Sequence record: NC_101837.1 | Direction: 5' to 3' (one strand) | Length of the DNA: 64,000 nucleotides | Origin: a phage | In this document: positions 1-64,000 of the stretch, piece by piece | Layout of the letters: every line of letters begins with the position of its first letter | Position numbering within the stretch: position 1 is the stretch's first letter | Program-made: the position numbers and the translations under genes | Notes under the pieces: model-generated | What the model was told of the DNA's origin: nothing | Databases searched by the model: none | The model's input: the letters and a program-made list of their open reading frames with translations, nothing else

Positions 1-302
1 GTATAACTATACCCATGACTGATTGCCATGTCAACATATTCCTGCACATGTTTTTCTTTTGTAAACGTATTACTTACCACGATACGGTCGTATCCCATAC
101 GCATCATATCTTCTACGTTATCTTTGCACCATTTTGCTGCGAGTGTTACTTTACTTGCATCCCAGTTGTAATTGCCGTCATCGTCATACCAGAACATGTC
201 GTTCTCAAAATGTGGATACAGACCCTCTAAAGATAGCGCATTTGCCAGTGTTGATTTGCCAGACCCTGGTAGACCACGCACGATATATAGCATTTTAGAC
301 AT
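1..302 (-). CDS. P-loop kinase, polynucleotide kinase-like N-terminal part (gene runs off window start)
   Basis: Reverse frame from ATG at 300-302 is open to position 1: MSKMLYIVRGLPGSGKSTLANAL...; Walker A GLPGSGKST resembles T4 Pnk kinase P-loop; GGAGGG upstream. Confidence 0.5.
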   Translation of the reverse strand, partial: MSKMLYIVRGLPGSGKSTLANALSLEGLYPHFENDMFWYDDDGNYNWDASKVTLAAKWCKDNVEDMMRMGYDRIVVSNTFTKEKHVQEYVDMAISHGYSY

Positions 303-402
303 AGTGACCCTCCGTTTTAATTTCAACGGTAGTATACCTAACTGTTTTGTTAATTTCAAGTGTTGACACTAGGTTATTTGTGTGGCAGGATAGACTGACA
401 AA

Positions 403-1338
403 ATGACAAATGAGGAACATATAATGAAGTATTTTAATGCAGACGACCTAGTTGACAAAGGTCTTGTAACCAGTAGGTATTACCCAGATCTCGGGTTAAA
501 GATCTATAAATATGCTAGAAAAGTATTTTACAACAATTTATGGCATTTGTCCCCTCGTTTACTGGAGTGCCGAGGCATTGTTGTAGGTAATGAAGGAAAT
601 GTTGTGGCATGGCCCTTCACAAAAGTGTTTAACTTGGGAGAAAACTCCACCAACCTGCCTGACAATAAGCTTGTGACTGCGGTAGAGAAAAAGAACGGAT
701 TCCTTGGTGTGGTATCATCTCATAAAGGTGACCTATTGTTCTCAACAACCGGGTCTCTTGATTCTCCATATTGTAACCTTGCAAAGGAAACCATCCAAGA
801 GCAATGTGGTAATTTAGATCTTATCAAGAAGGTTATGGGCAATGAAAACATGACATTCATGTTTGAAATTTGTCACCCTTCAGATCCGCATATTGTTCAA
901 GAAGACCATGGCGCATATTTGATAGGTTGCAGATATAATGATTCTGGAATAATGCTACCAGAAGCAGCTTTAGATGGGATTGCCAAATACCTTGGTGCAA
1001 AACGTCCTCACACTGTGCGTGAAATCCCGTTCAGCTATGCAAAAGAATTAGCCGCAGAAACAAGGGGCGAAGGGTATATGATCCGTAAGCCTTACTACCC
1101 TTATGACCTGCAGCTGAAGATCAAGTCTCCATACTACCTGGCACGGAAGGCCGTAATGAGGGGTAAAGCTTGGAAGATTTGGGATGATGATATCTTTAAA
1201 CGTGTTGACGAAGAGTTTTACGGCATGGTAAACTTCATTCGTAACAATTACACAGAAGATGTGTGGAACTGCCTCCTGGAGCAGGAACGCCGTGAGATAC
1301 TTGACTGCTATTTCCACAACGAGGACTATATGCAATGA
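403..1338 (+). CDS. RNA ligase-like nucleotidyltransferase (Rnl2-like)
   Basis: Ligase-family motifs in order: KKNG (I-like), EGYMIRKP (IV), LKIKSP (V); divergent from Pnk-like gene. Confidence 0.5.
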   Translation: MTNEEHIMKYFNADDLVDKGLVTSRYYPDLGLKIYKYARKVFYNNLWHLSPRLLECRGIVVGNEGNVVAWPFTKVFNLGENSTNLPDNKLVTAVEKKNGFLGVVSSHKGDLLFSTTGSLDSPYCNLAKETIQEQCGNLDLIKKVMGNENMTFMFEICHPSDPHIVQEDHGAYLIGCRYNDSGIMLPEAALDGIAKYLGAKRPHTVREIPFSYAKELAAETRGEGYMIRKPYYPYDLQLKIKSPYYLARKAVMRGKAWKIWDDDIFKRVDEEFYGMVNFIRNNYTEDVWNCLLEQERREILDCYFHNEDYMQ

Positions 1339-1685
1339 AGAAGTTGATTGTGTGGCTGGATGACTTGAGAGATCCGTCAAATTACGGGCTCCAAGACGCT
1401 GTTTGGCTAAAGAATTCCTCCGAGTTTATAGATTTTATTAACGATAATAGAAAGCTCTACAGACGCGTTTCTGAGTGGCATATGGACAACGACCTTGGAG
1501 AGGTATTCGAAGGGTACGATTGCCTATCTATGTTGGAGGAAAAGTTTGTATTTGGTAAGCCTCCTGTAGTTGACAACGTGAAGATTTTCGTGCATACTTC
1601 TAACCCATCAGCGGCTCGTAAATTCATGCTTGCGGCTGACTCGTTTAAAAAGTTTGGAATAGAGATTAAACAAAACATCTACTGA
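1335..1685 (+). CDS. hypothetical protein (116 aa)
   Basis: ATGA overlap with upstream stop; tiled ORF. Confidence 0.45.
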   Translation: MKKLIVWLDDLRDPSNYGLQDAVWLKNSSEFIDFINDNRKLYRRVSEWHMDNDLGEVFEGYDCLSMLEEKFVFGKPPVVDNVKIFVHTSNPSAARKFMLAADSFKKFGIEIKQNIY

Positions 1686-1693
1686 GGACACTT

Positions 1694-2455
1694 ATGCGAC
1701 GACTGATTGTTATCTCCGGTGCTGGTTTGAGTGCTGAATCTGGTATTCCCACTTTCCGATCTGGTAGCACTGCAATGTGGGAGAATTTCAGCATCGATGA
1801 GGTGTGCAACATCCACACCTTTGCCAAGAACTACTATAAGGTGCATGACTTTTACAATGCACGTCGTGTAGCTTTAGGCAGTGTTGAGCCTAACCTTGCA
1901 CATCTTCGGATCGCTGAGTGGTATTCCCGCTGGTCTGGTCGTGTGATCAACCTTACCACCAATGTAGATGATTTGCTGGAGCGTGCTGGTGTAAAACATG
2001 AAGATATTTTACATGTCCACGGGTATTTGCCAGAAATAGTCTATGAGGACGATGAAGGAAGTGACGTCATTAAGGACATTGGATACTCTGAGGTAGACGC
2101 AGGAAAGTATACCTGGGTTAAGCCTAATGTGGTGTTCTTCGGAGAAGTAGCTCCGAAGTATACAGACATGTATGACCTGTTGACTTCTCTTACGAGCAAT
2201 GATATGGTTATCCTTGTAGGGTGCTCCAACACAGTTATCAATTTTAACTGGGAGCTATTCCCTGCCTGCAATAAGGGAACAAAACTGCTGATCGTTAACA
2301 AATACGACTCACAGCAGCTAGGGGAGAATGGCATTTCACGTAGTGATATTTACCAATATGAGGATCGCGGCATCCCAGTTTGGTTTAACGGGGCGGTTGA
2401 TGCTTTCTCTGATAAAACATTCATTGAGACCGTAGAAAACTTTATGGAATTTTAA
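1694..2455 (+). CDS. Sir2-family NAD-dependent deacylase (CobB-like)
   Basis: GAGLSAESGIPTFR Rossmann motif, FYNARR, TTNVDDLLERAG, catalytic HVHG; zinc-ribbon cysteines not evident. Confidence 0.8.
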   Translation: MRRLIVISGAGLSAESGIPTFRSGSTAMWENFSIDEVCNIHTFAKNYYKVHDFYNARRVALGSVEPNLAHLRIAEWYSRWSGRVINLTTNVDDLLERAGVKHEDILHVHGYLPEIVYEDDEGSDVIKDIGYSEVDAGKYTWVKPNVVFFGEVAPKYTDMYDLLTSLTSNDMVILVGCSNTVINFNWELFPACNKGTKLLIVNKYDSQQLGENGISRSDIYQYEDRGIPVWFNGAVDAFSDKTFIETVENFMEF

Positions 2456-2468
2456 AAGGAGACCTTTA

Positions 2469-3182
2469 ATGCTGAATACCAAATTAATTGACAACCTGGA
2501 AAAACTGTCCCAACCTGAAAACTACCTTTGGTCTGCCAACTGGGTGGAGAACTGGAACCGTGTGGCAGCTAAAGTGAAAAAATCATACACACCGTTCGAA
2601 TTACAGCTTAGCTTCATTGAGGAAGAGTTCAATGAAGTTTTGGAAGAGCTGGAGAAAGGTGATGGTGGAGATCACCTGCTAAAAGAGGCCTGCGATCTTC
2701 ACGTTGTCACAAGTTATGCCACTTATCTTGTTAATGACAATCACGAAAAGTGGTCAAGCCTGTTTGATAATCCACAGGGTCTTAAGTTCAAGATCGGTGA
2801 GTTCTATGATACCCTGATCGCTGCGAAAAACACACCTAAGCAAAGAGCGTCAGCTTACCGCTTAGCGGAGTTGTCAACAGCTTTGCTGTTCCAGCTTCGC
2901 GGCGATGTGTGCGGGATGATGCGTAAGGTTCTCAAATCGAATGACAGTAAGTTTGCACGGGTCAACCATCTACGGTATTCACACGGTGCCGGTGCAGATA
3001 TGCCTGCTGAACAACTCATCGAGTTGGAGATTAAAGATCTTGAGCGACGCTTTGATGGTAGATATGAAGGTTTTGTTGCTAAGGAAGAGTTCTACAACGG
3101 TAATAAAGTTATCATATTCCTTGACAGTAAAGGTAAGATCATGAAGCCTTCGAGCTTCAAGGATGTAACAGAGTATATTTAA
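2469..3182 (+). CDS. hypothetical protein, possibly MazG-like NTP pyrophosphohydrolase
   Basis: Acidic EEEFNEVLEELEKGDGGDHLLKEA segment resembles MazG metal-binding helix; weak. Confidence 0.4.
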   Translation: MLNTKLIDNLEKLSQPENYLWSANWVENWNRVAAKVKKSYTPFELQLSFIEEEFNEVLEELEKGDGGDHLLKEACDLHVVTSYATYLVNDNHEKWSSLFDNPQGLKFKIGEFYDTLIAAKNTPKQRASAYRLAELSTALLFQLRGDVCGMMRKVLKSNDSKFARVNHLRYSHGAGADMPAEQLIELEIKDLERRFDGRYEGFVAKEEFYNGNKVIIFLDSKGKIMKPSSFKDVTEYI

Positions 3183-3188
3183 CAACAT

Positions 3189-3212
3189 AGCCGGGATTAC
3201 CCGGCTTTACTT
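3189..3212 (+). terminator. putative intrinsic terminator
   Basis: Stem AGCCGGG/CCCGGCT with ATTA loop followed by T-rich run, just after stop at 3182. Confidence 0.55.
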
Positions 3213-3224
3213 GTTGTGGAAAGT

Positions 3225-3554
3225 ATGCAAGTGAGGCAGATAGTTATGTACAAGCACTCTAGAGATCTTGAAAACGATGCTGTGTTTGGGGATCAGATGA
3301 AAGAGTTGGTTAAACTCATAGGCAGGATAGAGGATAAGTTTGACACTAAGATCTACATCGACAGCAAAGTCTTCAACCACAAAATATGGACAAATCTGTG
3401 TGTTGGACTACATGGAGATAAAGATGTGGTAAATTTAGTTGTAATTAAGTTCATAGTGTGGCAGAATAAAACTATAAATTATTACGATCCACACCTGCTT
3501 GTTTACCCGATAAAAGACCTATTAGATAAGGAGGACTGCAATGCCGTTATTTAA
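3225..3554 (+). CDS. hypothetical protein
   Basis: Track ORF 3216..3554; first ATG at 3225 after terminator. Confidence 0.4.
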   Translation: MQVRQIVMYKHSRDLENDAVFGDQMKELVKLIGRIEDKFDTKIYIDSKVFNHKIWTNLCVGLHGDKDVVNLVVIKFIVWQNKTINYYDPHLLVYPIKDLLDKEDCNAVI

Positions 3555-3810
3555 TCTTGCTAAACCTGTAGAAGCACACCAGTTTGACGGAAGCTCTTCA
3601 TCAGTATCTGATCTGCAACGGTGGATTGATACAGGTGTGTTTACATCGTCACCTGTTCGGACCAGAGATCTTCGTCGCATGTGTGAGCTTGTAGAGCCGT
3701 TTGGTAACCTAGTCTTGTACCAGGGAGATTGGTTAGTTGACTTTATGGGAGACTGGTTGGTAATGAGTAAAGAAGAGATGTTTAAAATTTTTAAGGAAGA
3801 GGCCGAGTAA
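3541..3810 (+). CDS. hypothetical protein (89 aa)
   Basis: Tiled ORF, start overlaps upstream end. Confidence 0.4.
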   Translation: MPLFNLAKPVEAHQFDGSSSSVSDLQRWIDTGVFTSSPVRTRDLRRMCELVEPFGNLVLYQGDWLVDFMGDWLVMSKEEMFKIFKEEAE

Positions 3811-5093
3811 TGCATCAAATCAAAACAACACTGTACGCACTGAATAAAGATGGCAGCTACCAACAGTGGAAAGTATTCACGGATGGTGATAAGGTTATCG
3901 TAGAGTTTGGCAAGCTTGATGGTAAACTGCAATACAAAGAGACGATCTGCACACCTAAGAACGTTGGTCGCGCCAATGAAACTACAGCTGAGCAACAGGC
4001 CGAGCTGGAAGCGATCAGTAAGTGGGAAAAACAGGTCCGACTTGGGTACGTGGAGAGTATGGAAGATTGTGAGCAAGGTGTTGATCTTCTACCCATGTTG
4101 GTGCATGACTACCTGAAGCGTGGCAAGGCACTTAAATTACCTTGCTGGATCTTGCGTAAGTTAGATGGCCTTCGTCTACTTGTTGTTTTCCAGAATGGTG
4201 AGCCTAAATTTATTTCCCGTGGTAATAAGTCCTACCCTATTCAAGGAAAGCTTCTGGAGCAACTTCGCTCTTTCCACCTAACCACCGGGATTAAACAGCT
4301 CGACGGAGAGCTCTATATTCATGGTCTTCCTCTGCAGAAAATAGTGTCTCTTGCTAAACGGTGGCGCACACAGGAAGAAATTCAGGCCGAGATCGATAAA
4401 GACTACAAGGCAGATAAAAAACGCCGTCAGGCTGCGATTAAGGCAGGTTTAGCAACATACAAAAACTTCAACAAGATGGACATTCCTGTTGATGTTGAGC
4501 CTGTTCGTGATGATTTGCGTTACGGAGGGTACTGCAGCTACGACTTGGAGTATCATATTTTCGATATTCCTAGCGATAAGGTGTGGTGGGATCCTGAAAC
4601 AGAGTCTGGACGCTGTAAGGATCTTATGGAGGCAAATGGTGCTATTGCTTCTTTGATGCTTGATCATATTAAGGTTGTTGATGCAGAGCTTGCATACACA
4701 GTTGATCGGTGCGAAGAGTCTGTTGGTATATTTATGTCTGAGGGATATGAAGGTACCATTATGCGTAACTTCTGTGGTAAATATGAGTATGGTCAGCGAA
4801 CATCTGAAGCATTGAAATGGAAAAAGTTCAACGACGCAGAGGTGAAAGTTATTGACGTTGAGAAAGATAAGAATGATGAAGGTGTTCTTATCTGTGTTGA
4901 CAAGGAAGGTGTTGTTGTTAAAATGAAGATGAAAGGCACGCACGAGGAGCGTAGCTATGACAGGATGCAGGAAATGATCGGCAAGTTTGTCACCTTCAAA
5001 TATCAAGCAAGGACAGAAGACAACAACTACCAATTCCCTGTCGGTATCTGCGTCCGAAATGTTAACCCAGACACTTGGGAGGTGCTGGAATGA
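3810..5093 (+). CDS. ATP-dependent DNA ligase
   Basis: Motif I RKLDGLRLL (KxDG), motif IV EGYEGTIMR, motif V KWKKF; 427 aa. Confidence 0.8.
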   Translation: MHQIKTTLYALNKDGSYQQWKVFTDGDKVIVEFGKLDGKLQYKETICTPKNVGRANETTAEQQAELEAISKWEKQVRLGYVESMEDCEQGVDLLPMLVHDYLKRGKALKLPCWILRKLDGLRLLVVFQNGEPKFISRGNKSYPIQGKLLEQLRSFHLTTGIKQLDGELYIHGLPLQKIVSLAKRWRTQEEIQAEIDKDYKADKKRRQAAIKAGLATYKNFNKMDIPVDVEPVRDDLRYGGYCSYDLEYHIFDIPSDKVWWDPETESGRCKDLMEANGAIASLMLDHIKVVDAELAYTVDRCEESVGIFMSEGYEGTIMRNFCGKYEYGQRTSEALKWKKFNDAEVKVIDVEKDKNDEGVLICVDKEGVVVKMKMKGTHEERSYDRMQEMIGKFVTFKYQARTEDNNYQFPVGICVRNVNPDTWEVLE

Positions 5094-5217
5094 TGTAGGG
5101 AGGTTCAGTAGGTAACGGTAGCCAATTGAATGATGGTTTTTCAATTGGCACCTACATAACCACACTATGCAGTGTTGTTGATCGGGTTAGTTATGAGTAA
5201 ACTGGAGAGTATGAAAA

Positions 5218-5706
5218 ATGAAACTTGATAAAAATGTTCAACGAAAAGCTTTCTTGGATATGATCGCATATTCGGAAGGCACAGATAATGGTAGACAACC
5301 TACCAAGGATCGGGGGTACGATGTCATAGTCGGAGGCAAGCTGTTCAGCGATTACAGCAAGCATCCCGGTGTTTACGTTAAGCTAAATGCTAAGCTTACC
5401 TCCTCCGCTGCTGGGCGTTACCAGGTTTTGGAGAAGTTTGCTAAACACTACATGAAACAGTTAGGATTACCAGATTTTGGCCCTGACAGTCAGGACAAGA
5501 TTGCGTTGCAACTGATCCGTGAGTGCAAGGCTCTCGCCGACATTGATGAAGGGCGTATTCATCAGGCCATTTATAAATGCCGCAGCCGCTGGGCAAGCTT
5601 CCCACCACCGCCAGGGGCTGGAAAGCTGTACAATCAGCGAGCAGAAAGTATAGACAAGATGCTGGAGATCTTTAAGAAGGCAGGTGGAGTTGTTACAGAT
5701 GAGTAA
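5218..5706 (+). CDS. endolysin, lambda R-like lytic transglycosylase
   Basis: Near-collinear similarity to lambda R: QRKAFLDMIAYSEGTDNGRQ...GYDVIVGG...AGRYQ...RWASFP. Confidence 0.85.
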   Translation: MKLDKNVQRKAFLDMIAYSEGTDNGRQPTKDRGYDVIVGGKLFSDYSKHPGVYVKLNAKLTSSAAGRYQVLEKFAKHYMKQLGLPDFGPDSQDKIALQLIRECKALADIDEGRIHQAIYKCRSRWASFPPPPGAGKLYNQRAESIDKMLEIFKKAGGVVTDE

Positions 5707-6382
5707 CGGGATTGACTGGTGGAGTGTCTTTAGATACGATACAGGCACTGGAAGGTTGTTTTGGAAGTCCCCACCAAAAAACAAACCTCAACTGATGGGA
5801 AAGGAGGCTGGATGTACTAACATGGACGGGTACAGGGATATAATCTATCGCGGCGTGCATTACTACAGGCATAGATTGGTGTGGGAGATGCATTATGGAC
5901 CAATTCCAGAAGGGTACGAAGTTGATCACATAAAGCCACTTTTCTATTCCGATGGTGTTGCTGATGACAGGATAGAAAACCTACAACTGTTAACACCAGA
6001 AGAAAACGCAAAAAAGGCGGCAGATGACGGATGCCTGGCACGCAAGATACCTAAATCTAACACTGGACACTTGGGTGTATATTTTCATGCTAGAACTGGA
6101 AGGTATGCTGCTTTTGGTAAGGTAGGTCATTACTATAAGAAAGACCTAGGAGAATACGATACCTTAGAAGAGGCCCTTGCTGCTCAAAAGTCTTTTGAAA
6201 GTGGCACGTTTGTCAGGGAATATCGTGGACAGCCTTTAGGGAGGGATAAATCTAGAGGTGTCAGATTTGAAGCAGATAGGGGCAAATGGAAAGTAACTTT
6301 CAGAGGAAAAACGCTAGGCAGGTTTGACACCAAAGAGTCTGCTGAAGCGTGTTACGCAAAGGCTCTTGCTGAAAGATTGTAA
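5699..6382 (+). CDS. HNH homing endonuclease with AP2 DNA-binding repeats
   Basis: GYEVDHIKPLF...NLQLLTPEENAKKA HNH core; two AP2-like repeats (GVYFHARTGRYAAFGKV; GVRFEADRGKWKVTFRG); track start GTG 5684, ATG at 5699. Confidence 0.75.
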   Translation: MSNGIDWWSVFRYDTGTGRLFWKSPPKNKPQLMGKEAGCTNMDGYRDIIYRGVHYYRHRLVWEMHYGPIPEGYEVDHIKPLFYSDGVADDRIENLQLLTPEENAKKAADDGCLARKIPKSNTGHLGVYFHARTGRYAAFGKVGHYYKKDLGEYDTLEEALAAQKSFESGTFVREYRGQPLGRDKSRGVRFEADRGKWKVTFRGKTLGRFDTKESAEACYAKALAERL

Positions 6383-6390
6383 CAGTATCA

Positions 6391-6419
6391 TTGACATGAC
6401 CACACGGACGTGGTATTGT
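6391..6419 (+). promoter_or_regulatory. sigma70-like promoter
   Basis: TTGACA, 17-bp spacer, TATTGT; AGGGAGGG RBS precedes ATG 6451. Confidence 0.5.
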
Positions 6420-6450
6420 TACCTCATACAATGTTAGGGAGGGTTTAACC

Positions 6451-6657
6451 ATGAAAGATTTTCTGTTGGCAATTTTGTTCATGGCAGCATGTCTGGCCTG
6501 TGGTGTCGTGTTTGCAGGTGAAACAGCGTATCTTGTCGATGTATATCGGGACAATGGTAAACGTATTTGCCTTTATGAGACAAGCCAAGGTGAGCTCTAC
6601 GAGCTTGTGAAACAAGGCGAGGCAGGTTCCTGCCCTCGCACCCATTTCTTTGAATAA
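6451..6657 (+). CDS. small putative lipoprotein (68 aa)
   Basis: N-terminal hydrophobic signal with lipobox-like MAAC/LAC; strong RBS. Confidence 0.45.
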   Translation: MKDFLLAILFMAACLACGVVFAGETAYLVDVYRDNGKRICLYETSQGELYELVKQGEAGSCPRTHFFE

Positions 6658-6666
6658 GGGGGATAC

Positions 6667-7131
6667 GTGGAAGACGGACGTTTAATGAAGTCTGAACGCA
6701 GGCTTATTGTGCAACTGATCCCAGAAACAGCTTGGTATAATAACCTCCGAAACGCTGTAAAGAAGAGTGAGTGGGATAAGATCCGCAAGAAGTGCTATAG
6801 AGAAGCCAACTACACCTGTGAGGTGTGCGGCGGTAAAGGCAGCAAACACCCAGTGGAGTGTCATGAACTTTACACTTTCGAAGAGGGAGTGATCCGGCTT
6901 GTCGGACTGATAGCGTTGTGCCCAGATTGTCACACATCTGTGCATCCTGGGTTAGCAAATATCCGTGGAAAGTATGCTCAGGCAGTTAGTCAGTTGGCTA
7001 AGGTGAATAAGATCACCAAGGGTATGGCAGAGGCGTATTACCGAGACTGCTTTGCAGAGTGGCGTGAGCTTAGTAAAGTTCCAGAATGGAAGACTGACTT
7101 TTCGTGGATAGAGGGTTACCTTGATGGCTAA
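6667..7131 (+). CDS. hypothetical zinc-binding protein
   Basis: CEVCGG...CPDCH cysteine/histidine pairs; GTG start per track. Confidence 0.45.
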   Translation: MEDGRLMKSERRLIVQLIPETAWYNNLRNAVKKSEWDKIRKKCYREANYTCEVCGGKGSKHPVECHELYTFEEGVIRLVGLIALCPDCHTSVHPGLANIRGKYAQAVSQLAKVNKITKGMAEAYYRDCFAEWRELSKVPEWKTDFSWIEGYLDG

Positions 7132-7414
7132 GAAACCTTTAAAAGAGAAATTTGATAAGACAGCTTTTGTATTCGATACACCTCTGGACGACATCATCAG
7201 AGGTATGCAATCCTTGTATCGGAAGGCTGAATCTGAGCAGTTGTCTGAATCAGAACTTTACTGGCTTGGTTGGTGGGAGTTAAACCTGCCTAAAGCTGAA
7301 AGTTCTTGTCTGAGAACTGTTAAAACGTGCGCCCAAGAAAACGCTGCACTTGGAATCTACCACAAAAGGAAAAGATCAACAAAAAGCTCTCCAAGAAAGA
7401 CCAAAAAGTCTTGA
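7124..7414 (+). CDS. hypothetical protein, basic C-terminus
   Basis: ATG 7124 overlaps upstream stop. Confidence 0.4.
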   Translation: MAKKPLKEKFDKTAFVFDTPLDDIIRGMQSLYRKAESEQLSESELYWLGWWELNLPKAESSCLRTVKTCAQENAALGIYHKRKRSTKSSPRKTKKS

Positions 7415-7440
7415 CAAAAGTGTTATTAATCTGATATTAT
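7411..7440 (+). promoter_or_regulatory. sigma70-like promoter
   Basis: TTGACA 7411-7416, then TATTAT about 18 bp downstream. Confidence 0.55.
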
Positions 7441-7473
7441 CGGTCAGATATCTATAAACTAGGAGAACTAGAT

Positions 7474-7782
7474 ATGCTTAAAATTTTTATTGTTGAAGAT
7501 AAAGATATTGTCCAGTTGTATGCAAACGAGAATCATAAAGGTATGATTCTGAAGAAGGCAAGCAACCTTCATGAAAACACAATTCAACCTGGCGATGTAA
7601 TTAAGATCTGTGGTTATATGATATCAGACTCCTTGATGAAAATAACCCACCACTGGGGGTCTAATCCGTTCCTTTTTGAAAAGTATTGGGATGTTGAGTC
7701 ACTTATTGCAGAGAGTGATGATGCATTCCATTACAGCATCCAACCATCTTGCAGAATAACTAACAGGAGGGTCTTTGAGTAG
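7474..7782 (+). CDS. hypothetical protein (102 aa)
   Basis: ORF after promoter with AGGAG RBS. Confidence 0.45.
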   Translation: MLKIFIVEDKDIVQLYANENHKGMILKKASNLHENTIQPGDVIKICGYMISDSLMKITHHWGSNPFLFEKYWDVESLIAESDDAFHYSIQPSCRITNRRVFE

Positions 7783-8914
7783 AGAATATCCACTTATTGA
7801 GTCCATAGATTGTCTGGCTGATCTTCTTGAACCTGACGCTATAGTTTATTATGACTTCGATCAGGTTGCATATCAAGCTGCAGCAAGTTGTGAAAAAAGG
7901 ACAATTGAGGTAACACACAAAGCCTCCGGACGTAAGAAGATGTTTAAAACACGAACAGAGTTCTGGGGGCGGCAGAAGAACACCGTTGGTGGTTGGTTAA
8001 AAGCTGAGAATACCAACCGTGAAGCTGCATGTAAAAAGGCTGGCAAGGAGTTTATTCCGTGGACACGAGAAGATTTCGATGTCTTGGATATCCAAACCCC
8101 TGATCCTGTAGAGAACTGCTTGCACACAATTAAGTGTAAAGCTAATGCAGTCCTTAATTATCTCGGTATTCCGGAAGATCGGTGCGTGGGGGTACTTGGA
8201 GGCACAGGTAATTTCAGACTAGATCTTCCCATGCCGGAAAGATATAAAGCCAACCGTAACAATACTCTTCGACCACTGCTGCTTGGAGATGCAAGACAGT
8301 ATCTCCAAAAGCAGTATAATGCTCAAGTGATCAACGGTATCGAGGCTGACGACTGGTTAGCTATCCAGCAATTTGAAGGTTGGAACCACTACCAAAAAAC
8401 AGGTAAGTTCAACAAGTTTATTATCTCTATTGATAAGGACCAAAGAACACTACCGGGGCTTGTGTTCGATCCCATGCGAAACGATAAGGGAGATTTTGTA
8501 AGAGAAACCCCTATGCTGATCGATAACGGTATGGGGAACATCTTCATGAAGCCTAATGGAGAGGTTGGTGGTTACGGAATGCTGTTCTTCGGATACCAAA
8601 TGCTGTGTGGTGACTCTGCTGACAACATTAAGCCGTATCAAGGACTTATCGGTAAGGGTAAGTTCGGAGATGCCTCAGCATTCTACCTACTGTCTCAGTG
8701 CAGCACTCCAAAGGAGATGTGGGTGGCTATTATTGATCAGTACAAGAAGTGGTTCCCAAAAGGTGTTGTTAAGTATACTGACTTCAATGGTATTGATCGT
8801 AGAATTTCCGTAGGTCAGTGGATGAGTATAATTTTTGACTGTTTGTATATGAAGCGAACATTCAATGATCAAACAAAACTTGTTAACGTTCTTAGAAATG
8901 TTGGAGCAATTTGA
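7775..8914 (+). CDS. 5'-3' exonuclease / flap endonuclease
   Basis: GIEADDWLA motif typical of FEN/5' nuclease family; TTG start after AGGAGGG. Confidence 0.7.
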   Translation: MSREYPLIESIDCLADLLEPDAIVYYDFDQVAYQAAASCEKRTIEVTHKASGRKKMFKTRTEFWGRQKNTVGGWLKAENTNREAACKKAGKEFIPWTREDFDVLDIQTPDPVENCLHTIKCKANAVLNYLGIPEDRCVGVLGGTGNFRLDLPMPERYKANRNNTLRPLLLGDARQYLQKQYNAQVINGIEADDWLAIQQFEGWNHYQKTGKFNKFIISIDKDQRTLPGLVFDPMRNDKGDFVRETPMLIDNGMGNIFMKPNGEVGGYGMLFFGYQMLCGDSADNIKPYQGLIGKGKFGDASAFYLLSQCSTPKEMWVAIIDQYKKWFPKGVVKYTDFNGIDRRISVGQWMSIIFDCLYMKRTFNDQTKLVNVLRNVGAI

Positions 8915-9246
8915 TGACTAAAAATTCTGTAGATAACGCAATTATGGAAGCTGTTTTTGAGGATGATCACACAACAGGGGCACTTAAAACAAAAAATACA
9001 TTCGTTGTTGCCACAGGTATGTGGCGGTTGTATGAAGATGACACCATTTCATACATCCTGTACACGGATGATTACGCAGATGACCGTGTATGGTCTGCTG
9101 TTTTAAAAGAGGATTGTGAGCTGATTGAGGGCGAGCGGTTATGCATGTTCACCAGTGTGGAAACAGATGTTAAGCTTTGCTCTCTCGTCTTGTTCAAAGA
9201 TAAGGCTTATGCTCCTGATGAAGGAGAGGAGGACGAGGAAGCATGA
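8911..9246 (+). CDS. hypothetical protein (111 aa, acidic C-terminus)
   Basis: Tiled ORF, ATGA overlap. Confidence 0.45.
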   Translation: MMTKNSVDNAIMEAVFEDDHTTGALKTKNTFVVATGMWRLYEDDTISYILYTDDYADDRVWSAVLKEDCELIEGERLCMFTSVETDVKLCSLVLFKDKAYAPDEGEEDEEA

Positions 9247-9872
9247 GAGAGCGTCTATTATCCATAGACCAGTCGTTGACACACACAGCTTGCGTTGTAT
9301 GGGACGATGGAAAGCCTGTTCATAAGGTTGTGTTACGAACTCAAAGCTCATCTGCAAAAGAGAAGAAACCAGGGACGGTTTCTTTTGCAACAGCTGCTGA
9401 GCGTATTGACTGGATCTGCAAACAGGTCAGGTATTATATCCACACGTACGGCGTTGACACCGTAGTTATGGAAGGGCTTTCCTTTGGATCACGCGGAGAT
9501 GCCACACGTGAACTGGCTGGGTTGTTTTACGGTCTTGAAGTTATGCTTTGGGATGCTTTAGCTGATTGTGAAAATGACGGCCTGTTTAAGGTCCACACAG
9601 TGACACCAACAACTGCCAAAAAGTTTGCTCGTAGTCATCTTCCTGAGGAACTTGCTTTCGAGGAGAAGAAAAAGCTTGACAAAAAGACAGGTAAAGAGCA
9701 TACTGTGAAGAAACCTGTTACGATGGATAAAAAGTTGATGGTTAAGGCCTGCGAAGTATCTGAACCTGGGTTCCTAGATGGGATCAATTTGGTACAAGGT
9801 AAGGCCGATCTCGCAGATGCTTATTGGATAGGCAGGGCGCATCTGGAGGGATTATCGCAAAGCGTAAAATAA
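9243..9872 (+). CDS. RuvC-like Holliday junction resolvase (putative)
   Basis: SIDQSLTHTACVV N-terminal strand, VVMEG, DLADAYWIG pattern of RuvC/YqgF fold; weak. Confidence 0.5.
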   Translation: MRERLLSIDQSLTHTACVVWDDGKPVHKVVLRTQSSSAKEKKPGTVSFATAAERIDWICKQVRYYIHTYGVDTVVMEGLSFGSRGDATRELAGLFYGLEVMLWDALADCENDGLFKVHTVTPTTAKKFARSHLPEELAFEEKKKLDKKTGKEHTVKKPVTMDKKLMVKACEVSEPGFLDGINLVQGKADLADAYWIGRAHLEGLSQSVK

Positions 9873-10429
9873 GAAAGAGAGCTGTCAAAGCCCCCGTTCA
9901 TAACGGGTGGTTAAAAGATTCTAAGGACATAGCCAACTTTCGAAAAGAATTGTCAGAGGAGCAGGATGGTCTTGATCCGATCTTGTGCGAGCCACTTCGT
10001 AAGCCTTGTTTGGATCATGACCATCTGACTGGTCGTTGCAGGGGTGTTTTGTCACAATGCACTAATACCTTTGAGGGGTATGTGCTTAAATACTGGATGA
10101 AATACTGTAACGAGTATACAGATTGCAGTTTATCAGAGGCGTTGCGCCGGATGGCTGACTATTTGGAGAAAGACTACAGCGACTTCCCGCTCCACAAAAA
10201 CTACAGAGATGATATGACAAAGTTCTTGAGGAGATGCTCTAAAGCTACGATCATTGCACGAGCAGAATCAGATCTCAATCTTGTCATTAATCCAGAGTGC
10301 ACCAAGCATGAGGCTATTGAGTTCTACATGCAAGAGTTTATAAAGAAAACTGAGGAGAGAGATTTCTATGGGGATGAAAAAGGTATTCAATCCTTGCGAC
10401 TCAGTCCTGATCAGGATGAAATACCGTAA
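9824..10429 (+). CDS. endonuclease VII-like recombination endonuclease
   Basis: CLDHDHLTGRCRGVLSQCTNTFEG matches T4 endo VII zinc/HNH motif; no in-frame ATG before motif, overlaps upstream gene by ~50 nt. Confidence 0.65.
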   Translation: MDRQGASGGIIAKRKIRKRAVKAPVHNGWLKDSKDIANFRKELSEEQDGLDPILCEPLRKPCLDHDHLTGRCRGVLSQCTNTFEGYVLKYWMKYCNEYTDCSLSEALRRMADYLEKDYSDFPLHKNYRDDMTKFLRRCSKATIIARAESDLNLVINPECTKHEAIEFYMQEFIKKTEERDFYGDEKGIQSLRLSPDQDEIP

Positions 10430-10589
10430 CTGGAAAGGTGTTGTTGCAGATCGCTGCGTTACTGAGCCTAATTTATGGTTTGGCTCTACAGAGTATCATA
10501 AAGAAGAGCAGTGGTTGATGCGTGCCTTCGATGTAGACAAGGGCGAATATCGTGACTTCGCTTTAAAAGACATTCTTCAGTTTTACTAA
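10368..10589 (+). CDS. hypothetical protein (73 aa)
   Basis: ORF overlapping 3' end of previous gene in another frame. Confidence 0.35.
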   Translation: MGMKKVFNPCDSVLIRMKYRNWKGVVADRCVTEPNLWFGSTEYHKEEQWLMRAFDVDKGEYRDFALKDILQFY

Positions 10590-10601
10590 GGAATCTTAAC
10601 G

Positions 10602-11585
10602 ATGATGACAAAGTTAACTCTTGAGCAAATTTTAACACTAAAGCAACAGGGATACACTAATAGACAAATTGCTCGTGAATTTTTAGGCCGTGAGTCACGT
10701 GAGAGCTGGATCCGACTACAGCTTAAACGTGCACAGGAGAATATGTCAGAGATTGTAGGAGAAGCAACGGAGCGCTTCCTTGAAGAGCACAAAGGTGCTA
10801 AAGTTTGGGTGTATGATACAGAGACATCTCCAACAAACGGCTGGTTCTTTGGGCACTATAAGACCAACATTCAAACCTGCGGTATTGAAATTATGCCCTA
10901 CATGCTAACTTTCGCAGGTAAGTGGTTAGACAGTCCTAGTGTGGTTGACTGCGCTCTTCCCGATTACAAAATGTGGGATGAGGATATTCACAATGATCTC
11001 GAATTGATTCAGGATTTGTGGTATTATCTAGATAAATGTGATGTCGCAGTAGCCCACAATTCAGGTTTTGACTGTGGGTGGGCCAACCAACGATTTGCAT
11101 TTCACGGGTTGCCTCCAACAAGCCCCTACAAAGAGGTTGACACCCTTAAAATGATCAAGAAGGCATTCCGTTTGAATGCAAACACTTTGGAGTATGCATG
11201 CAAATACTTCCAACTGGCCCGACAGAAACTGATTGATCACACATTTGAAATGTGGATCAAGTGTGTCCATGGTGATCTTGAGGCATTTAAACAGATGCGG
11301 GAGTATAATGTTGGTGATATCCTGTCTCTGGAAGGACTGTATTTGCTGGCTCGCCCGTTTGCTAAGCAGCACCCAAACATGTCATTGTACTATCAAGACG
11401 AGGAGCCAAAAGTTCGTTGTCCACGCTGTGGTGGAGAACACCTTCACGAGGAAGAAGCTTTGGCGTATACTCAACTGAGTGCATTTAAAACATACCGCTG
11501 CGAAGGTTGTGGATCTGTTGTTCGTGACCGTAACAACATCCGCACCAGAGAAGAAATGAAAAACACCCTGATTCAGATAATCTAA
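10602..11585 (+). CDS. DEDD-family 3'-5' exonuclease with C-terminal zinc ribbon
   Basis: VYDTETS (Exo I), VAHNSGFD (Exo II), CPRCGG...CEGCG ribbon. Confidence 0.6.
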   Translation: MMTKLTLEQILTLKQQGYTNRQIAREFLGRESRESWIRLQLKRAQENMSEIVGEATERFLEEHKGAKVWVYDTETSPTNGWFFGHYKTNIQTCGIEIMPYMLTFAGKWLDSPSVVDCALPDYKMWDEDIHNDLELIQDLWYYLDKCDVAVAHNSGFDCGWANQRFAFHGLPPTSPYKEVDTLKMIKKAFRLNANTLEYACKYFQLARQKLIDHTFEMWIKCVHGDLEAFKQMREYNVGDILSLEGLYLLARPFAKQHPNMSLYYQDEEPKVRCPRCGGEHLHEEEALAYTQLSAFKTYRCEGCGSVVRDRNNIRTREEMKNTLIQII

Positions 11586-11593
11586 CAATTATA

Positions 11594-11616
11594 GGGAGGC
11601 TTGCGCCTCCCTTTTC
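11594..11616 (+). terminator. intrinsic terminator
   Basis: GGGAGGC/GCCTCCC stem, TTGC loop, then TTTTCC. Confidence 0.65.
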
Positions 11617-11630
11617 CTCTTGGAGGCACT

Positions 11631-12449
11631 TTGAGCAAGAAAGAGTCCAACGACAAATACTACACAAACCCTGAGTATGCAGAATATCTTGTTGGTAAAG
11701 TAAAAGATAAGTATGGGAATTGTGCATACGTTGAGCCTTCTGCTGGAAGGGGTTCTTTTTCAAAACTATTTTCAGAGATACTGTCGTACGATTTAGTACC
11801 AGATCCTGAATTTGAAGGACCAACACCGTGCATTCAGGCAAACTTCTTGGAGGTGCATCCCAAGGCAGATGTCTTCATAGGTAACCCACCATTTGGCAAG
11901 AATTCATCCTTAGCTTGCAAATTCTTTAACCATTGTGCATCATTGCTAGAGCTTGGAGGGGCTATAGCCTTCATCTTGCCACGGACATTTGAAAAAATAT
12001 TTTTTGCAAACAAACTGGACATGTCGATGCACCTTGTCTACAGCGAAAGGTGCCCTAAGAATTCGTTTTTACTTAATGGCAAACCTTATGACGTGCCATG
12101 TGTTTTCCAAATTTGGGAGAAAAAGGCGTGCAATAGGGATCCTGTAGAGATTGGAGAGAATAAGTTATTTTCTTTTAGCACACCAGATGACTACGACTTC
12201 TGTGTAAGACGTGTTGGGTATAATGCTGGAAAAGTATTGGGGGATGATGACCCAAAATCTGAAGAATCAACATATTTCATAAAATCTTTAGTTGACGGTG
12301 TTGACAGAGTGTTTGCTGAATGCTATTCTTCTTTTCAAGAAGAAGCAGGTAAGACTGCTGGAATGAAGAGTATAGGTAAGAAAGAACTACAATACATTTT
12401 GGAGACCAGGTATGATCAAAAGCATAGACTTGACCAAAGAACTTACTGA
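11631..12449 (+). CDS. DNA N6-adenine methyltransferase (putative)
   Basis: VEPSAGRGSF (AdoMet motif I-like) and FIGNPPFG (motif IV); TTG at 11631 after GGAGG; track start 11601 lies inside terminator. Confidence 0.6.
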   Translation: MSKKESNDKYYTNPEYAEYLVGKVKDKYGNCAYVEPSAGRGSFSKLFSEILSYDLVPDPEFEGPTPCIQANFLEVHPKADVFIGNPPFGKNSSLACKFFNHCASLLELGGAIAFILPRTFEKIFFANKLDMSMHLVYSERCPKNSFLLNGKPYDVPCVFQIWEKKACNRDPVEIGENKLFSFSTPDDYDFCVRRVGYNAGKVLGDDDPKSEESTYFIKSLVDGVDRVFAECYSSFQEEAGKTAGMKSIGKKELQYILETRYDQKHRLDQRTY

Positions 12450-12870
12450 TGCAAAAGCTTTTGGTGAGACAGCGGTACAAAGAGGACAGGCGATGGGACT
12501 GGCACTACCTTTCGTCTTAAAAGAGCACTTTACAGATTTTCAACTTATCAAAGGTGATAAGGGAATGCTTATCCTGGAGCATAAGTTGAGTAAGAAACGC
12601 TATAAAGTCGTTTTTAATTCTAAAGCTCCAACAAAACTGGGATTCAGAACTTACAATCTTAACCCATCCTACACTAAGGGTGTTGGAAGGGTAGAACAAC
12701 AGCATTTCAGTGCCAGAGCTTCTTTAGCCCCTTTGATGCTAAATTTCTCAGGGGTGGCTTTAGGATACCTTGATAAGAAAAGGGTTCTTCATGTTCGTTT
12801 CACAGACTTTGTAACGCTTTTAGCTAACAACGAGGTTGATGAGAAGGGACGTGTAAAAACAAACTTCTAA
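12412..12870 (+). CDS. hypothetical protein (152 aa)
   Basis: Tiled ORF. Confidence 0.45.
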   Translation: MIKSIDLTKELTDAKAFGETAVQRGQAMGLALPFVLKEHFTDFQLIKGDKGMLILEHKLSKKRYKVVFNSKAPTKLGFRTYNLNPSYTKGVGRVEQQHFSARASLAPLMLNFSGVALGYLDKKRVLHVRFTDFVTLLANNEVDEKGRVKTNF

Positions 12871-12897
12871 TAACGCATAGTATGATTGGAGACCGAA

Positions 12898-13089
12898 ATG
12901 ACACTAGAGTTAACAATTCCAGACAGCTTTTCAGAAAACTTTATCCCAGAAATGATGAGTAAGATGCGATCATTGCTTGATCAGATTGAGGAGGCTGTTT
13001 GGGAAGACGATGCTGTAGTGGCTAACGAGCTGGTAGATAAGTGTAAAAGTATTATTGATGCAGTTGAAGAATACCACGGAGGTTTTTAA
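12898..13089 (+). CDS. hypothetical acidic protein
   Basis: ATG 12898 preceded by GGAG; track start TTG 12886. Confidence 0.4.
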   Translation: MTLELTIPDSFSENFIPEMMSKMRSLLDQIEEAVWEDDAVVANELVDKCKSIIDAVEEYHGGF

Positions 13090-13703
13090 TGGATATTATT
13101 GTTCTTAACGCCCCACCCAGCAGTGGTAAGGATCACATTGCAGATCTCTTGTTGGAAGCTATTCCTAACTCACACCACCGTGAGGTTAAGGAAATGCTCT
13201 TCAGTGTGGCAATTAAGGCAGCTGGTGTAACTCCTCAACTCTGGAATGCACTTTATGACCGCCACTACAAAGAAGAGCCTTGCCCTTTCTTAATGATAGA
13301 CGGCAAGCATGTTTCTCCGCGAGAATGGATGATCCATTGTAGTGAAGATCTGATTAAACCTATCTTTGGTGAAGATGCTTTCGGTAAAGCCGCAGTCGCA
13401 TCTTTGAAGAAAGATTTTCCTGAAAGTAAAGGGGTTATTGTTTACTCCGATGGTGGATTTAAAGAGGAGCTGGCATGCCTTAGCGAGTACGCATACAGCA
13501 CAGGTGGAGATCTGTTGTTGTTCCGTATTCACCGTGTAGGATATGACTGGGGAAATGATTCCAGAACCTATCTAAGTCTGGAAAAGAACGGAATAAAAGG
13601 GGTTGAGTTTGATGTTGTAAACCCTGAAGGTGCACCTTGGGAGTGTGCATCGGAGATTGTGTGCAAGTATATTGATGCTAAAGAGGCCCAAGAAGAATGT
13701 TAA
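13089..13703 (+). CDS. deoxynucleoside monophosphate kinase (T4 gp1-like)
   Basis: P-loop NAPPSSGKDHIADLL resembles T4 dNMP kinase SGKD motif. Confidence 0.6.
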   Translation: MDIIVLNAPPSSGKDHIADLLLEAIPNSHHREVKEMLFSVAIKAAGVTPQLWNALYDRHYKEEPCPFLMIDGKHVSPREWMIHCSEDLIKPIFGEDAFGKAAVASLKKDFPESKGVIVYSDGGFKEELACLSEYAYSTGGDLLLFRIHRVGYDWGNDSRTYLSLEKNGIKGVEFDVVNPEGAPWECASEIVCKYIDAKEAQEEC

Positions 13704-14290
13704 TCGGAATTGATGTAGATTTGACACTGGTAGATTCAGGAACAGCATGGTGGGAGTGGTTGGAGCGTTTGTATGGTCCAGCCAGTAAGACAGTCGCTAA
13801 ACCTTCTAACGGACTGATGTATTACGATCTGTCAAAGTATTGGCCTGATCGCCCCAAAGAAAACATCATAGGGCCTTTTGATTTCTGGAGTGACCCGTTC
13901 CTTTACGACTTTCTTAAGCCTGAAGAGGGGGCTATTGAGGTTATGAAAGATTTGGTGGCTCGTGGTCACAAGCTTGCGTTTATCTCGGTATGCAAGAAAG
14001 GTCACCTTGCATCTAAATCAAGGTTCTTAAAGCGTTGGACCAGTGATTTTATGGATCTGGACGATCACACCCAGGGCCACGGATTCTACGCCACACATTT
14101 CAAAGGGAATGTGGCTGTAGATGTTATAATTGACGACAGGCATGAATACCTGAACCAATTCGCTTCACGACCTGAAGTTATTAAAATCCTAAAAGATACG
14201 CCTTATGAGCAATTCGAGGAGTTAAAGGTCAGTATTGACTATGCCGCTAATAGCTGGTATAAAATAGGAAAGTTTTTAGAAGGTATTTGA
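13697..14290 (+). CDS. HAD-superfamily phosphatase / 5'-nucleotidase
   Basis: N-terminal DxDxT motif (GIDVDLTLVDSG), C-terminal IIDDR. Confidence 0.6.
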   Translation: MLIGIDVDLTLVDSGTAWWEWLERLYGPASKTVAKPSNGLMYYDLSKYWPDRPKENIIGPFDFWSDPFLYDFLKPEEGAIEVMKDLVARGHKLAFISVCKKGHLASKSRFLKRWTSDFMDLDDHTQGHGFYATHFKGNVAVDVIIDDRHEYLNQFASRPEVIKILKDTPYEQFEELKVSIDYAANSWYKIGKFLEGI

Positions 14291-14291
14291 A

Positions 14292-14492
14292 ATGGGCAGA
14301 TGTTCTAAAGGTGGCGATCCTGTAGTCAGATACGGAGACTGGCTAGAGGTATATAATCTGGAGGGAAAGCTAGTGTATGCTTCCAGGATCACCCAGGATA
14401 TGTGCTCTGATATGTTTAACAGGTACCTTGCATTTAAGGCCAACATAAACCCAGACGAAATTTCCAAAATTAAAACAAGGAGAGCTAAATAA
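14292..14492 (+). CDS. hypothetical protein (66 aa)
   Basis: Tiled small ORF. Confidence 0.4.
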   Translation: MGRCSKGGDPVVRYGDWLEVYNLEGKLVYASRITQDMCSDMFNRYLAFKANINPDEISKIKTRRAK

Positions 14493-15475
14493 TGCTAAAA
14501 CTGTGCACTGCAAAGATTATTGCTGACAGCATTTCCGAGAAAGGTAAGCGTATAACCACTTTTGAGCTAGAGTATCCTAGAATCATTCACTCTGAACTCA
14601 TGACACACCGAGTTTTCAGCAGAAACGCCATGTCCTCTCGTGCAGTACCTGTTAACAAAATGCTGCAGCAGGTTGTGGAAAATCCTGCAATGCCAGTTCG
14701 TTTTGGTGTAAACCAGCGAGGTATGGAGGATGGTGGCGATCACGATCAGAAGATCCGTGTAGAGTATACTGATCTTGAGTTCTCTCCTGAAGAGTTCTGG
14801 AAAGAAGCTGCCAAAAATGCAGCCTGGCATGCAGAGAAGTTCGCACTTGCTGGTTACCATAAGCAAGTATGTAACCGCTTAGTGGAGCCTTTTCAGCGCA
14901 TGAAAACAGTTGTAACAAGCACCGAGTGGAATAATTTTTTCCACCTCCGTTGCTGGCACGATGCGGATCCTACGATTCAGATGTTGGCTAATTGTATGTG
15001 GGAGGCTCTTGGGAATAGCACTCCTGAAATCCTTAAACCGGGTCAATGGCACACCCCATATGTAGAGCACGTTTATTTGGACGGAGAGTTTAACTACGCT
15101 GTGCGTGACACAGAAGGAAAGCTCTGCATTCTCGATACTAAAGAAGCTCTGTCTATCAGTGCTAGTTGCTGTGCACAAGTATCTTATCGAAATATTGACA
15201 GCACGTTTGAAAAGGCAGACAGCGTGGCTAAAAAATTGATTGGTGGGGATCGTATTCATGCAAGCCCTTACGAGCACCAGGCAACACCCATGGATCACGA
15301 TAACGCAATGGAACGTTTAAACTACTACCTGTCTTCATGTGAAATCACACAAGACATCAGTACTTGGCAGGAAGGTGTAACCCATCAAGACCGTGATGGT
15401 AAATTCTGGTCTGCCAACTTTTGTGGGTGGGTTCAGCACAGACAACTGCTTAATAACCACTTCGTGAAAGGTTAA
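14492..15475 (+). CDS. thyX: flavin-dependent thymidylate synthase ThyX
   Basis: ThyX signature (T/R)HR-x7-S: THRVFSRNAMSSR; size consistent. Confidence 0.6.
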   Translation: MLKLCTAKIIADSISEKGKRITTFELEYPRIIHSELMTHRVFSRNAMSSRAVPVNKMLQQVVENPAMPVRFGVNQRGMEDGGDHDQKIRVEYTDLEFSPEEFWKEAAKNAAWHAEKFALAGYHKQVCNRLVEPFQRMKTVVTSTEWNNFFHLRCWHDADPTIQMLANCMWEALGNSTPEILKPGQWHTPYVEHVYLDGEFNYAVRDTEGKLCILDTKEALSISASCCAQVSYRNIDSTFEKADSVAKKLIGGDRIHASPYEHQATPMDHDNAMERLNYYLSSCEITQDISTWQEGVTHQDRDGKFWSANFCGWVQHRQLLNNHFVKG

Positions 15476-15504
15476 TCCTATCACAGCGATAGGTAACTTT
15501 TGTG

Positions 15505-15533
15505 TTGACTAATAGTATTAGATAATCTATAAT
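15505..15533 (+). promoter_or_regulatory. sigma70-like promoter
   Basis: TTGACT, 17-bp spacer, TATAAT. Confidence 0.65.
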
Positions 15534-15573
15534 AATGGCTCACTTTGTTAGTGAGCCAGAAATGGAGACAGAT

Positions 15574-16035
15574 ATGAGTAATGTTATGATTCCTAAAAAG
15601 ACATTTATTTCAGTTACTTTGGATTTCCTATCTACCGTTCCCGGGTTTAACGTTCGCACACGAAACGGTCTCCGAGCTGCACTCTTTGCCGTAGGGTTTG
15701 ATTTAAAAAGTATTGATGTTCTTCGTGGAAAAAACGTTCGATGCAAAAATAAGCCAACACATTATCGAAAGGCAGATGTATTTGCTGGTGTCATGCGTGC
15801 AGACTTTAGATACCCGCAAATGTATAACGGTGTAGATATTTTAGACGTAGATAAAGCACCCGGTGAGGCAATGCTTGTGCAAGATCTTCCGTATGATATC
15901 CCTGTAGAGGATCGTGTTAATGTAAGAAAGTATACAAAACAATCTGAAAAGGCTGAAGATATTCATATTGTTGATGAACCTTTCAATTTTGAAGATCTGC
16001 ATCGCCTGGAAAAATTATTCGGTATTGAAAGCTAA
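15574..16035 (+). CDS. hypothetical protein
   Basis: Track ORF 15535..16035; ATG 15574 has GGAG RBS and clears the -10 element. Confidence 0.45.
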   Translation: MSNVMIPKKTFISVTLDFLSTVPGFNVRTRNGLRAALFAVGFDLKSIDVLRGKNVRCKNKPTHYRKADVFAGVMRADFRYPQMYNGVDILDVDKAPGEAMLVQDLPYDIPVEDRVNVRKYTKQSEKAEDIHIVDEPFNFEDLHRLEKLFGIES

Positions 16036-16045
16036 GGTGGTGAAG

Positions 16046-16276
16046 ATGAGTCATAACTCCAAGTGGAAGGATCTTGGTTTTGCAAGTCGGGCAGAGTATG
16101 TTGGTTGGCTTTGGTTCAATGGCCTGACAAACGATATTAAAATGTATGATGATGTCTATTATGACGAGTATACAGGTAAAATTATAAATATCTCTGTAGA
16201 AGAGGATACTTTTATCCAGCAAGATACTGATACCTGCCTTGATAAATACGTTAGTGAAGTGGAGGAAGCAAATTGA
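16046..16276 (+). CDS. hypothetical protein (76 aa)
   Basis: ATG after GGTGGTGAAG; internal start in track ORF 15968..16276. Confidence 0.4.
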   Translation: MSHNSKWKDLGFASRAEYVGWLWFNGLTNDIKMYDDVYYDEYTGKIINISVEEDTFIQQDTDTCLDKYVSEVEEAN

Positions 16277-18588
16277 TCACCAAGGTAATTAAAAGCAACG
16301 GATGTGAAGTGGCATTCGATCCAGAACGTTTAAATAAGGCAGCTATTTTCGGTGACGACGGTAACGGCAATTGGTCACATATTGCACTGGATGCCTACAA
16401 GCGGTTGTATGATGGATGTACAACCAAAGAAGTTAACCAAGCTATTATAGACTCTTGTGTTAGCCGTAAAGACGAAGCACATTCCCGTATGGCTGGTCGT
16501 GTTCTTATTGGTCAGATTTATAAAGAGGCTTTTGGAGGGTTTACAAAGATCCCTTCCTTACCATCATTTTACAATACCATGGTTGAGAAAGGGTATTGGG
16601 AGGATATGGGCTATAGCTTTACCGAGCTAAACACTTTAGACGCTGTTATTGACCACAGTAAAGATCTCGGTTATGGCTATGCAGTCCTTAAACAGTTTCG
16701 CGACAAATACGGGATCAAGGATACTCTTAAAGACACCCTGTTTGAATCTCCCCAGATGATGTTTATGGGGATAGCAATGGCTGTCATGAAGAATATGCCG
16801 AAAGAACGTCGTATCAACGATGTTGTAAAATTATACACTTATCTGTCCGACTTAAAGATCAATGCCCCGACACCGTACTTAAACGGGCTGCGCACAGGTA
16901 AGACAGGGTATGCATCTTGTTGTGTAATAAAAGCTGACGATACAGCAAAATCTATTGGTGTGGCACGTGAAGTTGCGTACACAATGACGGTTAACCAAGC
17001 AGGTATCGGCTACTACTTATCCTCAAGATCTGCAGGCGATGGTGTTCGTGGTAACACTATTAAACATATGGGTAAGATTCCATATTATCGAGGTATTGAT
17101 GCTGGTGTTAAGGAGAACAGACAACAATCACGTGGCGGTTCTGCAACAGTATCATTCCTTGCACTGGACCCGCAGATTGATGAGCTAATCCGTTTGAGAA
17201 ACCCTATGACTGTTGCTTCAAAAAGAATCAACACCATGGACTACTCCATCGGTATTAATAGGTCGTTTATCAACCGTGTGGCTAAGAATTTAGATTGGAT
17301 GCTTGTTTCTTATAAGCACGCTCCTCAACTGCATGAGGGTATCTTCACCATGTCTATGGAGGAGTTCGATGCAGAGGTTGAGCGTATTGCTAAAGATGAC
17401 AGTATTCCTAAAACATGGATCCGAGCCAGAGATCTTGCTGTTGAACTGATCACGCAGCGTACTGAGGTGGGAAGGCTGTATGTATACTGGACAGATGAGA
17501 TGAATAGACATACACCTTTTAAAGATGTGATCTATTCAAGTAACCTGTGTGCAGAAATAGCCCTCCCGACAAAAGGCTATTCAGATATGCGTAATATCTT
17601 CAAGTACGATGCTGATGATGGAGAGGTTGCATTGTGCTTCCTGTCATCTCTTGTAGCTGGAAGGGTTACTCCAGAGGAGTATGAGGATGTTGCATACTAC
17701 ACGGTGCTTATGATTGACAATGTTATGGAAATCATGACATATCCGTATGAAAATATGGAAAGCACAGTTAAAAAACGCAGATCCATCGGGGTTGGCCTTA
17801 CCAATGTTGCACATTTTATTGCCAGCCACAAGGTTACTTACGGGTCTCCTGAAAGTAAACAGCTCGTTCACGATCTTGCAGAACTTCACAGCTACAGCTT
17901 GCATAAGGCAAGTTTACGGTTGGCAAAAGAGCGTGGTGTCTGCGAGTGGATGCATAAAACAAAATATCCAGAAGGTTGGTTACCAATCGACACCTATAAC
18001 AAAGAGGTCGATAGCGTGGTGAAAGATCCTTCTCTTAAACAGGATTGGGAAGGGTTACGTAAAGAAATCATTGAGAATGGTGGGCTACGTAATAGCGTTC
18101 TTGAAGCATATATGCCTAATGAAAGCTCTTCGCTGGCAACAAACACCACTAACGGGGTTTATCCTGTCCGTGAGCACATTATCTTTAAAAAGTCGCCACA
18201 AGGGCAGGTGCTGTTTATCGTTCCTGACTATGATGAGTTGAAAGAGTATTACACCTCGGCTTGGGACGTTGATACTAACGACATGATCGATATGTATGCC
18301 GTGATTCAAAAATTCACAGGTCAGGCAATCAGCGCGGATTTATACATAGACTACACCAAGTTGAAAGATGGTAAAATTTCAATGAAGGAGCAGTTAGGGT
18401 ACCTTATCCGTGCCACTAAATTCGGGATGAAGACATGGTATTATTTAAACTCTAGGGTTGGTGCTGGTGACTCCTTGGCAGAGGAACTTCATGCCAAGAA
18501 ACAGGCTGAAGATGAAACCAGAAAGAACTATCCTTTGATTGCAGATAGTTCAGTTGAAGATCCGTATTGCGAAAGCTGTGCACTATAA
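16273..18588 (+). CDS. nrdA: ribonucleotide reductase class Ia large subunit
   Basis: 771 aa, N-terminal ATP cone, NLCAEIALP active-site region, C-terminal CESCAL. Confidence 0.9.
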   Translation: MITKVIKSNGCEVAFDPERLNKAAIFGDDGNGNWSHIALDAYKRLYDGCTTKEVNQAIIDSCVSRKDEAHSRMAGRVLIGQIYKEAFGGFTKIPSLPSFYNTMVEKGYWEDMGYSFTELNTLDAVIDHSKDLGYGYAVLKQFRDKYGIKDTLKDTLFESPQMMFMGIAMAVMKNMPKERRINDVVKLYTYLSDLKINAPTPYLNGLRTGKTGYASCCVIKADDTAKSIGVAREVAYTMTVNQAGIGYYLSSRSAGDGVRGNTIKHMGKIPYYRGIDAGVKENRQQSRGGSATVSFLALDPQIDELIRLRNPMTVASKRINTMDYSIGINRSFINRVAKNLDWMLVSYKHAPQLHEGIFTMSMEEFDAEVERIAKDDSIPKTWIRARDLAVELITQRTEVGRLYVYWTDEMNRHTPFKDVIYSSNLCAEIALPTKGYSDMRNIFKYDADDGEVALCFLSSLVAGRVTPEEYEDVAYYTVLMIDNVMEIMTYPYENMESTVKKRRSIGVGLTNVAHFIASHKVTYGSPESKQLVHDLAELHSYSLHKASLRLAKERGVCEWMHKTKYPEGWLPIDTYNKEVDSVVKDPSLKQDWEGLRKEIIENGGLRNSVLEAYMPNESSSLATNTTNGVYPVREHIIFKKSPQGQVLFIVPDYDELKEYYTSAWDVDTNDMIDMYAVIQKFTGQAISADLYIDYTKLKDGKISMKEQLGYLIRATKFGMKTWYYLNSRVGAGDSLAEELHAKKQAEDETRKNYPLIADSSVEDPYCESCAL

Positions 18589-18593
18589 TTTTA

Positions 18594-18614
18594 AAGGGGC
18601 TTCGGCCCCATTTT
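18594..18614 (+). terminator. putative intrinsic terminator
   Basis: GGGGC-TTCG-GCCCC hairpin followed by ATTTT. Confidence 0.6.
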
Positions 18615-18626
18615 AGAGGTAGAATA

Positions 18627-19715
18627 ATGGCTGTATTTAATGCTGAGAACACCGCTCATAAAACTGGTGACTATCCGCTGTTTCTGGGACAGCAAATGGG
18701 TATGTACGACTCTATCAACAAAAAATATCCACAACTGTTTGAACTATACAAAAAACAAAAAGAGCAAGATTGGGCAGAGGATGAAGTGGATTTGTCGCAA
18801 TCTATTTCAGATTTTGTAACATGCTCAAAGTCAACTTATGACGTGATGGTGCAGACCTTGATGTGGCAATGGGAGGCTGATAGCGTTGCGGCAAGATCGA
18901 TCATCTGCCTCTTTTCACCATTCATCACTAATAGTGAGCTTTTCACTCTATTGATGAAACAGTCAGAGATTGAAGTTCTTCACGCACTAACTTACTCAGA
19001 GATTGTTAGACAATGCCTCCCTAATGCCCGTGAGATTATAGAAGAGATTCAGGAAAACCAAAACGTTCTGAGCAGATCCGGAGTTATTGTCAAATACATG
19101 CAAGAGCTTGAGGTTATTGGTGCAAAATACCGACTGGATCCTTCTAGTGTTGAAGAAGATGTTGTGCGGAAATGCATTCTTAGAGCGCTTTTTGCACTTT
19201 TAGCTCTGGAAAGTATTGAGTTTATTGCAAGTTTTGCATGCACTTTCGCAGTAGCTGAACAGGGTATCTTTGTTCAGGTGGCGCAGCTTGTTCAAAAAAT
19301 CATGCTTGACGAAATGCTACATTCGAAAGGTGATTTTGCCATCATTGATATCTTGCTTAATGATCCCGCATGGGAGAAAAGCTTCCTTGAGATAAAGGGG
19401 GAGTTAAAAGAGATTCTTGATGAAGTACGAACCAAAGAGTACGGTTGGAGTGACTATATTTTCAGCGAAGGAAGAGCGATTATAGGTCTTAACTCACCGT
19501 TGCTTAAAGAGTGGGTTGACTATAACTGCTCACCGATTTATGATTACTACGACATCGACAAAGACTTTGTGCCGCCAACAAAGGACCCGCTACCGTTTAT
19601 GCAGGTGTGGATGAAACCTTCATTGCAACAGACGGCGAACCAAGAAATGTCGAACACTGACTACCGCGTCAACACAACTGTTAACGACGCTGAAGAAGAA
19701 ATTTGGGAGTTTTAA
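18627..19715 (+). CDS. nrdB: ribonucleotide reductase class Ia small subunit
   Basis: MAVFNAENTAHKTGDYPLFLGQ... NrdB-like; ATG 18627 after terminator (track start 18567 is inside hairpin). Confidence 0.9.
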   Translation: MAVFNAENTAHKTGDYPLFLGQQMGMYDSINKKYPQLFELYKKQKEQDWAEDEVDLSQSISDFVTCSKSTYDVMVQTLMWQWEADSVAARSIICLFSPFITNSELFTLLMKQSEIEVLHALTYSEIVRQCLPNAREIIEEIQENQNVLSRSGVIVKYMQELEVIGAKYRLDPSSVEEDVVRKCILRALFALLALESIEFIASFACTFAVAEQGIFVQVAQLVQKIMLDEMLHSKGDFAIIDILLNDPAWEKSFLEIKGELKEILDEVRTKEYGWSDYIFSEGRAIIGLNSPLLKEWVDYNCSPIYDYYDIDKDFVPPTKDPLPFMQVWMKPSLQQTANQEMSNTDYRVNTTVNDAEEEIWEF

Positions 19716-19718
19716 TAT

Positions 19719-19997
19719 ATGAGCTGCGAAAAATCTTTTTTCATCATCATTTACGGTAAGGATAACTGCCCACATTGTGTCAGAGCAAAAGAATTTGCAA
19801 TCAGCAAAGGTCTGCCTTTTGTATATAAGACACTTGGCGAGGGCTACACAAAAGAAGAGCTTATTGAGAAGTGTAGTCCAATCGTCCCCAGAACGTTGCC
19901 GCAGATCTTCTTAGAAAGCGATCTTGACAGTGTCCATATAGGCGGTGCAGACGATTTCATCTCTTTTGTTAAGAATGGTTTTGGAGAGAAAAAGTGA
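19719..19997 (+). CDS. glutaredoxin / NrdH-like redoxin
   Basis: CPHC active site near N-terminus, 92 aa, between nrdB and nrdD. Confidence 0.7.
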   Translation: MSCEKSFFIIIYGKDNCPHCVRAKEFAISKGLPFVYKTLGEGYTKEELIEKCSPIVPRTLPQIFLESDLDSVHIGGADDFISFVKNGFGEKK

Positions 19998-20854
19998 AAG
20001 TTGTAAAACGGGACGGTAGAGAAGAGTTTTATAACGGAATTAAGGTGATCAAGGCGGCAGAGTCCGCCTTACTTGAGTCTGGACATACTGAAGAAGAAGC
20101 TTACCGGATAGCTTGTGCAGTTAATGAAGTTGTTGCTAACAATCTACCAACCGACCAGTGCACGATCTCTGTAAAAAATATCCATATCCTTGTTGAAGAT
20201 GCTCTTATGGATATGGGTTTAAAATGTGCAGCCAGAGAATACATCCAGTATAGACAGACAAGAGATAATAACAGAGAGGCAGGTGGAAAACTGCTTGCAG
20301 ATATTAGTGGCTTCTTGGATCGAACTTGTGATGAATTTACAAAAGAAAACGCAAATAAGCCTACTAATCATGTACACACTCATCGCGACCTGCTTGCAGG
20401 CATCCTTAGCAAACACCTTGCATCAACACAGATCCTGCCAGACCGTGTTTCAGAAGAGCACAATAAAGGCTTCATCCATGTGCATGATCTTGACTACTTG
20501 ATCAGTCCGTTAACAAACTGTTGTTTGGTAAATTATCCAGATATGTTGGAAAACGGATTCAACATTGGCAACGCCCATGTCAGTAAGCCGAAGTCAATAG
20601 GGGTTGCAACAACAATCCTTAGTCAAATCTCTAGCGCGGTAGCTAGTGCTCAATATGGTGGTCAGACTATGAGCCATATTGATCATTATCTGGCACAGTA
20701 TGCTGAAGCAACCTATGAGAAGAACCTTAAATTTTGCCAGGAACATTGGTTGCCGGATGCTGAAACTGTTGCAATGCAAATGACAGATAAAGACGTGTTT
20801 GACAGCATGCAGACGTTGCTTTATCAGATCAACACACTAACCTCGGTAAACGGT
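19994..20854 (+). CDS. nrdD: anaerobic ribonucleotide reductase NrdD, exon 1
   Basis: N-terminal ATP cone (VVKRDGREEFYNGIKV); frame ends at TAA 20855-20857 inside putative intron. Confidence 0.75.
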
Positions 20855-21105
20855 TAACAAACTGGCCGTTTTAAAACTCTGCTAACCTCAGTATGAGGGG
20901 TCAGCTGATCGCTGGCTAACGGGGAACGCTAAGGCGAAAGCTATGCCAATCCCGTGACTAGCTTCACAAGGAGTGAGGCGGTTGTAACGACTAACCTTTT
21001 GGTGTAGGGATTATGGAAGATTCCGAAACGCAGGGGTCTGATTAAGAATCACACGGTGTGATTTCAGGCAAGAGATAGTCTGGCCTTGTGGAAACATAAG
21101 GGTGG
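20855..21105 (+). ncRNA. putative ORF-less group I intron interrupting nrdD
   Basis: About 250 nt between nrdD frames; GTGACTAGC (P7 5' strand-like) and AAGAGATAGTCTGG (P7 3' strand-like); boundaries inferred from U before 5' splice site and G before exon 2, +/- a few nt. Confidence 0.55.
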
Positions 21106-22374
21106 GGACCGCAAACCCCTTTTATCACATTAAGTTTAGGTTTGGACACTTCGGTCTTTGGTAGAATGATTACCAAAAATTACTTGAAAGTCCACAAAAT
21201 GGGTCTTGGTGAAGAACGTATCACACCTGTGTTCCCTAAAGTGCTGTTCTTCCTGGAAGAGGGTGTCAACATGAACCCTGGGGATCCTAACTATGATTTG
21301 AAACGATTAGCTCTGGAATGCTGTGCAGAACGTATCTATCCTGACTTCGTATCTGTACCACTAAATAGAAAAGTGACAGGCTCGACAGATGGCAAAGTAA
21401 CTAGCATGGGTTGCAGGAGTTTTCTTAGCAAATACAATGACTTGGAAACAGGCGAGGAGAAATACCTTGGCAGATTTAACTTAGGCGTTGTTAGCCTTAA
21501 CCTGCCAATGATTGCGGCAAAAGCTAAGACGGAAGGTGTTGATTTCTTTGCAGTTCTTGACGAATACTTGGATCTTGCATATGAGGCTCACCTTGTAAGG
21601 GTTAACCGTCTAAAAGGAACAAAGGCAGGGCAGAACCCCATCATGTGGTGTGAAGGCGCTCTTGCTCGCCTGGATCCTGAAGAGAGTATTGATAAACTCT
21701 TCTATGACGGGTACGCTTCCATCAGTATTGGGTATATTGGTGTGTATGAAACCTGTCAGATTTTGGGCAGAGAGGGTGACAAGGCTTTAGCTCTTGGAAT
21801 CCTTCAGCACATGAGAGATGCTTGTGAGCGATACAAGAAGGAAAGTAGACTAGCATTTAGCTTGTACGGCACTCCTTCTGAGAGTCTATGCTATAAAGCT
21901 GCAACCTGTCTGGATCGTGAATATCCGGAAGTGTTGAAGCACGAGCATGAATATCTCACCAACAGTTTCCATCAGCCAGTGTGGATAAATAGCTCTCCTT
22001 TTGATAAGTGGGAGTATGAGGAAGGTTTTGCTATGATCTCCTCTGGTGGCAACATTGGATACGTAGAGACACCTAACCTGAAAAACAACCTGGATGCTTT
22101 AGAGGCTCTTGTTGACTTCGGGTATAAACATATTATGTATTTTGGTATTAACCAACCTGTGGATAAATGTCTCAAGTGTGGTTTCTCTGGTGAGTTCAGT
22201 GCAACAGCTAAAGGGTTCTGCTGCCCTGCGTGCGGATGCCACGATGAACAATATATCTCAGTGATCCGAAGAGTGTCTGGATATCTTTCCAGTCCTAACT
22301 CCCGTCCTTACAATAAAGGTAAGCAAGCGGAAGTTATCGAGCGAGTTAAGCACTACGGAAGTTGTGGTTGCTGA
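21106..22374 (+). CDS. nrdD: anaerobic ribonucleotide reductase NrdD, exon 2
   Basis: Exon-2 frame opens at 21100 (GWGPQTPF...) upstream of track start 21142; C-terminal glycyl-radical motif RVSGYL. Confidence 0.7.
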   Translation, partial: GPQTPFITLSLGLDTSVFGRMITKNYLKVHKMGLGEERITPVFPKVLFFLEEGVNMNPGDPNYDLKRLALECCAERIYPDFVSVPLNRKVTGSTDGKVTSMGCRSFLSKYNDLETGEEKYLGRFNLGVVSLNLPMIAAKAKTEGVDFFAVLDEYLDLAYEAHLVRVNRLKGTKAGQNPIMWCEGALARLDPEESIDKLFYDGYASISIGYIGVYETCQILGREGDKALALGILQHMRDACERYKKESRLAFSLYGTPSESLCYKAATCLDREYPEVLKHEHEYLTNSFHQPVWINSSPFDKWEYEEGFAMISSGGNIGYVETPNLKNNLDALEALVDFGYKHIMYFGINQPVDKCLKCGFSGEFSATAKGFCCPACGCHDEQYISVIRRVSGYLSSPNSRPYNKGKQAEVIERVKHYGSCGC

Positions 22375-22411
22375 TACTTGACAAAAGCCACAAGGATGTG
22401 GCACTATACAG

Positions 22412-23404
22412 ATGTTTAGGGAAGTTAGGAAACAAGAAATGGCTAAATTATCAACAGAAGAGTTTATAGAGAAGGCGAAAATCATTCACGGTTATAAATA
22501 CGATTACACGAAAACAGTGTACGTGGATTGCTATGCGAAGGTTTGCATTACCTGCCAAATCCATGGGGATTTTATGCAAGCACCTTGTAAACACTTGCAA
22601 GGTCGTGGTTGTCCTTTTTGTGCAAAACTTTCTCGTGCTGCAAAGTGTAATAAAGGTCTTAAATTTGTAGAAAGGGCCAAAGAAATCCATGGAGATAAAT
22701 ATGACTACTCTCTCGTATACTACAAGACTTGCAAAGACAGGGTAGAAATAATCTGCAACACTTGTGGAAATCACTTTACACAGACACCTGATAACCATAT
22801 AAATTTGAAAAGAGGTTGTCCAGTTTGCAAGGGGTCAAGAATCTCACAAAGTAAAACATCACCACACGAAAAGTGGGTTGAGTCCATAAGAAGTAGAAAT
22901 CCTTATGTTGAGATATTGGAAGAAATTATTGGGTGGGATAAGAAAGTCCTGTGCTGCTGTAAAGGTTGTAGCCACACATGGTTAACCGTACCAAGCAGTC
23001 TTAAGCAGGGACATGCTTGCCCTAGATGCGCTAAAACAGGATTTTTATCACACGATAACGGAAAACTCTACATTATGGTTGATGATCCAGAAGTACCTAC
23101 ATTTATGAAAATAGGGGTCAGTCATAATGAAAGTAAGCGAAGAGACCAGATACTTAAAAGTGCACAAAGATCTAGAGCTGGTATCCGCGATCTTCACATA
23201 GTGAAAACGTTGGAAGGATCAACTGAAAACATGCTGGCTGTAGAAAAATCTATGCACAAAGCCTTCAGTAAATATAAAATAAACTTCCCTGTAAAATTTG
23301 ATGGTAGTACCGAATTCTTTAACTACAGACCTGAAGTGTTCAGTATGGTAGAATCAGCGCACAGAGAGATTTGTTGTAAACATAGGACAGGTAATAACCT
23401 GTAG
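22412..23404 (+). CDS. homing-endonuclease-like protein: three zinc fingers plus T5orf172 (GIY-YIG-like) domain
   Basis: Three CxxC...H...C..C repeats, then KLYIMVDDPEVPTFMKIGVS ... GSTEFF typical of T5orf172. Confidence 0.6.
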   Translation: MFREVRKQEMAKLSTEEFIEKAKIIHGYKYDYTKTVYVDCYAKVCITCQIHGDFMQAPCKHLQGRGCPFCAKLSRAAKCNKGLKFVERAKEIHGDKYDYSLVYYKTCKDRVEIICNTCGNHFTQTPDNHINLKRGCPVCKGSRISQSKTSPHEKWVESIRSRNPYVEILEEIIGWDKKVLCCCKGCSHTWLTVPSSLKQGHACPRCAKTGFLSHDNGKLYIMVDDPEVPTFMKIGVSHNESKRRDQILKSAQRSRAGIRDLHIVKTLEGSTENMLAVEKSMHKAFSKYKINFPVKFDGSTEFFNYRPEVFSMVESAHREICCKHRTGNNL

Positions 23405-23452
23405 AGCCATATATCAACCTTTAAACATGTTATAAACTAAAGGAGGTGCAGC

Positions 23453-23569
23453 ATGTCATCAGGCATTTATAAAATTTGCAAGTGTGGTTGTCGTTGCAAT
23501 CTTCGTTGGTGCAAGGCACTGGACGATTTTATTTGGCATTGCCCTGAATGTGATACGGAGTATCTATGA
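23453..23569 (+). CDS. small Cys-rich zinc-ribbon protein (38 aa)
   Basis: AAGGAGG RBS then MSSGIYKICKCGCRCN...CPECDTEYL; ATGA overlap with nrdG start. Confidence 0.45.
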   Translation: MSSGIYKICKCGCRCNLRWCKALDDFIWHCPECDTEYL

Positions 23570-24039
23570 ACATTGTCGGATACACAGAAGTATCTTACAC
23601 AGAAGGGCCAGGTATTAGAACTGCCTTGTGGGTATCTGGGTGCCCACACGCTTGCCCTGGTTGCTTTAATCAGGCATTTTGGTCAAAAGATAAGGGGAGG
23701 GAGTTCACTGAAGAAGATTTGCAAAAAATCTTGTCAGATCTGGATAACCCGTCTGTGTGCGGTATCTCTCTGCTGGGTGGAGAACCCTTAGCATACTATA
23801 ATGAGCCAGGTATTATTAGCCTGATGGAGAAAATTAAGGAAAAATTTGGTGACAAGAAAACTATTCTTGTATATACTGGGTTCACATTTGACCATATCTC
23901 TAGTGATGTTCTTAAACTGGCTGATATCATCATTGACGGTAAGTATGTAAAAGATTTACCAACCAAGAAACCGTTCCGAGGCAGTGATAACCAAAGAATG
24001 TTTAAAAAAGTATCAGGCGGTTGGGTTCAGGTAGACTAG
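23566..24039 (+). CDS. nrdG: anaerobic RNR activating protein (radical SAM)
   Basis: CPHACPGCFN cysteine cluster and GISLLGGEPL motif. Confidence 0.8.
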   Translation: MNIVGYTEVSYTEGPGIRTALWVSGCPHACPGCFNQAFWSKDKGREFTEEDLQKILSDLDNPSVCGISLLGGEPLAYYNEPGIISLMEKIKEKFGDKKTILVYTGFTFDHISSDVLKLADIIIDGKYVKDLPTKKPFRGSDNQRMFKKVSGGWVQVD

Positions 24040-24042
24040 TTG

Positions 24043-24072
24043 TTGACAAAGCTTTGTTTAGATAGGTATAAT
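24043..24072 (+). promoter_or_regulatory. sigma70-like promoter with palindrome at -35
   Basis: TTGACA, 18-bp spacer, TATAAT; 12-bp palindrome ACAAAGCTTTGT overlaps -35. Confidence 0.65.
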
Positions 24073-24103
24073 TATCGTAAAATGAAAGCAGAGGAGGTGC
24101 CAA

Positions 24104-24217
24104 ATGGCTAAAAAAGCCTTGAAGAAGGCGTACAAGAAAGAGATTGCGCTTGAGCTTAAGAAAAAACACAAGCGTGAAAAGAAACATCATGAAGATGAAG
24201 AGGGGGTGCAACAGTGA
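24104..24217 (+). CDS. small lysine-rich peptide (37 aa)
   Basis: GAGGAGG RBS, MAKKALKKAYKKEIALELKKKHKREKKHHEDEEGVQQ. Confidence 0.4.
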   Translation: MAKKALKKAYKKEIALELKKKHKREKKHHEDEEGVQQ

Positions 24218-24564
24218 CACAAGAACGTATCGATTTGGCTAATAAGTTTGTAGACCTCATTTTGCCACGGTTAGTTACTCAACATGCAGATGCTATTTCT
24301 ACTAATCTTGATGGCTTACGCCTAATGCTGAATCGCACAGATGACCCTCGTATTCGGGCTGATTTAGAAGCCTCTGCCAACAAACTGGAAAAGTTCTTGC
24401 AAGTAGACACGCAAGAAGCCTTGCACAAGATTATGGTGGAAGGTTTCTCTAAAGAATTTACCATTAAAGAGCTTAAGGAGCTGATCCACCAAGAAGAGAT
24501 GAATATCCGAGTTCAGGCTGTTGCAAGCAGCATGGAAGCGGCTATTGAAAAACTGTTGCAGTAA
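24214..24564 (+). CDS. hypothetical protein (116 aa)
   Basis: GTG start overlapping upstream stop. Confidence 0.45.
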   Translation: MTQERIDLANKFVDLILPRLVTQHADAISTNLDGLRLMLNRTDDPRIRADLEASANKLEKFLQVDTQEALHKIMVEGFSKEFTIKELKELIHQEEMNIRVQAVASSMEAAIEKLLQ

Positions 24565-24602
24565 AAGTACTTGGCACATCTCAATCTGAAAGGAGTCCCA
24601 AC

Positions 24603-25391
24603 ATGGGTCGAGCTAAAGAAACAAAACGCATGCGTGATGAAGCTAGAGAGGCTCGCAAATCTGATCGCCTGCGTAAGGCTGCTGAGAAATTTGCTGACGA
24701 AAGAGAGCACACCGCTCCAGCTCTCCGACCAATGAATAAGAAGCAGCAAAAGTATCTTGATTATCTAGGGTCACGTAAGATTATTATTGTAAACGGCGTG
24801 TTTGGATCCGGTAAGACATTTATGGCATCTGCATATGCAGGTGATCTTCTGCGTAAGAACGAGATTGATAAGATCATTGTTGCACGTCCTTACGTCCAGA
24901 CAGGAAAGACTTCAGGATTTAAACCCGGAAATGCAATGCAGAAACTGTGGCCCTATCTTCGAAGCATGATGGACACGATTTGTCGTCGTGTTGGCAAAGG
25001 TGCTTTTGCCGCAATGCTGGGAGACGGTCAGAACAGTCGTATCGAGATTTGTGAAGTTGAAAGCATTCGTGGTCGTAGTTTCGATGAGCGATGCTTTGTC
25101 CTGATTGACGAGGCACAGCAAACTAACCCTGAAGAAATGTTGTCAATTATCACAAGGATCTCTGATCAAGCCACCCTTGTAATTATGGGTGATAATAGCC
25201 AACGTGACATCCCTGGTAAATCTGGCCTTGCATGGGTGACGGATTTCTTTACTCGTCATCCAGATCCTGAGGTTGGAATGATCAGCTTTGATAGTCCAGA
25301 CGATGTCGTTCGTTCCGGGTTGGGTCGTCAAATCGCACTCAATCTTATTGAGGATCGTGCAAATCATATTTGGACCCCTGTTTCCGAGTAA
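24603..25391 (+). CDS. phoH: PhoH-like ATPase
   Basis: Walker A VNGVFGSGKTFMA, Walker B FVLIDEAQ. Confidence 0.8.
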   Translation: MGRAKETKRMRDEAREARKSDRLRKAAEKFADEREHTAPALRPMNKKQQKYLDYLGSRKIIIVNGVFGSGKTFMASAYAGDLLRKNEIDKIIVARPYVQTGKTSGFKPGNAMQKLWPYLRSMMDTICRRVGKGAFAAMLGDGQNSRIEICEVESIRGRSFDERCFVLIDEAQQTNPEEMLSIITRISDQATLVIMGDNSQRDIPGKSGLAWVTDFFTRHPDPEVGMISFDSPDDVVRSGLGRQIALNLIEDRANHIWTPVSE

Positions 25392-25396
25392 TACAG

Positions 25397-25420
25397 AAGG
25401 GTGGTTATTCCACCCTTAAA
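25397..25420 (+). terminator. putative terminator hairpin
   Basis: GGGTGG/CCACCC stem with TTATT loop after phoH stop. Confidence 0.5.
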
Positions 25421-25435
25421 TATCTAAAACAGTTG

Positions 25436-25464
25436 TTGACAAACAGGTAAGCTTTAGATATTAT
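25436..25464 (+). promoter_or_regulatory. sigma70-like promoter
   Basis: TTGACA, 17 bp, TATTAT. Confidence 0.6.
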
Positions 25465-25494
25465 TATCGGACAAGACAAGGAGAAGGAGATAGT

Positions 25495-25806
25495 ATGGCT
25501 ACAATACAAGAGAGACTGAATAAAATATACTGCCTGTTTGTCTATAACGGCGAGACAATTTTGGCAAATAAAGGATCCAAGAATGTGTGGATCAAGGACA
25601 GCGGTGGTAATATAATCAACTTAGCGTTGCTACGTGAGCGCCGACACAGATTCTTTATCGAGTCTCGAATTATTGAAAGCAGCACTTGCTACAGAACAGG
25701 CGATAAAGTAATTGTTGACAATGATACGTGGTATGTGGTAGATTGGCAATCATTGAGTTGTGATGCTTCTGACAATCGTAAGTACTCCATAGTGATTGCT
25801 AAATAA
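25495..25806 (+). CDS. hypothetical protein (103 aa)
   Basis: ORF after promoter with GGAGAAGGAGA RBS. Confidence 0.45.
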   Translation: MATIQERLNKIYCLFVYNGETILANKGSKNVWIKDSGGNIINLALLRERRHRFFIESRIIESSTCYRTGDKVIVDNDTWYVVDWQSLSCDASDNRKYSIVIAK

Positions 25807-25866
25807 AGGTAAATGTGAATCAGGTTTAAATAAATAGCTTTCAACTTCCAATATTAAGGATTTCTC

Positions 25867-26916
25867 ATGAATTTAACACCTCGCAGCACCATGGTACACG
25901 GCATGAAAGAAAAACAGAACGGTTTCGAACCTATGAGTAATAAAATGTTTGGTATGCCGGGCGGTATCATGGAAACATACAGCTACCCAACACCTGTTGT
26001 TGACCACGTTCTTTATATCGACGATTTGGAGGACCTGCAGGATCATATGTCTCGTCTGCAGACGATCCGTATGGCTCAGCCGGAAGAAAGCATTCGTGTG
26101 ATCATCAATAGCCCTGGTGGTTGCGTGCACATTGCAATGGCCTATCTGCAGGCATTCCGCGAGTCTCAGGCAAGCGTTGTTGCACATGCTGAAGGGATGT
26201 GCTGCTCTGCTGGAACAATCTTATGGCTTGGTTGCAAAGAACGTACTGTGGCTCCGGACACAGAATTTATGTTCCACTACTATCAAGGTGGCACTTATGG
26301 TAACGGTGTTAACATGAATACTCAGGTCAGCTACTGGAAAAAACGTTTTGAACACCTGATCGAAAAATACTACGGTGGGGTGCTGACAGAAGATGAGATC
26401 GCATCCATCACAGCTGGTGGCGAAGTGTGGTTGGACGGAGAAGAGTTGGCAGCACGCACTGGAGCTATTATTCTGGATGAAGGCAACATACAACGCATCC
26501 AGAACGGACAAAAACCGAAAAAGCTTCTGGCAAAAGGTGATGAAGAAGGCGTGTTAGGTGAAGCAGGTCTTCCGGAGATTCATCAGTGCACATCTTTAGA
26601 TGAGTTAGTTCATGCTGTTGAATCTGCAAAAGCGGGTGGTTCGAAAGGTGATGTTCACACTGTGTTCCTGAATCTGCAGATGGAAAGTGGCGAGACCGTC
26701 CGAATTGCCCTGGGTGAGATTACTTCAGAAGATCTGCAGAGATTCTCTGTCGTTGAACTTCAGGATATTCTGTCTCAATTGAAGACTACTCTGAACGGCG
26801 GTGAAGAGGTTAAGGTGAAAGATAAGACTCGCAAGCGTCTTGTGGACAATATTATTAAAACAGCAAAAGAGCTCAATGAAAAAATCCTTGGTGCAGGAAT
26901 TGTCGAAGAAGCTTAA
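25867..26916 (+). CDS. ClpP-family serine peptidase with C-terminal extension
   Basis: INSPGG, catalytic-Ser region AEGMCCSAGTILWLG, His region MFHYYQGGTYG; about 150-aa acidic extension. Confidence 0.65.
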   Translation: MNLTPRSTMVHGMKEKQNGFEPMSNKMFGMPGGIMETYSYPTPVVDHVLYIDDLEDLQDHMSRLQTIRMAQPEESIRVIINSPGGCVHIAMAYLQAFRESQASVVAHAEGMCCSAGTILWLGCKERTVAPDTEFMFHYYQGGTYGNGVNMNTQVSYWKKRFEHLIEKYYGGVLTEDEIASITAGGEVWLDGEELAARTGAIILDEGNIQRIQNGQKPKKLLAKGDEEGVLGEAGLPEIHQCTSLDELVHAVESAKAGGSKGDVHTVFLNLQMESGETVRIALGEITSEDLQRFSVVELQDILSQLKTTLNGGEEVKVKDKTRKRLVDNIIKTAKELNEKILGAGIVEEA

Positions 26917-26927
26917 ACATTAATTCT

Positions 26928-26952
26928 AAAGCCCTCTTCGGAGGGCTTTTAT
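26928..26952 (+). terminator. intrinsic terminator
   Basis: AAAGCCCTC-TTCG-GAGGGCTTT then T run. Confidence 0.6.
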
Positions 26953-26967
26953 GATCTGGAGATTTGC

Positions 26968-27501
26968 ATGACTTGTGCTAGAAAACCTGATGAACAACGT
27001 AACGCCTACGATGAGTATGTGACACCGGAATGGTGTGCAGAAGGGCTGTATGACCTTATTCCGTTCCCAGAAGACTGGACCTACTTAGAGCCTTGCAGGA
27101 ATAGTGCCTCAGGTGTGTTCTACTCCCGTATGCCGTTAGGATCTGCATGGGGAGAAATCCAAGAAGGTGTTGACTATCTGAATACAGAATACAACCATGT
27201 TGACTGTATTATCACCAACCCGCCGTACAGCCTGGCTCGTGAGTTTGTGAACAAGGCGTTGAAAGATGCCGACGTAGTTATTATGCTTTTGCGTCTTAAT
27301 TTTCTGGAAAGCAAAGCCAGATTTGAATGGTGGCTTGATAATGCACCTACTACTGTGATCACAATATCTAAGCGTCCATCATTTCAATCAAACGGCAGAA
27401 CTGACGGGCAAGCATATGCATATTTTGTGTGGGATAAGAAAAACCGTTTAGACTTGCCGCCGTTTATGTGGTTGGCACCCCCAGAGGTAGACCTGAAATG
27501 A
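26968..27501 (+). CDS. small DNA N6-adenine methyltransferase (phage Dam-like)
   Basis: IITNPPYS motif; 177 aa. Confidence 0.5.
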   Translation: MTCARKPDEQRNAYDEYVTPEWCAEGLYDLIPFPEDWTYLEPCRNSASGVFYSRMPLGSAWGEIQEGVDYLNTEYNHVDCIITNPPYSLAREFVNKALKDADVVIMLLRLNFLESKARFEWWLDNAPTTVITISKRPSFQSNGRTDGQAYAYFVWDKKNRLDLPPFMWLAPPEVDLK

Positions 27502-27782
27502 AAATGAGTGCTAAGGACAAATTACACCAGCTAGCGCTAAAACGCCCTGTAACGCTCCCTGACGAGCTTAACTCCATTTATGATGCGATTGTAGGGGAGA
27601 TACAAAATAAAGCGTTAGCAGGCTTTCTGGGGTGCGGATTTTCGATAAATCTACCCTCGCATCTCTCAGATTACTTCCCGCACATTGTTGGAGATTTAAG
27701 GGCAGGAGGTCTGCAGGTAGATGTTGTTGGCATCTCCCCAGAGAAAAATAATACGGTTGCCTACTTGACAGTAACCTGGTAG
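27498..27782 (+). CDS. hypothetical protein
   Basis: Internal ATG of track ORF 27468..27782. Confidence 0.4.
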   Translation: MKMSAKDKLHQLALKRPVTLPDELNSIYDAIVGEIQNKALAGFLGCGFSINLPSHLSDYFPHIVGDLRAGGLQVDVVGISPEKNNTVAYLTVTW

Positions 27783-27818
27783 TTGTGTATTGTTGTTTTC
27801 AACAAGAGGGGGTCATTT

Positions 27819-28058
27819 ATGTACAAGTCATTTTCAATCTACTCAAGACAGGCGAAACACTACACAGAGATCCTGATCACTCAGAAAAAATCTGTGGAAG
27901 GTGAGTGGGAATATCACCATAAAATGTTGCGTCCAGACTGGGTTTTTGATAGACTTATTGCTATGATCCCTCTCGGAGAAGTATACCCTCTGACAGCCCA
28001 TCGCGATGCTTGGGATTTAATTGATTACATAGATTCATTTAAGGAGCCTAGATTATGA
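27819..28058 (+). CDS. hypothetical protein
   Basis: ATG after GAGGGGG RBS. Confidence 0.4.
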   Translation: MYKSFSIYSRQAKHYTEILITQKKSVEGEWEYHHKMLRPDWVFDRLIAMIPLGEVYPLTAHRDAWDLIDYIDSFKEPRL

Positions 28059-28453
28059 AGATTGAGATTACTAAAGAAGGTAAGAAAGTGTCCGGCAACT
28101 ATGCAACAGTAATTCGGGATTTAATGTTTGAAGCCACCAAGATCGGTACATCTAAAGTTGGTCAAACTGTTAGTGTGAAAAGTAATATCTCCACAGGAGA
28201 GAAGGTATTCATTGTGGTCAAAGGGCAGGATCCCGTGGAAGGAACAGTGGGCCGAGGTGGCTACCTGTGCATTTCTGAAGAGCCGCGTATGTTAGTGGCT
28301 GACGCTACTATGGGTGGGAAACGTGTGTGCGAGGCGGATGAGGTAATGATTATCCAACCTGTTGATCCAGATGACCCAGCAACTTGGGTGGTAGGAAATG
28401 AAATCTTCTCTTTAGAAGAGTTATCCTTCCCAGCACCGCGCTCTGTTCAGTAA
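28055..28453 (+). CDS. hypothetical protein (132 aa)
   Basis: Tiled ORF. Confidence 0.45.
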   Translation: MKIEITKEGKKVSGNYATVIRDLMFEATKIGTSKVGQTVSVKSNISTGEKVFIVVKGQDPVEGTVGRGGYLCISEEPRMLVADATMGGKRVCEADEVMIIQPVDPDDPATWVVGNEIFSLEELSFPAPRSVQ

Positions 28454-28490
28454 TAATTTATCTTACCAGGGACGGTAGGTAGGAGGTAGC

Positions 28491-28724
28491 ATGAAAGTTA
28501 AATTTCTTACAGATTTAGGGTACCCTTCCTTGGTTGACTGTGTTGGTAAAATTGTGGAAGCAAAACGGCTATCTGCAAACGAGAATGTTGTCCTGGTTAA
28601 AGGGAAGGATTTACTAGCTGCAGGTGCAGAGTCTGGCAGGATCTCTCCTGATTATATGTATTACCTATCTTTAAGTAATCTGCCAGAGCGAGGCGGTAAA
28701 GGCCTTGAAGTTGTGGAGGAGTGA
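28491..28724 (+). CDS. small acidic protein, MKVK...VVEE family
   Basis: MKVKFL start, VKGKDLLAAGAESG motif, ends EVVEE; paralogous to 32053, 32267, 34139. Confidence 0.5.
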   Translation: MKVKFLTDLGYPSLVDCVGKIVEAKRLSANENVVLVKGKDLLAAGAESGRISPDYMYYLSLSNLPERGGKGLEVVEE

Positions 28725-28729
28725 CAGGT

Positions 28730-29254
28730 ATGCTTCTGATTAACTGGGAAGACCTCTATGGGGACAAAGACCCTGTTGCGTTTGTTGATCGTAGGTGGAG
28801 ATACACTGAAGAACAACTGGCGGCAAAAAATCTAACTGCAAAACGCAGAAAGATCATCCAGTGCAAGTACAAATACGCACAGTTTGCTGCAAAAGTGTCT
28901 CCACAAATCGAGAGCTTTGTGCTTAAATTGTATGACGAGTACCTCAAATCCAAATTGGATTTTGTGCAGGTGTACCGTGCACAGGTACGACCAGATACCA
29001 ACATGTGTAGATGGAAGGTTGTTTGTGAAGGTAAAGATTTGCCGCTCAGCTTGACAATTGAGTGGCGTTATGGGTATCATGAGTGTGGTCTGTATGATAT
29101 TTGGGATGTCATTGTAGATCCTGCTAAGCATCTGAACACAGAGGAGCTGGAATATATCAATAAGGTTATTCTCGATATGTTTTTCAGCTACACACATGAA
29201 AACTCTGAGAAAGAACGGGATAATTTTCTTGACACCCTCAGCGACCATTTGTAG
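28730..29254 (+). CDS. hypothetical protein
   Basis: ATG 28730 downstream of GGAGG; track start GTG 28721. Confidence 0.45.
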   Translation: MLLINWEDLYGDKDPVAFVDRRWRYTEEQLAAKNLTAKRRKIIQCKYKYAQFAAKVSPQIESFVLKLYDEYLKSKLDFVQVYRAQVRPDTNMCRWKVVCEGKDLPLSLTIEWRYGYHECGLYDIWDVIVDPAKHLNTEELEYINKVILDMFFSYTHENSEKERDNFLDTLSDHL

Positions 29255-29284
29255 TATACAATTTAACCTACAAAGGGAGGACCA

Positions 29285-29512
29285 ATGAGTATAAATGTTG
29301 TGCTAATAGGTTACCTGGTAATGTCCGTTATAACAGCGGTATTCTTGACAGGTGTATGCATCGTGTCCAGACGAAGGGTGAAGTTTGATGATTTTATCAC
29401 CATCATCACTGCTGCACCTTTTTGGCCTGTTGTTATCTTCATCGTAATAATGTGCCTAGTTGATTACTACAAGAATATCAGGAAGGAGAGTAGGGATGGA
29501 GACCGCACCTAA
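29285..29512 (+). CDS. small membrane protein (2 predicted TM helices)
   Basis: Two hydrophobic segments, basic loop. Confidence 0.45.
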   Translation: MSINVVLIGYLVMSVITAVFLTGVCIVSRRRVKFDDFITIITAAPFWPVVIFIVIMCLVDYYKNIRKESRDGDRT

Positions 29513-29648
29513 AACTATCTATACTGTTCTTAAAGAGATTGCGTTCTACGCAGATCTTAGCCAGGCACCTTTATGGGAAAAGAGCATGTATTTAAAATGG
29601 TGCGTTAATTTAGGGAGACCTTCCAGTGTTTCAAGCCATGTTTATTGA
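29496..29648 (+). CDS. hypothetical protein
   Basis: ATG after AGGAAGGAG. Confidence 0.35.
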   Translation: METAPKTIYTVLKEIAFYADLSQAPLWEKSMYLKWCVNLGRPSSVSSHVY

Positions 29649-29731
29649 GATGCTATCTGGGATATTGTTACTGGTAGCCATCTTAGGTGGTGCAGTTCTG
29701 ATGTATAACTATCTTGAAAAAGGAGACAGCA

Positions 29732-29917
29732 ATGGTAAAAAATAAATCTTTAGAGCAGGCTGAAAACCTTCTCCACGAGCTGGTAAAGGAGTGGAAAGTT
29801 GAATACTCAGATTTTAATGCACGAGAGGGTGAAGATTATTGGCCTACGGAGCGCTCAGAGGGCGAATGGTATCAAGATTTTATAGAGTGGTTATATCAGA
29901 CGTGCGATGAGGGGTGA
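29732..29917 (+). CDS. hypothetical protein
   Basis: Internal ATG of track ORF 29714..29917. Confidence 0.4.
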   Translation: MVKNKSLEQAENLLHELVKEWKVEYSDFNAREGEDYWPTERSEGEWYQDFIEWLYQTCDEG

Positions 29918-30384
29918 CGATGTTTGTTAAATATGTAAAAACGTGCCTCAACAGTCTTGGCAGAGAGCATTGGTACACCTTGCTTGAAAAAGGGGAAATT
30001 TTAACAAAATCTGGAAAGATAACTTTGATACCTCTTGATAGTAAAGGTAAAGACCCGTCACGACTTGTTATAGATGATTACGTTACAGGTGTGACGTTCG
30101 AGGTCTCTGTGGAGAGGTTAATACGCAGAGCTGGCGGCCCTTATGACCGAAGAGAGTATGTTTTCGATTCCGTTACAGAGATGGGGGAGCATCCGTCTTT
30201 AATGTTCAGGATGGTAATCAGAGATATGAGGTCATCTATAGATAGGATCGTAAAGGACATTAAGGAACCTTTTAGAGTAAAAGTTAAGAAGTTTTTCGAT
30301 TCTAAGATTAACATACTCGCCGTTGCACTAGGTGTAGTTCAACTTCTGTTAATTTTGCACTATTTTGAACTACTATTTAAGTAG
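29914..30384 (+). CDS. hypothetical protein (C-terminal hydrophobic helix)
   Basis: ATGA coupling. Confidence 0.45.
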   Translation: MTMFVKYVKTCLNSLGREHWYTLLEKGEILTKSGKITLIPLDSKGKDPSRLVIDDYVTGVTFEVSVERLIRRAGGPYDRREYVFDSVTEMGEHPSLMFRMVIRDMRSSIDRIVKDIKEPFRVKVKKFFDSKINILAVALGVVQLLLILHYFELLFK

Positions 30385-30446
30385 TAGTTGAGATATGGCA
30401 CAAAGGATGTGCCATAGTGAAATAAACTAAGAAAGAGGTAGAGAGA

Positions 30447-30794
30447 ATGCCAAAGATTAAAACGTTATTACTGTGGGTAGCTGTTTTAGCTTTTATAGGG
30501 TACTGGACTTGGGAAACTGAATTAAAAGATATCGGATATACCAGTCTTGAGAGCAAGGCGTGCATTGGCATAACCGATGCGTTCAGGCAAAATGCTATGG
30601 ATCATGAATGTGTTGATGCAGATATAGATGAGAAACTGTCTAAGGACAAAGATTTTTACCATGGGCATGCTTTACTTGATAGTGGTGACACTGTAGAGTT
30701 CTGGTCGTGGTTTCGTGAAGATGGAACAATAAAAACAGCAGTAAAGATCTCTAACAAAGAGTTAATGCTGTTGCAGCAAAAGGAGGCTCAATGA
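30447..30794 (+). CDS. hypothetical protein with N-terminal TM/signal
   Basis: LLWVAVLAFIGYW hydrophobic N-terminus. Confidence 0.45.
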   Translation: MPKIKTLLLWVAVLAFIGYWTWETELKDIGYTSLESKACIGITDAFRQNAMDHECVDADIDEKLSKDKDFYHGHALLDSGDTVEFWSWFREDGTIKTAVKISNKELMLLQQKEAQ

Positions 30795-31078
30795 TCTGGA
30801 TATCCTATGCTGATGGTACCATGCTGTATACTGCAGGTACCAGATATGAAGTTCAGGAGAACGATAAAAAATTTATCGTAAAAACATTTGACAAGGACGA
30901 CAACCTTTTGCTAGAATTGACTTACAAAGTTGGAGAGGTATCCAATATCCAGTTGGATTGTGGTCATAAAGATAATCCACTCAAAAAACCTGGAGTAGGT
31001 AAGGCTTCAGAAGAACGTCTGTCTCGTATTGCAGAAAGCGTTTCTCCCCAAAAATCTAAGAAGAGGACTAGAAAATGA
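30791..31078 (+). CDS. hypothetical protein
   Basis: Tiled ORF, ATGA overlap. Confidence 0.4.
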   Translation: MIWISYADGTMLYTAGTRYEVQENDKKFIVKTFDKDDNLLLELTYKVGEVSNIQLDCGHKDNPLKKPGVGKASEERLSRIAESVSPQKSKKRTRK

Positions 31079-31269
31079 AAAACTTACGTTTTAACACTTA
31101 TTACTACAACACATTGAATGATTTGTATTATATTGTTCGAAGTAAAAGTCCTGAAACAGTCCTATTCTGCCGCGAACCTTTCAAAGGGGAGGAAGTAGAG
31201 TCTGAGATGAATGTTAGCCAGATCACCTCTTTGTTGCTCTCAGGCGCAATGGAAGAAGCAATATTCTAA
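31075..31269 (+). CDS. hypothetical protein
   Basis: Tiled ORF. Confidence 0.4.
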   Translation: MKNLRFNTYYYNTLNDLYYIVRSKSPETVLFCREPFKGEEVESEMNVSQITSLLLSGAMEEAIF

Positions 31270-31287
31270 ACCAGGCAGGAGGGTTTT

Positions 31288-31476
31288 ATGAAGCACTATT
31301 GCCTGTCTGGTAGAATGGGTGCAGATTGTGATTGGGTTTTCTTAAAACTTGTCAGCATTCGAGAGTTCATCCCAGAGGAAGAGCAAGAAAGCGAGCTGAT
31401 GTCATGGATCAACCATTACGGTAACACTTTTCGGCATGTTAAGGTAGAAGAGTTGCCAAGCGAGGCTGAATTATGA
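31288..31476 (+). CDS. hypothetical protein
   Basis: RBS GGAGGG upstream. Confidence 0.4.
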   Translation: MKHYCLSGRMGADCDWVFLKLVSIREFIPEEEQESELMSWINHYGNTFRHVKVEELPSEAEL

Positions 31477-31769
31477 AACTTTTTGAGTGGTTTAAAAAGT
31501 TTAAATATAAAGCTGTAGCCATCGTGCCGTGGTCCATTCAGTGGGTTGATGAAGGTGGTCTACCGATACCTGGTGACAAAGATACTGGGTACTGGATTAT
31601 GATGGAGAACGGGTTTGGAAAGCGAAAGTATACGTGCACAAACTCTACTCGATCTGCACTTAATAGAGTGCCTGGTTACAAACTTATGGTTGTGTGGAAA
31701 ATGTCAGGCGTGCCTCCAGCCAATGCTCAATTTCTTACTGACAATCCGACCACGGTAGAGGGAGATTGA
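31473..31769 (+). CDS. hypothetical protein
   Basis: Tiled ORF. Confidence 0.4.
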   Translation: MKLFEWFKKFKYKAVAIVPWSIQWVDEGGLPIPGDKDTGYWIMMENGFGKRKYTCTNSTRSALNRVPGYKLMVVWKMSGVPPANAQFLTDNPTTVEGD

Positions 31770-31771
31770 TA

Positions 31772-32053
31772 ATGAAAAAGATTAACAGTAGTGAAGTAGA
31801 GTTTAAACTTGTCGGAAAAGGCACTTACTGGGAAGTTCGTCAAAAGGTATATTTGTTCGGTCTTATTCCCTACTGGTCTAAATTCTACTGGGGAGCTAAC
31901 GAGTTGGGAAGATACGCCACCAAATCAATGGCACTTATTGGTATAGCAGAGTACATTGCAGCCCGAGACAGGGTTGGAACCACTTATTACTACACTGCTG
32001 ACGATATTCGTAACAGTGTTTACGTCCCACAACCACCTGATGGAGACCGTTGA
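31772..32053 (+). CDS. hypothetical protein
   Basis: Tiled ORF. Confidence 0.4.
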   Translation: MKKINSSEVEFKLVGKGTYWEVRQKVYLFGLIPYWSKFYWGANELGRYATKSMALIGIAEYIAARDRVGTTYYYTADDIRNSVYVPQPPDGDR

Positions 32054-32277
32054 TGAAAGTTAAAGTTTTAGATTCAAGCTTCTATATTGGTCAGGAGCCT
32101 TTAGTAGGAAAAGTGTTTACTGCTGTCCCTAACGAAGATTACCCTGACCTTTTAAAAATAAAAGGAGCAGATCTTATTGCCGCTGGTGCATCTCAGGAAT
32201 GCTTTGACAGTCAGTGGACCTATAACTTTGCCCTAGGTGAGGATGTAGAGGTAGTGGAGGACGATCATGAAGGTTAA
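32053..32277 (+). CDS. small acidic protein, MKVK...VVEE family
   Basis: MKVKVLDSSFYIGQ, IKGADLIAAGASQE, ends VEVVEDD. Confidence 0.5.
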   Translation: MKVKVLDSSFYIGQEPLVGKVFTAVPNEDYPDLLKIKGADLIAAGASQECFDSQWTYNFALGEDVEVVEDDHEG

Positions 32278-32521
32278 AATTCTTGATTCTAACGTCTACT
32301 TGGGACAATCCTTCCTGAATGGAAAGGTCGTTCCTGCGGTATACTTTGAAGGGTTGCCGTGGGATGATCCTGTGCGGCAACATCACAGTTATGTAGGCCA
32401 CAACGTGGTGTTTATCTTGGGATCAGACCTGATCACCGCTGGTGCACCTGAATATTATTTCGGGGAAGAGTCCTACTATGCCTTTGGGGTAGGGTCAGAT
32501 GCAGATATTGTAGAGCTGTGA
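32267..32521 (+). CDS. small acidic protein, MKVK...VVEE family
   Basis: MKVKILDSNVYLGQ, GSDLITAGAPE, ends DIVEL; tandem with 32053. Confidence 0.5.
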   Translation: MKVKILDSNVYLGQSFLNGKVVPAVYFEGLPWDDPVRQHHSYVGHNVVFILGSDLITAGAPEYYFGEESYYAFGVGSDADIVEL

Positions 32522-32533
32522 TGGGTAACCGTT

Positions 32534-32932
32534 GTGAAAAATAAACTGTTTAAAGTTACAATGAAAATTCGCGGGGCTTGGAGCGTAAAGCAAGGGCGTA
32601 TCCCAGAATTTGAGAAAGACTTCTACGTAGTCTCCACCTCGGAGGAGGCTGCATGCTGGCAGGCTGGCTATGCATATGCAAGAACCTGGTACGAAGGATA
32701 CCAGACTGGTGGCTATGACGGAGAAATTATCAGCAAGGGTGTAGAAGAAATTAATGTGTTGACAAGTGAAAAAGTTTTTGTTATAGTGCATCCAGATTCC
32801 AGAGTGAAGCATTACTGGAATGCCAGAACAAAAACTTGGACACCGTTTGCAGATTCTGCTACACCACTTTTAAACCAGAAAGCTCTTGACTCTGTCCCGA
32901 GCTATGGGGTTGTTGAAGAAAAGCTAAACTGA
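32534..32932 (+). CDS. hypothetical protein, paralog of 34739..35134
   Basis: Shares HP(D/H)S..K.YYWN...K.WTP motif with 34739 gene. Confidence 0.45.
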   Translation: MKNKLFKVTMKIRGAWSVKQGRIPEFEKDFYVVSTSEEAACWQAGYAYARTWYEGYQTGGYDGEIISKGVEEINVLTSEKVFVIVHPDSRVKHYWNARTKTWTPFADSATPLLNQKALDSVPSYGVVEEKLN

Positions 32933-32949
32933 AACGGTGAGGTACTAAC

Positions 32950-33240
32950 ATGATGGATTTAGTTCTAGACACTGATAACACCGGAGCGTTTAAAAAGGAT
33001 GGTGTAACAAGCGTTGACCAATCATTCCCTGCCAAGATTGACTCAAAATGGACCTACAAGTTTGATGGAGAGATCTTCGCAAATGATGAGAAGGTTGTAG
33101 ATGCTGCAGCCATTTTGAACGCTCTAGGGTACGACCCTGTGAATTCTTTGATCAAGGATCCTGTTGAGTTTGCAGAGTATGTTCGAAAAATGGCAGATCT
33201 TGCTGTGGATATTTTAAAAACTATCGACAACAATCTGTAA
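32950..33240 (+). CDS. hypothetical protein
   Basis: Tiled ORF. Confidence 0.45.
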   Translation: MMDLVLDTDNTGAFKKDGVTSVDQSFPAKIDSKWTYKFDGEIFANDEKVVDAAAILNALGYDPVNSLIKDPVEFAEYVRKMADLAVDILKTIDNNL

Positions 33241-33246
33241 AAACTG

Positions 33247-33275
33247 TTGACACAACGCTTCAGATTTAGTATCAT
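33247..33275 (+). promoter_or_regulatory. sigma70-like promoter followed by leader hairpin
   Basis: TTGACA, 17 bp, TATCAT; hairpin AGAGGG/CCCTCT at about 33285-33303. Confidence 0.55.
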
Positions 33276-33322
33276 TGTTTTCAAAGAGGGTTTGGTTCCC
33301 TCTTCTTTAAAAGGAACACGTT

Positions 33323-33640
33323 ATGCAAATTGAAATCACTGGCAACGTAGAAATCACTGAAGGTATGGTGTCTTTCATTTCCCACAAAATGTCTAAGCTG
33401 GAGCGTTTGCATCCCTCTGCCAACTATGCACGTGTGAGTGTAAAAGTTGAAAATGATCACCAGGAAGTTATGGCGTTCATTTTTGACAATTCTGGAAAAG
33501 AAGTTATTGCCAAAGCTAAAGGCAGTGATGCTTACGAGGCAACTGACCGTATGGTAGATGTTGCAGCACGTCAACTGGCTAAATGCGGTGGAAAGAGAGG
33601 TAAGGGGAAAGGCAAAGTAAAGATTGACTTTAGAGAATGA
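33323..33640 (+). CDS. ribosome hibernation promoting factor / RaiA (YfiA) homolog
   Basis: MQIEITGNVEITEGM...KLERL...VSVKVEN...AKAKGSDAYEATDRMVDVAARQL is collinear with bacterial HPF/RaiA. Confidence 0.7.
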   Translation: MQIEITGNVEITEGMVSFISHKMSKLERLHPSANYARVSVKVENDHQEVMAFIFDNSGKEVIAKAKGSDAYEATDRMVDVAARQLAKCGGKRGKGKGKVKIDFRE

Positions 33641-33649
33641 GGTGCTACA

Positions 33650-33751
33650 ATGGGTGTGATCAAGAAATTAGTCCCAAATGTAGAGATTGCATGCTTTGAA
33701 ATTATGTTTGCAATCGCAGTTGTAGTTAATGTGTTAGGTTACGGCTATTAA
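33650..33751 (+). CDS. small hydrophobic peptide (33 aa)
   Basis: GAGGTG RBS, MGVIKKLVPNVEIACFEIMFAIAVVVNVLGYGY. Confidence 0.3.
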   Translation: MGVIKKLVPNVEIACFEIMFAIAVVVNVLGYGY

Positions 33752-33777
33752 TATCAAATAATTGAGGAGACCTCTAA

Positions 33778-34047
33778 ATGAAAATTAAATTATTCAAAAC
33801 TGAGCTGGCAGACAAAAACTGTGGACTGGTTGAAGGTATGATTGTCGAAGCACAACCAGTTGACTATATGAAGGTGGTTCGTGATGCCCTGGGTGAAGGT
33901 TTTGATCTGATGGAGCCAGCTCTGCGAGAAGATGTTATCGAGATGGCTAAAAAGCACACACCTGAAGGCATGGTGGTGTTTGTTGCACCGGGTAACGGAG
34001 AAGAGTTGATTGTAACTCCGGATGTGTATGAGATTGTAGAGGAATAA
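33778..34047 (+). CDS. small acidic protein, MK(I/V)K family
   Basis: MKIKLFK start, ends YEIVEE. Confidence 0.45.
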   Translation: MKIKLFKTELADKNCGLVEGMIVEAQPVDYMKVVRDALGEGFDLMEPALREDVIEMAKKHTPEGMVVFVAPGNGEELIVTPDVYEIVEE

Positions 34048-34138
34048 TCCTGCTTGGATTAGCATACTTCCTCGATAAGGAAGGTTTGTAATTATTTGTG
34101 GGAAAGGAATCCCAATCTCTTACCAGAGGTGATACTAT

Positions 34139-34402
34139 ATGATTGTTTATTTTAAAACTTCAGGTGGATACCCTGATTCTCAAAGCTTGATCGGAAAAAC
34201 GTGCACAGCATACTCACCTCTTGATGAGGAGGTAGGCGATATTCTACGAAATATGTATCGGATTGATCCTCAAGAAGCTTTTGATCAAAACCTTGTATTT
34301 GTCAAGGGCTCAGACATGAAGTCTTTGGGAGCATTCCCTGAAGCAGATGATGATGCCGTTTATTCGTTCATGACCCCTTTTGAAGCTATGGTTGTTGGGT
34401 GA
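34139..34402 (+). CDS. small acidic protein (family-related)
   Basis: VKGSDMKSLGAFPE resembles KG.DL..AGA motif. Confidence 0.45.
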   Translation: MIVYFKTSGGYPDSQSLIGKTCTAYSPLDEEVGDILRNMYRIDPQEAFDQNLVFVKGSDMKSLGAFPEADDDAVYSFMTPFEAMVVG

Positions 34403-34406
34403 TAAT

Positions 34407-34739
34407 ATGAAAGTACGCTTTATTGGTGAAACAATTCCTGTGCATCTCCGGTCGCCTGAGGATTCTGCAGATCTTGCATCTCAAAAGGCGAGAGGTTATG
34501 ATAAGAAAGTAACCTCAACTGATGTAGTGCTTGAGGCTACTAGTCTACCTGACCCTGCTGCATTCTTTAATCATTATGGGTACTATTTCAGCAATCTGAT
34601 GAATATCGGTGAGCTTGTGTTTATTAGTGGTGGAGAAATTGTTAGCAAGCTTGGCGGCGATCCGGATATCTTTCATGAAACCTGTCCTTTTGCATTTGTA
34701 GTAGGTTCAGATGTGGAAGTTATTGAGGAGGTGCGGTAA
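34407..34739 (+). CDS. small acidic protein
   Basis: MKVRFIG start, ends VEVIEE. Confidence 0.45.
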   Translation: MKVRFIGETIPVHLRSPEDSADLASQKARGYDKKVTSTDVVLEATSLPDPAAFFNHYGYYFSNLMNIGELVFISGGEIVSKLGGDPDIFHETCPFAFVVGSDVEVIEEVR

Positions 34740-35134
34740 TGGTAAGCCTATACCGTGTTGAGTATAGCTCAGATACTGTATACAACGTAAGAAGCAAAGA
34801 TCGCAGCGACAGAGTGCAAGAAATGTATGTTCTTGCCGACAGTCCGTTATCTGCAGCGTTCAAGGCAGGGGCTCTTGCATCTCGTTGGAAATTTGAAGGT
34901 GGATCTTTCTATGAAGAAACCCTTGAAGATTCTGTTGTTATTTCTTCTGTAGAGGTTTCAGATGACTACGAAGGGAAAAAGTTCGTAATGCGGCACCCAC
35001 ACAGCAACATTGCGTACTACTGGGATGTTCTGAACAACGAGTGGACCCCAGATCTTCAGAAGGCTACTGTGCTAACACCGTTTTTGGCAGATAAGTTCCC
35101 ACCAGAAGGTAATTTATCCGCACTGTTTCAGTAA
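34739..35134 (+). CDS. hypothetical protein, paralog of 32534..32932
   Basis: RHPHSNIAYYWDVLNNEWTP motif shared with 32534 gene. Confidence 0.45.
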   Translation: MVSLYRVEYSSDTVYNVRSKDRSDRVQEMYVLADSPLSAAFKAGALASRWKFEGGSFYEETLEDSVVISSVEVSDDYEGKKFVMRHPHSNIAYYWDVLNNEWTPDLQKATVLTPFLADKFPPEGNLSALFQ

Positions 35135-35152
35135 TTTTCTTGCACACAGGTG

Positions 35153-35181
35153 TTGACAACGCCAACCCTGTGTGAAATAAT
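35153..35181 (+). promoter_or_regulatory. sigma70-like promoter with -35 inside inverted repeat
   Basis: TTGACA, 17 bp, AATAAT; 8-bp inverted repeat CACACAGG/CCTGTGTG flanks the -35. Confidence 0.5.
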
Positions 35182-35213
35182 ACCTTCATCTTAACAAGAC
35201 AGGGGACCGATTG

Positions 35214-35471
35214 ATGAAGATTAAATTGAAAAACCTTGAAACGGCAGAGATTCAGGACGGTGTTGATTTCCGTTCTAAAGATGGTGACATCTTAGAGGTA
35301 AATATTCCAACCTACGAGCTGATTAAAGGTTTTGGCAACGTTCCGGAAGAGGATATTACAGAAATTCTTATGATGTTGATTCTTGACGGAACTGTGTTTG
35401 TAGGTGAAGGTGAGAACGCTATTGCAATCCCAGGCCATTTTTATGAAGTAGTTGACGAAGAGGTGCTGTAA
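35214..35471 (+). CDS. small acidic protein
   Basis: MKIKLKNL start, ends VVDEEVL. Confidence 0.45.
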   Translation: MKIKLKNLETAEIQDGVDFRSKDGDILEVNIPTYELIKGFGNVPEEDITEILMMLILDGTVFVGEGENAIAIPGHFYEVVDEEVL

Positions 35472-35822
35472 ATGAAAGTAGAAATTACCGGTTTTGATGT
35501 GAATGTGGTTCCGGAAGATATTTTAGCTAAACTTCCAGAAGGTTTTGGTAACGGCGTTGTGGTGGATGCTGTTCCTCCTACTAAAGACATTCTGCTGCAG
35601 TATGGTGTAGCAGAGGAAGATGTCGATAAAGTTCTTACAATGATGGCAATCGATCGTGTTGTCGTTGTTAAAGGTCTCGATAATTTTGAGAGTGATCCAC
35701 TGATTATTCGTGGAGATGACTACAAAATCATCGATAATGAAGGCCAAGAGTTCTATGAGCCTTGTGCAGAAGATATTCTTAACTTATTACTGGAAGCAGG
35801 CACCGAAGAGGAGGACGAATAA
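35472..35822 (+). CDS. small acidic protein
   Basis: MKVEITG start, acidic C-terminus. Confidence 0.45.
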   Translation: MKVEITGFDVNVVPEDILAKLPEGFGNGVVVDAVPPTKDILLQYGVAEEDVDKVLTMMAIDRVVVVKGLDNFESDPLIIRGDDYKIIDNEGQEFYEPCAEDILNLLLEAGTEEEDE

Positions 35823-36151
35823 TGAAGATTGACCCGTTACTGAAGGCTCGTGCAGAAAAAGCGTACACCATTAAGTTGACCAACTTGGTTCCTACTTGTC
35901 ATCCGGATGTAGGTTGGCCCGAAGGTTTGGTGGAGGGAACTGTAACAGCTGCATACCTTCCTAACATCAAATACCTCATGGAAATCTTGGAGCTGGATGA
36001 GGAAACGGCAGAAGAGTTCCAGTTGGACATGAAACAAAGTGGGACTCTGGTTATTCACGGGTGGTACAATACTAAAGATGCAGAAGACCCTCTGGTAACT
36101 TCTAATCTGGCATATGAAATCTTAGGGCCTTTGAACCTGGAGGAAGACTAA
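35822..36151 (+). CDS. small acidic protein
   Basis: ATGA coupling, acidic. Confidence 0.45.
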   Translation: MKIDPLLKARAEKAYTIKLTNLVPTCHPDVGWPEGLVEGTVTAAYLPNIKYLMEILELDEETAEEFQLDMKQSGTLVIHGWYNTKDAEDPLVTSNLAYEILGPLNLEED

Positions 36152-36438
36152 TGAAAGATCTGGTTAAGATTAAGATTAAAGATACCAATGGAGAACTCAG
36201 CCATTTTGGAATTAATGATGGTGACGAGCTGATCGCACACCTGCCTACCAAGGAAGTTGTAAGCAAAGCAGTTGCCGGAGAAGAAGATGCAATGCAGGCT
36301 GCAGGTGTGGATGAAAACTATGTAGCTATGTGCATGTGCCGAGATCAGGTTGTTCTGTATAAAGCGTATCGACCAAACGGAGCCACGGAGTGGCTTGTAT
36401 TCCGACCAGAAGGATATGAAATCTTAGAGGCACTATGA
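36151..36438 (+). CDS. small acidic protein
   Basis: ATGA coupling. Confidence 0.45.
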   Translation: MKDLVKIKIKDTNGELSHFGINDGDELIAHLPTKEVVSKAVAGEEDAMQAAGVDENYVAMCMCRDQVVLYKAYRPNGATEWLVFRPEGYEILEAL

Positions 36439-36527
36439 TAAATCTTGCCAAGGTTGCAACGGCACTATTAATTATTTGCTGGTCAGTAACCTTAACACTG
36501 TGTCTTGTATTTCAGTAAGGTGCTTAT

Positions 36528-36791
36528 ATGAACATCCTGATGTGGGTTGTAGCAGTGGCGTTTGTTGCATGTTTTTGCTGCTGGGTTGCGGTGAGGATTT
36601 CTGTAGCTACCCTTCGGAAGTTGGGGTTCTCAGAGTGGGATATTAATATCCTTTCTTTTCGCAATGAAACAATCTCAGCCGCCCTACTCTGTAAGAAATT
36701 CAAGTGGGAACCTTGTGAGGTCATGAACTATCTAAGAACGGGTGATATACCTGAAAGATTTAAAAAAGTTCTTGACGGCAATGATAAATGA
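36528..36791 (+). CDS. small membrane-anchored protein
   Basis: N-terminal hydrophobic helix WVVAVAFVACFCCWVAV. Confidence 0.45.
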   Translation: MNILMWVVAVAFVACFCCWVAVRISVATLRKLGFSEWDINILSFRNETISAALLCKKFKWEPCEVMNYLRTGDIPERFKKVLDGNDK

Positions 36792-36946
36792 TAGTATAGT
36801 GACTAACAAGAGGTGAGGAATGACTGATTTTACTGAAGCTTTAATGATGGCCTTGTCTGTTTTAGCGCTATCGGTGTGTTTTGGGGCGTTATTCACATCT
36901 CTGGTTAAAGTTTTACATACAGTATTATTACCCAAGGAGCGCAGTA

Positions 36947-37198
36947 ATGACGAAGATTGACTTAAATGCTGGAGACCATGTTGTTGTCAAATGCATCGGA
37001 GATTATCTTGGATTCACAATCGGCAATACTTACGAGGCGGTAGTGGCGAAGGTTTACCATGATAAAGTCCTCAGTCTTGTATTTGACTGCGATGATGATG
37101 GGGATGACCGATACGTCTGTGAGGTGCTGGCACGAGACGATAGTGAAGACCAGAAATTCCTGGTTATTGAACTGAACGGTATTTTTGTAGAACGTTAA
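36947..37198 (+). CDS. hypothetical protein
   Basis: Internal ATG of track ORF 36881..37198 after AAGGAG. Confidence 0.4.
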   Translation: MTKIDLNAGDHVVVKCIGDYLGFTIGNTYEAVVAKVYHDKVLSLVFDCDDDGDDRYVCEVLARDDSEDQKFLVIELNGIFVER

Positions 37199-37226
37199 TT
37201 TAAAACAACATAAGGAGACTCTTACT

Positions 37227-37532
37227 ATGGCTAAATCTAAAGTTGAACTGTTCACCTCTCTTCCTTCTGACACTGCAGAGCGTGATCGCCTTCGCAAAAC
37301 AATCGAAGAACTGGTAGAACTCCAACTTCAGATTAAAGATCTGAAAGATGCCATTAAGGATATCATTCTCGTTGAGAAGCAGGATCACCTGTATTCTCCT
37401 AAATTCATCAAATCTCTGGTGGCTACCGAGTTCGATATTCGCTATGAGGCTGAAAAACGTCGCGCTAAAATCGAAGAAGAGGTTGAGCACATGTCTGAGG
37501 CAGACATTCTGTTCAAACGCTCTGTAGAATAA
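37227..37532 (+). CDS. hypothetical charged protein (101 aa)
   Basis: AAGGAG RBS. Confidence 0.45.
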   Translation: MAKSKVELFTSLPSDTAERDRLRKTIEELVELQLQIKDLKDAIKDIILVEKQDHLYSPKFIKSLVATEFDIRYEAEKRRAKIEEEVEHMSEADILFKRSVE

Positions 37533-37537
37533 TGACA

Positions 37538-37564
37538 AAGAGGGGGGCTTGGGCCCCTCTTTTT
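37538..37564 (+). terminator. intrinsic terminator
   Basis: GC-rich hairpin AGAGGGG...CCCCTCT then TTTTT. Confidence 0.65.
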
Positions 37565-37587
37565 ACTATCTATGAAGGAGATTTGAG

Positions 37588-37914
37588 ATGGGTATGCCGA
37601 TTACTGTAAAAGAGCTAAATGAACGTGATGCAGGTGGTCTATGGCCTGCACGAAAAATCCGCTGCGTCTATATGAAAGAGAATCTTGAACATCTTGATCA
37701 ACAGGTAAAGGTCGGCGATATTTTCGAGGTCTTCTATTCCAATCGGCGCAACTGGGAAACCATTCAGCCTTCTGGTTTTGTTCTTGCCAAACTTGACACT
37801 GGAGAAGTGATTATCCCTGGGTTGGATATTGTCTTCGAAATTATCCAAGAGTGGGATCCGGATAAGATTAGATACGAAGAATTATTCGGTAAAGGTATTA
37901 TCAAACCTGTGTGA
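37588..37914 (+). CDS. hypothetical protein (108 aa)
   Basis: AAGGAG RBS. Confidence 0.45.
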   Translation: MGMPITVKELNERDAGGLWPARKIRCVYMKENLEHLDQQVKVGDIFEVFYSNRRNWETIQPSGFVLAKLDTGEVIIPGLDIVFEIIQEWDPDKIRYEELFGKGIIKPV

Positions 37915-38222
37915 GGTGGATTATGTCTACAAAGGCGGCTAAATACTCCTATATGCCATCAACCTCTGCAGAGGTAGACTTTAGTTTCGATGTGTTTCCA
38001 CTGTTTGAGGTGATTCTGGCATACCCAACAATACTATCTACTCCTGAATCACTTGTACCTGTTAAGTTGCAGAACGCTATGCATTCTATGCACTACAACA
38101 ATAAATGTAGGCACAGATGGTGTCAGGACGAGGAAAAAGATTTGGATAGTTTGAGGGATTTTGACAGTCACCTTTTGACACCTTTCAGCTACTCCAACCT
38201 TGATAAGCCCTCATGGGTATAG
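37911..38222 (+). CDS. hypothetical protein (103 aa)
   Basis: ATGA coupling. Confidence 0.4.
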   Translation: MRWIMSTKAAKYSYMPSTSAEVDFSFDVFPLFEVILAYPTILSTPESLVPVKLQNAMHSMHYNNKCRHRWCQDEEKDLDSLRDFDSHLLTPFSYSNLDKPSWV

Positions 38223-38246
38223 CAAAATATCAAATTTAAGACACCT

Positions 38247-38276
38247 AGGACGCTCTGTGGCGTCCTTTTCTTTATC
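38247..38276 (+). terminator. intrinsic terminator
   Basis: AGGACGC-TCTGTG-GCGTCCT then TTTTCTTT. Confidence 0.65.
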
Positions 38277-38435
38277 TGGTGCACGATTGCATACCTTGGA
38301 CAGATAATCTCGTTACAGAGCGTTTAAGAGCTTTCTACAAACAAGTCTCTCTTTCGAGCGTAGCGAGAACGCACGTCCGTTTTGACCCAAATCACCATAC
38401 GCTCGGATTTTAACCAAACCCTCGCGGCGTTTCTG

Positions 38436-38464
38436 TTGACACATTACCGCTCTCGTGATAGTAT
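38436..38464 (+). promoter_or_regulatory. sigma70-like promoter
   Basis: TTGACA, 17 bp, TAGTAT. Confidence 0.55.
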
Positions 38465-38484
38465 CCACACATCGTTTGGAGAAT

Positions 38485-38586
38485 ATGGGATACACAATGA
38501 GAACATTGTCTGAAGTTTTAGTGGTGATCCTGATGATTATTACGTCCATAGCGGCTGTTGCCGGAATACTCACAGGTGGAACATGA
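38485..38586 (+). CDS. small hydrophobic peptide (33 aa)
   Basis: MGYTMRTLSEVLVVILMIITSIAAVAGILTGGT; stop overlaps next ATG (ATGA). Confidence 0.4.
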   Translation: MGYTMRTLSEVLVVILMIITSIAAVAGILTGGT

Positions 38587-38795
38587 TCAACACACATGCA
38601 TCTGAAGAGACATCCAAAGGAGTGACCATATGTCCATTGGCTGAGCCAGTGAAAGGGGAAAACTTCGATTCTGAAGATTCTCCATCTTCGCTCCAGGTAG
38701 ATCCTGAGGCTGATGACTTGACGTGGGGAGACATCGTAGATATCTGGTTCTCTATTATGCCTGAGCACGAAGAGTTCAGAGGTGGTAGACTATGA
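38583..38795 (+). CDS. hypothetical acidic protein (70 aa)
   Basis: Coupled to upstream peptide. Confidence 0.4.
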   Translation: MINTHASEETSKGVTICPLAEPVKGENFDSEDSPSSLQVDPEADDLTWGDIVDIWFSIMPEHEEFRGGRL

Positions 38796-38917
38796 AGCAC
38801 CGAGCCCACACAGGTTCCTCATGCTAAAGCATGGCCTGAAGAGGCAAACGTGCATAATTCCAGCGTATTGGAACGCATAAAACCCTGTTCACACTCTCAT
38901 TTTCCAGAGGAGATTTC

Positions 38918-39133
38918 ATGAAGATAGAAATATTTGGTGGGGCTGACAACACTCGTGGCCTGATTTACCTTGAATTCGATGAATCATACCTGCCAGAGGT
39001 GTTAAATATAGACTCTGTTGCTGAGGCTTTGGGAGTAAACCCTAAAGAACTCCACTCTTGTGCTGAGATCGATGGTTGGGAAGAGACCATGAACATTGAT
39101 TTCAGTGAAGTAGAGGATGAACCGCTGGACTGA
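38918..39133 (+). CDS. hypothetical acidic protein (71 aa)
   Basis: AGAGGAG RBS. Confidence 0.4.
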   Translation: MKIEIFGGADNTRGLIYLEFDESYLPEVLNIDSVAEALGVNPKELHSCAEIDGWEETMNIDFSEVEDEPLD

Positions 39134-39260
39134 CACACAATTAGCTGCCCGGCTAAAGTGCTGGAAGCACCTATAACACATCTTTCAACTAAATTTCCTA
39201 CCACCACAATCACTTACCTCCCACACATGACTGTTTGCTTGTTTAGTGAGCAGTCATGCC

Positions 39261-39288
39261 TTGACATTCTTGCCTATCTTGATAAAAT
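39261..39288 (+). promoter_or_regulatory. sigma70-like promoter with no ORF downstream
   Basis: TTGACA, 16 bp, TAAAAT; downstream 250 nt is purine-rich and non-coding. Confidence 0.45.
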
Positions 39289-40663
39289 TAAGTTCTTCTC
39301 TTTTCTTTTACCGAGTAATTCGGGTTTTCTGTTCTCTTCGGTTTGAAGGGGTATGGAGATACACCTGAGTGAACAGGGTGAACAACCGAACCTTTGGCTA
39401 TGGCATTAGCATGGCGAAGCGGACGGGTGACGAAAGAGGGGCCGGAGGACACCAGTCACTGCCATATGATATATGGGTGATAACCTGAAGAGTCTGAATA
39501 AGTGTTTAAGTACCAGTCAGAGGAAAAGGTGAATGGTAGCCGAAGGGGGATGGGGGGTTTCTTGTATCTTTAATTTGTATATTATGTATACACTTGTAAA
39601 CCAATCTCATCTGAATCTGTTTACCACACAAAGCGGATAGAGACAAATATCACCTATTAAACTTGAATTATTTATAGAAAATACCACAACACCAATTAAG
39701 TCTTTGATTTTAAACACAAATCCTACAGATATTCAACCTCCATATTTAACATACTCGTAACATATTCCATACTCTACCTGTCTGATCAATTTACCCAACT
39801 ACATCCCCATATTTTCCCTGTCTGTACTACCCCATCCCCGCCGGGAGTCCCGTCATATCTGGCTTTCCAGCAAATATCACACCCACAAATATCATTGCCT
39901 GAAGAGGGTTTCATCCCATAATACATGCCTTACATGAAGAGCGCTTCATACACCACGTAAATTTTTTAATTGACCTCCCCGCCGCCGGAGAGGTTGGCTT
40001 TTCCCCACACAGACCTGAAGAGTCAGCCAGAAATATCTGAACAGGTCCAGTTCTGCCTTGTCATGAGCCGTAGCGACTGGAGTGCTGCCAGGCGGACGGA
40101 ATGGGAATACTTCTCATTCTTATAATAATTCTCAAATATCGAGGCAGTGAGGCAAATTAATAGGTGAGGCCGTTCACACAGTGGCACAACATTTGCAATC
40201 TATTTTGTGGGGGTGAATGAGAATACCTATCATTGTGAGAACTGTTATCATTACGGGCAATTTAACATAATACCCATTATGCGCACCACTGGCGATCCAT
40301 ACAGGGATTGATAACATGAGTTACAGTTTACGCATATAACAATCATATTTCTTACTATTTGTGTGGGATATAGTTAGCAGCCGATAGATTAGATATTGAC
40401 CTGTGGACTTCCAACCGTCTAGACGTCTAAACGCCCACACAACAAGGATTATACATACATTACTGAATGTAAACAGGGCCGCAAAAATGCTACCATACCA
40501 GTTTGTAAATTTTTCATGCAGCACTTGACAAAGAGAGGAAAAACTTGTCTGACATGCTGGGCATACTTCACACCTTAAACATACTCAACACTGGATACAA
40601 TAACAATTGTTACTATTGCATGCCTCACTGTTCACGTATAGACTATTTGCTCAAAAATGATAA

Positions 40664-40955
40664 GCCATGCCATTCGTTTGCATGATAACAATAACGATCA
40701 ACAACAATAAAGACTGAAATGATAACGTTGTTGATTTGACTGACTAACAATTAACAGGCTAATAATCTATGACATAATATAAAAGCAGGGCAACTATTAG
40801 CAGATCTATAGTTGCCTTGCTTGTTATGTCATGATTAACTAAATACAAGGCAACTATGATCTGATTAATAGTTTGCAGACAAACTATCACGGGGGTGATG
40901 GTTACTGCTTTTATATTATGTCGCGACTCCGTCGCGCCATGCCATTCGTTTGCAT
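40664..40955. repeat. composite repeat: 20-bp direct repeats flanking 18-bp inverted repeats and iteron-like motifs
   Basis: GCCATGCCATTCGTTTGCAT at about 40664 and 40936; GACATAATATAAAAGCAG (40771) and its reverse complement (40905); AAGGCAACTAT-like motif in both orientations between them. Confidence 0.5.
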
Positions 40956-41616
40956 AGTTGCCTTATTGTTACAGATAAAATAATTGTATTGTTAATTATT
41001 TCTTATCTTTCTATTAGTCATCTAATGATTCCAGTTAGTATAGTAACGTACAGTAAACATTAGACGACTAAAGATTTCTCTGATTATGATAACTTGCCGT
41101 GACAATTTCAGACTGTTTACGAAAAATGTTGACACCTGAGCTGATTTATGTTATGCAATTTAAACGAATAATTATTTTATGCAGGTATTGACTATTCTGT
41201 TATCCTATGGTCGGAATAAATACTTAGCAGGCTATAGAATGGTGAGCGTACGTAAATTCTGAGATCTGTCGGCTATAGTTATACTCGATTTTTCACGTAG
41301 AACACGCTTTTTGGTTTGTGTAAGTGTATGACTTATAAAGATTTTTAGTTGTTGACAAGATATTGAAGATGTGCATCAGGTTAAATTTTGTGCAATAGCT
41401 GCATTACGTGCAATTTTGGAAGGAAAACGGGTAAAAATAGCACCGCTACCACACAATGAAAGGTTATGCAATAGTTATTTTACATGTATATTTGTACAGT
41501 GTGTGGGATTGATGGCTCGTCAATTATTCCACTTGCCAGGTAGGGCCGTTTATGGTAGGGAGGAAGAGCAGACAAAAAGAAAGGGACCTAAGCCCCTTGA
41601 TAATTCAGTTAAAAAA

Positions 41617-42036
41617 TTATAATGATTCGTATATTTCAAAAATCCGATTTGCCAGGTCGTTACGGTACCGGAATTTTTCATCACGTTTGATCATAAGATC
41701 TTTATAGCCGTACTCTTTAAGCACTTCATTAACTTTATGGCGGCACACCTTCATATTATCCTGAGCGTCACCAATAAACCTGTTGCTATGGTGCATGGCT
41801 TTAATTTCTTCTTCCAGGACCAGGGCAACTATGCGGACCGGATCAAGCTGATAGGCGGTAACATCCATGCGGCATTGTAAACGGCTTTTTACGTCTGCCA
41901 CCGGATATACTGCAACCTCTTCCCCGTCAACATTGACAATAATTAGTTTACCATCGATTTCGAATCCTTTCGCCGCCGGACCGTGACAAAAAGCGTTATC
42001 AAAGCTATATGCCGGATTATTAGATTTAATGTTCAT
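41617..42036 (-). CDS. hypothetical protein (139 aa)
   Basis: Last gene of leftward block. Confidence 0.45.
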   Translation of the reverse strand: MNIKSNNPAYSFDNAFCHGPAAKGFEIDGKLIIVNVDGEEVAVYPVADVKSRLQCRMDVTAYQLDPVRIVALVLEEEIKAMHHSNRFIGDAQDNMKVCRHKVNEVLKEYGYKDLMIKRDEKFRYRNDLANRIFEIYESL

Positions 42037-42179
42037 GGTGTTTTTACCTCTTAGTTAATTTTCTTACAACTTCCCTTCAAAAAAGAATATAGCAAAACTG
42101 CCGATCCCTGTCAACCAGGGATAGCATAATTTTTATGTGATCAAGGGGCTTTAAGCCCCTGACCGTGCACCTTGTTGTA

Positions 42180-42443
42180 TTATTTGTTGCTCATCCAGTT
42201 TTCCCAAGCTGCCTGATAATCTGCCTCACTACGGCGGATCTCTTCTTGCTCTTCAAGTCGGATCTCTTCTTCCAGGTACCCCAAGATGTCAGCCTTTTTG
42301 GTCTGGCGTAGCATCCAGTCATCTTTTTTGCGAGTGAAGATCTTATAAGCTTTCTCGCAAACCTCTTTTTTGCTACCTTTCTGGACTTCAAGAACACGAT
42401 AAGCCATATATTGAACTAATTTGAGCTGATCAAGGCGTTTCAT
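42180..42443 (-). CDS. hypothetical charged protein
   Basis: Tiled ORF. Confidence 0.45.
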   Translation of the reverse strand: MKRLDQLKLVQYMAYRVLEVQKGSKKEVCEKAYKIFTRKKDDWMLRQTKKADILGYLEEEIRLEEQEEIRRSEADYQAAWENWMSNK

Positions 42444-42505
42444 GATGTTTTTCCTCTTTATGTGGTTTTTGTTTAGTGGGCCTTTTGGCCCGTGTCATTA
42501 TCTTA

Positions 42506-42778
42506 TTACTTACGGCGGCAGAATTCAAGCGTTTTTAATTGATAATCTTCCTCAGCCTGGAGTACAACCGCCTCGATCATTTCGTTGGCATTGTTGAAGC
42601 CATATCCTTTAGCGAATTCATCCGCACCACCTTCGTGATCATGTTCTGCGTTCATCGCTTCCACGAAATGGAATTCAAGATTATTGAGATAAGGGCTTGA
42701 TGTTCCGTCCTCTTTTTCGATGAGATCCCAAATAGCATTGAAACGTGATTCAACTTCTTGGTTAATCCAGCTTAACAT
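42506..42778 (-). CDS. hypothetical acidic protein
   Basis: Internal ATG with GGAAGAGAGG RBS in track ORF 42506..42862. Confidence 0.45.
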   Translation of the reverse strand: MLSWINQEVESRFNAIWDLIEKEDGTSSPYLNNLEFHFVEAMNAEHDHEGGADEFAKGYGFNNANEMIEAVVLQAEEDYQLKTLEFCRRK

Positions 42779-42991
42779 GGCGTTTTCCTCTCTTCCGGTT
42801 GTTGTGTGGGCGCTTTTGCCCCCTTCGAGATAAATGCTACCCCACCACCTGGCAGATGTCAACGGTTTTTATAGTTTTTATATAGCAGGCACACCCGGTG
42901 ATTGTCTCCCCCCCGTCGCCAGGTGCCTGCCGTGAAACAAGTATAACAAAAAACAGGACCATTGCAAGCCCTGTTTTGTAGTTTATAAGGA

Positions 42992-43183
42992 TTATATTTT
43001 TTCGCCTATGTAGTCCGGTCGGTTTTTCTCTGTCATGCGCTTTAGCAATTCTTGCATGTTACTTATGGCTTGTAGTGTATCCCCTTCCAGGCTTGAATCG
43101 ACATAATCAGGATCGTCTATGACCTTTCTATGATTATGATAACGCAGTACCGCCAATACCTTTCTAACTTGTTCGATATTCAT
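42992..43183 (-). CDS. hypothetical protein (63 aa)
   Basis: Tiled ORF. Confidence 0.4.
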   Translation of the reverse strand: MNIEQVRKVLAVLRYHNHRKVIDDPDYVDSSLEGDTLQAISNMQELLKRMTEKNRPDYIGEKI

Positions 43184-43195
43184 TTTTACCGCTCT

Positions 43196-43330
43196 TTAAA
43201 ACAAGGTGCCAACCGTTTCCAATAGATCACTGACTACCAGGACAATACCGATCAGCACATACCTAACCATAAGGAGAAAGAGCGCCAGCGATCCCGCCAC
43301 AATCCCCAAGGTGATGATTATCTTTCTCAT
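43196..43330 (-). CDS. small hydrophobic peptide (44 aa)
   Basis: ATG 2 nt after upstream stop; MRKIIITLGIVAGSLALFLLMV... Confidence 0.3.
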   Translation of the reverse strand: MRKIIITLGIVAGSLALFLLMVRYVLIGIVLVVSDLLETVGTLF

Positions 43331-43332
43331 GG

Positions 43333-43617
43333 TTAACGGTTTACGTAAGTTTTCCCGTTTACGGTGATGGGCAGATCCTCCAGGTCTGGATCTTCCTTAA
43401 GGTCGCGAGCAAGTTCACCGCACCGGACACCCTCGAATCCGTAGTACTCTGTCGTGCCGTCCTTAAAAGTTTTAGCGGCAAGGCATAAGCGATAAGTAAC
43501 CCCGATTCGATTGACGGCATGAATATCCGTTAGATTAACCTCTTTTGCCAGCTCTTTAGCCATTACAGGCGCATTAAGTCCAACAACCAGGGCAACCACT
43601 GCGATCATCTTTTTCAT
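43333..43617 (-). CDS. secreted/periplasmic small protein
   Basis: Signal peptide MKKMIAVVALVVGLNAPVMA. Confidence 0.5.
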   Translation of the reverse strand: MKKMIAVVALVVGLNAPVMAKELAKEVNLTDIHAVNRIGVTYRLCLAAKTFKDGTTEYYGFEGVRCGELARDLKEDPDLEDLPITVNGKTYVNR

Positions 43618-43708
43618 TGTGTCTATCCTCTTTCTGCTACGTTTAAGGCGGCGGTAACCGCCTGTTTATGCTTTGTTGGTTAATTTTCGGGTATCGGTAT
43701 AAATTAAA

Positions 43709-43924
43709 CTATGCTGTACGCTCAACTATAACAACGGTTTGAGGGATCTCACCTTCCACCACTATCAAGGCCTTTTTCTGCGTGATGGATATCTTTACCC
43801 GTTGCAGCGTGGCGGTGAAGTCTTTCATTTCGTCACGTGGTGTTTTAGTGCAATACCAGATCTCAGGCTTGCCGATCTGTAAGTTGCGTAAAAATTCCGT
43901 TTTGCCTGTTTTGTTAGTGATCAT
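43709..43924 (-). CDS. hypothetical protein
   Basis: Tiled ORF. Confidence 0.4.
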   Translation of the reverse strand: MITNKTGKTEFLRNLQIGKPEIWYCTKTPRDEMKDFTATLQRVKISITQKKALIVVEGEIPQTVVIVERTA

Positions 43925-44379
43925 TTGCCAACCTCACCCGATACCGTTGGAAGACAAGATCACATTAGCCATGGTTGCAATCAGGCCAATACCCAGGGCA
44001 ATAACCAGGATCACCGCATCAATTAATTTCTGTTTCATTTTGTTTTCCTCTTCTTGTTCCAGGTGGCGGACCATTCCACCGCCTTATGTATTATGCTTTG
44101 TAAGATGGTTGTTTGTTTTCAAACTATTTTAACGATAATCATCGTACGCTTTATTAACCTGGCGAATATAACATTCAAAAGCCAGATCAATAGATTTATA
44201 TTCACGGATATACTCACCATAGGAAACCACATACATTTCTATAGCTTCCTCATATGCGAGGAGAATAGAATCCAAGCCTACGATCTCAGTCTTTGCAATA
44301 ATAGCCATGATTTTTATCCTCTTTGTGGTTGGTGGGGCTTGCCCCTTTGATTTATATACTACAGTCTTATATGGTCATG

Positions 44380-44613
44380 TCAACTATTTTCAAAAAATTT
44401 TTCTGCTGTGATATTTTTCCCGGTAGGGTTCGCTACTTTCAAAATTTTATCATGCACTGGACGCCCAAAAGAATAAGCGCCGTACACAGTACACCAATAA
44501 TCGCCGTCAGGCTGTACTATTACCGCCGCATAGGGTACGCCTTTTTCGTTTTTGCTGACAAAATAGATCACGTTGCCATTAATAGCCTCGGCGCGTTTAA
44601 TTTGTTCCATCAT
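44380..44613 (-). CDS. hypothetical protein (77 aa)
   Basis: Promoter/hairpin/RBS context. Confidence 0.45.
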   Translation of the reverse strand: MMEQIKRAEAINGNVIYFVSKNEKGVPYAAVIVQPDGDYWCTVYGAYSFGRPVHDKILKVANPTGKNITAEKFFENS

Positions 44614-44668
44614 GATGATTTGCCTCTCTTTATTTTCATAATTGGGGGCCTTTTCGGCCCCGCCAGGT

Positions 44669-44953
44669 TTATTTGTTGATAGCGTGCAGCGGGAAAGGTA
44701 CGCCAGGTTGATAGATAACTTTTACAACCTCATCAGGGCAAAAGAAATTACAAAATTCACCCTGATAAGCCTCATCCTCTTTTAATTCTTCATCAACATA
44801 CTGGAAAAAGTAGTCAATGCTTGGATAATCCTGACCGGGATTATATTCAACCATGGTTAATAACAATTCTTGATCATTCCGTATGATATGCATACCAGCT
44901 TTTAAGTATTTGGCTTCCATTTCTACTACATCGCCAACGGTAACAATAGCCAT
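44669..44953 (-). CDS. hypothetical acidic protein
   Basis: Tiled ORF. Confidence 0.45.
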   Translation of the reverse strand: MAIVTVGDVVEMEAKYLKAGMHIIRNDQELLLTMVEYNPGQDYPSIDYFFQYVDEELKEDEAYQGEFCNFFCPDEVVKVIYQPGVPFPLHAINK

Positions 44954-45160
44954 GGTTTTAACTCCTATCTATCCGGTTAATGATTGGAGGCCTCACCGCC
45001 CCCCCGACACCCTTTATTATCCATATTGTAGGACTTGATGCAAGTACTTCTTTAAAAATTTTTTAAGCGCCTTGGGGGCCGCTGTAACGCCAAAATAATA
45101 AAGGCTATGCAACCGCATAGCCTTTATGTGATTATATCGCTGCAGGCCCTGCCAGGGGCC

Positions 45161-45511
45161 TTATTTTGCATTCTTTCCTATATTGCCGCTACGGTACCAG
45201 CGTTTACGGTGAAAATGGTAATAATCACCATCGGCATTAAACATTAGATGATTTTCAATAACCAGCTTACGAAGGTGGGCCGGATCTTGTTCCATTCTTG
45301 CCAGATTCTGGCGGCTGTTACGTAAGCGGATAAATTCCATATTCAGGCCGTTGATTGCAGCATGGATGTCAAAGTAACCACCTTTGAGACGTTCACGCAT
45401 GGAGTTAAGCTCAACACAATATACAGATTTCTCACAAATCAAGGTATTAGCCAGGGCGCGGACCTGGGCAAGGGGGTTAAGCTCATTAAGGTAATATAGT
45501 TTTACTTTCAT
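45161..45511 (-). CDS. hypothetical protein (116 aa)
   Basis: Tiled ORF. Confidence 0.45.
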   Translation of the reverse strand: MKVKLYYLNELNPLAQVRALANTLICEKSVYCVELNSMRERLKGGYFDIHAAINGLNMEFIRLRNSRQNLARMEQDPAHLRKLVIENHLMFNADGDYYHFHRKRWYRSGNIGKNAK

Positions 45512-45528
45512 AAAATCACCTGCTGAAA

Positions 45529-45849
45529 TTAGTTTGAGAAAACATCGTTCACAATAGCGATCACAATGCCGCCCACCTTGTCACGGTCAACAATGCACAA
45601 ATCACCATAGATCATGTGGTAGTCTGGATGATCTTTCACGGAATAATCAATGAGTGTTTTCTTGTCATCCAGCTTACTAACTTCCATTCTCATAACGATA
45701 TGAGAATCATCAAAGGCATTATTCCGAAAAGTCATAACCTGACCGCCAGGGCACCCGGTGATTTCCACCTCCACGCCGTCTACGATCTGACCATCAAAGA
45801 AATAAAGATTATTAGCCTGGATAAACATGATCATTACTCCTTTTTGCAC
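45529..45849 (-). CDS. hypothetical protein
   Basis: GTG start, AGGAG RBS. Confidence 0.45.
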   Translation of the reverse strand: MQKGVMIMFIQANNLYFFDGQIVDGVEVEITGCPGGQVMTFRNNAFDDSHIVMRMEVSKLDDKKTLIDYSVKDHPDYHMIYGDLCIVDRDKVGGIVIAIVNDVFSN

Positions 45850-45872
45850 TGATTATTTTAACAGGGTTTAAA

Positions 45873-45916
45873 TTTACTTTATTGATGGCCCTGGAGTCAA
45901 GGCCATCTAAAAATAA
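45873..45916 (-). repeat. 44-bp repeated intergenic hairpin element, copy A
   Basis: TTTACTTTATTGATGGCCCTGGAGTCAAGGCCATCTAAAAATAA; GATGGCC/GGCCATC stem; 1 mismatch vs copies B and C. Confidence 0.6.
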
Positions 45917-45919
45917 ATT

Positions 45920-46120
45920 TTACAGGCCTACAATCTCTTTAATTCGTTTTACTGCTGCCTCAGCGCCTTGAGGGTAAAAATTATGGTAACCAATCACGCG
46001 AGTGATACTAATCGCCGTTTGATGATCTTCATAATCACCTTTAAAGATTTCTTGACCGTCAATCAGCACGGCAATTTTTTCTTCTTTTTTGAAGTTAATA
46101 ACGCGGATATTGTTGCTCAT
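45920..46120 (-). CDS. hypothetical protein (66 aa)
   Basis: Tiled ORF ending 4 nt before repeat element. Confidence 0.45.
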   Translation of the reverse strand: MSNNIRVINFKKEEKIAVLIDGQEIFKGDYEDHQTAISITRVIGYHNFYPQGAEAAVKRIKEIVGL

Positions 46121-46400
46121 TTTGTTTCTCCTTTTGGAACTTTGTCTATGCGGTGGGGAGTGTCTCCCCGTTGATTGTTATTATCCATATTCTGGATCGG
46201 ATTGCAACACTCAGGGAGAAAAAAATTTGAAAAGTTAGGCCCCAGGGATCGGGGCCGTTATCAATTACTTACAGCGATAAAATACATCCCTACGCCTAAC
46301 AATATTTCAAGGGCGATGATCTCAAGCCATACCATAACACGGCGCGCCTTATCGGTGCGGGGCTTATCCTTGGGTGTCATCGTCTCCCCCTTTCCTCCTG

Positions 46401-46622
46401 TTAGCAGTGACGTGGTTTGCAATGGCCCCCAGGAGTATTATCACCACGCACATTACAAGAAAAATTATCTCTGTCGTTGTTCGATCCATTGTTATAAAAT
46501 TCCTTAAGATCAGGCCTGAAAATAAAGCTTTCGTTATTGAATCCATCCCGCCAGGCGGCTGGCTTCAAATCTTCACTAAAGGGGTTAATTAACGTGGCAT
46601 TATTTAAACGGCTGGTCCACAT
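46401..46622 (-). CDS. hypothetical Cys-containing protein
   Basis: ATG 46622 with GAGAGGAA RBS; overlaps small hydrophobic ORFs in other frames. Confidence 0.35.
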   Translation of the reverse strand: MWTSRLNNATLINPFSEDLKPAAWRDGFNNESFIFRPDLKEFYNNGSNNDRDNFSCNVRGDNTPGGHCKPRHC

Positions 46623-46971
46623 ATTTTCTATTCCTCTCAAATAGGCGATCCGCCTCAGTTAAACAAATCTCATGGGCGTGATCTCTGGTTTTAGCTTCAT
46701 CGAAAACCTGTTGTGCAAGGCTGCAACGTAGGGAGACTGGAAGATCGCTGTAGTAGGCGTTGACAAATGTTTGAGCGTCGTACAGGTCTGAAAATACTTT
46801 ACCCTTTCTATTATTCCCCTTGTCAACAATTGCAAGGATAACAAGTACAATAGTTGCAACCACCCCCAGGAAAATAGATATAATAAACCATAAAAAAGCG
46901 GATCTACCCATCTTGCCAGCGATCCAGGCGTTGAACAAGGCAACTACTACAGCCAAAATAATAAATTCCAT
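46600..46971 (-). CDS. membrane protein (N-terminal TM helices)
   Basis: ATG 46971 with AAGAGG RBS inside track ORF 46600..47106. Confidence 0.45.
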   Translation of the reverse strand: MEFIILAVVVALFNAWIAGKMGRSAFLWFIISIFLGVVATIVLVILAIVDKGNNRKGKVFSDLYDAQTFVNAYYSDLPVSLRCSLAQQVFDEAKTRDHAHEICLTEADRLFERNRKYVDQPFK

Positions 46972-47035
46972 TCTATGTACCTCTTTTGCAGTTCTGTTTA
47001 ACAATAAGGCGGCAAATATGCCGCCTGTTACCTGA

Positions 47036-47416
47036 TTAAAAATTATCGCCGTAAATCTTTCCGCTTTCTGCCCACACCACCACGCGGGGCATGTTATCCC
47101 ATACATCTTGTTTCAGATTTAACGCGTGCAATTCTTCGGTGGTGCTCATACCGGGCACGGGCTGATTGTATACTGCAAAACGACCGCCTGCATAATCATA
47201 GGCCAGAGTTAAATCACACTGGATCATCTTTTTGATCATGGCGTTAAGCATAGCGTTAGCCGCGTACTGGTCACGTTTTAAAGGCAACTCTTTGATTAGT
47301 TTGCGATAGTTTTCGATATGGTCGCACACTGTTTCACGTGGAAGATCTTTCATATCTTCACGGAATGTAACCAGGTTAAACATAACGGTGTCAATAGCTT
47401 TAGTAGTGTTTTTCAT
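47036..47416 (-). CDS. hypothetical protein (126 aa)
   Basis: Tiled ORF. Confidence 0.45.
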   Translation of the reverse strand: MKNTTKAIDTVMFNLVTFREDMKDLPRETVCDHIENYRKLIKELPLKRDQYAANAMLNAMIKKMIQCDLTLAYDYAGGRFAVYNQPVPGMSTTEELHALNLKQDVWDNMPRVVVWAESGKIYGDNF

Positions 47417-47507
47417 GATGTTTTCCTCTTTGTTTTGTGGGGGGGCAAGTCATCTCGCCCCTTGAGTTTTTAATATAGCAGGTTTTTAGATTATTGCAAC
47501 ACTTTAT

Positions 47508-48131
47508 TTATGAAAAACTCATCTCCCCATATTCATCCACATCAAACCGCCAATCATTGGCTTCAATAAGGCCGATCAGGTTTTCGGTAGTAAACTGTTC
47601 AAGATAGGCCTCCTCCAGGTCTACGTAAACCTTGCGGGATAGCTCCCGTACCGTCTCGGTGATCAGCTCTTCCAGCTCTTCAACTTTGTCCTCTTGCTTG
47701 GTGGTCAGGTCTAGCCAATTAGTATCGATGCACCCTCCTATTGTGTTTTCGTGATGATAATGGCTAAACGGGATACGTTCAACACTGGCTGATAACTCGC
47801 CATCGTGCATTGTGCCGAACAAGTGACGAATTGATCGGAACTTGGTCAGGGCCTTTACTTTACGCAAGAATTTTTCTAAATCCACGTTTTCAGCACTGAT
47901 TGACGCGCCATCGCCTTGACACCAAAAGCCGGACCAACGTATTTCGGTATCTTCAAGGCCGTACTCTGGAAAGACATATTCTTTATAGTGTTCAATTACA
48001 CTTTCTGCAAAAAAATTATCCCCGCTGTGTTCTTCTCTTTCGCGGACCATTTCAATAGCTTTTTCTTTTTGTTCGTCGGTCAGCACGTCGAAAGATAAAT
48101 TGTAACCTGTGGTAATGTTAACGGTGGTCAT
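47508..48131 (-). CDS. hypothetical acidic protein (207 aa)
   Basis: AGGAG RBS; leader hairpin upstream. Confidence 0.5.
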   Translation of the reverse strand: MTTVNITTGYNLSFDVLTDEQKEKAIEMVREREEHSGDNFFAESVIEHYKEYVFPEYGLEDTEIRWSGFWCQGDGASISAENVDLEKFLRKVKALTKFRSIRHLFGTMHDGELSASVERIPFSHYHHENTIGGCIDTNWLDLTTKQEDKVEELEELITETVRELSRKVYVDLEEAYLEQFTTENLIGLIEANDWRFDVDEYGEMSFS

Positions 48132-48188
48132 GATATTTTCTCCTATTTTCTTTGTTAGTGGCGGGAAGTTTTCCCGCCTGTGTGTTTA

Positions 48189-48216
48189 AGTATACTTATC
48201 GAGATTTACTTGTCAA
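48189..48216 (-). promoter_or_regulatory. sigma70-like promoter (leftward)
   Basis: Reverse strand TTGACA, 16 bp, TATACT; followed by hairpin GGCGGGA/TCCCGCC (48160-48178), RBS and ATG 48131. Confidence 0.5.
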
Positions 48217-48466
48217 CACTATTTTTTAAATTATTGTGGCGTAAAATGTTCAAGATCTCTTCAACGTCATCAACACGGCGGCAATTTTTAAACGCTACCA
48301 GTTGCCCCAGTATTTTAATCACTGGACGGCCTTGCCAGTGCCCTTGGAGAAAGCGAGCTTTAACTTTATCGGTGGAACTATCACGCCACCAAATGGCCTT
48401 GTTGTTGCAGTAGTAAAAATTATTCAGGACAACATCAACTTTATCAAAATTTTTTAATTTACGCAT
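48206..48466 (-). CDS. hypothetical protein
   Basis: AAGGAG RBS. Confidence 0.45.
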   Translation of the reverse strand: MRKLKNFDKVDVVLNNFYYCNNKAIWWRDSSTDKVKARFLQGHWQGRPVIKILGQLVAFKNCRRVDDVEEILNILRHNNLKNSVDK

Positions 48467-48498
48467 GGCGTTTACTCCTTTCTCTCTTTGATGTGGTT

Positions 48499-48526
48499 AG
48501 TATAGCTAACCTGTTTAAGATGTCAA
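48499..48526 (-). promoter_or_regulatory. sigma70-like promoter (leftward)
   Basis: Reverse strand TTGACA, 16 bp, TATACT. Confidence 0.5.
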
Positions 48527-48707
48527 GCTTTAAATAAAATCACTGTCAATGATATTTTTAACGCCATAAAACGGCCCTAAGCGATGTTTTCAGGTTAAAG
48601 GGGGGCGATTGCATAGGTGGGGCCTTTTTGGCGCTTACAGGGCCAACCGGGGGCGCTATTCGTAGGATAGAAATAAAAAGCCCCGCACAATGGCGGGGCG
48701 TTGGTTG

Positions 48708-48905
48708 TTATTTGCCTTTGTGGCGGTATCGTTCCGCCTGTCGTTCACGTTCCAAAAGCAGGCCCGGTAATTTGCGATCATAATGATTCCGCCAGATCTT
48801 CCCAAATCTTTTTGGCTTATTCAGTTTATTGTTGCGCTGGCGGCGTTCCGGCAGCTCTTCGGAAGCATGAGATCGCTTTACAATTTTCTCGAAATTAATT
48901 TTCAT
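48708..48905 (-). CDS. small highly basic protein
   Basis: MKINFEKIVKRSHASEELPERRQRNNKLNKPKRFGKIWRNHYDRK...; ATGA overlap. Confidence 0.4.
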   Translation of the reverse strand: MKINFEKIVKRSHASEELPERRQRNNKLNKPKRFGKIWRNHYDRKLPGLLLERERQAERYRHKGK

Positions 48906-49248
48906 ATATTCCCCCCTTGCTAACTTCAATATTGGCCTGAATAGCCCGGATACGGCGCTTTATAACTTCCTGATCTGTGTGGTCGTATCCCCAAAAGTCT
49001 ACAATTTTTGCGCCCCCCGCCTCCAGGCGGTATAGTGTTTCCTGCATTTTGTAAGCCGGGATCGGTCGCGGTGTTACTTGGTCACCTTCTTTATTTTTAT
49101 ACTTTATAATATAATCTTCGTTATCGTTGAATGCCCAAAATGGATATTCTGCAAGGGCGGTACTTCCTCTTTCCTTTTTATCCTGGATCTTATTTACAAT
49201 TAAAGCCGTAGCAATAGCGCCAATAATAAAACTTGCCCCGCTGATCAT
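48895..49248 (-). CDS. membrane-anchored protein
   Basis: N-terminal TM MISGASFIIGAIATALIV. Confidence 0.45.
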   Translation of the reverse strand: MISGASFIIGAIATALIVNKIQDKKERGSTALAEYPFWAFNDNEDYIIKYKNKEGDQVTPRPIPAYKMQETLYRLEAGGAKIVDFWGYDHTDQEVIKRRIRAIQANIEVSKGGIYEN

Positions 49249-49322
49249 GTACTTTCTCCTTTCATGGTGTTAATAAATTATCTTTATAGATGGCCCTGCA
49301 ACCAGGACCACCGAAAAAATAA

Positions 49323-49568
49323 CTATTTCACAATGCCTACAAAACAGATCCCGCCTTCACCTATATAAGCAATATCGGTCACTTTATAACTTGTCAAGAT
49401 CTGCTTATTTAGTTCATTAATAAAATCGGTCATTGCGTTGGTGTAGTTGTCTTCCGTGTCTAAGGCATAATCCCAGGTGTACACCTTTTTACGTCCGAAG
49501 CCTTTTACCATGATACGGGCGCTTTTGGTGTTGGTAGGGGCATAATATTTGGTGATTAGTGCTGCCAT
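49323..49568 (-). CDS. hypothetical protein
   Basis: Tiled ORF. Confidence 0.45.
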   Translation of the reverse strand: MAALITKYYAPTNTKSARIMVKGFGRKKVYTWDYALDTEDNYTNAMTDFINELNKQILTSYKVTDIAYIGEGGICFVGIVK

Positions 49569-49611
49569 GGTTTTAACTCCTATGCATTAGTTCAGTGTTA
49601 ACAGTATAAAG

Positions 49612-49655
49612 TTTACTTTATTGATGGCCCTGGTGTCAAGGCCATCTAAAAATAA
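49612..49655 (-). repeat. 44-bp repeated intergenic hairpin element, copy B
   Basis: TTTACTTTATTGATGGCCCTGGTGTCAAGGCCATCTAAAAATAA, identical to copy C. Confidence 0.6.
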
Positions 49656-49657
49656 GC

Positions 49658-49999
49658 TTACTCGTTTTCTTCCAGCTCCGCAAGCTCTTCTTTTGCTTCT
49701 TCTAACTCTGTCTGTAATTCCTGGTATTCTTCATCGTCCTCAATATCCAGGCTGTCGATGTAGTCGCTAAATCCGCAGCGGTAAGCGATAGGATCTAGCT
49801 CCTTGAGGATACGCGACGGAAGAAAAGAAATGTTTCCGATCATAATTTCGCCGTAGATCTCGTCTAACCATTCATCATAGTTTTCGTCGTACTTGTCCTC
49901 GTCGATTTCAAAGTTATCGATCTTATTCTCAAGGTCTGCGATCTGTTTTTTCAGTTCAGCGATCTGCATAGCTTTTTCTGAGGCGGTCATAGTAGTCAT
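49658..49999 (-). CDS. hypothetical acidic coiled-coil protein
   Basis: AAGGAG RBS; leader hairpin. Confidence 0.45.
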   Translation of the reverse strand: MTTMTASEKAMQIAELKKQIADLENKIDNFEIDEDKYDENYDEWLDEIYGEIMIGNISFLPSRILKELDPIAYRCGFSDYIDSLDIEDDEEYQELQTELEEAKEELAELEENE

Positions 50000-50050
50000 G
50001 GTGTTTTTCTCCTTTTGTGTGTTCTGGGAAGTTTTCCCGTTTATGTGCTT

Positions 50051-50078
50051 ATTATATCGATTTAAGTTAGCTTGTCAA
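50051..50078 (-). promoter_or_regulatory. sigma70-like promoter (leftward)
   Basis: Reverse strand TTGACA, 16 bp, TATAAT; hairpin GGGAA-GTTT-TCCC downstream then RBS. Confidence 0.6.
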
Positions 50079-50198
50079 TTAAAAGTTTAAGAAAAATTTT
50101 GCGACACCGTTGGCGCTACCCATCAACATTTGCGCCAGGATGTACCCAATGATGCAAACGATGATGGTTACCTTTGTGTGCTGGCGTGTAGTGCTCAT
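50079..50198 (-). CDS. small hydrophobic peptide (39 aa)
   Basis: GGAGG RBS 7 nt before ATG; MSTTRQHTKVTIIVCIIGYILAQMLMGSANGVAKFFLNF. Confidence 0.4.
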   Translation of the reverse strand: MSTTRQHTKVTIIVCIIGYILAQMLMGSANGVAKFFLNF

Positions 50199-50232
50199 CT
50201 TTAAGCCTCCTTTTCCGCTCAACTGTGGTTAG

Positions 50233-50276
50233 TTTACTTTATTGATGGCCCTGGTGTCAAGGCCATCTAAAAATAA
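50233..50276 (-). repeat. 44-bp repeated intergenic hairpin element, copy C
   Basis: Identical 44-mer to copy B, 2 nt after stop of upstream gene. Confidence 0.6.
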
Positions 50277-50278
50277 AC

Positions 50279-50674
50279 TCAATAAGTTTTTAGTACTTTC
50301 CCGTCCAATCTGTCAAGCTGGATCTCGATAGCTGCAGAAAACCTATTGTAAACCACATCGCCCAGGGAGTCCAGCCAATCTATGACGTTATATACCTGCT
50401 CTTTATTCTTGCAAGTCCGGATCCGTTTCATTACGTAAGACGGATCAATATTAGCGCTCTCGTTGTTGTGGTCCTGCGCCTGGCCTGCTGCGCTAGTTAT
50501 AGATTTTACAACCACCTGAAAGGGCTTTAAGGTGCCTTTTGCGTTCATCTCACGCGCTTTTGCGGCGCGGTTGTTATATGTTACACAACGGCGGCAAATG
50601 TTGACCAAATGCATATCAATAATTTTTTCATCGTTTGCCAGTTCGTTCATGATGCGGCGTACGTTCTTATTCAT
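50279..50674 (-). CDS. hypothetical protein (131 aa)
   Basis: RBS AAGGAAA; leader hairpin GGCGGGAA/TTCCCGCC. Confidence 0.45.
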   Translation of the reverse strand: MNKNVRRIMNELANDEKIIDMHLVNICRRCVTYNNRAAKAREMNAKGTLKPFQVVVKSITSAAGQAQDHNNESANIDPSYVMKRIRTCKNKEQVYNVIDWLDSLGDVVYNRFSAAIEIQLDRLDGKVLKTY

Positions 50675-50722
50675 GATCTTTTTCCTTTGTGCTGGCGGGA
50701 AACATTCCCGCCTTTTGTGTCT

Positions 50723-50750
50723 AGTTTACTTAAATTTTGCAGCGTGTCAA
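50723..50750 (-). promoter_or_regulatory. sigma70-like promoter (leftward)
   Basis: Reverse strand TTGACA, 16 bp, TAAACT; then hairpin 50694-50712. Confidence 0.5.
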
Positions 50751-50756
50751 TGATTT

Positions 50757-51155
50757 TTATTCGTGGGCGCATGTTACAATGTGTTTTTTATAGCCCAGGT
50801 GGTCAGCAAGTGCCGACAAAAACTCTTCTTCGTAGATCCAGCCGTCGGCAGTGATCCCCATAGCATTTAATGCGCTCTCAAGTGCTGCGTTAGCTTTATC
50901 GTAACCGTGACCGCTCGCCTTGCCGCCAGTATAACCGTACTTATTGTTCTTGTTGTCGTGAATCCAAAACACGCAGTAGTGAGTGTTCCCGCTGGCGGCG
51001 GCATAATACCGGATCTCAGCTACTTCGTGCAAATTATTGTCATCGTCCAGGCCCACCAGATTATAAGCCTTGTAAAATCCACGATCACGGCGGCAGTTCT
51101 TGACATCAGAAAAAGAAAAGTCCGCATTATCAAAATTAAAGGTAGTGGTTTTCAT
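50757..51155 (-). CDS. hypothetical protein (132 aa)
   Basis: Tiled ORF. Confidence 0.45.
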   Translation of the reverse strand: MKTTTFNFDNADFSFSDVKNCRRDRGFYKAYNLVGLDDDNNLHEVAEIRYYAAASGNTHYCVFWIHDNKNNKYGYTGGKASGHGYDKANAALESALNAMGITADGWIYEEEFLSALADHLGYKKHIVTCAHE

Positions 51156-51219
51156 GATTTTATCCTCTTAGTGTCTTTTGTGCTTTTAGTGTATTTGGTG
51201 TCGGACTATATGTCAATAC

Positions 51220-51417
51220 TTATTTTTTATTAAACCAGTGGTTGATCTGTCCTTTTGTCAGGGCGCAACGATTAAGCTGTTGCCGGGTATAGCTCTGACC
51301 GCGACGGAATTTATAAAGGCCTTGCCCGTTGTTGATGGTTACGTCCACCTGGCAAACCATTTGATCGGTGACCACCTGGCGAGTGTTGCGACGTACTTTG
51401 ATCCCGTATGCGTTCAT
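51220..51417 (-). CDS. hypothetical basic protein
   Basis: Internal ATG with AAAGAGGA RBS in track ORF 51220..51495. Confidence 0.4.
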   Translation of the reverse strand: MNAYGIKVRRNTRQVVTDQMVCQVDVTINNGQGLYKFRRGQSYTRQQLNRCALTKGQINHWFNKK

Positions 51418-51498
51418 AAATTTATCCTCTTTACTGGTTAGTGCGGTGTTGTTCACCTTGTAGGGTAATAATACCATGATTAACCTTGTTGTCAACGA

Positions 51499-51639
51499 TT
51501 ATTTTAAATTATTTTTATGATAGAATCCACCTGCCGCCCCCGCCAGGTTAACCACCATTTTTTCGTACTCTTCTTTATGTTCCCGCGCTTCTGTATCATT
51601 AATCACTACATTTCCCAGGTGAGTAGCATTACCTTTCAT
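51499..51639 (-). CDS. small protein (46 aa)
   Basis: GAGGAGG RBS 7 nt before ATG; MKGNATHLGNVVINDTEAREHKEEYEKM... Confidence 0.35.
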   Translation of the reverse strand: MKGNATHLGNVVINDTEAREHKEEYEKMVVNLAGAAGGFYHKNNLK

Positions 51640-51895
51640 TTTTGTACCTCCTCTTCAATTGTTTACCCTACAGTATGGGCCTACCAGGTTTGCAAGATTT
51701 CACCCTCTCCCACCTGGTCAGTTAGGTCCTGCCAGGCTGGCCCCGCCAGGTTGCAGCGGTTAGCGCATCAGGTTAGAAAAATTTTTTGAAAAGTGTTGAC
51801 AGCGGCCCCGACAGGTGGCACAATATACCTATCGAAAGGACGGCAGGCACCGGTGACGGGGGAGACAACCACCAGGGATGGGCGCTGCATAAAAT

Positions 51896-51914
51896 GAGAA
51901 CGGTTATCATTATC
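51896..51914. promoter_or_regulatory. Fur-box-like sequence (site 1)
   Basis: GAGAACGGTTATCATTATC, about 16/19 to reverse complement of Fur consensus GATAATGATAATCATTATC. Confidence 0.3.
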
Positions 51915-52031
51915 ATTTAAAAATTTATGCAAAAAATCCTTGCTTTCTTTGTCCTGTGTGATACTATAATAACAAGCCGGGGCAACAGGGGCCGGGAGAC
52001 AATCACCGGGCCTGCCCGTTATTCTGCAAAC

Positions 52032-52050
52032 GAGAATGATTATCATTCAA
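52032..52050. promoter_or_regulatory. Fur-box-like palindrome (site 2)
   Basis: GAGAATGATTATCATTCAA; core AATGAT-T-ATCATT is a perfect 6-1-6 palindrome matching Fur-box core. Confidence 0.35.
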
Positions 52051-52161
52051 GATTCTAAATGAGAACTCCTCGCATTTAATAAATTTAATTAGCACGCTAA
52101 TTACCCTCCGTAACAATTTACTATAAAATAGTATCCACTAAAATATTCCCATATAGAAATT

Positions 52162-52340
52162 TTAAAAATCCATTTCTGAAAACGAAAAATCGATTTCGTC
52201 CCCAAAAATTTCAGGTTGAGAGCCGGAACGATTTCCAGAAAATCCGATTCAGAAAACGAAAAACAGGTCGAGTACTGAGAAATTTATCGAGAAAAATTTT
52301 CAGAAAATCCAAGCCCTGAAATGAAAAGTAGATCGAGTAC
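52162..52340. repeat. degenerate tandem repeats (about 65-bp period)
   Basis: CAGAAAATCC...AGAAAACGAAAAACAGGTCGAGTAC and CAGAAAATCC...TGAAATGAAAAGTAGATCGAGTAC plus a third degenerate unit; GAAAATCC motif recurs to about 52610. Confidence 0.45.
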
Positions 52341-52652
52341 CTGGAAAGCTGCACCGCAACTTCAAGATAGCGGTTAGATTGTTACCATAGAAGGTCAAGG
52401 GTAAGTGGAGGAAGTTCTAGTAGAGGGAGGTTAGCATGTGTGGGAAATCTATAATGGTGGCCTGGAATATGGTGCAAACGATAGGATGAGTTATTCAGCT
52501 TGTCGCGCCTACTCTGAAAAATCCATTTTAGTTTTCGATCCATTTTCTGATTTTCTAAGAATTTTAAAATATCCAGCCCGGTGAAATATCAAAAGGAGGA
52601 AATCCATTTTAGAAATCCCCCTTATACTTGATATGCCAGGAATTTTCAAGTA

Positions 52653-52982
52653 TCAGTTGTCTTTGTTTTTAGGTTTGTACATGCGCAGAGGTATGGTCTT
52701 TGTAACATTCCATTTCCTCAACCCTTCCCAGCTCCAGTTGTGGGCGTGGTATCCGGTTATGCATGCACTACTGGAGTGATCGTAAGCATAAGAGAACGCT
52801 AAGCGCACCAGGTGGGGCCAGTCCTTCCATGGTTGTGGACCGTAAGCTTTTCTCCAACACCGACACAAACTAAATGTCTCAAGAATAGGAAGGATAACAA
52901 ATCCATACACCGCCACCAGAATAGCCAGCGCAATGATTGTCAGGAATACATACCCTGCAGTTGAAATGATGATCTCTGTCAT
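52653..52982 (-). CDS. membrane protein
   Basis: N-terminal TM helices IISTAGYVFLTIIALAILVAVYGFVILPIL. Confidence 0.45.
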   Translation of the reverse strand: MTEIIISTAGYVFLTIIALAILVAVYGFVILPILETFSLCRCWRKAYGPQPWKDWPHLVRLAFSYAYDHSSSACITGYHAHNWSWEGLRKWNVTKTIPLRMYKPKNKDN

Positions 52983-53176
52983 TTGTCCTCCCCTTTCTTA
53001 CGAATATAGATGTGAGAGCCTGCCTGTATATAAATTTCTCGACCATCTTCTGCAAAGATATGAAATACACGATCACCTTCGTACTCGATACGAGATATTT
53101 TCATAATGGTCTTTCCACCTGGGATACGGATCTCGTCCCCCACAGCGATGTTCCATGCAGATTTAAGCTTAAACAT
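52979..53176 (-). CDS. hypothetical protein
   Basis: Internal ATG of track ORF 52979..53242; start uncertain. Confidence 0.35.
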   Translation of the reverse strand: MFKLKSAWNIAVGDEIRIPGGKTIMKISRIEYEGDRVFHIFAEDGREIYIQAGSHIYIRKKGEDK

Positions 53177-53414
53177 CTGCACCTTCCTTTGGGAGCTCGA
53201 ACTCTGGCATAGCCATATACGCCACAACAGGGTTGTAATCAAAGTAGAAATGACCGTTAATTATCCCAGTTTTGTGAGCATAGTCACCAGATCCTGCAAG
53301 AACAACCTCGCAAACTCCGAAATCAACCTTGCCATTCTCATCTGCCATGGCTACAATATACTTTCCTAGAGGCATGTTTTTAACGCCGTCTACAAATGTC
53401 CACCCTTTGTTCAT
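53169..53414 (-). CDS. hypothetical protein (81 aa)
   Basis: Tiled ORF. Confidence 0.4.
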   Translation of the reverse strand: MNKGWTFVDGVKNMPLGKYIVAMADENGKVDFGVCEVVLAGSGDYAHKTGIINGHFYFDYNPVVAYMAMPEFELPKEGADV

Positions 53415-53435
53415 AACTTTATCTCCTGGACTTTC

Positions 53436-53768
53436 TTAAGGTAACCAGTAAACAATTTCGCCTTTCAGTTCCATGTCGTTACCGACATAGATTTTCCAGC
53501 CATCCATTTTAGCCACTGCAGGAGTGAAGTCCGAAGAACCACTAACCTCTTTCCAAGTCCCGTAGTCAGGTTGCCAGATATAGAATCCACCTTCCTTGTC
53601 CCATGCTCCATATACCACATCGAGCAGGTTGCCCATTGCAACAATAGTAGGCCGTGGGAATAATACATCTACAGATGCACCACAATTTCGGGTAGATTTT
53701 AAATTACAATCCCAAAAGATGTCTGCCAGTGTGGCGGCAATAGCTTTACGTCTTTCCAATGTTACCAT
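53436..53768 (-). CDS. hypothetical protein (110 aa)
   Basis: Tiled ORF. Confidence 0.45.
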   Translation of the reverse strand: MVTLERRKAIAATLADIFWDCNLKSTRNCGASVDVLFPRPTIVAMGNLLDVVYGAWDKEGGFYIWQPDYGTWKEVSGSSDFTPAVAKMDGWKIYVGNDMELKGEIVYWLP

Positions 53769-53778
53769 GGCACGATAC

Positions 53779-53970
53779 TCACTTGTTGTTAAGAAGTTCT
53801 AAAACTTTCTGTTTTACTTTGTCAAGGTCTGTGGATTCAAAAACTGTACGATATCCCCAACTTTGCCCATAGGAGTGACTGCAATCCCCGTAGCACCATT
53901 GCTCAATTTGATAGTATTCAAGGAACGGGTGCTGTCTAACTATGATACCATCCCGGTTAAAAATTACCAT
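53779..53970 (-). CDS. hypothetical protein (63 aa)
   Basis: Tiled ORF. Confidence 0.4.
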   Translation of the reverse strand: MVIFNRDGIIVRQHPFLEYYQIEQWCYGDCSHSYGQSWGYRTVFESTDLDKVKQKVLELLNNK

Positions 53971-54033
53971 AATACATCACCCTCTGTTAGTTTATGCGTA
54001 TATTATACACTGCAGTTTTCAGATGTCAACCTC

Positions 54034-54285
54034 TTACAGATTGCTCCAGTACAATCGGCATTTACATTTTGGGCAATGAGGTTCTTTTATGTAGTAACCG
54101 TCAGTCTTTGGAACACTTTTTGGTGCAGTTTTAAGATTGTACCTGGTAAAACATCGGAAGCAGGTTACCTCTCCCACCTGTTGATCGTTGATCCACTCAC
54201 CGGAGTAAAGTTCTTTCTTGTTTCTCATAATTCTCTCCCAAATCCTCTGCAATCTTATACCAAAATCTCCAGCCAGAAAGCACAC
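54034..54285 (-). CDS. small zinc-ribbon protein
   Basis: CFRCFTRY...CPKCKC cysteine pairs. Confidence 0.4.
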   Translation of the reverse strand: MCFLAGDFGIRLQRIWERIMRNKKELYSGEWINDQQVGEVTCFRCFTRYNLKTAPKSVPKTDGYYIKEPHCPKCKCRLYWSNL

Positions 54286-54479
54286 GGGAACACTTTGAGG
54301 ATTGAATCTTTACTTGGCTAGGAAGTTCTTTTTCCGTATGGTAGGTAGAAATACCCTCCTGCAGATTCGAATATAGCTCCTTCGGTTGTATCTACCACAG
54401 CAAGAATTAAGATTTTAGTCTCCACAGTGCTCTCCTCTCTTAGTTGTCGTGGAAACTATATCACCTCAGAAGATGGTCG

Positions 54480-54938
54480 TCAACACTTTTTGTACTCCAC
54501 CACGACAATATCTATGTCGAAAGTGGCAAGGTTAATAACGTCCTCTACGTGTTCCCACTTCAAACCGCCTATGCCGCACCCGATCTTAGGGATGTAGAAT
54601 GGTAAAGTCGATCCGCTGAATACTTCATTGACTAGCTCAAAGCCTTTCAGGATTGAGAAATACTCAGCATTAGGTCCTGGGTAGAACTGGGTATATAGAT
54701 TGATTCCGTAGACAATACCTATCGGAGATAAGTGCTCCCATCGGGAGAACGCACCCAGTTTACTTAGGCAACCGTATCTAGTCTCTTTGTCGGCTGACAG
54801 TGCTTGAGGAAACTCACGGGCAATCTGTTTTGCTATACCCTTGCCCATTGTGTGGAAGCAGTTACAACCGTGGATCAGGTGACCAGCACCGCTCTTAAAA
54901 AGGGAGATTAAATCTCCCTCTACAGTATCAATAATCAC
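54480..54938 (-). CDS. macrodomain protein, TARG1/OARD1/DarG-like ADP-ribose hydrolase
   Basis: GDLISLF...HLIHGCNCFHTMGKGIAKQIAREFP and IPKIGCGIGGLKWEHVEDVI are collinear with TARG1 motifs (HCIS.DCRMGAGIA; PRIGCGLDRLQWENV); GTG 54938 with GAGGAG RBS. Confidence 0.6.
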   Translation of the reverse strand: MIIDTVEGDLISLFKSGAGHLIHGCNCFHTMGKGIAKQIAREFPQALSADKETRYGCLSKLGAFSRWEHLSPIGIVYGINLYTQFYPGPNAEYFSILKGFELVNEVFSGSTLPFYIPKIGCGIGGLKWEHVEDVINLATFDIDIVVVEYKKC

Positions 54939-55353
54939 GGTAAGCCAGCTCCTCTTCCGCAATTTCAAAAAACTCAGTCCAGCACTGTGGCATATTGGAG
55001 TTACCGAAGTGGCTTTCATAGTAAAGGTTCTTACCGCTAGGAAGGTAGAAATCTGTTACCTCATAAAATCCACAATCGTCGCACTCACCTTCTTCAAACT
55101 TGGCCTTAACCTTAATACCGAGGAAGGTGAAAAGTTTATGGACATCTTCAGTTTCGAACTCCCAGGGAATGTTGTTTTCCGCATCGGTGTAGAACTGGAT
55201 CAGCAGACCATTGTCCAGTTTACCAAAATACTCTGTGAAGTAACTTCCTTCCCAGAAATCTTTATGACAAATAATATCCATGCGTTTGCCCATAATAATG
55301 GTGTGAGCGTTTTGGGCATCGTCACGAATCAGTTTTGGCATTTCATAGATCAT
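54928..55353 (-). CDS. hypothetical protein (141 aa)
   Basis: Tiled ORF. Confidence 0.45.
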   Translation of the reverse strand: MIYEMPKLIRDDAQNAHTIIMGKRMDIICHKDFWEGSYFTEYFGKLDNGLLIQFYTDAENNIPWEFETEDVHKLFTFLGIKVKAKFEEGECDDCGFYEVTDFYLPSGKNLYYESHFGNSNMPQCWTEFFEIAEEELAYRDY

Positions 55354-55421
55354 CTTAGTTCTCCTGGTTCAACAGGTGGTGGCGCTACAGGAAGATCATA
55401 AAACATAGCTATCACAGTCTC

Positions 55422-55619
55422 TTACACAGGAATTGCTTCAAACAGGCCGTTATCTATACCGTCCTTCAGATAGAGATTATATTCTATGTCGGTATCTGTA
55501 TAAAGGGCAGCATCCAGCATTCTATCTGTGAGTCCATCCATTGGGTGGAGAAACCACCACCCACGCCAGTCAAAGTAACAGCCTGGTGCATCTTCTCTTA
55601 CACGGATTCGATAAATCAT
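55422..55619 (-). CDS. hypothetical protein (65 aa)
   Basis: Tiled ORF. Confidence 0.4.
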   Translation of the reverse strand: MIYRIRVREDAPGCYFDWRGWWFLHPMDGLTDRMLDAALYTDTDIEYNLYLKDGIDNGLFEAIPV

Positions 55620-55715
55620 GGGCAGTGGCCTCCTGTTAGTTATACATCCCAGTTTTCTTCGTTCATCGCGTCCTCCCGTTATATGAAGTTATAATTGCAC
55701 ACCTTTCAACCTGTG

Positions 55716-56132
55716 TCAACAGAAAACTTCAACAAATTCTTCCACAGTTTTAATGTCGTGGGAAAAAGGTTTACGGCTATAACGGGCAATAGCACTATCA
55801 ACCACCGCCCGGTACTCTAAATCTTCAGAATATTTCATGAAGCATTGTAGCGTCTCTGGACAGATAGCTAAATAGCTCCACCACCCCTCTTCAGATTGGT
55901 AGTCAAATCCCATACTCTCCAACCATGAAGCATATACGCCTGCACCCTCAAGCCAGTGAGTATTTTCATCCAGAAACTTGTTAATAGACATGTGAGCTTC
56001 TAAGCATTTATCCAGCTCTTTTCCGTTAACCAGCCACGCACTGACCGTGGCGCATCCAAGGTCTACAGATTGAGTTGACAGGTTGTATTGGTCATAGTTC
56101 TCAGGTTTAACAATGATATCTTCTAATGTCAT
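55716..56132 (-). CDS. hypothetical protein (138 aa)
   Basis: Tiled ORF. Confidence 0.45.
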   Translation of the reverse strand: MTLEDIIVKPENYDQYNLSTQSVDLGCATVSAWLVNGKELDKCLEAHMSINKFLDENTHWLEGAGVYASWLESMGFDYQSEEGWWSYLAICPETLQCFMKYSEDLEYRAVVDSAIARYSRKPFSHDIKTVEEFVEVFC

Positions 56133-56194
56133 TTTTCAGATCTCCTTATACAAAAATGCCCCACCCTTTCGGGCAGGGCTATGTTAGTTATGTG

Positions 56195-56773
56195 TTAAAA
56201 GTATTCGTATAAGTATCCATCTGGAGCTGGAATTTTTTCATGAATGTAGTAACCAATATATATTCCGGTTTCTCTGCTACAAGAGTTGTGAGATACCCAT
56301 TCTTTAAGAACGTTACCATTCATGTCCAACCTCCTTACATTTTTGCACCGTCTACCGCTGGTGCTTCTATGTAACAGAATATCCTCTGTCTGCTTGTCTT
56401 TATTTTCTCCCCAAGTCGTTAAACGGATATTATCAAAAGAGTACCCTTTGAAATCATCTATCCTGTCACAAGAAGGCTTTTTCCTTTTGTCGTATCCGCT
56501 GGCTACCCACTGATCATACAACTCTTTGTAACCGTTAAGGTATAGCCACTCCTTAAACTCTTTTTTGGTGTAAGTCGGAGGAGGGTGACCTCTTTGCTTG
56601 CTGTTGCACTTTTGAGCCTTGTACAACACACGTATTACACCTTTTTCTGAAGAGTCTTTAGCAAATTGGTCAGCCTCCCTGCTGGCCTTCTTGCAACACT
56701 CTTTGCACGTTGATTTGTTACTGGTGTAGAAGTCGGAGGCCTCCTTGTCCTCTCCACAACGTTTGCATTTCAT
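56195..56773 (-). CDS. HNH-like homing endonuclease (putative)
   Basis: N-terminal CKRCG...CKEC zinc finger; SCDRIDDFKGYSFDNIRLTTWGEN resembles HNH_3 core. Confidence 0.5.
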   Translation of the reverse strand: MKCKRCGEDKEASDFYTSNKSTCKECCKKASREADQFAKDSSEKGVIRVLYKAQKCNSKQRGHPPPTYTKKEFKEWLYLNGYKELYDQWVASGYDKRKKPSCDRIDDFKGYSFDNIRLTTWGENKDKQTEDILLHRSTSGRRCKNVRRLDMNGNVLKEWVSHNSCSRETGIYIGYYIHEKIPAPDGYLYEYF

Positions 56774-56781
56774 AACTGACC

Positions 56782-58008
56782 TCAGAAAGGGATCGAGTCA
56801 TCGAACTCATACTGCGCCGGATTCTGATCCATCGGGTCATCTTCCTCGTCATTTACAGGAGGAGCGTCTACAGTGTTTTGCTGTGGAGCTGCTTCCTGTT
56901 TGGCAGCTTGAGGTTCTTGATGGTCAGTGGACCCAGCACCGTTCTTGATCCAATCGTACAACGGCTCAGCCAGATTAGTCAAGACATCTTTCGCTTCTGC
57001 AGTAATTGCCACTGCAAAATCATCAACTTTCGTTTTCTTGTCAATACGGCGACAAGCGTTCAACACCGCATTACCGACACTGGCACCTACTTCATCTTCA
57101 GTTCGGTTGGTGGCTTGAGCATACTCTTTCTTAAGCTCAATGGTGACTACGTGCAGTGTTTTAGCCACGCCCAGTGGGTCGTCTACCTTAAACCCGCGAT
57201 CCAGGATGATCTGCAACGCATTGATGCTATGCCCCGTTTCCACACCGATAGGGTCGTAAGAGGATTTACGCTTGCCACCGGAGCCTTGAGTGCCGTTCTC
57301 TGCCTTAGGGGGATAGGCTTTGAAACCACTGATAATGTTTCCGGTGTCTTTGTCAACAATGGCTGCAACACGACCACCTACCACCAGGTCTTTAAGCTGC
57401 TCATCAGTTACAACCATAGCACCTTCGCCAATCTTGTGGTCATTAACAGTAACCACGTTGCCAACAATCTGAGTCACATCGCCATAGATGCGTAAAACGT
57501 CCTGATTGGCATTCTGCTGAGGTTTCTGCTTCTGGCCTTGTGATTGTGCACCTTGTTGCTGTTTTTGCTGCTGAGTCGCTGCTGGAGCCTCTCCTGCACC
57601 CAGCTTGACCATCTTAGCCAGTGAGCCTTTGTAATAGGTCTTACCGTTATGCTCGTTTGCCTTCAAAGGGATATTTACGATCCATCCCGGCGTTACGGTT
57701 TCCCACTTGTCATCAATTTTAACAGAGACAGAGTCTTGATGACCAGGTTTAAGCAGCTTATCACCCATGCTGATCCAGACTTCTTCACCACCTTGAAGCA
57801 GGTTATCAGAGGAATCCAGTTCAGAAATCAGTAAAGAGATGGTGTGGCTGGACTCAATTTTCTTACCTTGCCACACAGTGGTTTTAATACCTGTTGTAGG
57901 ATCAGCACCTTTGATAGGCTTGATGCTGACGCGTTTAATCATGCCGTGAGCCAGTAAAACAGTTTCACGCGGATTCATCGGGTTAGCGAATTGTTGAATA
58001 ACGCTCAT
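56782..58008 (-). CDS. putative ssDNA-binding protein with SSB-type acidic C-terminal tip
   Basis: Gln-rich linker and terminal EFDDSIPF resembling bacterial SSB DDDIPF tail; next to DNA polymerase block. Confidence 0.45.
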   Translation of the reverse strand: MSVIQQFANPMNPRETVLLAHGMIKRVSIKPIKGADPTTGIKTTVWQGKKIESSHTISLLISELDSSDNLLQGGEEVWISMGDKLLKPGHQDSVSVKIDDKWETVTPGWIVNIPLKANEHNGKTYYKGSLAKMVKLGAGEAPAATQQQKQQQGAQSQGQKQKPQQNANQDVLRIYGDVTQIVGNVVTVNDHKIGEGAMVVTDEQLKDLVVGGRVAAIVDKDTGNIISGFKAYPPKAENGTQGSGGKRKSSYDPIGVETGHSINALQIILDRGFKVDDPLGVAKTLHVVTIELKKEYAQATNRTEDEVGASVGNAVLNACRRIDKKTKVDDFAVAITAEAKDVLTNLAEPLYDWIKNGAGSTDHQEPQAAKQEAAPQQNTVDAPPVNDEEDDPMDQNPAQYEFDDSIPF

Positions 58009-58373
58009 TATTTGTCTCCTTGTTCTTCGTTAGTGTTTGCCGTGTGTGCAAACCCTGCTTGAATTAATTTGTCCTGAACTTGAGCCAACAGGCCCATTGC
58101 AAAACTTGTGGTCCCAGAGAGGGCCATCAGCATATCTCGTTGTTGAGCTACCCAACCTAAGGCATAGTCCAAACGACGATATTTTTCTTCTTCACGCAGA
58201 GCCTGAAATAATTGTTCAGCCTCCGGTTGTTGTGTGAGCTCCTGAAGTCTTCCCATGAAAGAAGAAAGCACTAGCAAAAGAGACACTTGATCTTTACTTA
58301 ACCCTAAGAAAAATTCTTGAGGTTGTTCTTGCTCGTTCATCGCAACCGACGCTTGATCGTTCATTTGTTCCAT
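58008..58373 (-). CDS. hypothetical protein (121 aa)
   Basis: ATGA coupling. Confidence 0.45.
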   Translation of the reverse strand: MEQMNDQASVAMNEQEQPQEFFLGLSKDQVSLLLVLSSFMGRLQELTQQPEAEQLFQALREEEKYRRLDYALGWVAQQRDMLMALSGTTSFAMGLLAQVQDKLIQAGFAHTANTNEEQGDK

Positions 58374-58456
58374 TATGGAATCTCCGATTTTATTTGAACA
58401 ACATAGAAGGAGACACTATTTTAGCATCCCCTTCTGCAAATTACAATAGGTATTTG

Positions 58457-58702
58457 TTAGCCAATCACTTCAAAAGTTCCCCAATTCCCGTCCAGCAGGC
58501 AGGTGATCGGATCCCCATCGTCGTCAAAGATTTCAAAGTTTTCAGCATCCAGGATGTGACCCTCGAACACGATACTTTCGTCGCCACCACCAGAAATAAC
58601 AGCGTATTCCTTACCTTGAGTCAAGTTTTGACACCCTTTGCCACCAAAACCTACTTCAACACAACGTACTTTCTGTCCTGCGCGAGCAACTGCTTCAGTC
58701 AT
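58457..58702 (-). CDS. hypothetical protein
   Basis: Tiled ORF. Confidence 0.4.
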   Translation of the reverse strand: MTEAVARAGQKVRCVEVGFGGKGCQNLTQGKEYAVISGGGDESIVFEGHILDAENFEIFDDDGDPITCLLDGNWGTFEVIG

Positions 58703-58719
58703 CTTAAGGTCTCCTGATA

Positions 58720-59040
58720 TTAATCGTCAAGTTCAAAATAGATTTTAACAGCTTCATCAAAGATTGGAATCCCGATGTTGTTGATAAGCTGCCAAACTAC
58801 CATATCTTTACCCGGATCTGGGAGAATGTCAACCTTTCTCCATGCGCTGTATATCCAGTTCGGACCACCTTCTGCACTAACTGGCAGATTTTCACCAGCC
58901 TCCTGCAGATACTTATACAGCAAAAGATATTCTGGATACTCTAGAACACTGTCCTCTGTAGTATATAGCAGTTCACGGTATACTTTTAAGAACCCTGCTG
59001 GGGTAATGTTTTCAGTCTTCATTTGCCGCTTCTCCTGCAT
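58720..59040 (-). CDS. hypothetical protein
   Basis: Tiled ORF. Confidence 0.4.
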   Translation of the reverse strand: MQEKRQMKTENITPAGFLKVYRELLYTTEDSVLEYPEYLLLYKYLQEAGENLPVSAEGGPNWIYSAWRKVDILPDPGKDMVVWQLINNIGIPIFDEAVKIYFELDD

Positions 59041-59404
59041 TCATCAGGTCTGCCATAGCGTCACCTACGAAGAGAACAACCACATCGTTGACAGCGTCAG
59101 CATCATCTTTGTTGACGTTGCTGAATTTAGGACACACAGCAATGATCATATAGACACCGTTACCAACCTGGACTGTCCGTGTGGTGCACATCATGGCGGT
59201 ATTTGTGCCTTCTTTGAAGGCGAAGCCTTGAAGACGCTCCTCTAAAGTGTTACCGGTAGATTTCAGAAGCGCCAGCTCGTCCAAGGCATAGATGATATCT
59301 CCGGAAGTTAGTGTTGCCTTGCCATCAGACACCATAATAACTCCATCAGCACCGTCAAGCTTAGAGGCTTCAAAGATATCAATATCCCAAATATTTTTCA
59401 TCAC
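59012..59404 (-). CDS. hypothetical protein
   Basis: Tiled ORF. Confidence 0.4.
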   Translation of the reverse strand: MMKNIWDIDIFEASKLDGADGVIMVSDGKATLTSGDIIYALDELALLKSTGNTLEERLQGFAFKEGTNTAMMCTTRTVQVGNGVYMIIAVCPKFSNVNKDDADAVNDVVVLFVGDAMADLMNAGEAANED

Positions 59405-59721
59405 GCTTCCTCTTCGTCTAAGGAGTTGAAGATTTCACCGAAGTATTCTAAGACTTCTAGCTCCCGTGTGGTGCAGAAAACACAGTCACCGTTGTCATCC
59501 TCGATAACTGCCTCTTTACCCAGCACATCTACTTCAAGTTTATCGTTCAACAGGACAGCTCCTGTGTAAACTTTGTCGGCTGTGCAGTCCCGAAAAGCAG
59601 AGTCCTTCTCCAGATAGTCTGGCTTAACCTTGGCTTTAATTCGTTGATATTGTTTGGTCATTGCTGTGGTCCCCTTTCGTTTTGATAGGGCCATTATATT
59701 AGGCCCCATCGCTATTGTCAA
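59401..59721 (-). CDS. hypothetical protein, paralog of 59725..59979
   Basis: Shares KP(D/E)..E.D.AF(R/K)DCT and D.V.CT motifs with neighbour. Confidence 0.45.
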   Translation of the reverse strand: MTIAMGPNIMALSKRKGTTAMTKQYQRIKAKVKPDYLEKDSAFRDCTADKVYTGAVLLNDKLEVDVLGKEAVIEDDNGDCVFCTTRELEVLEYFGEIFNSLDEEEA

Positions 59722-59724
59722 GTA

Positions 59725-59979
59725 TTAATGCTCAGGTTTTACAAAAACCACTTCATTAACAGTGCACCAGACAGAGTCTCCTTCATCATCTTTAAAGGTA
59801 AGGCACTGTGCTGAGTTTTCCAGCTCATCAATCTCTTCTTGTGATAAAGGAGCCCCTTCTTCCAGAAGGGCTTTTACCAGAGGGTTCTCACAAAACTCCG
59901 CTTCATAAATTGCACCGATTGTGCAATCTTTAAAAGCTCGGTCATTTTCAACGCATTCTGGCTTCAAAGTAATTTTCAT
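59725..59979 (-). CDS. hypothetical protein, paralog of 59401..59721
   Basis: Tandem duplicate. Confidence 0.45.
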   Translation of the reverse strand: MKITLKPECVENDRAFKDCTIGAIYEAEFCENPLVKALLEEGAPLSQEEIDELENSAQCLTFKDDEGDSVWCTVNEVVFVKPEH

Positions 59980-60055
59980 CTTAGCGGTTTCCTTAGTTAT
60001 TTAAAAATCAACGCTCTGTTTGTGTGAAGCATCTTATATCTAATCTTACTTCTTG

Positions 60056-60454
60056 TCAATGACTATTTTCAATCAGCCACACAGGGTCGAGGTAAATTTG
60101 TTGGCGTGTTGCCCAATGACAAACTTCATTGTACATCTGAACCTCTTTGTCTGTCAATTCACGAATAGGCTCATCTATACCCTCATTTTTGTGGTAATCC
60201 CAGTCGGCATCGATTTCCCACAGCCATGACTTGTTGTCACCACGCTTACGCACACAGAAGTCACCAGGACGGCCTGCCAGTGCATTTAAGAACTCGTTCT
60301 CTGCTCGCTCCTGAAGAATGCTAAGGAGCAAAACGTTGGAGCATGACCGTAAAATATGCTTCAGCTCGCAGTCATCAATCTCAACTTCAATACGTTGTTT
60401 GACTGTGTGGGTACCTTTTACTAACATTCTATCTCCTCTATACAAACTCTGCAA
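60056..60454 (-). CDS. hypothetical protein (132 aa)
   Basis: Tiled ORF. Confidence 0.45.
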   Translation of the reverse strand: MQSLYRGDRMLVKGTHTVKQRIEVEIDDCELKHILRSCSNVLLLSILQERAENEFLNALAGRPGDFCVRKRGDNKSWLWEIDADWDYHKNEGIDEPIRELTDKEVQMYNEVCHWATRQQIYLDPVWLIENSH

Positions 60455-60632
60455 GTGTTGTGTTGTTCACTGCACCGCAGTAAATGGAGTATCCCAGCCC
60501 ATTAGGGTGCAGAAACCACGGCGTGCCGAAATTATCTTTCACGTAGACATCGCCGTTGCTTGTAAAGGGCCAATATTCTTCACCAAGGGTGAAATACCTG
60601 CTCATACCCTCAGCCAGATACTTTACTTTCAT
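60438..60632 (-). CDS. hypothetical protein
   Basis: Tiled ORF. Confidence 0.4.
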   Translation of the reverse strand: MKVKYLAEGMSRYFTLGEEYWPFTSNGDVYVKDNFGTPWFLHPNGLGYSIYCGAVNNTTLAEFV

Positions 60633-60856
60633 AGGTCCTCTTCAACAGCTACAAACTTGGCAAGCAGGGTGGTTCCGTAGATATGATACTCACCGTTTGC
60701 CAGATGGGAGATAAACCAGGCAATCCCTTCCTCGTCTTTAATCATCTTGTTTGCACGAGCTTTATCGTAATAAACCTCGTAGGTCTTTCCTTCTTTAAAG
60801 AATGACAGGTCTGTCATCTTTTCTTCTACAAAAGTAGCTTTAACCAAAGTTGTCAT
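60629..60856 (-). CDS. hypothetical protein
   Basis: ATGA coupling. Confidence 0.4.
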   Translation of the reverse strand: MTTLVKATFVEEKMTDLSFFKEGKTYEVYYDKARANKMIKDEEGIAWFISHLANGEYHIYGTTLLAKFVAVEEDL

Positions 60857-61227
60857 TGATCGGTCTCCTTCTTGTTAAGTCTGAATACTGCAATAATAGC
60901 ATTCCCAAGGTGCAGTGTCAAATCATTTCCAAGATACCACAGCATTCCACGGTCATCTTTGATGAAAGGGTAGCAATCTGGTGCCTTCCAGACATTGTAC
61001 ACTTTCCCAACCTGAAAGAAATCAGGCCCTGTTGGGATTTTAGTGCCTGGCCACACTTGAGATACCTGAACACACTCCACCTGCATAATAACAGGGATAG
61101 TCATGGATGTAAATGTTTTTGTTGGTTCTACTACCATAAAAGTCTCCTCTTTGCTCAACAACACTTCCATGTGTTGATAGTTTACATTAGTGACAATCAC
61201 CCCAATTACGACCACACAGGTATTCAC
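60853..61227 (-). CDS. hypothetical protein
   Basis: Tiled ORF immediately downstream of polymerase. Confidence 0.4.
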   Translation of the reverse strand: MNTCVVVIGVIVTNVNYQHMEVLLSKEETFMVVEPTKTFTSMTIPVIMQVECVQVSQVWPGTKIPTGPDFFQVGKVYNVWKAPDCYPFIKDDRGMLWYLGNDLTLHLGNAIIAVFRLNKKETDQ

Positions 61228-63964
61228 CTGTGATCTGGAACGGGACGCCCATCATTTTAGAAGCTTGCCAGAAGCAATGCACCACCATTTCACCCACAGG
61301 GCTCCAGATAAGTTCAAGCTTTCCGTCATCGTTCAGGATAGGATCGTACACCGTGTTTCCGTCTCTGTCAACCACTTCGTTTCCGTCCTCATCCTTGCGT
61401 GCCTTTTTGTACTTATGACCGTCGAACACATGAAGTTTGGCCTCCTGCTCTGCCTTAAATGCTTCCAGTTCTTCGATTGTGTCGAAGGTGTACACAGTCT
61501 TATACTTCGGTGTGTCAGGGACTTGAAGCTGATATTCGTCATGGTAATAGATAATACGACGAACACCTTCATCGTACCACCCACGCTTCACCATTTGATG
61601 GTGCATGAGTATCCCAACTAAGTCACACAACGATGCGCCGCCATTTTGTTGGTATGCATTAAGTAAAGAGTGTTTAGATCGGGTCCAGATAGCATGACCA
61701 TCAAAAGAGTAGATAAACTTCTTACCCGTTGCTTCCCAGAATTTCTCCAGATCTTCTTTACGCCCCTTAAGACCAGGGTTGGCATCCCAGAGTGCATCGA
61801 TTACCCTTTGTCCCAACTCTGGAGAGATGTCCAGCATATCTGCAACTTTATCTTTTTGTGCCCCATACATAACCCCATACGTGATAGGTTTACCGTCGTT
61901 ACGAGACACCTCTCTACCTGCTACTTTTGTATATGCCTCAGCATTGTTTTGGTGTGCGTCCCCGTTACTTACAACATCGTAATACAGGCCGTTGTCGAAC
62001 TCAAAGGCACCCCAAGCCCCGATAAGCTGCTCTAAGTTGGACCCGTCAATACCGATCTCAAAGTATCCTGGAGGAACACCCCACAGACTACGCATCTCTT
62101 TACCCATAACCACTTTAGGAGATGGTTTAGGCATGTTTGCACAAATACTGTGTTTCTGTCGGGAAGTGTTTGTTAATCCAGAACTTTTAGCAGGAAGCTT
62201 ATGGTCAATCTTCAAACGTGGGTGATTAAGAAGACCAGTATCAACCTTATCCTCCTTGATTGGATCAAGGACCGATCTGCGGTTTCGCAATGATAACCAC
62301 AAGACGATATCTTTAGCCATCTCTCCGTTCAATTTTTCAAGATTCGGGCATAGGTGTCCAAACGTATCTTTCAGTTGCGGAGAAGTAATAAGTGCCCTAG
62401 CTTTTCTACGTATTTTCCCGAATACTTCCTTTTTAATCCTTTCGGAGTTAGGAAAGCTTCGGAACTTGTGCACGGTTGTCTGGAACTTAGCATCAGTTTT
62501 GTTCCAGAAGTTGATAATTAGGTCACAATACTCTGACTCTAAAAGCTCGTCCATATATGCATACACTCGTGCATCAACATCTGCATCAGGTAGAGCTTTC
62601 TTCTTGCTGTCTTTAGTTACATCCTTAGTTCTCCACATTGTCGGAAGCCAACCAGCACTGATCAGGTATCGCTTAATATCGTCCTGATTGCTGATTTTCA
62701 TAGGTATCTTGCAGTCAGGCATTCGCTTCTGCTGTAGATCACTTATTGCCTGATCCATTAGCTCTTTAGGTAAAGGTTGTGGTGTGGAGGTGCCCTTGAT
62801 ATAGCCCCTCAAGAAATCCGCCATCTTGTCAGGGTCTTTACAGCCCATCTCTTCACACCATTTTATCCCCATCTTACTGACATCTCCTGTGGAGGTAAAT
62901 GCTCGCTTAGGAGGAGCTTTGAATTCTAAAGCACTCATGTCCACAGGGTAGCCAAGCTTGTCTTTTAACCATTTCCAACCATTATTGGAGATTGTCCCAT
63001 CCTGGTTAAACGGCTTTTCAGGGAACTTAGGCCGCTGAGACATTGATAACTCTTTTAAAGGAAGTTGTGGTTCAACACGATCAGCGATCTCTTTCATCCA
63101 CGCATCGCAGCGGTCACGTAAAGCAATAGCCCCATCTATGTCGAAATACACACCCTGTCGAGCCTGCAGCTCCATCAGGAAATGCTGCAGCATGCCTCGG
63201 CGTAATGCATTCTTCCAGGTAATCTTCTTGAATCCTTTAGGCTTCTCTTTGGCAGGGTCATACATAAAGTTCTGCATGTCAGATTTGCCGTAGAATACAC
63301 CTTTTGATTCCGCTACCAACTCTTTCCAGAGCAACTCCTGGATGATAACGTCCTCGAACACACGATCCACATATTTCCACAGCGGAAGATCGCGCCAGTC
63401 ATCAATTTGAACTTTCTGGTTACCAAGGGCGTAGCCCCATGCCATAAGGCCGTGAGGACCAACAGGTTGCATTTTCTTAGTAACCGGGTTGAATACAGCG
63501 TCCGGACAACCTTTTGGTAAAGGGCGATCAGGCCACAAGATTCGGCTCATAGCCAACGTATCAAACAGGTTAACCTGGTGGTCGTTGATAGTCCCCATGC
63601 ATTTAGGATCACGGAACATATCAAAATGAATACCGGATAATCTTTCCATTAGCATAAAGTCATAACTGTAGCAGTTATGGCAGTTCAAAGCTGTTGGTGA
63701 CCAGTCAGAATTGCCTGTAAGCCAACCTTCCAACTCCGAAAAATCTGCTATGCGAACTTCAAAATCTTTATAAAGAGTTTTCTTTGCCAGAATGAAGTTC
63801 TTAGCCTTTTCTATATCCTCCTCGGAGTAGTGTGTGCGGTCATTTAGAGGAAGGAACAGCATAAAACGGTTCTTATTCAGCTCTTTAAACAGACCGCAGT
63901 GATAATAAAGATCTGGGTCTTCCAGCAAACCGGATGACTCAAAATCGAAAGACCACATACTCAT
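61187..63964 (-). CDS. family A DNA polymerase with N-terminal 3'-5' exonuclease domain
   Basis: Exo I FDFESSG; motif B KPITYGVMYGAQKDK; motif C YYHDEYQLQV; 925 aa. Confidence 0.85.
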   Translation of the reverse strand: MSMWSFDFESSGLLEDPDLYYHCGLFKELNKNRFMLFLPLNDRTHYSEEDIEKAKNFILAKKTLYKDFEVRIADFSELEGWLTGNSDWSPTALNCHNCYSYDFMLMERLSGIHFDMFRDPKCMGTINDHQVNLFDTLAMSRILWPDRPLPKGCPDAVFNPVTKKMQPVGPHGLMAWGYALGNQKVQIDDWRDLPLWKYVDRVFEDVIIQELLWKELVAESKGVFYGKSDMQNFMYDPAKEKPKGFKKITWKNALRRGMLQHFLMELQARQGVYFDIDGAIALRDRCDAWMKEIADRVEPQLPLKELSMSQRPKFPEKPFNQDGTISNNGWKWLKDKLGYPVDMSALEFKAPPKRAFTSTGDVSKMGIKWCEEMGCKDPDKMADFLRGYIKGTSTPQPLPKELMDQAISDLQQKRMPDCKIPMKISNQDDIKRYLISAGWLPTMWRTKDVTKDSKKKALPDADVDARVYAYMDELLESEYCDLIINFWNKTDAKFQTTVHKFRSFPNSERIKKEVFGKIRRKARALITSPQLKDTFGHLCPNLEKLNGEMAKDIVLWLSLRNRRSVLDPIKEDKVDTGLLNHPRLKIDHKLPAKSSGLTNTSRQKHSICANMPKPSPKVVMGKEMRSLWGVPPGYFEIGIDGSNLEQLIGAWGAFEFDNGLYYDVVSNGDAHQNNAEAYTKVAGREVSRNDGKPITYGVMYGAQKDKVADMLDISPELGQRVIDALWDANPGLKGRKEDLEKFWEATGKKFIYSFDGHAIWTRSKHSLLNAYQQNGGASLCDLVGILMHHQMVKRGWYDEGVRRIIYYHDEYQLQVPDTPKYKTVYTFDTIEELEAFKAEQEAKLHVFDGHKYKKARKDEDGNEVVDRDGNTVYDPILNDDGKLELIWSPVGEMVVHCFWQASKMMGVPFQITGEYLCGRNWGDCH

Positions 63965-64000
63965 ATACAGTTCTCCTTAAAGGGGAGGCGGTTGTACTAC

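Follow-up and report, generated by a model that had tools for sequence, protein, structure and literature searches.

Gene and surroundings

The window, the whole 64,000-nt stretch of phage DNA analyzed here (NC_101837.1), encodes on its plus strand a small homolog of the bacterial ribosome hibernation factors HPF and RaiA. An earlier note on this DNA had described a 105-aa open reading frame at 33323-33640, and its coordinates, strand, and ATG start all hold. The features of the locus are as follows.

33247..33275, + strand: sigma-70-type promoter, TTGACA-17 nt-TATCAT, matching 11 of 12 consensus positions and preceded by a conserved AAACTG box
33284..33304, + strand: leader stem-loop, 7-bp stem AAGAGGG/CCCTCTT (33284-33290 with 33298-33304) and 7-nt loop
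33311..33315, + strand: Shine-Dalgarno-like AAGGA, 7 nt 5' of the ATG, read from the sequence
33323..33640, + strand: hpf-like gene, ATG start, 105 aa plus stop, ortholog of rV5 gp139/ORF144
33323..33589, + strand: S30AE/HPF core domain, residues 1-89, beta-alpha-beta-beta-beta-alpha topology by AlphaFold2 and Foldseek
33584..33637, + strand: Lys/Gly-rich C-terminal tail, residues 88-105 (CGGKRGKGKGKVKIDFRE), predicted disordered
33651..33752, + strand: small hydrophobic ORF of 33 aa, starting 10 nt past the hpf stop codon

The gene (33323..33640, +) translates as MQIEITGNVEITEGMVSFISHKMSKLERLHPSANYARVSVKVENDHQEVMAFIFDNSGKEVIAKAKGSDAYEATDRMVDVAARQLAKCGGKRGKGKGKVKIDFRE. A ribosome-binding site is annotated in phage Mangalyan at the spot equivalent to the Shine-Dalgarno-like element. 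The 33-aa downstream ORF is probably co-transcribed with hpf, and both rV5 (ORF145) and WalterGehring list its product as hypothetical; in the sister clade described below, no gene is called at its position. A promoter-like site at 33624-33651, at the 3' end of hpf, is not counted because its -10 element overlaps the start codon of this ORF.

The hpf gene sits inside a long array of small genes, and its neighbors are small proteins to which the records assign no function. The surrounding region of rV5 holds 88 mainly small ORFs in transcription unit 82-163, with sigma-70-like promoters throughout (2013 rV5 genome paper). The GC content of the gene (0.421) matches that of its surroundings (0.428), which says nothing about its origin.

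Source phage and earlier work

Over the 1.2 kb around hpf, identity reaches 99.9% with the Escherichia phages nomine, WalterGehring (BASEL Bas51), and PMBT16 and lies at 90-99% with 117 phage records, which are nearly all Vequintavirus. The window thus comes from a Vequintavirus, an rV5-like coliphage (rV5-like myoviruses are ~136 kb). The gene is present in all 117 of the phage records that hold the region and in every rV5-like coliphage examined, a group that includes BASEL phages Bas50 and Bas51.

The gene was already known. It has been annotated since the rV5 genome (2008) and was expressed and studied by Mizuno et al. (2019). The present gene is the same as rV5 gp139/ORF144 (YP_002003641, ABI79209; protein P0001), with 98% protein identity and R92K and R104G as the sole differences; position, promoter (P144), and neighbors are alike, and nothing substantive differs. 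GenBank entries for BASEL phages call the product a "ribosome hibernation factor" (e.g., WalterGehring bas51_0154), while other GenBank labels are "sigma 54 modulation factor" and "ribosome hibernation promotion factor S30AE". RefSeq, for example for rV5 gp139/ORF144, uses "ribosome-associated translation inhibitor RaiA". This last label is a family-level name and not a subfamily assignment, given 23% identity to RaiA, a score of 17 bits against a RaiA cut-off of 158, and a basic tail.

The 105-aa rV5 protein ABI79209 and those of five sibling phages were listed as HPF carriers by Mizuno et al. (2019, Nat Commun 10:752, PMC6375957), and hpf was described as an auxiliary gene of five rV5 isolates (Mathieu et al., 2020, PMC6969025). 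A literature search found no functional study later than these two. Two further literature matches were set aside: one on TayeBlu, which concerns a Balon homolog, and an unrelated PNAS 2026 paper. What is added here is a selection analysis, a map of contact residues, a sister clade, the lack of RMF in phage records, and a critique of the published binding assay; these are refinements, not discoveries.

Family membership and fold

The proposal that this is a phage-encoded HPF/RaiA homolog is borne out by profile scores above curated cut-offs, by HPF as the best match in the PDB, and by the predicted fold. The profile search that the earlier note had suggested as a check gives a significant family match. 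The protein scores 48.7 bits with Pfam PF02482 (Ribosomal_S30AE; gathering cut-off 23.7), covering profile positions 1-86 of 88, and 46.4 with TIGR00741 (HPF/YfiA family; cut-off 40.9). The best NCBIfam match is the enterobacterial short-HPF equivalog NF007780, at 55.6 bits without reaching the cut-off of 125; the RaiA/YfiA equivalog NF007654 gives 17.2 bits, also short of its cut-off of 158. Membership in the HPF/RaiA superfamily is secure, whereas equivalog status in either the HPF or the RaiA subfamily is not: short HPF is the closest subfamily, and the phage protein is not an equivalog. Descent from the HPF family is virtually certain.

Other resources agree on the family. In PHROGs, the protein falls in phrog_12469, for which no function is given, with a weaker match to phrog_8990, "sigma 54 modulation protein/ribosomal protein S30EA". 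The Pfam search yields no second significant domain (DUF2518 lies below threshold, E=0.11) and no match to the C-terminal dimerization domain of long HPF. The best PDB sequence matches are the E. coli HPF entries 2rql, 4v8h, and 6h4n (E about 1e-11 to 1e-12). Residues 1-89 align with E. coli HPF with two single-residue gaps (phmmer E=5.5e-12), and the collinearity claimed in the note is evident in the aligned MQIEITG-NVEITE, KLE, VKVE, D-x-Y, and RQL segments. Residues invariant or nearly so across the family are present (G7, T12, K22, A63, D69, Y71, and D75, and R83 as well).

A first AlphaFold model from the single sequence was too weak for use (pLDDT 54), and the model used here is an AlphaFold2 prediction from a 24-sequence alignment. 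Its mean pLDDT is 82, with blocks within residues 1-80 at 86-94, and it places strands at 2-7, 33-43, 46-55, and 60-67 and helices at 13-29 and 70-89, in the order beta-alpha-beta-beta-beta-alpha. Residues 91-105 have pLDDT <50 and are predicted to be disordered. In a Foldseek search of the PDB, all 37 top matches (E<=1e-3) are HPF, RaiA, protein Y, or pY; double-stranded RNA-binding domain (dsRBD) proteins come next, below the hibernation factors. The model superposes on V. cholerae HPF (4hei) at 1.0 Å rmsd and on ribosome-bound E. coli HPF (6h4n) at 1.1 Å.

Relatives, divergence, and selection

A word-indexed protein search returned only five close relatives and was too insensitive for placement; an exhaustive HMMER search of 1.84 billion representatives returned 23 matches at E<=1e-3. 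One is a sister protein (P0004) of 103 aa, 64% identical and syntenic in rV5-like contigs of 125-137 kb. The remaining real homologs are bacterial HPFs with at most 45% identity. The second-best match, a 1160-aa protein (P0006), is rejected as a homolog: it consists of tandem repeats, and its score is a spurious sum over eight matched stretches. Identity to E. coli HPF is 41% and to YfiA 23%.

Selection was estimated by the Nei-Gojobori method from the gene in 12 further Vequintavirus loci and the sister clade. An ortholog scan of IMG/VR gave two loci only, and 10 GenBank phage records served instead to sample variation. For 12 Vequintavirus pairs, dN/dS lies between 0.03 and 0.26; dS reaches 0.63, and dN does not exceed 0.03. 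Comparison with the sister clade gives a saturated dS and a dN of ~0.3. The gene is under strong purifying selection, its Lys/Gly tail included, and the protein therefore does something. Some phages (V18, A6-1) read GNNVE, as in E. coli, against GNVE here.

A 64%-identical syntenic ortholog with saturated dS shows long residence in phages, and the gene belongs to an old, phage-resident, diverged lineage. Mizuno et al. suggested that the gene had come from Gammaproteobacteria relatively recently (PMC6375957). Recent transfer from the host is at odds with 41% identity and with a syntenic sister clade at saturated synonymous divergence.

C-terminal tail

The lysine- and glycine-rich tail noted earlier is confirmed at residues 88-105, with a net charge of +5, compared with +2 for the tail of E. 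coli HPF and -4 for that of YfiA. The whole protein has a calculated pI of 9.1; E. coli HPF and YfiA have values of 6.5 and 5.95. This Gly-broken, flexible, polycationic segment stands in place of the end of helix alpha-2. Its K and G codons vary mostly synonymously among relatives, so the tail too is constrained. Only the last two to three residues vary freely (DFRE, DFGE, DFWD, DFE), and the tail is frameshifted in a few isolates (APCEc02 and the P0003 contig).

Ribosome-contact residues

A 2025 cryo-EM preprint on ribosomes carrying HPF or YfiA gives the contacts that recur between these proteins and the small subunit. Lys26 and Gln29 contact the C1496/G1497 phosphates, and Tyr/His30 stacks on A790 (10.1101/2025.10.07.680626). 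Glu51, Thr53, and Val/His62 meet m2G966, while His/Arg55 and Glu60 meet the uS9 C-terminus, and Asp75 is also listed (10.1101/2025.10.07.680626). Helix alpha-2 contributes Lys80, Arg83 (m4C1402), Lys87, Lys89, Lys91, and Lys93, and residue 86 contacts m3U1498 (10.1101/2025.10.07.680626). Mapping these positions by alignment gives the following correspondence (E. coli numbering first, phage residue second).

K23 to K22, K26 to K25, E44 to E43, E60 to E60: kept
D75 to D75, R83 to R83, K87 to K87, K91 to K91: kept
Q29 to R28: R or K is common among bacteria
H55 to F54: F is found in bacteria too
H62 to I62: hydrophobic, like V62
D/E51 to M50: D or E in 12 of 12 bacterial sequences compared
T53 to F52: R in the sister clade
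Y/H/F30 to L29: changed
K80 to V80: T in the sister clade
K89 to G89: changed
K93 to G93: changed

Roughly half of the known 16S interface thus appears conserved, the decoding-center arginine included, while by the same alignment the m2G966 patch and half of the basic track seem remodeled. Along alpha-2, R83, K87, and K91 are kept and K80, K89, and K93 have become V, G, and G, with extra tail lysines following. The beta1-alpha1 loop is one residue shorter in the phage protein. Positions 51, 53, 80, and 89, near-universal in bacteria, are altered in both phage clades; the residues that the two clades have in common include the 16S rRNA contacts K25, R83, K87, and D75.

Promoter and leader

The note had also given the gene its own promoter with a leader hairpin, and the two parts fare differently. 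The promoter, at 11 of 12 consensus positions, is conserved, and the rV5 reference record annotates the same element ("Sigma70-type promoter; P144"). In 13 Vequintavirus leaders, the -35 element TTGACA is invariant and the -10 element is TATCAT or TATTAT, even where the spacer has been rewritten (FV3). The sister clade has AAACTGTTGACA, 17 nt, and then TGC-AATTAT, an extended -10. The box AACTGTTGACA, with at most one mismatch, occurs nine times within the window against 1.9 expected.

The leader hairpin is present but weak. RNAfold gives it -11.1 kcal/mol (z=-0.13 against shuffles), and 85 of 200 shuffled sequences are equally stable. Among Vequintaviruses, the stem ranges from -7.0 to -14.3 kcal/mol and is rewritten or weakened with no clear compensatory pattern; it is missing from the sister clade, and an Rfam search finds no matching family. 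Shuffle-level stability, poor conservation, and the lack of an Rfam match lead us to reject a regulatory element such as an attenuator or riboswitch. The most natural reading is a 5'-terminal stem that stabilizes the mRNA, favored because the stem begins ~2 nt into the inferred transcript, whose start would lie near 33282; the dependence of RNase E on the 5' end underlies this reading. Alternatively, the stem might act as a weak terminator for upstream transcripts.

The published expression experiment

Mizuno et al. made the rV5 HPF gene synthetically and expressed it from pBAD24 (Mizuno et al., 2019, PMC6375957). The host, E. coli NM522, was grown to OD600 = 1, and a sucrose cushion with 500 mM NH4Cl served to purify its ribosomes (PMC6375957). 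No phage HPF peptides were detected in the 70S and 100S fractions, and four peptides were detected in crude extract (PMC6375957). Expression left 100S particles unchanged and 70S profiles normal, with no toxicity reported (PMC6375957). The authors offered three explanations for the non-binding: the wrong growth phase, a true loss of binding, or stripping by salt (PMC6375957).

The same data set shows that host HPF and RMF were found in the crude extract only (Supplementary Data 5) and in none of the three washed-ribosome samples (PMC6375957). Because the wash also lost host HPF and RMF, the experiment has no positive control and its negative result for rV5 HPF is uninformative. It should not be read as loss of function. 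The earlier note had named failure to bind ribosomes as a ground for giving up its proposal, and this assay does not supply that ground.

Host RaiA behaved differently from sample to sample. On washed ribosomes, it is represented by one spectrum in the bS21 sample and by two peptides and six spectra in the bL12 sample, level with S14 and S17 (PMC6375957). It is absent among the 71 proteins of the phage-HPF ribosome sample and present in the crude extract of that strain (PMC6375957). The depth of the phage-HPF sample was similar, with six spectra for S14, six for S15, and two for S17 (PMC6375957). A protein competing for the RaiA/HPF site would lead to such an absence of RaiA; as one unreplicated, unquantified mass-spectrometry comparison, this is a hint. 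Neither the loss of host HPF and RMF nor the absence of RaiA is apparently discussed in the main text of Mizuno et al.

Proposed role and alternatives

The best overall explanation, which we hold with slightly better than even confidence, is a phage-adapted HPF that would occupy 70S ribosomes reversibly and preserve idle ribosomes for the phage. The analysis shows family membership, fold, purifying selection, conservation of the promoter, and the absence of RMF from phage records; ribosome binding, its site and reversibility, the timing of expression, and the payoff are what we infer. The gene would derive from a gammaproteobacterial short HPF that became fixed in the genus Vequintavirus. Host sigma-70 RNA polymerase would transcribe it from its own promoter, which is conserved. 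[quoted passage not shown] Since it has neither an RMF partner nor a dimerization domain, it may act alone, occupying 70S monomers in the manner of RaiA without forming 100S dimers. Its binding would probably be reversible and salt-labile. Half of the basic track and the m2G966 patch appear to have been replaced and a flexible polycationic tail added. The likely payoff would be idle ribosomes that stay intact, outside RaiA and HPF-RMF hibernation of the host, and usable for phage translation.

In vivo, the protein is likely to bind the canonical site on the 30S subunit, given the fold, the retained decoding-center contacts, the purifying selection, and the discounted published negative. If the protein does bind, reversible protective occupancy of the 70S ribosome that pre-empts the host hibernation factors is favored over tight shut-off, because a tight blocker would stop phage translation, no toxicity was reported, and the interface appears partly loosened. 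Should the phage HPF reverse or pre-empt host hibernation, it would bear on the infection of non-growing bacteria and hence on phage therapy.

Several observations weigh against this best explanation, namely the published non-binding, the changed contacts, and scores far below the HPF and RaiA equivalog cut-offs. The RaiA displacement that speaks for it comes from a single unreplicated, unquantified mass-spectrometry run.

An unlikely but related reading makes the protein an anti-hibernation factor, a weakened, fast-exchanging HPF mimic that would evict or exclude host RaiA and HPF-RMF from the decoding channel. The idea was floated by Mizuno et al. (2019, PMC6375957). Such a mimic would be abundant, being expressed from a strong promoter, and easily displaced by initiation on phage mRNA. 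The partial loss of contact surface fits it, as does the absence of RaiA from ribosomes in the rV5-HPF sample only. If it is true, rV5-like phages would be able to use ribosomes that are hibernating in gut E. coli when these grow slowly or are stationary.

It is likewise improbable that the dsRBD-like HPF fold has been recruited to a non-ribosomal target, either RNA or protein, with ribosome binding lost. Divergence speaks for such recruitment: the protein is 41% identical to E. coli HPF, its homologs besides the sister clade reach at most 45% among 23 matches in all, near-universal contacts 51, 53, 80, and 89 have changed in both phage clades, and dsRBD proteins are the next fold matches below the hibernation factors. 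Its lack of association with washed ribosomes (PMC6375957) points the same way, but that assay missed host HPF and RMF too and so had no short-HPF positive control. Conservation between the phage clades of the 16S-touching residues K25, R83, K87, and D75 argues against a new target, and the gene context suggests no alternative partner.

A classic hibernation or shut-off factor that silences ribosomes, one of the two roles raised in the earlier note, is quite unlikely, even though the fold and family are those of proteins that block the tRNA and mRNA sites. Retention of the decoding-center contacts R83, K87, and K91 is consistent with silencing, and the extra basic tail could add affinity; several conserved contacts have nevertheless been lost. 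A blocker of the A and P sites is blind to the difference between host and phage mRNA, so that tight binding would halt phage translation too. Experimentally, E. coli expressing the protein from pBAD24 reached OD600 = 1 with normal 70S profiles and no reported toxicity, and the phage HPF was lost in a wash after which host RaiA was still found in two other samples.

Finally, a neutral passenger, a recently captured host gene without a role in infection as the transfer proposed by Mizuno et al. (PMC6375957) might allow, is scarcely credible and effectively refuted by the selection and distribution data (dN/dS 0.03-0.26; the gene in 117/117 records holding the region), with a 64%-identical syntenic sister ortholog at saturated dS, 41% identity to the host protein, and a conserved promoter also against it.

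Comparison with known hibernation factors

E. coli short HPF (YhbH; PDB 2rql, 6h4n, 6y69) shares its fold with the phage protein and is collinear with it over residues 1-89 at 41% identity. The two differ at K80, K89, K93, T53, H55, D51, and Y30 of E. coli HPF, all of which are replaced in the phage protein, and in the tail, which is 10 residues longer in the phage, Gly-rich, and polycationic. They differ further in partnership: E. coli HPF builds 100S dimers together with RMF, whereas RMF is in no phage record, as judged by a tblastn search of 50,697 phage records with the E. coli RMF sequence, which gave no match. Host RMF could still serve as a partner of the phage HPF.

Long HPF of Firmicutes, Thermus, and others shares the N-terminal S30AE domain but adds a C-terminal dimerization domain, which the 105-aa phage protein, with its single Pfam domain, lacks. 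The S30AE proteins of jumbo phages (Cronobacter phage GAP32, Escherichia phage PBECO4, and Xanthomonas phage XaC1) have the HPF fold in ~110 aa. Their 21-23% identity by structural alignment, unrelated genomes, and different PHROG (phrog_8990, against phrog_12469 for the rV5 group) point to independent acquisitions of HPF by the rV5 group and the jumbo phages.

E. coli RaiA (YfiA, protein Y) is alike in fold, and both it and the phage protein have a C-terminal extension beyond short-HPF length. The extensions differ in character: RaiA has an acidic one (net -4) directed towards the RMF site, and the phage protein has a basic one (net +5). By analogy with RaiA, the phage protein would be expected to sit alone on 70S monomers.

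Published ribosome-wash data

Mizuno et al. expressed the rV5 ortholog of this hpf gene in E. coli and did not find the protein on ribosomes washed in 500 mM NH4Cl (PMC6375957). Neither host HPF nor RMF was detected in any of the washed samples (PMC6375957 Supplementary Data 2-5), so the published "no binding" result is without a positive control. In the bS21 and bL12 samples, host RaiA stays on the ribosomes through washing in 500 mM NH4Cl, whereas ribosomes from rV5 HPF-expressing cells lack it, yet RaiA is detected in the extract of those cells (PMC6375957 Supplementary Data 2-5). Because RaiA is kept in the former samples and missing from the latter ribosomes, these data hint that rV5 HPF competes with host RaiA.

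Genomic neighborhood of hpf

In the window, hpf is followed closely by a small ORF and surrounded by paralogous families of small genes, with an ORF-poor stretch farther downstream:

33651-33752, hydrophobic 33-aa ORF (MGVIKKLVPNVEIACFEIMFAIAVVVNVLGYGY), beginning 10 nt past the hpf stop codon
28491-28724, 32050-32277, 32267-32521 and 34380-34739, acidic-protein family, 75-119 aa
32534-32932 and 34739-35134, second paralog pair, ~131 aa each
39350-41600, ORF-poor stretch, ~2.2 kb

The 33-aa ORF has a GAGG Shine-Dalgarno sequence of its own. A counterpart is annotated in the rV5 and WalterGehring records; it is without annotation in FFH2, and the sister clade likewise has no gene call at this position. 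The two adjacent copies of the acidic family are 40% identical (E=1.6e-14), and the members of the second pair are 28% identical (E=1.9e-8).

The ORF-poor stretch contains few ORFs on either strand, each 50-83 aa long. Going by its distance from hpf, the stretch is equivalent to rV5 104013-106618 (2.6 kb), a region termed "non-coding" by the rV5 genome authors. A search of the entire 64,000-nt window returned no tRNA and no Rfam family.

Annotation of related records

Several GenBank records name the hpf gene "ATP-dependent protease La type I", and those of A6-1 and APCEc02 place the label "sigma 54 modulation factor" one gene downstream. Eighteen records titled "Campylobacter phage" represent Vequintavirus and share 95-98% identity with coliphages; that of A141, the sole one of the 18 opened, is flagged UNVERIFIED. 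One matched "phage" record is in truth a Salmonella houtenae chromosome contig.

Variation in the HPF tail

In APCEc02 (L017) and in protein P0003, the GGA/AAG-rich repeat encoding the tail is frameshifted, giving a 101-aa protein with the C-terminus ...KCGRKKGKGERQSKD. The frameshift may be genuine, or it may stem from misread bases in this low-complexity run.

A sister-clade hpf occupies the syntenic position in four loci from rV5-like phages (Logan/ENA contigs, 15-126 kb):

5001-5312 in L002-L005, sister-clade hpf, 103 aa

The protein is 64% identical to that of the window, a level at which none of the 50,697 genomes in the phage collection gave a match. Its basic tail is different and reads KYSKSKGIDKRTAKWDY.

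Follow-up and report, generated by a model that had tools for sequence, protein, structure and literature searches.

A Near-Invariant, Promoter-Led Element beside the Terminal Repeat of rV5-Like Phages Is a Candidate Noncoding RNA Gene

RESULTS

Genes and genome ends around the gene-free zone

We identified the 64-kb window (the whole stretch of DNA analyzed here) as belonging to an rV5-like Escherichia coli phage (Vequintavirus). The features discussed below are collected in Table 1. As an earlier sequence-only reading had proposed, two gene blocks converge: the last plus-strand coding sequence (CDS; 38918 to 39133) faces the first minus-strand CDS beyond the gap (41617 to 42036) across 2,483 bp that are free of open reading frames (ORFs) (39134 to 41616). 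Calling this a convergence zone is accurate but incomplete, as the zone also corresponds to a concatemer junction with a 459-bp direct terminal repeat; the physical genome ends inside it had been overlooked. The annotated repeat of phage Gotham, in which positions 1 to 459 of the record are identical to positions 136567 to 137025, maps to 40091 to 40549. At least four further records begin at 40091, and two finish at 40549. Gotham virions have defined ends with 459-bp repeats, and packaging always proceeds from one specific start sequence (PMC7471380). By homology to Gotham, the same sequence is expected at both ends of the virion DNA, as in a direct terminal repeat with defined ends, and 39134 to 41616 is accordingly read here as the meeting point of the two ends of the linear genome.

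In the paper on rV5, the genome was treated as circularly permuted, with a grey "non-coding" box drawn between genes 163 and 164 and a skew change at rV5 positions 104425 to 105475 (PMC3606486). When mapped to rV5, the lower bound of that skew change (104425) falls close to the G-run described below. The rV5 box and the 459-bp repeats of Vequintavirus represent the same locus as the zone studied here, and both the rV5 and Gotham papers leave the conserved promoter-led element, its boundaries, and the G-run undescribed.

Table 1 Features of the gene-free zone and its borders, in window coordinates
Feature	Position	Strand	Basis
Terminal CDS of the right genome arm, 71 aa	38918-39133	+	ORF list; CDS in all curated relatives
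Perfect 14-bp hairpin adjoining the -35 hexamer	39226-39260	+	-18.4 kcal/mol, z = -6.25 (0/200 shuffles)
Sigma-70 promoter with no gene behind it	39261-39288	+	TTGACA, 16 nt, TG-n-TAAAAT
Ultraconserved noncoding core, candidate RNA of ~263 nt	39295-39557	+	Conservation; stops in all frames
Predicted 5' hairpin, 75 nt, many G.U pairs	39308-39382	+	-28.5 kcal/mol, z = -4.15 (0/200)
G-run followed by U/T-rich tract, 3' limit of conservation	39545-39575	+	G5AUG6 here, G5-7AG5-6 in relatives
AT-rich spacer, 32 to 35% GC, ordinary conservation	39560-39790		Composition profile; alignment
C-tracts on plus strand (G-tracts on minus), relaxed G4 potential	39794-39853	-	Regex scan; GC skew -0.53 to -0.57
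Weak hairpin plus U4, possible alternative 3' end of a read-through transcript	39972-40004	+	-12.1 kcal/mol, z = -0.98 (not significant)
Direct terminal repeat of virion DNA, 459 bp	40091-40549		Gotham's annotated repeat maps here; single copy in collapsed assembly
Tandem 18-nt repeats, two copies, within the terminal repeat	40219-40254		repeat_region in phage navn
Hypervariable stretch with many indels, on the inner side of the left terminal repeat	40550-40765		Alignment: identity 0.25 to 0.74, gaps up to 68%
Second near-invariant noncoding module, long palindrome	40766-40950		GGCAACTAT, four copies
Intrinsic terminator of the left-arm operon	41581-41598	-	GC-rich 7-bp stem plus T-run

An orphan promoter and an ultraconserved core

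We defined a strong sigma-70 site by a score of at least 11/12, and a downstream gene as an SD sequence, a start codon, and an ORF within 400 nt. The window contains 20 strong sites, and only the one at 39261 to 39288 had no downstream gene. Its identification as a promoter in the sequence-only reading was well founded: it consists of TTGACA (39261 to 39266), a 16-nt spacer, the TG of an extended -10 element (39280 and 39281), and TAAAAT (39283 to 39288), and it scores 11/12. Relative L044 has kept both hexamers and the TG, with a spacer that has diverged and lengthened from 16 to 18 nt. The hairpin directly upstream of the -35 hexamer is nearly invariant among relatives and is probably either an operator or an element that terminates the upstream operon or stabilizes its 3' end. 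No credible antisense promoter was found against the core; there was just a weak minus-strand site (9/12) in a variable stretch.

Sequence variation was nearly absent across more than 120 phages over the stretch that begins with the -35 hexamer and reaches the G-run (39557). In an alignment of relatives, about 15 of 300 columns varied in the core stretch, compared to 25 to 60% of columns in the flanks. The core ranked first among 4,988 sliding 270-nt windows when 50 kb was compared with two relatives of about 92% identity, placing it above the polymerase and nucleotide metabolism genes of that region. Metagenome relatives whose flanks are 82 to 85% identical had two to four changes in the core; even a relative with 82%-identical flanks had two to three changes in 263 nt and a diverged promoter spacer between intact hexamers. 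The description of some 270 nt past the promoter as GC and purine rich and devoid of a credible ORF also held, with stop codons in all six frames, 49% GC over about 265 nt (42.8% in the window), and 63.6% purine from 39330 onward.

Such uniformity might reflect a mobile promoter cassette that has spread recently through recombination, with perhaps little function, rather than selection on each base. The terminal zone is indeed mosaic and indel rich, a neighboring cassette between direct repeats occurs in some relatives but not in others, and the right-flank gene is shared with another subfamily at about 90% identity. We nevertheless consider a recent cassette quite unlikely. All carriers (118 phage collection records, 1 misfiled "plasmid" record, and 6 metagenome or viral contigs) have the core at the same locus, and its edges in L044, L043, and L014 are functional signals (the -35 hexamer and the G-run) rather than scattered breakpoints. 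In L043 and L014, the sequence diverges completely directly past the G-run.

Coding potential and similarity searches

We next considered whether the core could code for a very small protein, or for several. A 39-codon ORF with a GTG start (39369 to 39488) has a GGAG 10 nt upstream, and small ORFs have been placed here in some automatic annotations. Against this, the ORF carries two synonymous versus six nonsynonymous changes among relatives and a premature TAG in L013, the same relative in which a 54-codon minus-strand ORF is frameshifted, and the ATG at 39353 is gone in two relatives. Codon positions are equally conserved, as are stretches that are closed in every frame, and the element (39261 to 39557) is unannotated in every curated record. 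Given the nonsynonymous excess, the premature stop, the frameshift, and the lost start, we rejected protein coding, which seems to us highly improbable.

The core did not belong to a recognizable RNA family. ARAGORN found no tRNA or tmRNA genes in the 64-kb window, in agreement with the earlier failure to find a tRNA-like cloverleaf. The Rfam scan proposed at that stage (Rfam 15 covariance models, including 6S, pRNA, group I and II introns, GOLLD, ROOL, and riboswitches) gave no hit at the gathering threshold; at an E value of ≤10, there were three meaningless matches, all beyond the core. The corresponding loci of the sister lineage contained no Rfam families either. As for host mimicry, no match was found in 5,426 E. 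coli genomes. The single match among 72,556 plasmids was a misfiled Vequintavirus genome, and there was no similarity to plasmid primer RNAs. Seven matches in the GTDB species set (representative bacteria and archaea) were 20 to 22 nt long and were dismissed as chance. No complementarity to the core beyond chance (≥12 nt) was detected in the 64 kb, and antisense targets were not found there. A CsrA sponge was rejected by eye from the sequence and predicted fold, as GGA motifs were neither visibly enriched nor located in loops.

We also searched for distant homologs. Synteny of the upstream regulator gene was of no help, as it is not conserved in Seunavirus, Mydovirus, or Certrevirus. The core was absent from A73, LTH01, and SKA64, which share the right-flank gene, by both blastn (word size, 9) and an nhmmer profile, and no comparable strong orphan promoter was found in these loci. 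In A73 and LTH01, a G5AG5AG5 sequence with a T-rich run lies on the same strand, some 13 nt past the homolog of the repeat boundary. The sister lineage without the core has the same terminal backbone and type of replisome.

Predicted structure of the core RNA

The predicted 5' hairpin is more stable on the plus strand than on the minus strand (-16.5 kcal/mol; z = -2.56). It is nearly invariant among the copies examined: two relatives have a G-to-A change at 39355 that retains the pair with U39330 (G.U to A-U), and single relatives show a G-to-A change at 39377 or the loss of 1 nt at 39348. The 5' and 3' ends (39293 to 39305 and 39542 to 39556) are predicted to form a closing helix, which is rich in G.U pairs and would therefore form in plus-strand RNA only. 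Among the near-identical sequences, the 86 predicted pairs showed no compensatory and one compatible one-sided change, and covariation is uninformative because the sequences are too similar. Recurrent polymorphisms of the core sit in unpaired columns, whereas two changes, each confined to a single sequence, disrupt weak helices of the predicted fold. At 39530 to 39575, no GC-rich terminator hairpin with a U-run was detected (z = -0.05); the 3' end instead consists of the long-range helix followed by a U-rich tract.

These features are compatible with a stable, structured RNA that would act in trans, for example in early host takeover, as a decoy, or as an antidefense molecule, by binding to a protein. 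Such a role is possible, and so, with similar reserve, is pairing of the 5' pyrimidine tract with the 3' G-run, which would close the molecule and, together with the U-tract, end transcription. Conservation of the primary sequence over the full length, loops too, suggests dense contacts. The closing helix fits plus-strand RNA, and a terminator-like hairpin followed by a dedicated promoter resembles the layout of an inserted module. The restriction of the core to one lineage is what an accessory function predicts, and the related phage PhiTE reportedly counters a host defense with a noncoding RNA mimic (PMC3475682). On the other hand, a trans-acting RNA has to do without a canonical terminator, a complementary target in the window, or similarity to Rfam families, host, or plasmids. 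Pyrimidine and purine tracts pair in many registers by chance, and the AT-rich stretch and the position beside the repeat are left unexplained.

Alternatively, the core might act as DNA, either as a recognition or assembly site for packaging or in terminal repeat processing at concatemer junctions, with transcription being incidental or helpful. The distance to the repeat boundary is 534 bp, in a phage with virions all packaged from one specific start sequence (PMC7471380), and paired and unpaired positions are equally conserved. However, the conserved block begins exactly at a consensus promoter with a freely varying spacer, the stability of the hairpin is strand specific and G.U dependent, and the sister lineage has a homologous repeat boundary without the block. 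An unbroken invariance of 263 bp is also long for a protein-binding site. We therefore regard a DNA-level role as unlikely.

The G-run and the downstream C-tracts

The G-run reported near 39545 is present, with GGGGGATGGGGGGTTTCTTG at 39545 to 39564. The 64-kb window contains just one double G5 run, against an expectation of 0.07. The interrupting AT was seen in this phage alone; the run reads G5-7AG5-6 in every other relative examined, and its length differs between isolates. The sequence-only reading had also pointed out the reverse complement of GGGGATGGGG downstream. This copy exists (39830 to 39839), but it is a 10-nt match with an E value of 13. In relatives, the downstream copy reads CCCCTGCCCC, CCCCACCCCC, or CCCCATCCCC and varies independently of the G-run. 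With no covariation and a match at chance level, the link between the G-run and CCCCATCCCC is unsupported; we rejected long-range pairing of the two runs and, from the sequences compared, regard the GGGGATGGGG/CCCCATCCCC complementarity as a private chance match.

Whether the minus strand near 39826 has a G-quadruplex motif depends on the rules applied. No canonical motif (four tracts of at least three G's; loops of ≤7 nt) was found there, whereas with loops of ≤12 nt, 39794 to 39853 is the only minus-strand site in the window, kept in 15 of 16 relatives. One other relaxed motif lies elsewhere in the window on the opposite strand.

A palindromic module on the left-arm side of the terminal repeat

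The second near-invariant module forms a long palindrome that contains GGCAACTAT four times and has 20-nt direct repeats on either side (40664 and 40936), and it folds stably on both strands (z = -8.4 on the plus strand and -9.5 on the minus strand). Phage FV3 lacks exactly one 20-nt repeat and the intervening 272 bp. The module is thus dispensable, and the GGCAACTAT palindrome is unlikely to be an essential origin or packaging site. A scan of 39100 to 41700 found neither a perfect DnaA box nor clustering of DnaA boxes. A DnaA- or iteron-type origin was rejected, as there is no DnaA cluster and the sole iteron-like cluster (40766 to 40950) is the one missing in FV3.

DISCUSSION

The idea of an orphan promoter that drives a noncoding RNA of about 250 to 300 nt from near 39295 fits the comparative data well. 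Conservation is bounded by the -35 hexamer and the G-run, with the hexamers kept even in L044. The core is also the most conserved 270-nt segment of the 50 kb compared, has a strand-specific hairpin, and follows the only strong promoter without a gene. For these reasons, 39261 to 39557 is likely a genuine noncoding transcription unit, and we infer a transcript from about 39295 because the element is conserved. In having its own promoter and no ORF, the unit resembles a classical bacterial or phage sRNA gene, from which it differs in lacking a local GC-rich terminator hairpin with a U-run. The searchable literature contained no transcriptomes, noncoding RNAs, R-loop data, or origin-mapping data for Vequintavirus.

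The 3' edge of the core, GGGGGAGGGGGGTTTCTT, nearly matches human mitochondrial CSB II, GGGGGAGGGGGGGTTTG (PMC4176368). In CSB II, a hybrid G-quadruplex stops transcription at a downstream T-run and yields a replication primer, and the length of the G-run varies naturally (PMC4176368, PMC5027508, PMC3488243). We took G5-6AG6-8 on the nontemplate strand followed by a T-run, with a promoter upstream, as the signature of a CSB II-type primer-forming element (PMC4176368, PMC5027508), and at the sequence level, the phage locus has this signature. The motifs are near identical (GGGGGAGGGGGG plus TTT in the phage and GGGGGAGGGGGGG plus TTTG in human mitochondrial DNA), with variable G-run length and both G-tracts on the nontemplate strand. 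In both cases, a noncoding transcript runs into the motif from a promoter (LSP in mitochondria, leading to G5-6AG7-8 and a T-run; the phage transcript is the putative one). Mitochondria and the phage also have in common a T7-type replisome with a family A polymerase and a gp4/Twinkle-like helicase, which in the phage is a gp4-like helicase-primase (also PMC3606486). The systems differ in that the transcribing enzyme would be the multisubunit host polymerase in the phage and is single subunit for CSB II, and unlike CSB II, the phage has an ultraconserved RNA body of about 250 nt. The motif is convergent, with no homology.

Our preferred mechanism, which we put forward tentatively, is a host-transcribed RNA acting in cis as a primer or R-loop. 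Host RNA polymerase would start at the 39261-to-39288 promoter and make an RNA of about 263 nt from near 39295, with a stable 5' hairpin and a 3' end at G5-7AG6 and the U-rich tract (39545 to 39575). The G-rich RNA would remain on the template, either in an R-loop or in a hybrid quadruplex formed by the RNA and the displaced G-rich DNA strand, and transcription would halt within the U-rich tract. From the 3' end of this RNA, the T7-type DNA polymerase would then synthesize DNA rightward, across the AT-rich stretch and into the terminal repeat. Such priming would provide an origin of replication, a means of copying the terminal repeat where concatemers are joined, or both. We favor the cis-acting primer because the G-run motif is unique in 64 kb and is followed by 230 bp of AT-rich DNA, because a canonical terminator is absent and the replisome is T7 type, and because A73 and LTH01, without the core, carry G5AG5AG5 and a T-rich run near the putative repeat boundary. 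The unit also points to the terminal repeat, like phiOR of T7.

In T7, phiOR is a promoter and secondary origin by the right terminal repeat, used by T7 RNA polymerase. Both promoters lie in the last noncoding stretch of the right arm and are directed toward the terminal repeat or concatemer junction, and both phages combine short direct terminal repeats with a replisome of the T7 type. T7, however, employs its own RNA polymerase instead of the host sigma-70 enzyme and is not known to have a G-run or a long, conserved RNA body. RNA II of ColE1 is a structured RNA of a few hundred nucleotides, transcribed from a sigma-70 promoter, whose G-rich segment is needed for persistent hybrid formation with the template at the origin. 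The phage unit shares the sigma-70 promoter, the (putative) noncoding RNA of a few hundred nucleotides, and the G-rich segment. Nevertheless, the replicon here is a phage with its own polymerase, and the element has neither plasmid similarity nor an evident antisense partner of the RNA I type. A ColE1-type RNA II was rejected, as there is no homology to plasmid primer RNAs and no credible antisense promoter. The pRNA of phi29 is likewise encoded by a noncoding RNA gene near the genome end with a strong early promoter, but phi29 is another type of phage with another packaging system, and no Rfam pRNA model matched here.

Some observations count against a primer. The documented cases of CSB II-type termination involve single-subunit polymerases, and the phage motif, with its 11 to 13 guanines, falls at the weak end of the range for the mitochondrial polymerase (PMC5027508). 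Invariance over all 263 nt, loops included, is not obviously required of a primer. The lack of plasmid primer RNA similarity and of a DnaA box cluster, the zero compensatory pairs, and the two changes that break weak helices also belong here. As the core is absent from a sister lineage with the same terminal backbone and replisome type, it is not a universal origin. A stable trans-acting RNA is nearly as likely as the cis-acting primer or R-loop RNA. More speculative, and in our view doubtful, is the full proposal that a tailed phage with a T7- and mitochondrion-like replisome but without its own RNA polymerase has a CSB II-like primer made by host RNA polymerase beside its terminal repeat, in which the RNA body controls the hybrid and G5AG5AG5 of the sister lineage is a second version.

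The rV5-like phages are widely isolated, feature in BASEL and other model collections, and are components of cocktails for therapy and biocontrol. The majority of Vequintavirus records in databases begin at an arbitrary position, and spurious ORFs have been put into the zone by some annotation pipelines; for the window, the true genome ends can now be fixed. If the unit acts in trans, it would be a new and unusually constrained phage RNA. If it forms a primer, the transcript would locate the origin and extend a mitochondrial mechanism to a bacterial virus that depends on the host polymerase. Should the full CSB II-like proposal be true, the element would be the bacterial virus counterpart of the mitochondrial switch from transcription to replication.

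A conserved core in the gene-free zone

The 2.6 kb around the non-coding element (core at 39295-39557, plus strand; a candidate RNA of about 263 nt) matched 121 phage records at 90 to 98% identity, nearly all of them Escherichia Vequintavirus (rV5-like), and rV5_ev147 was the closest over this zone (97.8%). About 18 records (MG0656xx) named "Campylobacter phage" (host, Campylobacter jejuni) were 93 to 99% identical to E. coli Vequintaviruses across the zone and look mislabelled or contaminated. As the sequence-only reading had described, an ORF-poor zone lies between converging gene blocks: the gap spans 2,483 bp, from the end of the final plus-strand gene (39133) to the start of the first minus-strand gene (41617). 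Curated annotations of relatives agree with the gap and place nothing at the element; two pipeline annotations put ORFs of 30 to 60 codons in it, inconsistently from record to record. In the rV5 reference, the homologous stretch lies between gp158 and gp159 without any annotation, and the rV5 paper shows it as a grey "non-coding" box in which terminators were not found (PMC3606486). According to the same paper, GC skew changes at rV5 104425-105475 (PMC3606486); the lower bound of this interval maps, via matches of a 361-nt query (39240-39600), near the G-run at the 3' edge of the core. ARAGORN found no tRNA in the window, in keeping with the earlier failure to see a tRNA-like cloverleaf, and an Rfam scan gave no family match.

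We aligned 16 diverse relatives and found about 15 variable columns in the 300 of 39250-39549, versus 25 to 60% in the flanks, neighbouring protein genes included; conservation fell sharply at about 39550. All 118 records containing the 361-nt query matched it at 97 to 99.4% identity. When sliding 270-nt windows were ranked over 50 kb against S127 BCL3 and FV3 (both about 92% identical to the window), the core ranked first of 4,988 (6 mismatches; median, 41); its few near-rivals lay inside ordinary ORFs. Two more divergent metagenome contigs, with flanks 82% and 85% identical, had 2 to 4 changes in the 263-nt core. A recent recombinational sweep fits the data more poorly than either transcript-based reading discussed below and is quite unlikely. 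Contig L044 has scrambled DNA upstream and a promoter spacer that has diverged in sequence and lengthened from 16 to 18 nt, with TTGACA, TG, and TAAAAT all intact, and in L043 and L014 divergence is complete immediately after the G-run. The -35 hexamer and the G-run are therefore the limits of the conserved unit, as one would expect if it were a transcription unit. As proposed earlier, the stretch 39295-39557 is GC and purine rich (49% GC versus 42.8% in the window; from 39330, 63.6% purine, with 35% G and 16% C).

The window contains 20 promoter sites scoring at least 11/12, every one oriented along its gene block. Nineteen have both a ribosome-binding site and an ORF of 40 or more codons within the next 400 nt; the sole exception is the orphan promoter (see the table), which confirms the claim of a good promoter without a gene. 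A perfect hairpin directly adjoining its -35 hexamer probably ends the upstream (right-arm) operon; it could be that operon's missing terminator or an operator. Four relatives (L006, L007, L009, and L016) carry an additional 15-nt hairpin (G[CT]CTGCTTTGCAGGT) inserted at about 39140, directly after the last right-arm stop codon, which may be an alternative terminator. A second strong promoter is also conserved, and very variable, indel-rich DNA (38450-38700) follows it. Thus, promoters elsewhere in the zone are conserved islands followed by DNA that can vary freely, which is not the case at 39261.

Coding potential and predicted RNA structure

Stops occur in all six frames of the core, which agrees with the earlier view that no credible ORF follows the promoter. 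Only one internal ORF (39369-39488; 39 codons, GTG start) has a possible ribosome-binding site, and it showed 2 synonymous and 6 nonsynonymous differences and a premature TAG in one relative. That relative also carries a frameshift in a 54-codon minus-strand ORF, and the ATG at 39353 is missing in two others. Micro-proteins fit the data more poorly than a transcript acting in cis or in trans and are very improbable.

The whole element folds only slightly better than shuffled sequences (z = -1.6 on the plus strand and -0.4 on the minus strand). Its 5' hairpin is strand specific, the complementary strand reaching -16.5 kcal/mol (z = -2.56). In the consensus fold, a 5' pyrimidine tract (39293-39305) pairs with the G-run region (39542-39556), which would place a U-rich tract directly after the closing helix. 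Across 17 distinct sequences, the 86 predicted pairs included no compensatory change and one compatible one-sided change (G.U to A-U). Recurrent polymorphisms (39392, 39393, 39396, 39468, and 39469) all fell in unpaired columns, which supports the fold weakly, as the structure was predicted from the same sequences; single-sequence changes at 39411 and 39422 disrupt weak predicted helices. Loops are as invariant as stems, which implies selection on primary sequence throughout the core.

The zone as a concatemer junction

The Vequintavirus Gotham was shown to carry 459-bp terminal repeats at defined ends and to begin packaging at one specific point (PMC7471380). Its annotated repeat (record positions 1-459, identical to 136567-137025) maps to 40091-40549; at least four other records start at 40091, and two end at 40549. 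The gene blocks do converge as previously read, but that reading was incomplete, since by homology the zone is the concatemer junction of the phage genome, with ends placed by comparison with relatives. The repeat is single in the window because the assembly collapsed. The outermost operons of both arms are transcribed outward, toward the ends. In O157 typing phage 4 (L004; KP869102.1, "partial genome"; locus 1-3900), the upstream neighbourhood of the last right-arm gene has been replaced by recD2-like helicase genes on the opposite strand; faulty scaffolding at the genome ends is the probable cause. A DNA-level packaging site fits the data less well than a cis primer or a trans-acting RNA and is unlikely.

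The tandem repeats within the terminal repeat are possibly a protein-binding site. Just inside the left repeat, a hypervariable stretch has numerous lineage-specific insertions and deletions, and a second near-invariant module follows. The module is a 133-nt long palindrome (fold z = -8.4 on the plus strand and -9.5 on the minus strand) that carries four copies of GGCAACTAT; a site resembling a promoter lies at 40751-40778, and a hairpin resembling a terminator at 40882-40903. Perfect 20-nt direct repeats (40664-40683 and 40936-40955) flank it, and FV3 lacks exactly one of them plus the intervening 272 bp, so the module is an optional cassette.

Features of the non-coding zone and its surroundings (window coordinates unless stated)
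Feature	Position	Strand	Details
Second conserved strong promoter	38436-38464		TTGACA, 17 nt, TAGTAT with TG
Right-arm unique non-coding DNA	39134-40090		First of three zone segments
Perfect 14-bp hairpin	39226-39260		z = -6.25; directly adjoins -35 hexamer of orphan promoter
Orphan promoter	39261-39288	+	TTGACA, 16 nt, TG-n-TAAAAT; score 11/12
75-nt 5' hairpin, rich in G.U pairs	39308-39382	+	-28.5 kcal/mol; z = -4.15; 0/200 shuffles
Terminal repeat	40091-40549		Single copy in window
Two tandem 18-nt repeats, ATGAGAATACCTATCATT / GTGAGAACTGTTATCATT	40219-40254		Within terminal repeat; repeat_region annotation in phage navn
Left-arm unique non-coding DNA	40550-41616		Last of three zone segments
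Hypervariable stretch	40550-40765		Just inside left terminal repeat; identity down to 25%, gaps up to 68%
Second near-invariant non-coding module	40766-40950		216 bp inside terminal repeat
Right-flank 139-aa gene	41617-42036	-	Adjoins left end
GGGGGAGGGGGAGGGGG plus T-rich run, A73 locus (L033)	7874-7890 of locus	-	
GGGGGAGGGGGAGGGGG plus T-rich run, LTH01 locus (L034)	7493-7509 of locus	-	

Distribution and the sister lineage

The element is restricted to Vequintavirus. Sensitive blastn of 50,697 phage records returned solely the 118 near-identical copies, E. coli genomes gave no match, and representative bacterial and archaeal genomes (GTDB species set) gave only chance-level matches of 20 to 22 nt. 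The sole "plasmid" match (CP057073.1, 4619-4964; 99.4% over the core) is a misfiled Vequintavirus genome of 137,565 bp, deposited with an E. coli isolate and reflecting a phage in the carrier state or else contamination. The right-flank protein has homologues with 86 to 91% identity in the sister phages A73 and LTH01 (unclassified Vequintavirinae) and in Phapecoctavirus (another subfamily), usually near record ends, which suggests that terminal-region genes are exchanged or of shared ancestry. By blastn and an nhmmer profile, the non-coding zones adjoining these homologues lacked the element.

A weak backbone of common, colinear sequences (CCCACAAATATC, ACCTCCCCGCC, TGCTGCCAGGC, and ATTTAACATAATAC) links A73 and LTH01 to the window; TGCTGCCAGGC is the repeat boundary (40083-40093) and ATTTAACATAATAC lies inside the repeat. 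Both phages have a canonical terminator after the last gene. About 13 nt after the TGCTGCCAGGC boundary homologue, on the equivalent of the window's plus strand, comes GGGGGAGGGGGAGGGGG and then a T-rich run, the only similarity to the core detectable there. This makes the core a module particular to one lineage, while a lineage without it again shows an unusual G-run close to the right end and repeat boundary.

The G-run and the downstream C-tracts

The G-run (39545-39557) is the only double G5 run in 64 kb (0.07 expected). Every other relative examined has G5-7AG5-6, so the AT within GGGGGATGGGGGG is private to the window phage. A link between the G-run and a reverse-complementary copy downstream had been implied; nine relatives have CCCCTGCCCC as this copy, four have CCCCACCCCC, and three have CCCCATCCCC, and the copy varies independently of the G-run. 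Since a 10-nt complement is also expected by chance in the window (E = 13), the link is coincidental beyond generic G-tract/C-tract pairing. The C-tract cluster is unusual in its own right. The minus-strand G-quadruplex proposed near 39826 held only in relaxed form: the window has no canonical motif, and with loops of up to 12 nt, 39794-39853 is its only minus-strand site (one relaxed motif lies elsewhere on the other strand), and 15 of 16 relatives retain a relaxed motif at 39794-39853.

Possible mechanism and significance

We tentatively favour a core transcript that would act in cis, as a primer or R-loop, and start rightward DNA synthesis into the terminal repeat. The phage 3' edge (GGGGGAGGGGGGTTTCTT, consensus) is nearly identical to human mitochondrial CSB II (GGGGGAGGGGGGGTTTG), where an RNA:DNA hybrid G-quadruplex stops transcription at a downstream T-run and yields a DNA replication primer, and where G-run length varies naturally (PMC4176368, PMC5027508, PMC3488243). 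G-run length likewise differs among phage isolates. The G-run is followed by 230 bp of DNA with 32 to 35% GC, and the replisome, which combines a family-A polymerase with a gp4-like helicase-primase, is of the T7/mitochondrial type (see also PMC3606486). These features, together with the orientation toward the repeat, are why we favour a cis primer or R-loop. Counting against it, the host polymerase would have to respond to a CSB II-like motif, a run of 11 to 13 guanines is a weak signal even for the mitochondrial enzyme, invariance over 263 nt is not required of a primer, and the sister lineage manages without the core. Among known systems, ColE1 RNA II offers a comparison for a primer transcript, and the T7 phiOR promoter faces the terminal repeat just as the phage unit does.

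A stable RNA acting in trans, though doubtful, is nearly as likely. It best explains the sequence constraint over the full length, the predicted 5'/3' closing helix, and the accessory distribution, but leaves the G-run, the AT-rich DNA, and the position unexplained, and a complementarity search of the 64-kb window found no target or partner for it.

The non-coding box and terminal repeats are already published; the literature searched held no description of the promoter-led conserved element, which is absent from curated RNA families and unannotated in curated records. What the sequence-only reading observed is real and goes beyond chance features, repeat pairing excepted, and its interpretation was right in part. 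The element is a candidate phage-encoded non-coding transcription unit, for which we infer both transcription and a function of the product. The CSB II-like reading, if true, would be the more novel outcome.

Follow-up and report, generated by a model that had tools for sequence, protein, structure and literature searches.

The packaging RNA (pRNA) of phi29 is an essential structured RNA located a few hundred base pairs from the left end of the linear genome. Its relatives show poor sequence conservation but keep the structure, a three-way junction closed by pairing of the 5' and 3' ends. Among terminase-binding sites, the cosB elements of lambda are duplex protein sites of fixed geometry that are needed for packaging. 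T7 has the CJ pause/termination site, whose elements work with T7 RNA polymerase. RNA-primed origins include ColE1 RNA II and T4 oriF and oriG, and individual T4 origins are dispensable. The injection-stop-signal region of T5, linked to DNA entry in two steps, is contained in a terminal repeat of 10 kb. The concatemer junction of T7 has a hairpin-ended processing intermediate, according to work cited in a passage of PMC4281155; a bioRxiv abstract also refers to the junction.

The window analysed here (the whole stretch of 64,000 nucleotides, NC_101837.1) comes from an rV5-like coliphage (Vequintavirus). Its assembly holds a single copy of a 459-bp direct terminal repeat (40091-40549), which marks the physical genome ends, the left end being 40091 and the right end 40549. 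The annotated 459-bp repeat of phage Gotham, identical at both ends of its record, maps to 40091-40549, and five records start exactly at 40091. A terminal repeat of 458-459 bp has been reported (PMC7471380, PMC6563267, PMC6658697). The element described here (40664-40965) is 115-416 bp from the right boundary at 40549, that is, near the end-forming cut, where a terminase site would be expected, and its folded unit begins about 220 nt (221) inside the terminal repeat. Just inside the boundary is a hypervariable zone (40550-40663; identity to 20 relatives 0.44-0.77, with many indels) that contains degenerate short repeats with the core GTTCAC/GTTTAC; relatives have tandem arrays of period 15-16 here, differing in copy number.

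The AT-rich, gene-free setting described in the original prediction was confirmed. GC content is 0.31-0.37 at the element versus about 0.42-0.47 in flanking genes, remaining at ~0.31-0.34 over 40900-41299, and the element is followed by a conserved non-coding AT-rich tail (40966-41080; identity 0.89-0.98 across relatives). No overlapping ORF exceeds 46 aa, and a tRNA/tmRNA scan of the window found none. As for a small protein, the ORFs overlapping the unit are all of 36-43 aa and start with GTG or TTG, and the unit's near-total nucleotide invariance, which leaves no synonymous variation, speaks against coding. Neighbouring proteins matched only PHROG families of unknown function and nothing in Pfam above cut-off, and none of them was initiator-like in these comparisons. 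GC skew was discarded as an origin marker because it is confounded by transcription direction and local composition tracts.

The repeats that had been predicted are all present. A 20-bp direct repeat (GCCATGCCATTCGTTTGCAT) occurs at 40664-40683 and 40936-40955 (+ strand, 100% identical) and has only these two matches in 64 kb, even at 3 mismatches (0.01 expected by chance). It brackets a perfect 18-bp inverted repeat, with arms GACATAATATAAAAGCAG (40771-40788) and CTGCTTTTATATTATGTC (40905-40922) that are complementary at 18/18 positions and 116 nt apart, close to the 115 bp originally given. The bracket is asymmetric, with 87 nt between direct repeat and arm on the left but 13 nt on the right, and there is no duplication in the bases adjoining the arms (TCTAT and GCGAC). 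Iteron-like motifs in both orientations had also been claimed. Four of the six window matches to CAAGGCAACTAT (1 mismatch) fall here, near the places indicated and far above the 0.34 expected per whole 64-kb window: 40786-40797 (+), 40808-40819 (-), 40846-40857 (+) and 40954-40965 (-). Their orientation thus alternates and their start-to-start spacing is irregular (22, 38 and 108 nt). Direct-repeat copy 2 overlaps at its end with the fourth motif copy (minus strand, TAAGGCAACTAT). What the original description lacked was a 152-nt nested fold and two further hairpins (40882-40903 and 40923-40935).

In the structure model, this multi-helix fold (40771-40922; z = -10.6 as DNA) is closed by helix P1, which the 18-bp inverted repeat forms. 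P1 has a 5' arm that is invariant in 23 sequences and a 3' arm rich in U when read on the + strand (CUGCUUUUAUAUUAUGUC). Enclosed by P1 are a long inner hairpin, P2 (40789-40877, in which ~40790-40819 pairs with 40846-40876), and a 9-bp stem-loop, P3 (AACTATCAC GGGG GTGATGGTT, 40882-40903), which includes a T.G wobble pair. Between P1 and direct-repeat copy 2 is a small hairpin, P4 (GCGAC TCC GTCGC, 40923-40935), the 13-nt spacing being constant in all relatives. P2 contains motif copies 1 (+), 2 (-) and 3 (+). According to the model, the AAGGCAACTAT motifs are the two strands of the P2 inner helix and of a competing alternative fold, in which motif 1 pairs with motif 2 and motif 4 with motif 3, and which is nearly isoenergetic, the pairing of motif 1 with motif 2 being only 4.4 kcal/mol less stable than the nested fold.

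This is the only strongly structured spot in 5.5 kb (the sole one with z < -4 in 37.5-43 kb). As RNA, the full unit has a z of about -12.8 on the + strand versus -11.8 to -11.7 on the minus strand, while + strand RNA of 40785-40920 has z = -7.7. Strand asymmetry in the window unit is small (2 G.U pairs on each strand; -71 vs -64 kcal/mol). Across the window unit and the units of other phage groups described below, the + strand folds better in 9/9 and has more G.U pairs in 7/9, the numbers being equal in the window and lower on the + strand in A73. Energies of the fold mirrored onto the opposite strand were discarded because their evaluation tolerated non-standard pairs. None of the Rfam 15 covariance models (phage pRNA included) matched window positions 37500-43000 at E up to 1, and the loci of the other groups gave a chance miRNA match alone (E 0.55).

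The original prediction had proposed comparison with related genomes as a check, and the unit is almost invariant across ~117 related phage records, always at the same locus, whereas adjoining DNA is hypervariable. In 23 sequences, 140 of the unit's 152 positions are invariant. The 200 bp to its left are hypervariable among relatives, many of which align (97-99%) only from query position 220, equivalent to window 40769. The spacer between direct-repeat copy 1 and the folded unit (40684-40768; identity 0.19-0.6) exists in several unrelated versions of 47-158 nt, and the distance between terminal-repeat boundary and unit spans 97-307 nt across the genus. Amid this hypervariable DNA, direct-repeat copy 1 forms a conserved island (0.90) that 18 of 20 aligned relatives possess and V18 lacks; copy 2 has a bin identity of 0.997. 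Within the unit, variable sites and a 33-bp insertion in rV5 and phita32 are concentrated at the P2 apex (40820-40845), which tolerates both, and at 40800-40803. The commonest variant, C40801A, breaks a pair of the nested fold, and T40872A sits in a bulge. Covariation within Vequintavirus is uninformative as the sequences are too alike: 98.3% of cells are paired, yet 146 of 500 shuffles do equally well.

The exception to this conservation is FV3, a propagated phage that is missing the inverted-repeat unit. It lacks 40684-40935, exactly the unit between the direct repeats, and with it three of the four motifs, leaving a single direct-repeat copy (copy 2, with one mismatch) plus motif 4. FV3 has the only empty state among 119 records, and this state fits a one-off deletion via recombination between the direct repeats.

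A DNA search with the window's element gave matches in Vequintavirus only. With blastn it gave no alignment to the non-coding zones of A73 and the phAPEC8-like phages, from which the window's motifs are all absent. Because there is no DNA-level match, homology to other groups was found through architecture and a structure model. Phages of the phAPEC8-like and phi92-like groups, together with A73, carry a repeat-hairpin-repeat element whose sequence is unlike that of the window. In the first two groups it lies 214-283 bp inside the terminal repeat. In Ro121c4 the terminal repeat ends at 2055, direct repeats are at 2201 and 2461, and the unit occupies 2269-2414 (213 nt inside); in BME3 the unit is at 625-771, after a 342-bp terminal repeat (282 nt inside). 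The boundary contexts of these two terminal repeats are homologous (...GCT|CAACA). The order of terminal repeat, short-repeat array, direct repeat, hairpin unit and direct repeat is kept in two subfamilies. A73 has the repeat-hairpin-repeat part of this layout, with sequence landmarks similar to the others.

The out-group units share with the window bracketing direct repeats and a small GC hairpin, their own hairpin at the place of P4 being co-varying. They are flanked by a repeated box, TGCTAATGAT, whose window counterpart is the 20-bp repeat, and they carry invariant palindromic boxes (CTTGCAAT.ATTGCAAG). Window P3 matches the P3 apex of these units (AAC..TCAC-loop-GATGGTTA). Pairing in the out-groups shows covariation. 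Compensatory pairs number 10 of 53 with 7 sequences, where 0 of 500 shuffles reach the observed values on four measures, and 13 of 53 with 8 sequences, where G.U is invariant (8/8) at two positions. These invariant G.U pairs are specific to one strand. Template-switch mutation in quasi-palindromes may mimic compensatory change.

A covariance model (R1) was built from the phAPEC8/phi92-like units alone, with no Vequintavirus sequence. Its top match is window 40773-40920, on both strands (24.8 bits, E 6e-4; 21 bits, E 5e-3; the E values are rough), and the next match has E 0.59 or worse. R1 also recovers the unit in V18 and rV5, while its search of FV3 gave no match. R1 slightly favours the minus strand, so the orientation is taken from the sequence landmarks. 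Exact-motif scans of IMG/VR and metagenome contigs found just 2, 1 and 2 loci; a 15-mer scan found ~100 loci, of which one was genuine, and a scan for the arm-pair pattern found one new true member (L142). Six other new arm-pair loci were rejected as chance matches with weak folds. The element apparently belongs to an undescribed family with members in phAPEC8-like and phi92-like phages, and A73-like phages probably carry one too. Some 250 records match, 119 of them from Vequintavirus and 133 matching the phAPEC8/phi92-type unit. Where genome ends are known, family members were shown to occupy the matching site. Near-invariance beside hypervariable DNA and recurrence of the architecture by terminal repeats elsewhere support a real, selected, non-coding and functional locus.

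Our preferred reading, plausible if somewhat short of an even chance, is that this new family acts as a folded single strand, most likely a small structured RNA. The compensatory substitutions and one-strand G.U pairs in the out-groups indicate pairing within one strand, not a series of duplex binding sites. There would be one conserved non-coding element at ~40769-40965, with its AT-rich tail to ~41080, just inside the left physical end, and it would work folded, as a single + strand that runs inward from the genome end. The product would most likely be a structured RNA of roughly 130-200 nt; we infer its RNA nature, start, end and role. The RNA may start from TGaCATAAT (40769-40778, +), a candidate extended -10 that overlaps the P1 5' arm. 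A promoter scan detected TTAACA-16-CATAAT with TG, and the conserved block has its exact left edge at the TG of this putative promoter. No conserved -35 was seen and, by inspection, promoter-like sequences upstream of out-group units are weak. A start ~7 nt past the -10 (near 40785) would keep only 4 nt of the 18-nt P1 5' arm in the RNA; P1 is nonetheless perfect, and it co-varies in the out-groups. On the + strand a U-run lies 5 nt from the P3 stem, so that termination there would be non-canonical.

Given FV3, the element would be accessory rather than essential. It may supply a primer or R-loop RNA to a dispensable origin beside the AT-rich tail; it may instead act early as a regulatory or anti-defence RNA, or serve in packaging. 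The bracketing 20-bp direct repeats possibly bind protein. The locus may be an origin of the RNA-primed type. Like ColE1 RNA II and the T4 origins, it would have a structured transcript close to its promoter, capable of alternative folds, and after this an AT-rich stretch that melts readily, but no homology to RNA II, oriF or oriG was found. It resembles phi29 pRNA in being a structured unit of ~120-170 nt at the left end, with paired ends and structure better conserved than sequence (the RNA again being predicted). Whereas pRNA belongs to protein-primed podoviruses, this element occurs in large myoviruses that have terminal repeats and a terminase; it also has no Rfam match, FV3 shows that the unit is dispensable whereas pRNA is essential, and no pRNA-style complementarity was seen by eye between the two hairpin loops. 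By analogy with pRNA, the structured nucleic acid could act directly in the genome-end biology of large terminal-repeat myoviruses, as an RNA component or guide of packaging or end-cutting, or as an origin primer RNA. The alternative folds would then be a switch and the bracketing direct repeats protein-loading sites. We regard this more specific proposal as rather unlikely.

The direct repeats, palindromic boxes and link to genome ends are unexplained by an RNA gene and fit a DNA-level site. A cis-acting DNA element for genome-end biology is a real possibility, if a less probable one than a folded single strand. It might be a terminase recognition (pac-like) site or a site for concatemer cutting and terminal-repeat duplication, at which direct repeats and palindromic boxes bind protein and the inverted repeat extrudes as a hairpin or cruciform. 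The order of parts kept in two subfamilies and the homologous boundary contexts of Ro121c4 and BME3 argue for such a site, as do the repeated boxes around each unit and the conservation of direct-repeat copy 1 amid hypervariable DNA. In addition, the sequence TGACAT at the window's terminal-repeat boundary reappears at the start of the P1 arm, and a hairpin-ended T7 DNA species with a terminal repeat has been reported (as cited in the same passage of PMC4281155). Both the T7 junction and this locus have fixed ends, short direct terminal repeats, and a hairpin-forming or transcription-stopping sequence beside the repeat that is tied to end formation. They share no sequence or structural homology, however; these phages lack T7 RNA polymerase, and the element is a conserved fold of several helices, 97-307 nt from the cut site. 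That range leaves no fixed geometry to the cut. Lambda cosB likewise has repeated boxes in both orientations, a few hundred base pairs from the end-forming cut and at the left end, but here the pairing co-varies, G.U is confined to one strand, spacing varies and FV3 lacks most of the element. The one-strand G.U pairs (8/8) and the two differing internal hairpins are not expected of a duplex site or simple cruciform. A terminase site should be required for packaging, which, given that FV3 was propagated without the inverted-repeat unit and one direct-repeat copy, this element is not; a minimal site could persist in that phage. The T5 region is also similar, a non-coding stretch rich in repeats and palindromes that accompanies the terminal repeat of a large virulent coliphage, but the present element lies outside the 459-bp terminal repeat of its phage.

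The original prediction offered an origin or protein-binding locus. A selected non-coding locus was upheld, whereas an iteron-type origin, in which an initiator would bind the AAGGCAACTAT copies and melt adjacent AT-rich DNA, is very doubtful. The clustering of four motif copies within 180 bp and the adjoining AT-rich tail suit such an origin, as does a skew change that the rV5 paper found in this region, although that paper ascribes it to a switch of transcription direction and local skew is dominated by composition tracts. Iterons would share one orientation and a helically phased spacing, but these copies alternate, are irregularly spaced and form helices, while out-group homologs preserve pairing and not motif sequence. 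FV3 lacks three of the four copies, and in the PHROG and Pfam comparisons no neighbouring protein resembled an initiator. It is only slightly less improbable that the locus is a two-way transcription terminator or insulator, shielding the terminal repeat from two converging transcription units. On the minus strand a 15-bp hairpin (40822->40783) is directly followed by TTTTATATTAT, and the annotators of phage Alma put a terminator at the position mapping to this hairpin; on the + strand, hairpin 40882-40903 is followed by the T-rich arm, and the A-rich and T-rich arms are like those that flank two-way terminators. Clean terminators already close both gene blocks, however (38247-66, +; 41598-81, -), and a multi-helix junction of ~150 nt with conserved G.U, a co-varying small hairpin and direct repeats far exceeds what termination needs. 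Least probable of all, and barely worth entertaining, is a mobile element of the small, non-autonomous sort (MITE-like or att-flanked), whose terminal inverted repeats would be the 18-bp arms and whose target or att duplication would be the 20-bp repeat. The inverted arms that such an element needs do exist, and FV3 provides a clean presence/absence polymorphism, its single direct repeat being joined to the outer flanks. The direct repeats are, however, 87 and 13 nt from the arms, with no adjacent target-site duplication, and the element is not dispersed in multiple copies but single in 64 kb. Its locus is fixed across ~117 records and the other subfamilies, FV3 being the sole empty state.

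Phages of the rV5-, phAPEC8- and phi92-like groups are common in sewage and gut samples and are much used in therapeutic cocktails. We know of no explanation of how their genome ends are recognized, cut, replicated or first expressed. The long-noted "non-coding" box of rV5 is now tied to a defined, covariation-backed element beside the terminal repeat, common to two subfamilies. It offers a compact experimental target of ~150-300 bp, for which FV3 is a natural deletion mutant available for comparison. Should the RNA reading prove true, this would be a new family of structured phage RNA; should the element be cis-acting, this large group would gain its first candidate signal for end processing. 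Phage engineering would benefit in both cases, for example in payload placement and genome rebooting.

By sequence, the window phage is an rV5-like coliphage (Vequintavirus), and 119 phage records match the region at 87-98% identity. Two converging gene blocks flank the locus, their terminators being at 38247-66 (+) and 41598-81 (-). The rV5 paper drew the zone as a "non-coding" box and ascribed the skew change within it to a switch in transcription direction (PMC3606486). Position 40091 is the exact start of five records, including Gotham. The latter is annotated with a 459-bp terminal repeat, the same at either end of the record, that maps to 40091-40549. Non-permuted terminal redundancy of 458-459 bp has been reported at this site (PMC7471380, PMC6563267, PMC6658697). 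The flagged structure thus begins 115 bp inside the left genome end.

The repeats described in the original prediction are all present. The 20-bp direct repeat GCCATGCCATTCGTTTGCAT occurs at 40664-40683 (copy 1) and 40936-40955 (copy 2), with no further match at ≤ 3 mismatches in the 64 kb (chance expectation 0.01). It brackets a perfect 18-bp inverted repeat (arms 40771-40788 and 40905-40922, 116 nt apart). Four "iteron-like" CAAGGCAACTAT motifs (1 mismatch allowed) lie in both orientations at 40786 (+), 40808 (-), 40846 (+) and 40954 (-); these are four of the window's six matches, where 0.34 would be expected. The setting is indeed AT-rich (GC 0.31-0.37, against ~0.42-0.47 in flanking genes) and gene-free, no ORF > 46 aa overlapping the structure.

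Together with the sequence between them, the inverted-repeat arms make up a 152-nt unit that is predicted to form one nested structure. The arms pair as the 18-bp outer helix P1 (40771-40788/40905-40922), enclosing a long inner helix, P2 (40790-40819 with 40846-40876), and a 9-bp hairpin, P3 (40882-40903). A small predicted hairpin, P4 (GCGAC-TCC-GTCGC, 40923-35), follows, and direct-repeat copy 2 comes next. Fold z-scores were -10.6 for DNA, -7.7 for + strand RNA (40785-40920) and -11.7 for - strand RNA, and the unit was the sole segment with z < -4 within 37.5-43 kb. On this folding model the "iteron-like" motifs are helix strands: motif 2 pairs with motif 3 in the nested fold (-81.8 kcal/mol), and an alternative pairs motif 1 with 2 and motif 3 with 4 (-77.4 kcal/mol). 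The two folds exclude each other and are nearly isoenergetic, and they explain both the number of copies (four) and their alternating orientation.

Conservation in relatives, proposed as a check of the locus, was borne out when 20 relatives were aligned across 40440-41120. The terminal-repeat end is conserved. Hypervariable, indel-rich DNA follows at 40556-40768; it contains direct-repeat copy 1 as a conserved island, together with short tandem arrays that have a GTTTAC core. Identity across 40769-41080 is 0.89-1.0. Among 23 sequences, 140 of the unit's 152 positions are invariant and its variable sites cluster at the P2 apex and at 40800-40803; variation is so low that covariation within the genus is uninformative. 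At the P2 apex, rV5 and phita32 carry a 33-bp insertion, TTAACATCCTCGAGACGAAGGCTATGCCTGAGT, after window position 40823. The right arm is a constant 13 nt from copy 2; on the other side, 47 to 158 nt separate the left arm from copy 1, and the unit lies 97 to 307 nt away from the terminal-repeat boundary. Short tandem arrays of variable copy number lie directly beyond the terminal repeat's right boundary (window 40550-40663; rV5 843-925; FV3 1197-1238; BME3 343-420). Those of rV5 and FV3 have a period of 15-16 and a GTTTAC core, and that of BME3 is CAACAAATAG x4, its first copy exactly at the boundary.

FV3 is the sole record among the 119 in a deleted state. Its sequence runs from the left flank of copy 1 (ATGATAA) through one repeat copy (GCCATGaCATTCGTTTGCAT) to the right flank of copy 2 (AGTTGCCTT), for which the simplest account would be deletion in its lineage through recombination between both copies. 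The inverted-repeat unit is therefore not essential for growth. Phage V18 is without copy 1 and keeps the remaining element.

Matching elements occur in other phage groups. The 139-aa protein encoded beside the zone (41617-42036, minus; phrog_12277, function unassigned) is ~90% identical in Phapecoctavirus and 86% in A73 (Septuagintavirus). Between the window and these phages the non-coding DNA gave no blastn alignment, and all the window's motifs are absent from theirs. A conserved protein adjoining unalignable non-coding DNA suggests an end-proximal gene module exchanged between subfamilies. In each group an inverted-repeat unit lies ~590 bp past the gene, with 21-nt arms in A73 (z = -6.4) and 24-nt arms in Ro121c4 (z = -8.0). 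A73 and the window share an arm landmark (GACACTATAAAACGAG and GACATAATATAAAAGCAG, respectively); downstream of the right arm A73 has gctccctacggtcgc-GCCACCTCCATACTCTGGCAAT and the window gcgactccgtcgc-GCCATGCCATTCGTTTGCAT, and the A73 form of the direct repeat is found again upstream of its unit. The Ro121c4 unit is bracketed by a ~24-nt direct repeat with copies 260 bp apart.

The position near a genome end also recurs. Mt1B1_P17 begins and ends with the same 328 bp. In Ro121c4 coordinates this terminal repeat ends at 2055, with the first direct repeat beginning at 2201 and the unit at 2269; the window counterparts of these distances are 115 and 222 bp. As in the window, hypervariable DNA directly follows the boundary in Ro121c4-type phages and the conserved composite comes next. 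By blastn, the phAPEC8-type unit has homologs in Klebsiella phages and in phi92-like phages (Justusliebigvirus), often lying < 1 kb from a record end. BME3, with its unit at 625-771, has a 342-bp terminal repeat by PhageTerm (PMC12210895), and its boundary (...GGCT/CAACAAATAG) lies in a context homologous to the one in Ro121c4 (...GTGCT/CAACATATCG).

Several other features of these regions were observed. The boundary (window 40549/40550; Ro121c4, reverse complement, 2055/2056; BME3 342/343) has a similar context across subfamilies, an AAGAGA-like run ~10-17 nt before the cut and then (C/T)(A/G)ACAT, which may be a terminase cut-site consensus; TGACAT of the window's boundary occurs again where the P1 arm starts. 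The terminal repeat itself holds, at 40145-40178 and 40402-40439, three copies of GTGAGGC (a repeat_region in the nomo and Alma annotations) and an imperfect 22-nt palindrome. The + strand of 39600-39900, a tract 200-500 bp to the left of the terminal repeat and so on the genome's right-end side, is markedly rich in C and poor in G (GC skew -0.53 to -0.57), and almost no structure is predicted for it (MFE per 150 nt, -3.5 to -13 kcal/mol). A near-consensus sigma-70-like site (39261-39323; TTGACA-16-TAAAAT with TG, 11/12 matches), followed by a small hairpin (39311-23), lies in the "non-coding" zone, has no ORF after it and could direct a non-coding transcript toward the terminal repeat. After the element, the + strand of Ro121c4 (reverse complement, ~2490-2800) is extremely G+T-rich with repeated GTTGGTTG-like runs, a feature of phAPEC8-like phages; the window's tail (40966-41400) is likewise T-rich, and G-rich past ~41100. 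Some GenBank MG0656xx records titled 'Campylobacter phage' probably carry the wrong label or derive from contaminants: about 18 are 90-94% identical to this rV5-like region of an E. coli phage, and further ones match that of phAPEC8-like phages.

The fold is under selection in the out-groups (phAPEC8-like and phi92-like phages). All their units are predicted to form the P1-P2-P3 three-way junction, and P1 is 100% complementary despite changing sequence (...AAGCCA/TGGCTT..., ...AACGCA/TGCGTT..., ...ACCGCA/TGCGGT..., ...AACACA/TGTGTT...). In seven out-group sequences compensatory change was found at 10 of 53 pairs; none of 500 shuffles reached the observed values on four measures, and slid-partner controls were far lower. 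With eight sequences the count was 13 of 53, and G.U was invariant in all eight at two pairs. P4 co-varies as well (CGCTATG/CATAGCG, CGCTACG/CGTAGCG, GCCTACG/CGTAGGC). The window-orientation strand is the better folder in 9/9 units and has more G.U pairs in seven of the nine (the window is equal, A73 has fewer); with composition controlled, strand asymmetry is modest overall and small in the window.

A covariance model trained on out-group units only found window 40773-40920 as its top match on either strand (minus 24.8 bits, E 6e-4; plus 21 bits, E 5e-3; E-values are rough), the next match having E 0.59 or worse. As the unit is close to palindromic, the strand call is ambiguous. The model also detects the V18 and rV5 units and, weakly, that of A73 (E 0.08), and gave no match in FV3. 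A shared orientation across all groups is supported by three sequence landmarks: P1 right arm, then P4, then direct repeat; the P3 pattern AAC..TCAC-loop-GATGGTTA; and a GGGGT box immediately ahead of the P1 3' arm.

Compensatory change, conserved one-strand wobbles and a pair of unlike internal hairpins favour a folded single strand over an array of duplex sites. A small structured + strand RNA is tentatively ranked first among the candidates. The first bases of the conserved block are the TG of an extended -10 (TGaCATAAT, 40769-78), a possible promoter element for such an RNA, the P1 3' arm is U-rich and dispensability would suit an accessory RNA. However, an RNA started near 40785 would include little of the P1 5' arm, the out-groups show weak promoter signals, and the direct repeats, invariant palindromic boxes and genome-end link are left unexplained. 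The conserved genome-end order and repeated boxes would be accounted for by the main rival, a cis-acting DNA element for packaging or end processing, but FV3, variable spacing and strand-specific wobble pairs weaken this reading, which is rather unlikely. A two-way terminator is improbable. The iteron-type origin first proposed is less probable again, since its motifs are helix strands and the compensatory changes and one-strand wobbles indicate a folded strand; a mobile element is the least probable of those named, and what probability remains goes to something else. An RNA-primed origin beside the conserved AT-rich tail would, speculatively, reconcile the favoured RNA with part of the origin idea.

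The terminal repeat in the non-coding zone has already been published; the structured element adjoining it appears to be new. No family in Rfam 15 matches it, and a full-text literature search, whose coverage excluded most subscription journals, found no description of it. The element is a new family within a known general kind, the structured non-coding elements near phage genome ends.
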